A DNA stretch of 63,625 bases, filler included, from Octopus bimaculoides (GCF_001194135.2; 11 parts of 11 records of this genome joined end to end with filler, not necessarily neighbours in it), one strand, 5' to 3'. Positions 1 to 63,625 are shown, numbered from the whole stretch's first letter. Program-made: numbers and translations. Notes: generated by a model from the letters alone, not told the origin.

Positions 1-30
1 TTGTACAAATGCAAAACAAAAGTCAAACAT

Positions 31-177
<147 letters not shown>

Positions 178-894
178 GTGAAAAAACAGAGTGTTTTCAA
201 AAGTTGTTTACTTCAAGATTTTCGCTCGAGTTAAAAAGGAAATGTTTTGGAAAACAACAACACAAAACTTGGAGCAAACAACTGTTGAAACCGATTCTTC
301 AACTCTTGTTATTATCTCTCTCTCTCTCTCCCTCTTTCTCACTCTCCCTCTCACTCTTTTTCTATTTATCTATCTATCTATCTGTCTGTCTTTCTATCTA
401 AAAATATACGTATGTATATATAGGTATAAATATAGACATACATATATAGAAATATGGATATTATACACATATATTGTATGCATGTATGCATATATGTGCA
501 TATATTTATATATGCACATACATGCATACAAACATGTTATCATCATCATCATCATCATCATCATCATCTTCGTCATCGTCATCGTCATCATCATCATCAT
601 GATCATCATCATTATAAGTAGGGTGTATATCAAATTGCTGGCTCTATTAACAGCTCCAGGAAGTGTCATGTTTTATATAAGACAAAGATGAATCATTCAC
701 AGCTGATTACAGATAATTTCATATTCAATATCGTATATCATTTGAAATCACATAATATCAAGCGTGTTTTTATTGAATATCAATGTGATATATTGCAGTC
801 CTTCTCTCCCTCTTCCTCATTGTAAACATGTCATATCCCTGTGTACCATGCAAACAATAATTTATCTGATATAGCTTTTCAAACATATTATAGA

Positions 895-1759
895 GATATG
901 TGTGTGTGTGAATGTTCGTGTGTGTGTACACATGTGTGCACATGCGAGCATGTGTGTGCGTGTGTGCATGTATATATATGCATGTGTGTGTGCATGTGTG
1001 TGTGCATGTGTGTGTGCATGTGTGAGTGTATGGGTGCATGTGTGTGTGAGTGTGTGCATGTATATATGGATGTGTGTGTGCATGTGTTTATGCATGTGAA
1101 AGTTTCAATAAATATGTGTTTGTGTTTGTGTGACTATGAATGTGTGTATGTGCGAATGTGTGTATGTATGCGTGTCTGTGTTTGAACATTAGAGACTGTT
1201 TGGTTGTATGTGTATGTGTGTGTATGAGTGTGTGTGTTTTTGTGTTTGTGTACATTAATGGCTGTGTACATTAATGGGTGTATTTGTGCAAGTGTGTGTA
1301 TACGTGTATATGTGTGTGCGAGTGTGTGTGTGTGTGTGCATATGAGTTTCGGTGTTTATGTGTTTGCGTGTGTGACTGTATATATATACCTGTATATGTA
1401 TGTGTATATATATTCACCAATGTGTAAGTCTGAGTTTTGGTTCGCATGTGTCTACACATGTAAGTTTATATGTGTTTTGTGTGTGTGTGTGTGTGTCTGT
1501 GTGTGTGTGTGTGTATGTCTGCGTAAGTATACGTTTGTGGGTGTCTGCACTTCTTTGAATGCACATGTCTATGTATATAGAACTTGGTGAATGTTAAAAT
1601 CTGTTCATCTGTAGACGTCTATTTCTGTGTGTGAGCGTGTGTGTATTTGTATACGCGTGCATGATGTATATAATAATACATATGTGTATGTGTATCTTGT
1701 GGCAGCATACATGTGTGTGTGTCATGCACATACATATAAGTGCATGTTTCTTCATATGA

Positions 1760-1795
<36 letters not shown>

Positions 1796-2052
1796 CACAC
1801 ACACACACATGTATATATACATGTGTATGTATATATTTTTATGTATGTATGCATGTATGTGTATATGTCTATATATATATATATATATATGTATGTGAGA
1901 GTGGTATATGTTTGTGTGAGGTGTATATCTCTGAGTGTGCATGTGATATGTGCATACATGTATGTGTACCATAAGTGTATGCGTGCATACATGTATGTAT
2001 ATATGTGTGTAGAACGTGTATGTGTATATATATATATATATGTGTGTGTGTG

Positions 2053-2085
<33 letters not shown>

Positions 2086-2219
2086 TTTGCATAGGCGTAA
2101 GTGTATGCACGAATTTGTGCAAGTGTATGTACATGTTTTTGTGAACATGTATGAGAAATGGTGAGGTAGGAAATCGGGGGGTGAGGGTAATATTTGACAT
2201 ATTTGCTTGTCTGTAAGCA

Positions 2220-2262
<43 letters not shown>

Positions 2263-2503
2263 ATGTGTGCTGTATGATGTCAGTAGAGGAAAGATGTGTT
2301 TAGGTTTGTGTGTGTGTGTGTGTGTGAAAGCGTGTATGCATTTGTGTATATGTGTATGTGTGTGTGCATGTGTGTGAAAGTGTGTATTTGTGTATGTGTG
2401 TGTGTATGTGTGCTTATTCTTGTGTAAACATGATAATATATTGCATAAATATATATCATTCATACTCTTACATATACACACATATTTACACATACATATG
2501 TGG

Positions 2504-2539
<36 letters not shown>

Positions 2540-2565
2540 GCATATGTAAATGTAGGCACCTATAT

Positions 2566-2596
<31 letters not shown>

Positions 2597-3032
2597 CATA
2601 TATATATACACACAAACATACCCATATACACATGTATAATTATGTATGCATATATGTATCATTTCATATATATANNNNNNNNNNNNNNNNNNNNNNNNNN
2701 NNNNNNNNNNNNNNNNNNNNNNNNNNNNNNNNNNNNNNNNNNNNNNNNNNNNNNNNNNNNNNNNNNNNNNNNNNNNNNNNNNNNNNNNNNNNNNNNNNNN
2801 NNNNNNNNNNNNNNNNNNNNNNNNNNNNNNNNNNNNNNNNNNNNNNNNNNNNNNNNNNNNNNNNNNNNNNNNNNNNNNNNNNNNNNNNNNNNNNNNNNNN
2901 NNNNNNNNNNNNNNNNNNNNNNNNNNNNNNNNNNNNNNNNNNNNNNNNNNNNNNNNNNNNNNNNNNNNNNNNNNNNNNNNNNNNNNNNNNNNNNNNNNNN
3001 NNNNNNNNNNNNNNNNNNNNNNNNNNNNNNNN

Positions 3033-3076
<44 letters not shown>

Positions 3077-3190
3077 ATTATATATATATGTACATGTGTA
3101 TACAATTATAAATATATGGTTGTGTGTACATATATGCATCAATGTGATTATATGTGCATATATAAATGTATGTAAGTATGCATATATGTA
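895..3190. repeat. Degenerate (TG)n/(TA)n/(TATG)n microsatellite field, with a gap at 2675-3031
   Basis: Continuous alternating purine-pyrimidine low-complexity sequence. Confidence 0.9.
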
Positions 3191-3415
3191 TTTATAATGA
3201 TATCAGCAAATGATAGATGAGAACCTTCAAAATTATTATCAAATGTAATGGCAATAAATATTATAATATTGTATCAATAGAAATATAATATAGAACAACA
3301 ACGACAACAACAACAATAACAATAATAATAATGATAATAATGACACCAACAAAAACATCAATACTTACAACAACAACAGCAACAACAGCTCTAATAATAA
3401 TAATAATACTAATAC

Positions 3416-3452
<37 letters not shown>

Positions 3453-3767
3453 GATGAAACTGTAATATGATATTAAATGGTCTATTATGTAATAAAATTA
3501 TTATCAAATGCTATAGTCAAGTGGTATTATAAACTAGCAATTGTATATAGTATATCACATTAGCATGAGATGACAGTAAATTCTAGATTTGAGGAATCAT
3601 AAACTGCTTGAATATTATTAATTATCCTATTTGTATTCTGAGCAAATTCATGAAATAATGCTTTACTCTGAAGCACAGCAATGATTCTTGTCATATCCCC
3701 CACATTGTTTGTGTCTATCTATTTAGCTATTGAGAACATGTCCTGTCCATTTATCTTATTTCATATA

Positions 3768-3870
3768 ATCGTTTAACATCCACTTTTCCATGTTTGCGTG
3801 GCTCAAATGGAATGTGTTGAGGTCAGGCTTTTCTATGTCTGGATGCCCTTCCTGTTTTGCCAGCTCTTAT
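3768..3870 (-). mobile_element. SINE family D remnant
   Basis: Reverse complement contains aggaagggcatccag and the 3' tail catggaaaagtggatgttaaacgat, matching the copy at 31874-32121. Confidence 0.6.
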
Positions 3871-4038
3871 GTCTGGCTACAAGGCCAGATATGTGGGGTT
3901 TTTTTTTTAAGAAAGACTGGAAACAAATAAATAATATCATTTGTGTGATGGTGATGCTTGTCTACAATCATCAAAAGATGTCAAGGCAAGGGTACACACA
4001 TGTGCACTCGCACACACACACTCATACATACTCATACT

Positions 4039-4270
4039 AAGGCGGTGAGCTGGCAGAAATGTTAGCACGCTGGGCAAAAGGCTTAGCGGCATTTCGTCTG
4101 CTGCTACGTTCTGAGTTCAAATTCCGCCTAGGTCAACTTTGCCTGTCATTCTTTCGGGGTCGATTAAATAAGTACCAGTTATGCGATGGGGTCGATATAA
4201 TCGACTTAATCCGTTTGTCTGTCCTTGTTTGTCCCCTCTGTTTGTAGCCCCCGTGGGTAGTAAAGAAATA
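4039..4270 (+). mobile_element. tRNA-derived SINE family B, full length
   Basis: Near-identical to 41519-41745; A-box-like tggcagaaatg and B-box-like gagttcaaattcc; ends gtaaagaaata. Confidence 0.85.
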
Positions 4271-4349
4271 ACACACTCATACATACAAAGTGTGTGTGTG
4301 TGTGTAAATATATCACCATCATAATCATCAAAATATATCATCAAATATA

Positions 4350-4508
4350 TCATCATCATCATAATCATCATTTAACATCTCTTTCCCATGCTGGCATGAG
4401 TCTTGGTTTCTACAGCTGGATGCCCTTCCCAATGCCAACCACCTTACAGAGTGTATTGGATGCTTTTTATGTGGCACCATCATCAGTGCATTTTAAGTGG
4501 CACCAGCA
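4350..4508 (-). mobile_element. SINE family D 3' part with (GAT)n tail
   Basis: Reverse complement reads gggaagggcatccagctgtagaaacc...catgccagcatgggaaagagatgttaaatgatg; homologous to 31874-32121. Confidence 0.7.
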
Positions 4509-4729
4509 CCACAACTTTCTCTCACTCTTTCTTCTTGTTTCTGTTGTACTTGTATTTCAAATGGCCAGCCTTGTCACACTCTGTGTCATGCTGAATCTCC
4601 TCGAGAACTACTTTAAGGGTACACATGTCTGTGGAGTGCTCAGCCACTTGCATGTTAATTTTACAAGCAGGCTGTTCCGTTGATCGGATCAACTGGAACA
4701 CTCGTCGTCGTAACTGACGGAGTGCCAAC
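4507..4729 (+). mobile_element. SINE family A, 5'-truncated
   Basis: Matches the 3' two-thirds of 30494-30867 (caccacaactttctctcactc ... gacggagtgccaac). Confidence 0.85.
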
Positions 4730-4759
4730 CAATGTATATATGTATGTATGTATGTATGT

Positions 4760-5055
4760 ATGTCTCTTCTCCTTTTTCATTATTATAAATCTTCCACTAA
4801 GGAGGTTTCCAACAAAGATACAAGGCTCCATCTTTGGAAAGTAGTTAACACAGACAAATTCACATTTGGAACTTGAGAAAAGTCTTGCATATTTTTACTG
4901 TTCCACTCACAGATTGCACTTGTAATGTACGAATTAGCCGGTCGATTTCTCTATCTGAAAATCCCAGTTTATCCAGATTCTCCTTTAAGCATTTACTAAC
5001 AAAACCTAGTGCTCCAATTATTATTGGTATGAATATGAATTTATAGTCTGGATTA
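4760..5055 (-). mobile_element. 3' end of an R4/Dong-like (restriction-like endonuclease) non-LTR retrotransposon, 5'-truncated
   Basis: Translates to PDYKFIFIPIIIGALGFVSKCLKENLDKLGFSDREIDRLIRTLQVQSVSGTVKICKTFLKFQM*, resembling the R4-clade C-terminal pattern (VPIIIGALG..L...L..LG...LQ....GT..I.R..L); followed by a short 3'UTR and (CATA)n. Confidence 0.7.
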
Positions 5056-6084
5056 TGTGTGTATGTATGTATATATATATACATGTATGCCATTATTCAC
5101 TTTTATTTCAAGATTCTTTGCCAGTAAGGAAAGAGCTGGTTTCTAACCTGGATCCAAGGTTCCTTCATTAGATTTTCAACATCAACAGTGTATTTTTGTT
5201 CATATGTATGTATGTATGTATGCATGTATGTATGTATGTATGTTTGTATGTATGTATGCATGCATGTATGTATGTATGTATGTATGTTTGTATGTATGCA
5301 TGCATGTATGTATGTATGTATGTATGTTTGTATGCATGTATGTATGTAAGTATGTATTAAGATAGAGACAGACATGCAGACAGAATTATTGACAGACAGA
5401 CAGAGAAAAAGAAGAAAATGAAGTGTGCATCAGGTAGAGGCAGGGTATGTCCCAGGACATTGAGATTAGTGAAGGTAAGACATTATGTGTATGTGTGTGT
5501 ATGTGTATGTGTGTGTGCATGTGTGTGTATGTGTGAGTGCATGTATGCACATATATGCTTGTGTATGTTGGTGAATATATTTGTGTGTGTATGTGTATAC
5601 GCATGTCTATAAGTGTGTGTGTGTGATGTGCATTTATATATATATGTATGTGTGTATGTATTATATGTATGTATGTGTGTGTATGTGTCTGTGTGCATGC
5701 TCAGGATGAAAATAGGGGGTGTGATGGGGATAGAAGAGGAGGGTGTATGGATAAGGAAATAACTAGGAATAGGGTAAGAAGAGGGGAGGGGCATGAATCA
5801 GTGCATTTTAGTGGGGAAGGGGNNNNNNNNNNNNNNNNNNNNNNNNNNNNNNNNNNNNNNNNNNNNNNNNNNNNNNNNNNNNNNNNNNNNNNNNNNNNNN
5901 NNNNNNNNNNNNNNNNNNNNNNNNNNNNNNNNNNNNNNNNNNNNNNNNNNNNNNNNNNNNNNNNNNNNNNNNNNNNNNNNNNNNNNNNNNNNNNNNNNNN
6001 NNNNNNNNNNNNNNNNNNNNNNNNNNNNNNNNNNNNNNNNNNNNNNNNNNNNNNNTGTGGTGACAGAGGTGTAGTGCGGTGGCG

Positions 6085-6375
6085 CTAGTAGTAGTAGTAG
6101 TAGTAGTAGTAACCGCACAGCAGCGACGGCAGCAGCAGTGATGATAGTGGTGGCAACGACAGTAGCAGCAGCAGCAGTAGTGGTGGTGGTGGTAGTAGTG
6201 GTAGTGGTGGTGGTGGTGTTGGTGGTAGTAGTGGTAGTGGTGGTGGTGGTGGTGGTAGTAGTTGTAGTAGTGGCAGCAGCAATGGTGGTAGTGGGAGGGA
6301 GTAGTAGTGGTGGTGGTAATATATATGATGGAAGTGGTAAGTAGTGATGATTTTGATGATGATGATATTGATGGT
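6085..6375. repeat. Compound (GTA)/(GTG)/(GCA)/(GAT)n triplet microsatellite
   Basis: Direct observation. Confidence 0.9.
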
Positions 6376-6771
6376 GATGGTGACACTGATGTTGATATAT
6401 GTGCGGATGCTGACCATCCCATCCTGGCTCCTGGTTCCTCCTACTTGCCGAGAAAAGCTAACAAGCAATCTACTCTTTATAAAACAGTAAGACATGAATA
6501 GAGAGAGATTTAGCTGCTATTTCTTGCATGTCAACTCACTATATAAAGGCTTCCTCACTGGCTCACAGCTCACTGATGGCTGGTGATGGTATGATCGTCC
6601 AGTAGTGATGATGAGGAGGGGATAATGTCTTGGTGATGATGCAATGGTGATTGTGCTATGGAGTTGATGATGGTGTCGTAGAGCTAGTATTCGTTGTGTA
6701 GGTTGTTTTTGAGTCAAGGAACACAGCAGTGTGTGTATGTGTTAGATATGATAAAAAATATATATTGTGTA

Positions 6772-6870
6772 TAGGAACATGACCTAGTGGTTAAGGTGCT
6801 GCACTCATGGTTGCAAGATCATGGTTTCAATTCATAGACTGGGTAGTGCATTGTTTCCTTGAGTAACACT
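6772..6870 (+). mobile_element. tRNA-derived SINE 5' head, degenerate
   Basis: A-box-like tgacctagtggttaagg and B-box-like ggtttcaattc at tRNA-like spacing. Confidence 0.55.
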
Positions 6871-7371
6871 GAAGCAAGAACATTAACCGTGGACAAGAAA
6901 CCAGAACCAGAAACTGAACTTTGTTCACACAGTCCATCAACCTGATGTCTACTACTAACCTTCCTTATATATATCCAACTATGTTTATCCAAGAAGTCTC
7001 TAACCAGAAGAAAATAAGGAATTCTCAAATCAGCAAAGGGTCACAAATAAGATGAGAAGGAAAATAATTGAATCAACCCAACTTTGCAGCACAAACATTC
7101 GATCACAATAAACAAATCATTTGGGCAAGTCATTCATCAAAAGCTGAACACTCATACATTGTCTTTGACAGGAGAGTCCATTATATATTGTATATTTGAC
7201 AGGAGAGTCCATTTTATATTGTATATATTGTATCAGTGGTACAGGGAACGGTTGTTTGATGAAGTTGTTGCCTTTTGACTATTTTAAAATTTAACTTGTA
7301 AATCAGTACAGCAAGAGTTATGTTTCTTACTATTGTTACTAAATTTTGTCATTTTCCTAATACATCATCAT

Positions 7372-7570
7372 AATCATTTAATATCTGTTTTCCATGCTGG
7401 TGTGGGTTGGATGGTTTGACCAGAACTTGTAAGGCTAGGGGCTGCACCAACTTCCATCGTCTGTTCTGATATGGTTTCAACAGCTGGATGGCCTTACTAG
7501 TGCCAACCACTCCACAGTGTGTACTGGGTGCTTTTTTTTATGTGGCACTACACCAGTGCTTTTAACATGG
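7372..7570 (-). mobile_element. SINE family D copy
   Basis: tttccatgctggtgtgggttggatggtttgac ... cagctggatggcctt ... gtggcac; reverse-complement match to 31874-32121. Confidence 0.7.
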
Positions 7571-9156
7571 CACCAGTTGTCAAGCAACAGTAGAGAGGAA
7601 AACAAGCACAAAGATACAACACACACACACACAAATATCAAACACACGAACCATTTCGTCCCTACTTTCAAGTTCGTGCCTCACAGCGTTCATACACAAA
7701 CAATTTTTCTCGTCTGGCCGTAAAGCCTTTTCTGTTTGTTTTCCTGTCTTGTTTTTTGTCCGCCACGACATTCCTCCATGGCAAGATTTAATTTGTGTAT
7801 ACAAATTTAATTTGCGGTCCNNNNNNNNNNNNNNNNNNNNNNNNNNNNNNNNNNNNNNNNNNNNTTAATTAATTAANNNNNNNNNNNNNNNNNNNNNNNN
7901 NNNNNNNNNNNNNNNNNNNNCACACGTGCAAGAACAGAATGAGATATGGGAAGTAGGCAAGCAATGTACGTACGCACATACACAAAAACAAATAAATGCG
8001 AATAGATACTTATATTTATGTATGTGTGTGTATGTCTATATGTGTATATATGCACGTATGTATGCGTGTAAATATGTGTGTGCGTGCGTGTGTGTTTGTG
8101 TGTGTAGTTACTTCTCTGCATTTTCAAGCAGACGTACAAAACTCACGTGTTAGATGAAACTTGACGGACTTCTTCTTGGGGGATTTTGCTGATAAGACAT
8201 TTCTAAGAATGTCATTTAATAAATCTCTTTACTAAATTATATGTAAGAATGAAAGAAAACTTAGTAAAAAAAAAAAAAAAACCTACAACCGAAGAGAATT
8301 AAACAGTTTGTACGTGTGTATTTGGTATACGTGGATGCGTTTGGTGTGTGTGTATGGCTGTTTGTAGATGTGTTTGCGTGGATGTTTGTAAATGTGTGTG
8401 TGTGGATGTTTGTAGAAGTGTGTGTGTGTTCATATAAACGTATACGCACATGTATACGTGTACATGTAACGATTTCAGTATAGAAGTCTTCTAGCTTGTA
8501 ACTGATATTTCTGTTTGCAGATTTAAGCAGAACGCAGATACAAAGTGAGCTGGCTCTGGGAACATGTGATAAATACACTAATAATCACGTGGCTATTAAT
8601 TAATTTATTGCATGGCTTTTCACAAAACTAAAAAAACAAATGATGTCTTTAGCTATCGGCCTCGTTCCCACTCAACTGAAGCCATAGATAACTAACTACT
8701 GCTTTTTGAAAATTTCTTTCAATTTCGGGAGAAACCAGAAAGAGGATAACAACATCAAGATAATTAAGGAAATGAATAAATGAATAAATAAATGAAGGAG
8801 GAAACAAACGAAAACAAAATCGTGAAGAATAACAAACAACATTTAAGAAAAAATAATAATGAAGATGATGACGGTGATGATGATTGGGAGGAAGACGAAA
8901 AAGACAGGAACGACATAGAGGAAAAGAATGATGATTTTAGTATTCAGAAGTTCTCCAACAGGCCAGGATAAACAGGAAGATTTCAAAAATAGACCCAGCA
9001 AATAAGAAAGACAAAACACAACAACAACAACAACAACAACAACAAAACTAGGCAAAAAAAGAAAATTAAATGTAAAATAGGCAAGAAATATGAACAGAAA
9101 AACAAATATAGACAAACAACCGCGGAAAAAGCACCAATATCGGATATAATAAACCC

Positions 9157-9222
<66 letters not shown>

Positions 9223-9953
9223 CCCAAGTAAAAATAAAAACGAAAAACCAATAATAATGACACGGTTTTGTTCTTTGGAAGAAAGCAATTCTTTGTTTGA
9301 AGCAGATGCAAAACATGGAAATTATATTGTCTCTTAACATGCACCATTCTTTGATGAAATCGGCAAGAAACAGCCACATGTGTTTGGAATGGTCATATAT
9401 GAAACAAGAAAGTTCCCTCCCCACTCCTAAGCTGCGAAAATCATTGATTTTTTTTGTCTTTTCTTTTTTCTTTTCTATTCTTTGTCTTCTTATTTTACAG
9501 TCATTTACAACATAAATGGGTTGTGACGCTTATAGAGCAGTTCTGAGTATGTGTGATGTGTGGAGATATTGTATTTGTGTTTAAGTGTAAATGTCTTCCA
9601 GTGTTTATGCGTGCGTATGTATGTGTGTGTGGGTGTGTGTGTGTTTTTGTGTGTCTGTATGCGTGTATGTCTGTGCGTGTCTGTATCCGAACATTGGTGT
9701 GATTCTTTAGCTAATTTGAACGTGTGTAAACATACATACGGAGTATTTCTCCATGCACTTGTCGGTGTTTGTGATTGGTGTAGATATTGTGTTTGTATTT
9801 GAGTGTACACGTCTTCGACAATTTGTGCGCGCGTGTGTGTGTATGTGTGTGTGTGTTTGTGTGTATACGTATGTGTCTGTGCATATCTGTATCCGTATAT
9901 TTGTATGATCCTTTTGCTAATTTCAAAATGCGTAAATATATATATATATATAT

Positions 9954-9998
<45 letters not shown>

Positions 9999-10588
9999 TA
10001 TATACATGTAATTCTCTATGCAATTGGTGGTGTTTGTGAGTGCGTCTGTCTCAGTATATTTCTCTCTTTTCCTGTATGTGCGTGTGTATATGTATGTGCG
10101 TGCGCGTGTTCATGTGTGTGTTCGTATGTGTGCGTGCTTAAGCGTGTATTTCTAAGTATTTGTGTGTGTGTGTGTGTACTGCATTTGTTTTACACATTCA
10201 GAAACTGCTACACACTTAGCGGATATAATTTATCAGCCTACTGCAAGCTGTCGTTTATTGATCGTGCAATGCAATGCTGCTATAATCCTGTAGATAATAA
10301 CGTTTTTATGTTGGCAAATTGTTTAGGAAAATAAAATGAGGGAAGTGGTATTGGCCTCAAATGTTGAAACAGGAAATAACTTCTCAAAAGAAGTGTATTC
10401 TGGATATTCTATAGAGGGTAGATAAAACTTTTCGCTAATATGAAATTGTGTTATGTAACCTGTCCACTGTACAATGGCAAAACAGAAAGCACTCACACAC
10501 ATGATATCAATTAAACAAATATCGAAGAAGAATTAAACACCAGTAATAAAAGAAGTAGGAAAAGATTTAAACAGTTTTGATGTAGGTG

Positions 10589-10625
<37 letters not shown>

Positions 10626-10765
10626 GTACATATATATATGCATCAATATACCTATATATATGTATCTATATATATGTATCTATATACATATATATATATA
10701 GACACACATATATATTTACATAGATATGTATGCATCTATATACGTATATATATATATATTGCTTG

Positions 10766-10830
10766 AAATAGCAGCCGGTTAGTCGACAGCGATATGTAAA
10801 GCTTCACTGAATATTTATCGGCTGCTATTT
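10766..10830. repeat. Short inverted repeat (12-bp arms aaatagcagccg/cggctgctattt)
   Basis: Perfect arms at 10766-10777 and 10819-10830; same stem motif as the inverted repeat at 61953-62043. Confidence 0.7.
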
Positions 10831-11229
10831 TTAGCAATGATCGTACTTCATGTACACGTGCTTTATATCTTCATACTTCTACCTATATGGGGCTTTATTC
10901 TTGGATATTCATGCTATTTTAATAATATTTATATTTCCGTTCGTATATATATATTCATCAGTATACATATGTATATATATAAGACAAAATATAAATTAGA
11001 GTCTTTACGTATTATTCTTTTATTACAGCAAATTTGTCTTACAGCTGTTTCTGATAATGGTTAATGGTACGTTACTGATAGGTTTTCACAACTGATCAAT
11101 TGATTAGTTGAGAAAAATTGAATGACCTAAAAAAAAATTAATGCTACATTCGTCAATCAACTCTCGTTATCTATCTATATAGTTCTCTTTATACATAGTC
11201 AGATCGAATATCAAAACTTGAACAAACAA

Positions 11230-11405
11230 CTGAACATGAAAAATAGCAATGACAAAACAACAAGTGGACGTACACATGGAATGTATCAGTTTAATGGCCA
11301 GGAAAGGTGGAAAGAAGGGTAGGATTTTAACGTTTCGAGCATAACTCTTCTTCAGAAAGGAAGACGGAAAACTTCAGAGAAGGGAAAAATTTCACGAACA
11401 ACAAA
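11230..11405 (-). mobile_element. Family F element (Penelope pLTR-like, hammerhead-like motif at 11329-11355)
   Basis: Minus strand CUUU-CUGAAGA-A-GAGU-UAU-GCUC-GAAA-CGUU-AAA; flanks homologous to 59495-59750. Confidence 0.6.
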
Positions 11406-11964
11406 TGTGTTGTTACATGACTGAATTCACACACACACAGACACACACACACGCACACACACACACATACACACACACGCACGCACACCGACAGAGACAC
11501 ACACACATATATATATATATGTATATATATATGTGTATGTATGAACGTATGTATGTATGTATGTATGTATGTATGTATGTATGTATGTATGTATGTATCT
11601 AGACATACAATTATATATATGTACATTTGTGTGTGTGTGTGTGTATGTATGTGTGTGCATGTATGTGTGTGTGTGAAATATCAGAGTATGTTTCTAATCA
11701 AATGTAATTAACGGAAAAGTTTCCGAATTTTCGGACAAAGAGATTGTTCATTTACAGTGAAAAAAAAACCTTCTAAAATTTTTTTTCTTTCTTCCTAGTC
11801 TAGATGAACGAGAAAGTTTAGTTACGTATATAGGCTTATTTATGTTGGTGTGCGAATTCCCAATACAGAAAGAGACATTAACTACAGCTGAATTCGCATT
11901 AGATATACCCCCACGCAAAGGTGTCCGATATACTTATTTTTATATGTGGATACACATGTGTTAG

Positions 11965-11996
<32 letters not shown>

Positions 11997-12506
11997 AACA
12001 TACCAATAAACTTTCGTTTCCCTTACTCTACTCTGGATTTTACACTCAAACGATTATAAATTCTTATCTCATATCCACAGACACACACAGAACCACAGAC
12101 ACACGCCCACACAGACACAGGATCAAACACGCACGCACACACATTTATATATAGATATTTAAATAAATAGAGAGAGACAGAGACAGAAAGTGTGCTTGTG
12201 GGAGAAAGAGAAAGAAATTGACAGATATATATATNNNNNNNNNNNNNNNNNNNNNNNNNNNNNNNNNNNNNNNNNNNNNNNNNNNNNNNNNNNNNNNNNN
12301 NNNNNNNNNNNNNNNNNNNNNNNNNNNNNNNNNNNNNNNNNNNNNNNNNNNNNNNNNNNNNNNNNNNNNNNNNNNNNNNNNNNNNNNNNNNNNNNNNNNN
12401 NNNNNNNNNNNNNNNNNNNNNNNNNNNNNNNNNNNNNNNNNNNNNNNNNNNNNNNNNNNNNNNNNNNNNATATATATACATATATATATATGCATATATA
12501 TATATT

Positions 12507-12537
<31 letters not shown>

Positions 12538-12728
12538 GAATATATATATACATATATATATGCATATATATATACATATATATACATACACACGTATATA
12601 CATAATGGTGTGTGTATTGATCTATCTAACCACATGTCTATCTATCTGTCAGTCTCTCTGTCTCTCTCTGTGTCTCTCTGTCTCTCTCTCTGTCTCTCTC
12701 TGTCTCTCTCTCTGCCTCTCTCTGTCTC

Positions 12729-12779
<51 letters not shown>

Positions 12780-13536
12780 GTATATATATACACATAAATA
12801 TATTTGAATCAATATTTGTCTGAATGTACAATTCAGTTTAAAAATAGATAAAAGTAAGACTTTGAAGAATGATTGCAACGAAGAAGATGAGAAGGTGTTT
12901 GGCAATAAAGTATTAAGTATACAACATGTAAAAAAAAAGAAAGGAAGAAAGAAGGTTCATTCAAATAGATGAAGCCACAACAACAGCGGCATCAGCATCA
13001 CCAACTACAACCAGAATATAGAACAGAAAGTAGAAATTTGATTGCAATAAATTTCTCTGCTACTTTCCTTTTACTTTCACTTTGCCAACACCCGATCTAT
13101 GAGGCTAGCAGAAATATTTGCGAATCTATTCACTATACTTAATGATCGATTTTTCCTTGGTGTTCTTTTTGTTATTACAAAAAATACTAACGTCGATGAA
13201 AAACAATCAGGGCAAAAATCCGCATCTAGTGTGTTCATAACAGAATCATAGCCTCTGTTTTTTTTCTATATATCTTATTCTAACGTTTTTGCAATTGCAG
13301 AAGTTATAAAATAGCACCGTCTAACTTCTATCAGATCATGTTCAGTATTTAATAAGTATTTTTTATATATGCTTTCTTTTCTCCCCATATTTATTCTCCT
13401 TCTTACTCCGTATCACATACCCTTTTTGGGATCGATAATGTTTTTGTTCTAAGAATAAAAAACACAGGAAAATATCATCCTAACAACGAACGCAACGGCT
13501 GATCTTTTGAGAATAGACACATAGATACATGCACAT

Positions 13537-13586
<50 letters not shown>

Positions 13587-26443: not shown

Positions 26444-27706
26444 GTTCTGTTCGATTTTACCTTTTTAAAAAATTGAATGAAATTTAATAGCATTTTAGAA
26501 TGTCTAATGGAATTAAAAATTATTTTTATGCATTTGTGTACATTTAAACTTATTAAATATTATTTTACTGAATAATAGAATTAGAATTTCTTTGATTAAA
26601 ACCCTTTCTAACATGGGAGTATCCAAAGAGCATTTGAGGCACATAATGCTTTATGAGTACAAAAAAGGAAACTCTGCAGCCAATGCGACTCGAAACATAC
26701 ACTCAGTTTATGAGAAAGAATGCTTGAATGAAAGAACATGCAGAAGATGGTTTGCAAAATTCAGAAGTGGAGATTTCAGCCTTGAAGATGATGATCGAAC
26801 AAGACGTCCAGTTGAGTTTGATGATAAGCTCCTTGAGGCATTACTTGAAGCAAATCCTGCATTATCATTTGAAGAAGTATAGTTCAAACCATACAATTGT
26901 TCATCGTCATCTTCAATAACTTTGAAAGTTTTCTAAACTTGGAAAATGAGTGCCTCATGAATTGTCCGAAAGCAACCGTAAATCCCGAGTTGACATCTGC
27001 TCTTCTCTCCATTCTCACGAACTCATTTCGCTCTTTTTGTATAGACTTGTGACTGGTGACGAAAAATGGATCTTCTATCGAAATGTTAAACGTCCTAAAC
27101 AGTGGCTTGGTAAAAAGGAAAAGGCTCAACCACAACCGAGAAGGGAATTTCATGGAATAAAGTTTCTTCTCTCTATCTGGTGGGATTGCAAAAGAGTAAT
27201 TCACTTTGAATTGTTACCGCCTAATGCAACAATCAATACTCAAGTCTACTGTCAGCAATTAGAGCGTTTGAACCAAGCTCTGAAGAAAAAATACCCTCTT
27301 TAGTGAATCGAAAAGTTGTGATGTTTTATCAGGACAATGCGTTACCCCACACTGTAAAGACCACATTACAGAAGATCGAAGAGCTTGGTTGGGAAAAAAC
27401 TCCCCATCCACCTTATTCTCCCAACCTTGCTCCTTCAGACTACCATTTGTTTCATAGTTTACAGAATCATTTGGGTGACATAACTTTCGCAAACCAGGAG
27501 GAGGTCGAAACTGACATTTCAGAGTTCTTCGCTTTGAAACTAAAAGAGTTTTACATTGATAGGATTAAAAAGCTTGTAAATAGATGGACCGAAGTCATAG
27601 ATAATGAGGGAAAGTACATTGATGATTAAATTTCAATTAAATATAATATTTGATCACTTGTTTTCTTTATTCAAAATTCGGACAGATCTTATGGGATGAT
27701 CTGATA
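26444..27706 (+). mobile_element. mariner DNA transposon; right TIR ends ...cggacagatcttatgggatgatctga-TA, left TIR truncated by the gap
   Basis: 26444 gttctgttcgatttt approximates the reverse complement of the inner right TIR; TA follows the right end; encloses a transposase pseudogene. Confidence 0.88.
26613..27629 (+). pseudogene. mariner DD34D transposase pseudogene (mellifera-subfamily-like)
   Basis: HTH region WFAKFRSGDFSL, (W>*)VPHEL, TGDEKW, QDNA-x34-D within HPPYSPNLAPSDYHLF; stops and frameshifts near 26880, 26948 and 27300. Confidence 0.92.
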
Positions 27707-27734
27707 GTAAATCCAGTAAAAAACGAAGAATAAA

Positions 27735-27960
27735 CAGAATAAAGCAACAACGCGAGGACGTGGTACATGTAAAATATTAGCAGACGCTGAGTGAAGAAAG
27801 AAAGGTGGTTTAACGTTTCGAGCAAAGCTCTTCAGAAACACAGGAAAGTCCAGTAGAAAAGGGAGACGGAGGAAAAGAAATCACCAACGATTCACATGCG
27901 GTTACATTTTGAAATGACCGGATGGGAATGGGTGAAGAAAAGTTCTTTCTAAGGCAGGCG
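27735..27960 (-). mobile_element. Family F element (hammerhead-like motif at 27812-27835)
   Basis: Minus strand GUUU-CUGAA-GAGC-UUU-GCUC-GAAA-CGUU-AAAC; downstream homology to 59655-59750. Confidence 0.6.
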
Positions 27961-27984
27961 AGTGTAAGAGAAGGTATGTGTAGA

Positions 27985-29098
27985 TATGTGCGTGCGTGTG
28001 TAATAGCATATGTGTGTTTGTGTGTATATGCGTGTATGTGCCGTGTTTGTGTGGTGTTGGCTGTTTATATGTGTATGTGTGAGTGAAGTTTGTGTTTCTT
28101 AAAGTTGTAGGAAGAATTCAGGAGCATGGTAACAGGAGTGGTCGTCCTTTGTGTAGTTGTGTGTCTCTTCACATGTGCGTAGAGGGTCAGTAGAAAGGTG
28201 TTTGACTGGTAGTTTGAAGTATGTGTGTGCGTATATGTATGTGTTGTGTGTGTGTGTTTTGTGCGTAGTATGTGCATGCGTGTGTGTGTGTACGTGTGTT
28301 TATGTGCGTGTGTGTATGTGTGTGTGCGTAGGTCTGTATGTGGAGATTTATGTGCGTTTCTCTCTGTGTGTGTGTGTGTGTGCGTGTGTGTGTGCGTGCG
28401 TACGCGCGCGTGTGTATGTGTGTGTGTATATGCCCATGTATGTGTATGTGTGTGCGTGTATGTATGTGTTCTGTGTGTGGGAGGTATGTGTGCGTCCATG
28501 TGTGTGTGTGTGTGTGTATCTGTGTGCATGTGTATATGTGTGCGTGCGTGTGTCTGCGTGTGTGTGCGTGTGTATGTGTGTGCGTGTGTATGTGTGTGTA
28601 CGTGTGTGCGTGGGATTGTGTGTGAGGAGGTATATGTGCATTTTTGTGCGCGTGTGTGTATGTGCGTGTAGTTGTATGTACATGTGTGCGCGTGCGTGTA
28701 CGTGTGTGTTGTGTGTGTACATGTATGTGCGCGTTGTGTGTGTGAAGTGTGAGAGAGGTATAAGAGGTGCATTCATGTCTGTGTGCTTGCTTGCGTGTGT
28801 GTGTGCGCGCGCGTGTGTGTATGTATGCGTGTCTGTGTATGCATGCGTGTGTGTATGTTAGTGTGTGCATGGGGTTGTGTATGTGGAAGTATATGTGCGT
28901 TCCTGTATGCGCGTGTGTGCGTGTATATGTGTGTGTGTGTGCGTATGCGTGCTTGTATGTGTGTGTATGTATGTGCATGTATGTGTGTTGTGTGTGGTGT
29001 GTGTAGAAGGTATACATGTGCTCATGTGTGTTGCGCATGCGAATATTTGTGCGTGCGTGTGTATATGTACGTGTGTGTATTTATGTGTGCGTGTATAT
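27985..29098. repeat. Long degenerate (TG/CG)n dinucleotide field
   Basis: Direct observation; source of the His/Thr and Cys/Val ORFs. Confidence 0.9.
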
Positions 29099-29689
29099 AG
29101 AAATAGAATATAATAAAATGAGGGGAAAAAGTGGGGGAAGGGTAAAAGATGTAAAGATAAAAAAAATGAAAAAAATTACAAAATATAAGAGATACAAGAT
29201 AAAAATAAATAATTAAAATTAAAGGGATAAAATAGAAATTAATATAATTATAAAAAAAATTAATGCAATTAAAAAGTTAAACAATTCGACGGGAAAAAAG
29301 AACGATAAAAAATCGAAAGAAAGGTAACTGTAAAAAAAGTAAGTGGTTATAGGAGAGGATAAAATAACGAGGGTAAAACCCAATAATATAAAATATATAC
29401 ATATATACGAATATAAAAGGTGATAAAACCTAAAAGGGTAATATGAGTGAAGTCGAATGAAGAAAAATTTATAGATTAAGTTAATGTATATTAAAAGCGA
29501 CTAAAAATTTAAGGCGATGAAACTAAAATAATATAAATGTAAATAAAGGACTAAGCGATAACCAGAAAAGGATCCTTTTGAAATCCATCTCTACGATCCA
29601 TTTTGGTAATCCAAGAATAATGACCTTTTCGTCAGGAGAATATCCTCAAAAGTCCCACATTTCTGGTTGCCTATCGATTCTGGTTGTCA

Positions 29690-29875
29690 TTGCCTTTGGA
29701 TGGTGTGTTTATGTCCCCTGTAACTTAACGGTTCAGCCAAAAACCGATAGAATAAGTACTAGGCTCACAAAGCATAAGTCCTGTGGTCGATTTCTTCGAC
29801 TAACACCCTTTAAGGCGGTGCTTCAACATGGCTGCAGACAAATGACTGAAACAAATAACAGGATAAAAGGATATA
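29690..29875 (+). mobile_element. SINE family C 3' tail
   Basis: accgatagaataagtactaggctc ... catggctgcagacaaatgactgaaaca matches 51500-51620. Confidence 0.75.
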
Positions 29876-29878
29876 TAG

Positions 29879-29967
<89 letters not shown>

Positions 29968-30079
29968 CATGCATACATGTGTATATACGTGTGTGTCTAT
30001 GTGTGTGAGCGTTTCTATGTATACGGATGTATGAATATACATATGTTGTATGCGGAAAAGAAAGTATAATTCACCTACT

Positions 30080-31290
30080 TCTCGGGGTCTCTAGTAGCAT
30101 CGATCCTTTCCGTGCCTTAACCGTCTAACGTCATTGACCCTATACTTCCTGTTCACCTCATTCCCACACTCCCTCTAATCTCAAAGATAACCTCATCACC
30201 TCACTCCATGTCAAAATCTGCCATCAACTTGGATAGACGTCTCATCCACTGTGATCACAGCAGGGATGGAGCACTGCTCGTATCCTCTCCTCCTCCTTCA
30301 TCGCCCGACGAATTGGTGATCCTGCGAACATCCAAAACATGATACGACATTCCTTCTACAGACACGTTATTCTGAGAATTAGCGGCCGTTATTATTCCTT
30401 TCCCCCATTGAAAAGTACAGAATACATTTGGGGGTTTGATCTAGACCTACCCTGCACAAAGGCAGGTTCTCTCTCTTCTACATGTCGCTGTGAGTGGAGG
30501 CGCAATGGCCCAGTGGTTAGGGCAGCGGACTCGCGGTTTCGATTCCCAGACCGGGCGTTGTGAGTGTTTATTGAGCGAAAACACCTAAAGCTCCACGAAG
30601 CTCCGGCAGGGGATGGTGGCGAACCCTGCTGTACTCTTTCACCACAACTTTCTCTCACTCTTACTTCCTGTTTCTGTTGTGCCTGTAATTCAAAGGGTCA
30701 GCCTTGTCACACTGTGTCACGCTGAATATCCCCGAGAACTACGTTAAGGGTACACGTGTCTGTGGAGTGCTCAGCCACTTGCACGTTAATTTCACGAGCA
30801 GGCTGTTCCGTTGATCGGATCGACTGGAACTCTCGACGTCGTAAGCGACGGAGTGCCAACAACAACAACATGTCGCTGTGATACCGGACACGGATGACAC
30901 TATTCATATCTGAATATTGTTCTGTATGGCACCGGTTTCTCAACATCTAACCGAGGTGGCATATACCAAAATGTCATATCAGCTGATATTTCCGTAATTT
31001 CTCACTCACGTGTATCTTCAGGTATGCCGACTACAGGTTGACGATTGTGGCAGCCCTCGTCATCCGCCTCCATTCTTACAATGTTTCCCCACAGACATCG
31101 GTAACCTTGCCGCCCGTGTGGGACGATACGTAGTTATTAAGCTCTCTATAATCCAGTATTGATCTGACCTTGCCTTTCGTTGGCTGCACCATTGCCACTA
31201 GCAGCAGCATTCCGCTCTTACTTTTCCTTTTCAAGGCATTAAAATGCTCTCTTCGATTCGTTTGAATATATTTTAAGTATCATAAAATGT
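30080..31290 (-). mobile_element. Gypsy-type LTR retrotransposon pol remnant (RT start fused by deletion to the integrase C-terminus), interrupted by a SINE
   Basis: Minus strand KGKVRSILDYRELNNYVSSHTGG..VCGETL*EWRR..IVNL*SAYLKIHV..LRKYQ (RT), then VPYRTIFRYE*CHP.. and KPPNVFCTFQWGKGIITAANSQNNVSVEGMSYHVLDVRR (post-integrase motif). Recognised from memory. Confidence 0.62.
30494..30867 (+). mobile_element. tRNA-derived SINE family A with perfect 14-bp target-site duplication
   Basis: acatgtcgctgtga at 30480-30493 and 30868-30881; A-box tggcccagtggttagg, B-box gtttcgattccc; (AAC)n tail. Confidence 0.95.
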
Positions 31291-31873
31291 AGCAGTCTCC
31301 TTCATAGAGCACACTATTTAAATATTTTAATAATCTATGCTATACAGATCCTCGCTTCTCTGGCTCTTCGTCTGTCACACGCTGTCGTTAGATCAACATG
31401 ATAATCAAGTTATTACATTGGAGAAATGAAATATATATCTATATATATAAAAATGAGAATGTGTGTCTGTCTATCTGAATTTCTAAAACTCGAGAACTAC
31501 GCAACCAATTTCATTCAAATTTTACACATGCCTTACTTAGGGTTCCAGTTGTGTTTTAGTAAAAAAAAATTATTAACTTCTTGCAGAGTTCTAGCACACG
31601 GCAACATAATATCTCCTCCACTATTTAAGTATTAAGTGTCAAAAGTGAAACAAAAACACTCATGTCAAATACTTTCACTTAAAAAATGAAACTATTCCAC
31701 TAACTGAAACAATCACATTTCGATACTGTAGTGACAGATACTTTCACAGAGAGAGAAAGAGAGAAAGAGAGAGANNNNNNNNNNNNNNNNNNNNNNNNNN
31801 NNNNNNNNNNNNNNNNNNTTAATTAATTAANNNNNNNNNNNNNNNNNNNNNNNNNNNNNNNNNNNNNNNNNNN

Positions 31874-32121
31874 NTGTGCGGGTGGCACATAAAAGACACC
31901 ATTTCGAGCGTGGCCGTTTTCGTGCGGGTGACACGTAAAAGCACCCACTACACTCTCTGAGTGGTTGGCGTTAGGAAGGGCATCCAGCTGTTGAAACTCT
32001 GCCAAATTAGATTGGAGCCTGGTGTTGCCATCCGGTTTCACCAGTCCTCAGTCAAATCGTCCAACCCATGCTAGCATGGAAAGCGGACGTTAAACGACGA
32101 TGATGATGATGATGATGATGA
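31874..32121 (+). mobile_element. SINE family D (central aggaagggcatccagc domain, (GAT)n tail)
   Basis: Reference copy of a family seen five times in this window. Confidence 0.8.
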
Positions 32122-32869
32122 CAGGGTATCATTTCAGGAGGATTTTGCAGCAATTTCTAGTAGATTAAGCAGCCAAGTAGAGGCTCTCATATTGACTTGT
32201 ATGTAGCTGTGAAGTGTGGTGTACTGATTAGACATTCAATAAAACATAAATCTTTTTTATGAAGAGAAAACAGAGCTGAAATACCAACCATAAATTGATG
32301 CACATGCTGACAAAAAATGCGAAATGAAGAACAATATAAAAACAATTCATTCGTTCAGGTAATATTTCTTCTTCAAATTTATTAAATTCAAGAAAATCAG
32401 AATAGAGAATATGAAAAGAATCTGAGCAGTAGTCGAATGTAAGAACAGTTGAAAATATCAATGAAGAAACAGTTGAAAATTGATGGGGAGGAGGAAAAAT
32501 AAGTTTGAGGTTTCCATTAAAAGAGAAAAAGAAAATTTTATTAAAAATGAATGAAAAAAATTTAGATTTTTATTATTTCATTAGCATCCATTACCTGGAT
32601 TAATAAATACATATATCCAAAATGAAGTTCACAAAAACTTATAAAAGAGAATTTGTAGGGAGAAAGGAAGAGCCTATTTGTCACCATTGTCAATTTTATA
32701 GCTATGCTATTATGGATATGTAAAAACTGAAATAATTATGAGCTACTAATTATCATAAATAAATTACATCTTTTTTTTTTATTCTGGACTAACTAAGGGT
32801 TATATTACACAGGAATACAACTTATAGTGATTTATTCTGCAGACAGCAAATATCATTATAAATTTACTG

Positions 32870-32904
<35 letters not shown>

Positions 32905-35900
32905 NNNNNNNNNNTTCTGCGGGACAACCTGTTGAAAGCCACCGACCAGATTTGTGGGTGGTGTAAGGTCCCCTCCCGACCCAGAGTAACGTTATGGTTG
33001 CATATTTAAAGAAGGGTTAAATTTCAGTCTGAAACTGGAATATTCTTTGCCCTGTATTTAATAATAGCTTTAACTTTTGTTCTTGAAAAGACTGGTTTCA
33101 TTATAGTCATTAATGTGACATAATTAATAAGGCATCAAAACTTGGAAGAAGAGAAAACAACAACAACAACAGGTTCAAGCTGAGGGTTTTTTTTTTTAAA
33201 TGATTTTTTTTTTCTTCCTGAAATTTTCATTTTGTTCATTAACAAGTAGTTCGAGTTAAAAAGGCCATAAAACCATATTGTTGAGTCAGTGTCACAGATG
33301 TTGCAGCTGGAATTGATTACAGAGATTAAAGTTTATTGTCTTTGAAATAGAATTTGTTTAAGCATATTATCCACACTGTCAAAGATGGAATAGATAAAGG
33401 CATAACAGTTGGACCTGTTTGATGCTAATTTTAGTTAAATTCGTTCTTACTTCACTAAATTATATTATTTCATTATCTATTTAGTTTAAGAAAAACCTAC
33501 TCTATTTATTATCAGTAATAAATTTCAGTGAATTTTTCAATTATTTACTATTATACTCGTCTTTATCTGAAGAATCTTTCTCAAATCATTGTTTAATTTT
33601 CCCCTGATCATATTTCATTGTATAACTTTAAGCATTAATATAATCTACCTTTCTTGTACATGGAGGGAAGGTATTAAAAAATGGCTTTCGATGTTCAGGG
33701 AAAAAGTTTATTCAAGAATACTATTTATTCTTAAATTCCTGTGCAATATCATAATTAAATGAATAACTGATATGACCAACACTAATTATCAGGAAAACAT
33801 TACAACTTACTACAATACCATACATACACCAATATACAATTAGTAGTTCGAAACAATGCTTCTTGAAATTAATATTTTGCTGTTTTTTTTTTTATATTAA
33901 TTAATGATTTATATATTTTTTAACAATTTTTGTTTATGATTTTAGGTTGCATTTAGCTTTGCAATTTTATTCAATGAATGTAAACATTAGCCATATTCAC
34001 AACTATGTAAAATACATAGTAATAGTCAAAAACAGTAATATGAATTAAAAAATAATGCCATGCAGTTTAGGAGTGTTACTGAAAAAAAAAAAATTCCCCC
34101 AAAAAATTTTGAAATTTTACGACAATGTAAAAAAAAATTGGAAATGGTTTTAAGTTTAACATTGGAAATTTTAAAAATCCAGCTGATTTCCAACATTGAA
34201 AGAAGGGGGGAAAAAAACAGTAATCAGCTTTAAAACTCAGCGATATTTGTAGCATCGTTGAAAAATTGGATGCTGATAAAGTCCTTTGGAAATGAATGAT
34301 CTTTGTATAGGGTGAAAATAAATAGAATGGGATTTGATACAATTAATCAAAGAGAGCTTATTAACTAGCACGATGCTTTGTATGAAATATAAATAATTGA
34401 GGAAGAATGTAGAGATTTGATATTGAATGCATATTTCCCTTGCAACAAGACTTTTATTAGATATTTGGCTCCTGCATTCAACTTTATGTTTGCATATAAG
34501 TCTCCAGTGACCAAGGGAGACAAATTTAGTAACAATACCTAATTTGCTAAAGAAGACATGCTTAAACACCCACATTTACAAAATTACAATATAGAACAAT
34601 CTGATAGCAAAGTGGGAACTAAAAACCGTTAAATAAAGAGATAGGGATGTTAACTAAAAGGGAAAAAATTTTACAATGAGTCACTGATTTTGCTGCTCCC
34701 TCTGGTTATCTGTACACTTTGGTAATAATTACAAAAAGTAAAGAAGACTAAATTAAAATGAGACAGATTAAAATACAAAGAATTTCAAAATTTAAAAAAG
34801 AAAAAAAAAGACAAAAATGTTCCAAATACCACATATTGTCAACGCTTATACAATCACATTGTATCAATTCTAACTGCCCATAAAATCAAGTCTTAAAATG
34901 AGAATTCAAATGAGCCAACTCCGAAAACTATTCTATACTTTGAAGATAAAAAACACAAAATTTAATAATACACTCTTGAAATACCACAGAAGCAGTGACA
35001 TTAACAGGAGTTACAAATGAATAAATGAAAAAAAAAAAAAAAATGAAATTCCACTCCTTTCTCAGATTGTAATCTGAAGATATGAGTTCAAATAATTTCA
35101 GTACCAGTTACAACCAGAGGTTCTTGTTTCTAGGTAATGAAATCGAAACTATTTCATCACAATTATTAGTTCAGGTGATGAGAGATTCAAAAACTCTTCC
35201 TGTTTTTTAATATAAACAGTTTGCATTATGAAATGAAATTAATGTTGCAGATTCTGTACATGGTTGAATAAAAGGCAATGAAAAGAAGAAAATTGAACAA
35301 AATGATTCTGTTTCCACAATTTAAAGTTGTAGAAGAGTCAACAAACTTTTTCAGGGAAATATACACTGGAGTGGGTTTCTGTTGCTCTCACCAACCCAAT
35401 AGCAAAACTTGAATTTAAATGCAAGCTAATTAATTAAACAGCTTAATTATCTCCAATGCTTCAAGCAGTAAGCTGCACAGGCATCATGGTATCTATATTA
35501 CAGTTAGGTTGACTGGACTAGTGAGAATCAGAGAACAACAATGTATAAGACTAATGGCTAGACATGATTCCTTGATTCATTGACCATCTGGTTGATAGTC
35601 CAACGTTTTGTCACAACCATCTATGGCTCTGAATAATTTACATGTCTGCATTTCTGAAATTAATCATTTATAGAGCAGTAAGATCTTCAATAAGGATAAT
35701 AACCTTGTCTTTTGTGTTGCCATTTAGAGATTGAAATGGTATGTGGTTTGTTTGGGGGAATGATGGAGAAGATGAACAACCATACTTTTTTTTTTTTCAA
35801 ATGAGACATAAAACAATCTTTGATACTCATTTCAAGGCAGCTTTTCTCTGTTCATAGATAGCAGATTTGACTTTGTGATGTTTCCAAACTCTTTTACTAG

Positions 35901-37429
35901 AGTAGATAATGAGACCACCTGTCTTTTTTTGTTATAGATGAGCTGAATATGATTATAATATTGATAATGTTGCAGGTGTTACCTTTCATGAACTAAAAGG
36001 AGGAGGATATGGAAATAAAGCACTTTTATGTAAAGGTTTAATATAATTCTTCATATAGCCATGAATATAAATGGAAAGATGTTTTAAGGTTACATATTAC
36101 AGCAGATCATGATTGAATTATAGAAAATGTATTACCTGTGCAGTCAGTTTTATATGTTCCTGTCTAAAATGAAACATGTAGTAACTGGTCTGTATCTATT
36201 TTGGTGTTTATTCAGGACTAACTATAGACTCTCCTTCCAGTGTAGACAAATGTTAAGTTTAAGGAAAGATATTTTTCTTAATTCTATCATGTTTTATCAA
36301 GTATTTGTGCGAAATTAGTTTGTTTAAATTTTCAGTTGAAATGTAAAAATTCTGTATGAATGAATATTAGAGAGATGGAAAGAGAAAAAAAGAAAGAGAG
36401 AAAAAATATTTTACAATTAAGAACCTTATAAATTAATGGCAGCGCCTCGTTATACTTGCTGATTAATTACAATAATGCTACACAAAATAGAATGAGTGGG
36501 ATGATAGCTGATCTACAAAAAAAGCTATGTATGTATGATAGTAACTGAAGTGATTATAGTTTATGCTTTCACTTCTATAACAGAATGTAAAAAGTTGCTA
36601 ATCTTTGTATGAATATTCTAAAAAGAAATTCAGATACCCCACTACCACCACCACCACCCCTGCTTTTAATTATTGATGTCCTCACCACTAAAAAGAAGAA
36701 GAGTAAAGTAAAGCACAGAATCATTGAAGTTTTTGCAATTAATATCTTTTTTAAAATGCTGAATATTGATATTTAAGGGAAATATAGATAAGTATCAGTT
36801 TAGAAGAAAAGCTATATATATANNNNNNNNNNNNNNNNNNNNNNNNNNNNNNNNNNNNNNNNNNNNNNNNNNNNNNNNNNNNNNNNNNNNNNNNNNNNNN
36901 NNNNNNNNNNNNNNNNNNNNNNNNNNNNNNNNNNNNNNNNNNNNNNNNNNNNNNNNNNNNNNNNNNNNNNNNNNNNNNNNNNNNNNNNNNNNNNNNNNNN
37001 NNNNNNNNNNNNNNNNNNNNNNNNNNNNNNNNNNNNNNNNNNNNNNNNNNNNNNNNNNNNNNNNNNNNNNNNNNNNNNNNNNNNNNNNNNNNNNNNNNNN
37101 NNNNNNNNNNNNNNNNNNNNNNNNNNCTGCATAGATTTCCAGCATAAAGGATAAACCATTTGTAACAAATTTATATCAATACTAGAAACTAAAATAATTA
37201 CAATGTTTCCTTATGTTATATTTATGGCAAAATGAGTTTAGATGAAAATGCATACCTTATTAAGCCTACTATAATTTAGAGAGAAGCAGAGGAAAATAGT
37301 TGGGGTGAAGATATAGGAGTGGTGAGAAAGTTATTTATATTTAGAAGCTTTTATGCAACATGTAGTCTACAACCATTTAGAATTAAATCCATTGGGAGTT
37401 GTCAACTGTTTCTAGTTGATGGTGGTCAG

Positions 37430-37890
37430 CCAGTCCGTCTGGTGCTGAGTCAGCTCCACTGGGTCACAGCATTCATTCCATTCCCCTCATTTTCTCGCCA
37501 TTCTCCTCCACATTGTTCCAAACATTTTTCTTAAATCATCTTCCCACCTGATTGGAAGTCTTCTGAGTGGTCTCTTCTGCTCGTACAGGTACCACTTGAG
37601 CACAACTGTACAGCTTCACTGATTCTCTGTGAACCTTACAACAGAACCAACCCATCATAGCTTTGCATGGTGATATTCTGCGATGACGTCCTTCACTCCA
37701 GTTCTATCCCTGGTCTCTTTTTTCTAGATGTGATCTCTTCACAAGATTCCCAACATTGATCTTTCCATGGCTCTCTGCTCTGTAAGCAGGTATTGTTATT
37801 CTTTCTTCATCAAGGCCTAAGTCTCACGTGTATAACATTGCCGGCAAGACTGTGCTGTTGAAGAGATTTGTGTGAGTTGCCTTGTCACGG
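37430..37890 (-). mobile_element. RTE-clade LINE 3' fragment
   Basis: Minus strand LFNSTVLPAMLY...QRAMERSMLGI...RTGVKDVI...*WVGSVVR...WY...KRPLRRLPIRWEDDL, typical of the RTE RT C-terminus. Confidence 0.75.
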
Positions 37891-37909
37891 TTCGCCATAA
37901 AACAATCTT

Positions 37910-37957
<48 letters not shown>

Positions 37958-38646
37958 TGTATATATGTGTGTGAGGGTGTATAATGGCTTAAGACAACTA
38001 ACTGTAAGAGGCGGAAATTTGAGTGAGGAAATAGAGAAAAAAAAATGAAGATATAAATTGGCAAATTAAGGGCCATTAATTGCATAGCAATGCAATAGAA
38101 GTTGAGTCCTGTTCATGTGAAATGCTTCTGCATGCACTAAAGAAGGCTCACTACATCTATTTTATGTTTCAATATATTTATACACCAATGTCATTTCTTA
38201 AATGTCCAAACTATATTAGATGTTTATATTTTTATTTTATCTGAATGTAAAGTTCTTTGTTTTCCCTTTTGCTACTATTTGTTTTTACCTAATTTTCCAT
38301 TCCTTTTTTTTTATTATTATATATAGTCAGGTAAATTCTTTCAGGTATTTCAGAAAGTTTTAATATATCCTAAAATATATTAAGTTTCACAAGAATTGCA
38401 CATAGTTTTGATTTTGTCTCTTTTAACAAATAGTTTTAGGTCAATGACTTTTTATTTACAGTGCATAATATTGGGTTTGTGAAGCAATCTGCAATTAATT
38501 CATTTATAGCATTTGTTTTAAGGTAAACCTTCAGAAGAAGATCGGTNNNNNNNNNNNNNNNNNNNNNNNNNNNNNNNNNNNNNNNNNNNNTTAATTAATT
38601 AANNNNNNNNNNNNNNNNNNNNNNNNNNNNNNNNNNNNNNNNNNNN

Positions 38647-38696
<50 letters not shown>

Positions 38697-39963
38697 GCAT
38701 TCATACTTACGCATACATACGCACAAAAGACAGACAAAAACACAAATACATATACACTAGCATATGATACTCATATATATACACACATACGTATATGCAC
38801 ACACACGAAGACACAAGCACACTTATATAGATACACATTCATACGCACGCTCGCAAATACCCACATACACACACACACATACATACGCACATGCACACAC
38901 AGACAAGCATTCCACACACACACACACACACTATTGATTCCCGGTGGCTGATGAATGAATGCAGTTTTCTGGCATTAAAAATATTTATACAAAACCAATT
39001 GTCGCATCGATTATTCGATCTCTTTTTATTTATTTTGTTTATTTCGTTTGACCAACAAGATTTTGCCTGCCTAGGTACAATTAATTTATTTTCCTTAATT
39101 ACAAACAAGCTAATTTATCGATCTCTGACTTAGGTACAAGGCTATACATTTTGGAAAGAAAATACAATCGATCATATGGTATTTTTCAACATATACATCC
39201 CAATTTTGTGAGTAATAATGATGAGGCTACCGGTTTCAACCTCGACAATCGCTAGAATACTGAATTACTAAAAGGGAGACTTTCACGCTACTGCGATCAT
39301 CAGGCAAAGCAGAATTATTTTACACTGCCATTGATGTCATTTAGGTAGTAGATTTAGGCAGACGGCAGCTGTGTCGACATACAGCCAATGTTTAATTGTT
39401 TTCATAATTGCCATCATAATTTGGATTGGTGCACAATGCGTTTACTCTCAAAATTTTTATCAACTTATAAAATCTAAGTTCTTTTACTGCACTCTGTAGA
39501 CAGTGCAACGGATTGATTCTTTTGTGTATAGCTATACTTTTCATCAGCCTCTTTCTTTCTAAATATTTTCCTTCTCAGCAGTTGTCTACTGCTGCTGTCT
39601 TTTCCCTTAGTAATTCTGTGGTTCTTTAACTTTCATTGGTCAATTTCACTATTATATGCTGGTTGACACTTGTTTTAAATTCATGTCTTTTTTTGGTTAT
39701 TGCTACCGCCTTTGTTTAGCCACTTGAGAAGCTGACCTCAATTTTCTTGCCGACAAAGTAATCATATTCTGTCTTGCTCAATTTTTGGCATTACTCAGCT
39801 ATTTTGTTAAATTTCTATTAATTTCCATGTTTGCTCATGCATGGAGCTATAGTCTATACAGAAAGCAGGAGTTAGGTACAGTACCCCTGAGCATGGCAGA
39901 GTTGGACCTATCTGGATTGCTGGCTGAACACACACACACACACACACACACACNNNNNNNNNN

Positions 39964-40002
<39 letters not shown>

Positions 40003-40007
<5 letters not shown>

Positions 40008-53714: not shown

Positions 53715-54180
53715 AACCGATTTATCAATCTCACAATGGTTTCAGATCGATTATACAAAGGCATATGACATGATTCCTCAATCCCAGATAATAGAATGTT
53801 TTGAGATGGTAAGAGAGATTGCAGAGACCATCAGAACGTTGATGGTTAAGATTAGCAGTGAATGGGTGAAAAAAAAAATAATAATACAAAATACAATATT
53901 AATTCGGAGAGTTAGGAAATATTAAGATCAATAGAAACAATTTGAGGGTGTCTGTTTTCTCAATGTATTATAAGCGATAACTTCGCCACTGCTAGAAAAA
54001 ATGATGATGGATAGATTTATAATTAAAGGCAGACATCATAAATCGCCTTGCATTGAGGGACTGACTCGAAAGTATTCCGTAAAAGAAAGATTTTACAGGA
54101 TTTTTAGTAGAAATTGTTTATTTTTTCAATGGAGACATCGGAATAGAATTTGGGCTTAAAATATGGAGGTTTAATTATAT
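53715..54180 (+). mobile_element. R4/Dong-like RT fragment
   Basis: LSISQWFQIDYTKAYDMIPQSQIIECFEMV and GDIGIEFGLK match the R4-clade motifs W.DY.KAYD.VPHSWI.ECL and DIGMEFG..KC. Confidence 0.65.
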
Positions 54181-54497
54181 AAAGACGAAATATAAGGGAA
54201 ATTAATGAGACACAATTAGCATGTGATAAAATTATCTGATATAGAGATACTAAAGACTATAAATGACCGAGTCATGATGATGATTATGATAATGAGGATG
54301 AGGATGATGATAATGACCATCATCATCGTCGTGGTCGTCGTTGTCATTTTTATCGTTATTGTTATCAACTGCAGCAGCAGAGGCAATTAGGCAACTCCAC
54401 TCTTAAGTTTCATAATAAATTGTGGTTCTGACCAACGATGAGATATGTTAAGGAAGCTATTAAAAAGTTAAAGAAGTTATTAAAAATTGAAACCCAT

Positions 54498-54524
54498 CAG
54501 TGACTTTTGGGACACCCTGTATAT
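54498..54524 (-). mobile_element. Solo Tc1-like TIR (TA-cagggtgtcccaaaagtc)
   Basis: Reverse complement matches the common Tc1 CAGGGTGTCCC terminus; partner not found. Confidence 0.4.
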
Positions 54525-55612
54525 ATAATTAATTTTATCAAAATTGAAACTGAAAGTTTGTCCCGCGACACGTTTTTCACGCTATTGTTTATGTCTGGAG
54601 AACAAATCGACGTGAGACCTGCTTCAATTTCAAGAAAATACCCATACGCTCCCCTCTCATTCATTCGGTATAAACCAACGTACCTACAGAGTGTGAGTGT
54701 GTGTGTACACAGGACAGTAAATGTGGTTACGGAGGTAACTAGATGTGGGCACTTATGCAAATAATGTCTTACTTTATTGTATGTTTTATTTTATTTTTCG
54801 CCTTATTTTTCTTAATTACTCCCTATCTTTGTCTATAAAGTCCCTCACCATTCCTGCCTGACGACTTAAACATACCGTCACTAACACTATGCAGTATTAA
54901 AAGCGAGCGAAACAGTTTATTTAACAAGATACCCCTTATAACATCGCCTGAGATGATGCCTCTGCATCGAGGCATGCACTACAACCAGTTATACAGTATC
55001 TGTTTGTGTGTGTGTATGTGTGTATGTGTGTGTGTATGTGTGTGTGTGTGTGTATGTGTTTGTGTGTGTGTGTGTGTGTGTGTAGCTGATCGTCGATGCC
55101 GTTGCACACTTTCAACTTCTGTTTCACACTGTCTCCGATTAATACTCTGCAGTTACTACACATGGAAGACAGATCCAGGGACAAATCAGATAGATGAAAA
55201 ACTGCATTTTCGGTGTTTAGTGAATGAATTTAAAACTGGTGATGGGCTGTCCTTTATTCTTCAGACAGTATCGTGCCCACAATTGTTAAACTAAAGCACA
55301 CTATTTATGCAATAAGTCTTTCAAGATCTTTTGCAGGTTTTGCACAGGTGGTGAGGATGGGCTTCAATAGATTTTTACTAAGTCTGAAAGGATGAAATGC
55401 AAAATCTACCTCGGTGTGATATGAATTCAATATGTCAACGATCGTAACTAAATACAGAAAGGCTCGACGCTCTAACGATTTTCCTTACCGTCTCTGTGTG
55501 TGTGTGTGTGCACATACAGATATACCTGCCTGCCTACCTACCTACTTACCTACCTACCTACTTACCTACCTACCTACCTACCTACCTACCTACCTACCTA
55601 CCTACCTACATG

Positions 55613-55644
<32 letters not shown>

Positions 55645-55767
55645 CACAATCTTATACACACACACACACGCACTCACACACGCACTCACACACATTTCGC
55701 TTAGGCATTTCTTTGCTTCCTTTGTCATCTCATTTTCCTATATATATGTGTGTGTGTGTGTGTGTAG

Positions 55768-55910
55768 CTGTGTCGTAAATAGCTTGTTTACCAACCACAT
55801 GGTTCCGAGTTCAATCCACTGCGTGGCACCTTGGGTGTCTTCTTCTATAGCCTCGAGCCGACCAAAGCATTGTGAGTGGATTTGGTTGACGGAAACTGAA
55901 AGAAGCCCGT

Positions 55911-55915
<5 letters not shown>
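55768..55915 (+). mobile_element. SINE family C 5' head running into (TA)n and a gap
   Basis: Matches 51258-51410. Confidence 0.85.
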
Positions 55916-55951
<36 letters not shown>

Positions 55952-56051
55952 NNNNNNNNNNNNNNNNNNNNNNNNNNNNNNNNNNNNNNNNNNNNTTAAT
56001 TAATTAANNNNNNNNNNNNNNNNNNNNNNNNNNNNNNNNNNNNNNNNNNNN

Positions 56052-59000
56052 GCATTCGTACGTACGTTCCTACGTTCGTTCGATCGATCGTGCGTTCGTA
56101 CATGCTTACGTTCGTTATGTCACTCGTACGAACGTACGTTCCTTCGTACGTACATAAGTTCATTCGTTAATTCGTTCGTTTGCTTGCTCCTTCATTTCGT
56201 TCGTTCGTTCGTTCGTACATACGTTCATTCGCTCGTACGTAGATACTTTCGTTCGTTTATTCTTTCGTCCGTCCGTCCGTAATTTCGTTCGTTCTTTCGT
56301 CAGTACGTATTTACGTACGTTCGTTTCCTCGTTTGTTCGTTCGTACCTACGTACATACTTACATTCGTTCTTTCCTTCAATCGTTCTTTCTCTTGTTTGT
56401 TTGATCGTTCGTCCATTGGTCCGGTCGTACGTACGTACATTCGTTCGTTCTTTCGTTGGATCGTTCGTTCATTCGTACGTACGTATATACGTTGGTTCTT
56501 TGGACGTACGTTCGTTTGTTCCTTTGTGCATTCGTACGTACGTACGTTAGTTCATTCATTCGTTCGTCCGTCCGTTCGGTCGTTCGTTAGTTATTTAATT
56601 CGTACGAACGTACGTTCCTACGGTCGCACTTGCGTTCGTTTGTTCTTTCGATCGTAAATACGTAATTACGTACGTACCATATTTTGTTCGTTCGGACGTA
56701 CATACGTAAGTTCATTCTTTAGTTCGTTCGTTCTTACGTTCGCTTGCTCCTTCATTTCGTTCGTTCGTACATTCATTCTCTCGTTCGTAAGTACGGATGT
56801 ACGTAGATGCTTTCGTTCGTTTATTCTGGCGTCCGTCCGTCCGTTCGATCGTTCGTTCTTTCGTACGTACGTTCGTTTCCTCGTTCGTTCTTTCGTTCGT
56901 ATCTACGTACATTCGTTCGTTCGTTCCTTCAATCGTTCTTTCTTTTGTTTGTTCGATCGTTCGTTCTTACGCACGTTCGTTTGTTCTTTGGATCTTTCGT
57001 TCATTCGTACGTACGTAGGTACGTTCGTTCGTTCGTACTTACGTATGTTCATTCGTACGTACATACGTACGTATATACGTTGGTTCGTTTGAACGTACGT
57101 TCGTTTGTTCTTTTGTGCATTCGTACGTACGTTCCTACGTTCGTTCGATCGATCGTGCGTTCGTGCTTACGTACGTACGCACGTCCGTTCGTTATTTCAC
57201 TCGTACGAACGTACGTTCCTACGGTCGCAGTTGCGTTCGTTCGTCCGATCGTAAATACGTATGTACGATATTTCGTTCCTTCGTACGTACATACGTACGT
57301 ACGTTCATTCGTTTGCTTGCTCCTTCATTTTGTTCCTTCGTTCGTACTATCGTTCGTTCGTACGTAGATGCTTTCGTTCGTTTATTCTTTCGTCCGTCCG
57401 TACTTTCGTCAGTACGTACTTACGTACGTTTGTTTGTCTGATCTTCGTCCATTGGTCCGGTCGTACGTACTTTTTTGTGCATTCGTTCGTTCTTTCGTTG
57501 AATCGTTCGTTCATTCGTACGTACGTATATACGTTGGTTCTTTTGTACGTACGTTCGTTGTATCGTTCGTTTGTTCCTTTGTGCATTCGTACGTACGTAC
57601 GTTAGTTCATTCGTTCGTACGTGCGTTCGTTAGTTATTTAATTCGTACGAATGTACGTTCCTACGGTCGCACTTGCGTTCGTACGTACTTTCGTTTGTTC
57701 GTTCGATCGTAAATACGTAATTACATACGTACGATATTTCGTTCGTTCGTACGTACGTAAGTTCATTCGTTAGTTCGGTCGTACGTACGTTCGTACATAC
57801 CTATATACGTTCATTCGCTCGTTCGTACGTACGGAGTTACGTAGATGCTTTCGTTCGTCCGTCCCTACGCACGTACGTTCGTTCATTCGTACGTTCGTTC
57901 ATTCGTACGTACTTACTTACGTTCGTGTCCTCGTTTGTTCGTACCTACGTACATACTTACATTTGTTTGTTCCTTCAATCGTTCTATCTTTTGTTTGTTC
58001 GATCGTTCGTTCATTGGTCCGTTCGTACGTACGTACGTATGTTCGTTTGTTCTTTCGTCCATTCGTTCGTTCGTACGTACTTACATTCGTTCGTGCGTAC
58101 GTACTTACGTTCGTTCATTCGTACACACCTACGTATGTACTACTTTCGTTCCTTCGTTCGTAAGTACATATGTAAGTACGTTCGTTCGTTCGTTTACTCG
58201 TTCGTTCCTTCGTTCTTTCATTCGTACCTACATACATACTTGCATTCGTTCGTTCTTTCTTTTGTTTGTTCGATCGTTCGTTCATACGTACGTTCGTTAG
58301 TTTTTACGTACGTTTGTTCGTTCTTACGTTCGCTTGCTCCTTCATTTCGTTCGTTCGTACTTACGTACATACGTTCATTCGCTCGTACGTACGGAGGTGC
58401 GTAGATACTTTCGTTCGTTTATTCTTTCGTCCGTCCGTCCGTACGCACGTTCGTTCTATCGAACGTACGTTCGTACCTACGTACATTCGTTCGTTCCTTC
58501 AATCGTTCTTTCTTTTGTTTGTTCGATTTTTCGTTCATGGGTCCGTTCGTTCTTTCGTGCGTTCGTACTTACGTCCGTTCGTTTGTTAGTTTGTTCGTTC
58601 GTTCGTACTTACGTTCCTACGTTCATTCGTACGTACTTACGTACGTACATACATATGTACGTTCGTTCATACCTACGTATGTACTACGTTCGTTCGATCG
58701 TACGTATGTACGTACGTTCGTTTGTTATTTCGTTCGATCGTACATACGTAATAACGTAGGTACGTTCTTTCCTTCGTTCGTACGTACGTTTGTGCATTCG
58801 TTAGTTCGTTCGTACCTTCGTAACTACATACGTTCATTCGTTCGTACGTTCGCTCGTAAGGACGATCGTTGGTTCGCACATTCGCAGGTACGTTCATTCG
58901 CTCGTTCGTTCGTACGTACGGACGTATGTAGATGCTTTCGTTCGTTTATTCGTTCGTCCGTGCATACGTTCGTTCGTTCTTTCGAACCTACGTACTTTTG

Positions 59001-59340
59001 TACTTTCGTTCGTTCTTTCATTCGTACCTACGTACATACTTGCGTTCGTTCGTTCTTTCATTCGTTCTTTCTTTTGTTTGTGCGTTCATTCGTTCATTGG
59101 TTCGTTCCTACATACGTACTAACATTCGTTCGTTAGTCATTCATTCGTTCTTACGTACATTCGTTCGTTCTTACGTTCGCCCTTTCGTACGGACGTACTT
59201 CCGAACGTACATCCATACGTACGTTTGCTCGCTCTTTCTTTCGTGCCTACGTACGTACGTTCGTTCATTCGCACGTATGTACGTTCGTTTGATCATTCGT
59301 ACGTACGTACTTAGGTACGTACGTACATGCGTTCGTTCGA
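56052..59340. repeat. CpG-rich complex satellite built from (TTCG)n/(TACG)n with ~480-565 bp higher-order units
   Basis: Marker gtagat(g/a)ctttcgttcgt recurs at ~56239, 56803, 57364, 57841, 58401 and 58928. Confidence 0.9.
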
Positions 59341-59494
59341 GCTTATAAATAAATAAATAAATAAATAAATATATAAATAAATAAATATATATATNNNNNN
59401 NNNNNNNNNNNNNNNNNNNNNNNNNNNNNNNNNNNNNNTTAATTAATTAANNNNNNNNNNNNNNNNNNNNNNNNNNNNNNNNNNNNNNNNNNNN

Positions 59495-59750
59495 TTAGCT
59501 CTCCTGAAATAAGAATTTCTAACTTCCGGTCAGCTATTGTTATGATCGGCCATTATTATGATTGACCGTTGACTGAACACTATTCAATTTTTTTCTCCGT
59601 GTTTTTCTCCTTGTCTCCGTATTCTTTCTGTTGAAGAGCGTAGCTCGAAACGTCAAAGACTTTCCGTATTCCCGAGCGTCATACTAATATATACTTTTGT
59701 TATTTACACCACCTGTCCTCGTCTGTTGTTATTATTTGTATATTCTCCCA
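59495..59750 (+). mobile_element. Family F element (hammerhead-like motif at 59623-59659)
   Basis: UCUUU-CUGUUGA-A-GAGC-GUA-GCUC-GAAA-CGUC-AAAGA; colinear homology with 62905-63095. Confidence 0.7.
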
Positions 59751-59785
<35 letters not shown>

Positions 59786-59789
59786 ATAT

Positions 59790-59995
59790 GTTTGCGTGTC
59801 TGTGTTTGTCCCCCCCAACCTCACTTGACAACCGATGATGGTATGTTTACGTCCCATAATGTAGCGGTTCAGCAAAAGAGACCGATAGAATAAGTACTAG
59901 GCTTACAAAGAATAAGTCCTGGGGTCGATTTGCTCGACTAAAGGCGATGCTCCAGCATGGTCACAGTCAAATGACTGAAACAAGTAAAAGAGTAA
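59790..59995 (+). mobile_element. SINE family C 3' tail
   Basis: Matches 51458-51620. Confidence 0.85.
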
Positions 59996-60377
59996 TCTGA
60001 ATAAAAACAGCAGTGACCTGGGCAACGGTGGGTAATTCAGCGAGTTTATTCATAAAGGTCTTGATGAAATGACTATGAATTTTTATTGTGAATGTTATGT
60101 AGTCATTGTTCATATTCATATTTTCCAACTTGTTAAATGATTCATTACCCATATGTTGCTGAAATAGTTGTAACCAATGAATAAAAGTGATACCAGTACC
60201 TTGATTCTCCATTTGTTATTTTATACTCTGTGACCAAACGAAACTTCCCAGATTTCCAGTTTGTGTGAACCACATACTTCCACTGAAAGATTGTTCCTCT
60301 CTATACATTCTGTTAGGAAGGATTTGAAGAGCTGACTGAGATAACCACTTGAATTTTTAGTTTCCCTTTCAAGGCCA

Positions 60378-60470
60378 CTGCTCTATTGACTCCTCCGCTG
60401 CTCTATTGACTCCTCTGCTGCTCTATTGACTCCTCTGCTGCTCTATTGACTCCTCCGCTGCTCTATTGAC
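60378..60470. repeat. 20-bp minisatellite (ctgctctattgactcctcYg) x ~4.6
   Basis: Direct tandem units. Confidence 0.95.
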
Positions 60471-61685
60471 CCAAGTACCAGTTGCCAAGGATTACCCAAA
60501 GTGGAGGCATGTTATCATCAAGAGAAACAAACCAGACAGAAAATAACAGACGTCAAGGGGCGGAGATCTGACATTGAACATGCAAAGAGCAACTCACACT
60601 TCCTCATTCCCCACAAACCCTCTCCGGTAATAAATCCTCCCTCTAGCTCTTCTATACCACCCTTGGCCTGAACAGCCACAAAGTTGCTAAATTAACTCAA
60701 AGCCCGAGAGTTTTGTGTCTGATATATGCTATGAACAAACTGTATGATGATGATAATATGTATATAAGATGCAAGACAAATTTTAAAAAAAAGCTAAGTA
60801 ATATTATTCTACTTCTAAGTAGGTATTTATAAAATGTATTTATAAATATTTAGAATCATAACTGTAAATATTTTAAAAAAAGGCTTTAATTTATAAATTC
60901 TCAGAAAGTTTTCATATCAGACCTTCTGCTCACTGTTATCAATTGGTATGATTCAAAACAGAGCTGAATACATTATGGCTTAGGTAATCTGCATAAATGA
61001 AGTGCAAATGAACTAAGTGAAATAACTCAGAGTGAAACATAGAAACATCTATCCACAGCTGTCCTCTTGTCTTCAGACAATCAGATTGTCTTTTCCTTAA
61101 TGGCAGAGGAATTTTGGAGAATTTTTGATTTGTGAGTTTATCTTCCCTTCTCATTTAGAATTGGTACTAATTGCCACTATAGTGACTGGTCTGGCATTTC
61201 TGAAAGCAACAGAAATAATTTCAATAAATCAAGGATTTTTCTTGTGTGTTATTTAATGTGGCCTTATTGTTTTGTATACATACATTTCATCATCATCATC
61301 GTCACCACCACCNNNNNNNNNNNNNNNNNNNNNNNNNNNNNNNNNNNNNNNNNNNNTTAATTAATTAANNNNNNNNNNNNNNNNNNNNNNNNNNNNNNNN
61401 NNNNNNNNNNNNTATATATATATATATATATATATATATCATGATAGAAACTCTCATATTGGCTTTTGGTGCAAAATGCAGTTTTGTTTATATTGTTAAC
61501 AGGGAGATAAATCGCCGTCATATCCAGCGCCGAGACCACCGAATCACCTGATTTCGACCTTCCTTGGTCTTGTCAATGATGGACGCTCGACTGCTAGCTA
61601 TAGCAGCATCTCATCTTTCCGCCAGCGATATTTAGAAAAACAGTGCTAAAACAGGCGCTGGTGTTACAGTTAGCCAATGTTAAAA

Positions 61686-61910
61686 ATATATATTAGCGAC
61701 AGAAGCAGTATCAATACCGAGAGGTAATATTTATCCCCAATTAAACATGAAAGTTCTGTTAGAACGAACTGTGGTAGATACCATATATAACATGAAAGTT
61801 TCCCTCGTGGTATCTACCACAGTATAGTTTGTTTTAGAATGACATCCACGTTTAACTGGGGATAAATATTGCTTCTCGATATTAATATTGCCTCCGTCGC
61901 TAATATATAT
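61686..61910. repeat. Nested fold-back element (64-bp outer arms, 15-bp perfect inner arms), MITE-like
   Basis: Arms 61686-61749 and 61847-61910 (9 transition mismatches, no indels); inner arms 61769-61783 and 61808-61822. Confidence 0.88.
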
Positions 61911-61952
61911 ATATATATATATAAACAAATTTAAGGGATCAGCAACAGGTTG

Positions 61953-62043
61953 CTTCACCACATACCGAAGTTCAGAAATAGCAGCTAAAATGATGAGACT
62001 CCAACAGATAGCTGCTATTTCTGAACTTCGGTATGTGGTGAAG
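61953..62043. repeat. Perfect 35-bp inverted repeat with 21-nt loop, abutting a gap
   Basis: cttcaccacataccgaagttcagaaatagcagcta and its exact reverse complement at 62009-62043. Confidence 0.85.
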
Positions 62044-62904
62044 NNNNNNNNNNNNNNNNNNNNNNNNNNNNNNNNNNNNNNNNNNNNNNNNNNNNNNNNN
62101 NNNNNNNNNNNNNNNNNNNNNNNNNNNNNNNNNNNNNNNNNNNNNNNNNNNNNNNNNNNNNNNNNNNNNNNNNNNNNNNNNNNNNNNNNNNNNNNNNNNN
62201 NNNNNNNNNNNNNNNNNNNNNNNNNNNNNNNNNNNNNNNNNNNNNNNNNNNNNNNNNNNNNNNNNNNNNNNNNNNNNNNNNNNNNNNNNNNNNNNNNNNN
62301 NNNNNNNNNNNNNNNNNNNNNNNNNNNNNNNNNNNNNNNNNNNNNNNNNNNNNNNNNNNNNNNNNNNNNNNNNNNNNNNNNNNNNNNNNNNNNNNNNNNN
62401 NNNNNNNNNNNNNNNNNNNNNNNNNNNNNNNNNNNNNNNNNNNNNNNNNNNNNNNNNNNNNNNNNNNNNNNNNNNNNNNNNNNNNNNNNNNNNNNNNNNN
62501 NNNNNNNNNNNNNNNNNNNNNNNNNNNNNNNNNNNNNNNNNNNNNNNNNNNNNNNNNNNNNNNNNNNNNNNNNNNNNNNNNNNNNNNNNNNNNNNNNNNN
62601 NNNNNNNNNNNNNNNNNNNNNNNNNNNNNNNNNNNNNNNNNNNNNNNNNNNNNNNNNNNNNNNNNNNNNNNNNNNNNNNNNNNNNNNNNNNNNNNNNNNN
62701 NNNNNNNNNNNNNNNNNNNNNNNNNNNNNNNNNNNNNNNNNNNNNNNNNNNNNNNNNNNNNNNNNNNNNNNNNNNNNNNNNNNNNNNNNNNNNNNNNNNN
62801 NNNNNNNNNNNNNNNNNNNNNNNNNNNNNNNNNNNNNNNNNNNNNNNNNNNNNNNNNNNNNNNNNNNNNNNNNNNNNNNNNNNNNNNNATATATATATAT
62901 ATAT

Positions 62905-63095
62905 ATCGCCCTGATAGATCGCTGACCACTACACACATTTTTTTCTCGCCTTGTTTCTTTCTGTGTTCCTTTCTGTGGAAGAGCGTAGGCTCGAAACGTT
63001 AAAGACATTTTCAATTCCCGAGCGTTATACTAATACATCTGTTTGTTTTCTACACCATCTGTGTTCGTCTGTTGCTTTTTGTGAATTCTCCCTAT
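62905..63095 (+). mobile_element. Family F element (hammerhead-like motif at 62969-63004), flanked by (TA)n on both sides
   Basis: CUUU-CUGUGGA-A-GAGC-GUAG-GCUC-GAAA-CGUU-AAAG. Confidence 0.7.
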
Positions 63096-63109
63096 ATATA
63101 TAGATATAT

Positions 63110-63270
63110 ACGACAGGCTTCTTGCAATTTCTGTCTACTAAATCCATTCACAAGGCTTTGGTCGGCCTGAGGCTATAGTAGAAGACACTAGCCCAAGGTG
63201 CCACGCAATGCGACTGAACCCGTAACCACGTGGTTGCGAAACAAGTTTCTTACCACACAGCCACGCCTAC
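63110..63270 (-). mobile_element. SINE family C 5' head
   Basis: Reverse-complement match to 51258-51410. Confidence 0.85.
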
Positions 63271-63574
63271 GCCTATATGTATGAATGAATGTATGTATGT
63301 ATGCATGCATGCATCTATGTATGTATGTATGTATGTATGTATGTATGTACGTATAGATTCGTACGTGTGTATACTTCAAATGGCAAACAGTTATCTCTCT
63401 AACAGACAGTAATCTTACTGATATGACTGTATGAACATCAATTAATATATGACTGATATTGAATAGCTGTAGGGACTAATTAAAATGTCATTAGATATTT
63501 GTAAGGGTGCATGTGTGAGTGTTTATGTGGATATCCGACTACGTAATTAGAAATACGCGTGTGCGTATATATAC

Positions 63575-63625
<51 letters not shown>

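What the first reader, a model, noticed from the sequence alone, without database searches (positions are those of the whole stretch)
59495..63095. Dispersed non-coding family F carries a minimal hammerhead-like fold with covarying stems (retrozyme-like or solo pLTR element)
Seen: four homologous ~200-250 nt elements (11230-11405 -, 27735-27960 -, 59495-59750 +, 62905-63095 +) plus a related motif at 48971 share CUG(A/U)N(G/A)A-A-stem II-GAAA-CG-U(C/U). Stem II varies compatibly (GAGC/GCUC, GAGU/GCUC, AGAC/GUCU) and stem I pairs differently in each copy (UCUUU/AAAGA, CUUU/AAAG, GUUU/AAAC, UUU/AAA). Stem III is only the palindrome A-CG-U, which would need dimerisation. No ORF is attached. Inference: a non-autonomous ribozyme-bearing retroelement mobilised by Penelope-like RT/EN; most copies here have core lesions (A6>U, G8>A, a deletion).
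Basis: partly seen in the sequence, partly recalled or inferred. Interest (0 to 1): 0.75.

Follow-up and report, generated by a model that had tools for sequence, protein, structure and literature searches.

The report
Penelope transposon tails, variant hammerhead core
These repeats are the cut-off tail ends of protein-coding Penelope-type jumping genes and carry a known minimal hammerhead ribozyme motif, but in one lineage of thousands of copies a normally fixed core base has changed, so the motif there likely cuts poorly or not at all (untested).

Summary
The five motifs are real, but they are not a non-coding retrozyme. They are 3' ends (pseudo-LTRs) of endonuclease-bearing Penelope-like retroelements (PLEs), Neptune-like by motif, inserted at (TA)n with a fixed 3' end and variable 5' truncation. 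Gap-free loci read RT, GIY-YIG endonuclease, UTR, hammerhead (L172, L180; endonuclease to hammerhead in L143, L263). Others show the hammerhead upstream of the ORF start, or on both sides (L295, L306). The motif fits the published minimal PLE hammerhead. The five copies come from five subfamilies. The deletion and G8>A are minority states, but A6>U is not a lesion: the genome holds 5,400 exact U6 matches against 15 with A6 in the same context, including a subfamily of copies 99% alike. The rest of the fold stays conserved among U6 subfamilies. U6 is absent from the two PLE hammerhead tables I read; the main variant survey (Lunse 2017) was not available. Cleavage is untested; RNA reads show transcription but no cut site or circle. 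This scan reported PLE hammerhead tails before on other DNA of this and another genome. Known kind, one unusual core variant.

The parts
59495..59749 (+). 3' end (pLTR) of the youngest U6 PLE subfamily; 5' side cut by an assembly gap; fixed 3' end followed by (TA)n
   Evidence: (3' end 95 nt after H17 and followed by ATATA in 30 of 30 loci)
59623..59659 (+). Minimal type I hammerhead-like motif with U6: stem I 59623-27/59655-59, core 59628-34, extra A 59635, stem II 59636-46, GAAA 59647-50, CG palindrome, predicted cut after 59654
   Evidence: published consensus
62905..63092 (+). 5'-truncated 3' end of an older U6 subfamily between (TA)n runs; motif 62973-63000 (CUGUGGA core)
   Evidence: 83% to the 3' end of RT-EN locus L172
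27704..28464 (-). 760-nt 3' UTR plus pLTR of an A6 subfamily; motif 27835-27812 with a 3-nt deletion seen in 2 of 30 loci
   Evidence: 77% over 807 columns to the UTR of endonuclease-bearing locus L143
11233..11433 (-). 5'-truncated 3' end of an old A6 subfamily; intact core at 11355-11329
   Evidence: no ORF link found for this subfamily, only 69% similarity of its upstream part to the 27735 subfamily
48971..49068 (+). 3' end of a more distant A6 subfamily (stem II GGAC/GUCC majority); this copy has G8>A
   Evidence: weak endonuclease match 1163 nt upstream in L245 (E 7e-4)

Best explanation
[quoted passage not shown] Shown: element order 5' UTR, ORF (RT then endonuclease), C-rich 3' UTR, motif, fixed end, (TA)n; partial tandems with a motif upstream of the next ORF; variable 5' truncation; transcription of the 3' end. 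Inferred from known PLE biology: the protein nicks (TA)n and copies the RNA from the fixed 3' end; a short TA run that follows the pLTR in tandem copies could anneal to the nicked target. Inferred from Cervera 2014: two motifs in a tandem transcript swap their ACGU palindromes and cut slowly, giving unit RNA that may be circularised; because the fixed end lies 95 nt downstream of the cut, the template is either a re-ligated circle or an RNA left uncut at its 3' motif. For the A6 subfamilies slow dimer cleavage is likely. For the U6 lineage I predict weak or no cleavage in Mg2+, with the fold kept for residual activity or as a signal for the element's protein; either way U6 did not block amplification.
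For: Gap-free RT, endonuclease, UTR, motif, (TA)n in L172 (tblastn to P0007 residues 142-754, motif 578 nt after) and L180 (537 nt). Homologues of the L172 RT carry RVT_1 and, in full-length ones, GIY-YIG PF01541 (name of PF01541 recalled). 59495 subfamily: endonuclease pieces in L104, L094, L098 are 98.7-98.8% alike and lie upstream of a gap plus the 59495-type UTR; with that piece as query, 4 of 30 loci (L252, L255, L266, L271) show a 97-99% endonuclease, a gap of about 1 kb and a 95-100% 59495-type end, and L263 links them without a gap at 87%; L083 joins an RT piece to the end. 27735 subfamily: L143 endonuclease to motif, 985 nt, no gap. Motif upstream of the ORF start in 5 of 30 N-terminus loci, on both sides in L306 (168-nt direct repeat, 92%). 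Fixed 3' end in 30 of 30; 5' end at (TA)n at 8 different distances in 8 of 30 and at gaps in 22. Motif matches the published consensus CUGANGAH G..C GAAAN palindrome NU H (PMC4209133 supplement). Linker CSRPRCRTC and C-terminal endonuclease fit Neptune.
Against: No intact full-length ORF was found; all long copies seen carry stops or frameshifts and young copies are broken by gaps. The ORF link for the 11230 subfamily was not found in 25 loci with 1.5-kb flanks, and that for 48971 rests on one weak match. Pfam scans of the broken L172 pieces gave only a sub-threshold RVT_1 hit (E 0.051). Some copies join the ORF start or an RT piece directly to the 3' end, two of them at one junction (L290, L293), so non-autonomous deletion derivatives may exist. 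Monomer folds are no more stable than shuffles (z 0.12 to -1.46). U6 breaks the consensus, and changes at position 6 lower activity (PMC3088659, PMC7151607).
Confidence: 0.9

Rival explanations
1. F is a non-autonomous non-LTR retrozyme: a short non-coding unit that is self-cleaved, circularised and mobilised in trans by a PLE.
For: Most copies are short and lack an ORF; 3 of the first 100 listed U6 matches have a second motif within 200 nt; a few RNA reads join the 3' end back to 59561; retrozymes derive from pLTRs (bioRxiv 10.64898/2026.07.22.740005).
Against: No fixed 5' end; continuous sequence into endonuclease and RT. Of 115 loci scanned, 105 hold one motif, 7 hold two (second motif differs in loop or core, or lies on the other strand) and 3 none. 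Of the three close pairs two flank 40-N and 10-N gaps (probable assembly duplicates) and one is a 122-nt duplication; the RNA joint 59681 to 59561 equals that genomic duplication, and the joint 59748 to 59561 has a TA run in it.
Confidence: 0.04
2. Part of the copies belong to non-autonomous deletion derivatives (5' UTR, ORF stub, pLTR) that move in trans with the autonomous PLE.
For: 5 of 30 N-terminus loci have the motif 218-278 nt after the query start; L290 and L293 share a junction; L120, L083, L168, L175 join RT pieces to the end.
Against: Most junctions differ, as expected for template jumps during single insertions; the query itself came from such a copy, which enriches them. It does not explain the window copies, which lack ORF stubs.
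Confidence: 0.2
3. In the U6 lineage the hammerhead is catalytically dead and the sequence is kept only because it overlaps a protein-binding, promoter or priming signal of the element.
For: U6 in 5,400 against A6 in 15 matches; a small subfamily also has U4>A (4 copies in a cluster); no read ends pile up at 59654; Naiad PLEs spread without a canonical hammerhead (PMC8557442).
Against: Among four U6 subfamily majorities only 0-1 of 27 constrained motif columns vary against 34-38 of 119 flank columns, and the changes fall on free positions N7, loop II and H17; natural A6C ribozymes keep low but detectable activity, higher with Mn2+. Standard cDNA libraries would hide cut ends.
Confidence: 0.35

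Closest known systems
Minimal type I hammerheads in pLTRs of metazoan PLEs (Cervera and de la Pena 2014, PMC4209133; parts 1-2 of 4 of the text and part 2 of 3 of supplement 2 read)
   Same: CUGANGA core, extra base between 9 and 10.1, G10.1-C11.1, GAAA-CG-U-H with a CG palindrome, short helix I, U-rich 5' flank, thousands of solo copies with few in full PLEs.
   Different: Two of five subfamilies have U at position 6; none of the rows in the supplement part read has this. Helix II is 4 bp rather than the 7-8 bp described for Schistosoma. No cephalopod row in the part read.
Neptune clade of EN+ Penelope-like elements (Craig et al. 2021, PMC8557442; passages and supplement parts 2 and 54 read)
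   Same: RT then C-terminal GIY-YIG, CX2-5CxxC linker with a long spacer, partial tandems forming pLTRs, (TA)n targets, hammerhead near the 3' end.
   Different: Clade assigned by motif comparison only, no tree; very C-rich coding strand and long low-complexity UTRs; no intact ORF recovered.
Metazoan non-LTR retrozymes (Cervera and de la Pena 2020, PMC7229834, passages; Li et al. 2026 bioRxiv 10.64898/2026.07.22.740005, part 1 of 5 and passages)
   Same: Type I hammerhead, dispersed copies, relation to PLE pLTRs.
   Different: No tandem 150-450-nt monomers, no canonical helix III, no fixed 5' end, and continuity with an RT-EN ORF.
Natural position-6 hammerhead variant A6C of phage Bcep176 (PMC3088659 section 8; PMC7151607 part 1 of 4)
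   Same: Substitution of the conserved A6.
   Different: A6C is a single phage ribozyme with low Mg2+ and good Mn2+ activity; here U6 is fixed in thousands of retroelement copies and its activity is unmeasured.

Membership tests
EN+ Penelope-like element (Neptune-like) | ORF with RT followed by C-terminal GIY-YIG endonuclease | tested here: met
   L172, L180 colinear with P0007 residues 142-754 and 355-753; homologues with PF00078 and PF01541
EN+ Penelope-like element (Neptune-like) | [quoted passage not shown] | tested here: met
   CSRPRCRTC, then CTSTNIIYCLSCSLCQSLYIGQT..EH..RH against the description
EN+ Penelope-like element (Neptune-like) | Partial tandem arrangement forming pLTRs | tested here: met
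   L295 (ORF end, UTR, motif, 5' UTR, ATG), L306 (motif on both sides), L288, L297, L299; these are 62905-type or related U6 copies
EN+ Penelope-like element (Neptune-like) | Insertion at (TA)n with fixed 3' end and variable 5' truncation | tested here: met
   30 of 30 loci end at one base followed by ATATA; 8 of 30 have 5' ends at TA at 131-332 nt, 22 at gaps
EN+ Penelope-like element (Neptune-like) | Intact autonomous copy | tested here: inconclusive
   none found; young copies are split by gaps
EN+ Penelope-like element (Neptune-like) | RT phylogeny with Neptune references | not tested
   no reference set was loaded; motif comparison by eye with supplement alignment
Minimal PLE hammerhead (Cervera 2014 consensus) | Core CUGANGA with A6 | tested here: not met
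   not met in the 59495 and 62905 subfamilies (U6 in 30 of 30 and 30 of 30); met in the other three (A6 in 28 of 30, 23 of 23 scored, 19 of 19 scored)
Minimal PLE hammerhead (Cervera 2014 consensus) | Extra base between 9 and 10.1, G10.1-C11.1 pair, helix II | tested here: met
   helix II 93.9% of cells paired, double changes at two pairs between families
Minimal PLE hammerhead (Cervera 2014 consensus) | GAAA, palindromic 15.2-16.2, U16.1, H17 and short helix I | tested here: met
   GAAA-CG-U-(C/U/A) majority in all five subfamilies; helix I 3-5 bp
Minimal PLE hammerhead (Cervera 2014 consensus) | Self-cleavage as a dimer | not testable with these tools
   needs in vitro assay; RNA reads list no end pile-up at 59654, which standard libraries would not show
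Non-LTR retrozyme | Tandem 150-450-nt monomers each with a hammerhead | tested here: not met
Non-LTR retrozyme | No coding sequence | tested here: not met
Non-LTR retrozyme | Abundant circular monomer RNA | tested here: inconclusive
   three RNA-Seq runs of one study show no seamless back-joint; library type unsuited to small circles

The most novel reading that the evidence does not exclude
The most recently amplified Penelope-like lineage of this genome moves with a hammerhead that lost the conserved A6 yet keeps every other constrained position across subfamilies about 20-25% apart. Either U6 is a working core variant (dimer-, protein- or Mn2+-assisted), or the fold has been kept as a non-catalytic signal for the element's RT-endonuclease. 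U6 and A6 sister subfamilies in one genome, plus 15 natural A6 copies in U6 context, form a ready-made test of what PLE hammerheads are for.
Probability: 0.4. Interest if true: 0.55.

Novelty: new variant of a known kind. Interest (0 to 1): 0.3.

Why it matters
As proposed (a new retrozyme) it does not hold: solo minimal hammerheads from truncated PLEs are described in many animals, and a hammerhead in an octopus Hydra-clade PLE is already tabulated (PMC8557442 File S2). What remains of value is the fixed A6>U core. The role of PLE hammerheads in vivo is stated to be unclear (PMC8557442; PMC7761336). A lineage that expanded to thousands of copies with a changed catalytic core but a conserved fold lets one ask directly whether cleavage is needed for PLE transposition. 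It also shows that CUGANGA descriptors miss thousands of such motifs in this genome.

Tried and rejected
Rfam scan of the window: 333 weak matches, the 150 listed hold no hammerhead family and are mostly microsatellite-driven miRNA models; 183 were not shown. Monomer folding: not better than shuffles. Idea that U6 inactivates by misfolding: rejected, natural A6 copies (L320, L319) misfold as much and co-folding did not give the hammerhead dimer for any subfamily. Walking upstream by DNA search alone ended in low-complexity UTR and gaps. The broken PLE at window 22337-24960 as the parent of F: rejected, no significant similarity to the F-linked protein family and a different motif. The ORF-like stretch 48661-48954 upstream of the 48971 motif: no Pfam match, not pursued. 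Close motif pairs as retrozyme dimers: rejected. No run holding the sequence is on record as RNA (no RNA holder listed). Laying reads on an old tandem copy gave high depth on the pLTR and 0-12 on the 5' UTR, but the copy is too diverged to read much into this. Covariation counts (56 doubly changed cells, 0 of 500 shuffles; 41 hand-picked of 132 scored copies) are inflated by relatedness; only about three or four independent family-level changes stand behind them, and the two measures that count pairs or types did not beat shuffles (241 and 291 of 500). The conservation test selected copies by a pattern allowing 4 mismatches in the motif and left out 29-42 of 141 copies outside clusters of three or more, so its P values (0.003, 1e-4) are optimistic. 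Literature searches for U6: searches gave no report of A6U in a natural hammerhead (listings only); Lunse et al. 2017 (PMC5785218), the largest survey of PLE hammerhead variants, is not held, and supplement file 1 of PMC4209133 could not be searched, so absence from print is not established.

Full report
Observation. The window is a pack of 11 stretches of an AT-rich, microsatellite-rich genome of 2.34 Gb; that it is an octopus is my inference from size and composition and from earlier notes, not tested. A descriptor with stem I, stem II and a palindromic stem III finds the 59628, 62973 and 11355 motifs and nothing in 20 shuffled versions of the window. The motif region is more alike between copies (0.68-0.89) than the 60-nt flanks (0.43-0.85) in all 10 pairs.

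Five subfamilies. Each copy, used as query in the own genome, pulled a different set: 1176 candidates with the top 40 at 99-100% (59495), 2046 with 91-96% (62905), 3848 with 83-91% (27735), 442 with 74-86% (11230) and 29 with 73-89% (48971); identities exclude the self match, and only the best 40 are scored. Majority cores over the fetched loci: CUGUUGA in 30 of 30; CUGUGGA in 27 of 30 with U6 in all 30; CUGAAGA in 21 of 30; CUGACGA or CUGAUGA in 17 of 23 scored (25 fetched); CUGAUGA in 8 of 19 scored (25 fetched; G8 in 14, A8 in 5). The 3-nt deletion is in 2 of 30 loci. Stem II is GAGC/GCUC in four subfamilies and GGAC/GUCC in the fifth; stem I is UUU/AAA with differing outer pairs. On 41 hand-picked copies helix II is 93.9% paired, with 13 and 15 doubly changed cells at two pairs, but these stem from one split between families.

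Anatomy. All 30 loci of the 59495 subfamily end at the same base, 95 nt after H17, and continue with ATATA. Their 5' ends vary: 8 stop at (TA)n at 131-332 nt from C3, 22 run into assembly gaps, including the window copy itself. Upstream lies a long C-rich low-complexity UTR. L120 joined an RT piece to the 62905-type end. With that piece as query, L172 and L180 show RT, endonuclease, UTR, motif and (TA)n without a gap. Homologues are 700-950-residue proteins with RVT_1 and, in several, PF01541 (GIY-YIG, name recalled). For the young 59495 subfamily, three loci carry endonuclease sequence 98.7-98.8% alike upstream of a gap and the subfamily's UTR; among 30 loci fetched with that sequence, L252, L255, L266 and L271 repeat the arrangement and L263 does so without a gap at lower identity. 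L143 links the endonuclease to the 27735-type motif without a gap, and the window's 27735 copy matches that UTR over 760 nt. L245 gives a weak link for 48971; none was found for 11230, whose upstream part resembles that of the 27735 subfamily. With the ORF start as query, 5 of 30 loci have the motif 803-1360 nt upstream in the same direction; L295 reads ORF end, UTR, motif, short TA run, 5' UTR, ATG, and L306 has the motif on both sides. This is the partial-tandem pLTR layout of PLEs. The linker CSRPRCRTC before a C-terminal endonuclease fits Neptune as described by Craig et al. (passages; supplement alignment); no tree was built.

Not a retrozyme. Retrozymes are tandem 150-450-nt non-coding units (PMC7229834, passages). 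Of 115 loci 105 hold one motif and 7 hold two, the second differing in sequence or strand. Three close pairs among the first 100 listed genome matches were fetched: two flank short N gaps and one is a 122-nt duplication. A minority of deletion derivatives may be non-autonomous.

The U6 core. An exact pattern in the shared context gave 2637 + 2763 = 5,400 matches with U6 and 9 + 6 = 15 with A6; the reversed control gave 0. Of the 12 A6 copies fetched, most match the U6 subfamilies best and one (L312) the 11230 subfamily, so most look like back-mutations. Among 26 motifs found in 90 loci fetched by ORF queries, which are not biased for the core, 25 have U6, 1 has C6 and none A6. Among four U6 subfamily majorities 0-1 of 27 constrained columns differ against 34-38 of 119 flank columns (caveats under Tried and rejected). 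One small cluster also has U4>A. The published PLE consensus is CUGANGAH and no row of the supplement part read has U6 (PMC4209133); the same holds for the Chlamys and Hydra table (PMC8557442 File S2). Natural A6C has low activity in Mg2+ and good activity in Mn2+ (PMC3088659 section 8; PMC7151607 part 1). Lunse et al. 2017 could not be read.

Expression. Three RNA-Seq runs of one study (same species label) laid 1,618-2,395 reads on the 249-nt end from about 6% of each run, equally in both directions, with many variant letters, none listed at position 6 and no pile-up of ends at the predicted cut. This shows transcription of many copies, probably inside host transcripts (inference), and says nothing on cleavage.

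Mechanism. Shown: architecture, target, truncation pattern, tandem layout, copy numbers, transcription. Inferred: nicking of (TA)n and reverse transcription from the fixed end; slow dimer cleavage for A6 motifs, as measured for a Schistosoma motif (PMC4209133). Open: whether U6 motifs cut. My estimate is 0.9 that F is the pLTR of autonomous PLEs, and about 0.35 that the U6 motif is catalytically dead.

Verdict. Known kind of element and ribozyme; the scan's earlier notes reached the same class on other DNA. The fixed U6 core is the only part that may be new. Interest 0.3.

Noticed in passing
No Pfam match.
   Followed up: partly
window 40073-40372 +: Short piece like a Hydra-type endonuclease C-terminus (CQLCLLE..N..CGH), after a (TA)n run; matches a piece in L025.
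   Followed up: partly
window 26517-27700 +: Mos1/mariner-like transposase remnant (HTH_48 E 1.9e-23, DDE_3 weak) that abuts the 3' end of the 27735 copy at a TA.
   Followed up: partly
window 42476-42505 -: A further CUGACGA..GAAACG match next to a (TA)n run, without the U-H end; remnant or chance.
   Followed up: no
L264, L268, L277, L299, L132, L153: A small U6 subfamily with a second core change, U4>A (CAGUUGA).
   Followed up: partly
L022:1629-2000, L153, L202: 3' ends of different subfamilies stacked head to tail 230-380 nt apart through shared (TA)n targets; both carry the ACGU palindrome and could in principle form mixed dimers.
   Followed up: no
L295, L297, L299, L117: In tandem copies the fixed 3' end is followed by a short TA-rich run and then the 5' UTR; this run could serve as the annealing site for a nicked (TA)n target.
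   Followed up: partly
window 56052-59394: A 3.3-kb stretch made of degenerate short repeats rich in CGTA/TTCG units, GC 0.43, a whole small contig (C10482).
   Followed up: no
window 60380-60470 +: Four to five head-to-tail copies of a 20-nt unit.
   Followed up: no
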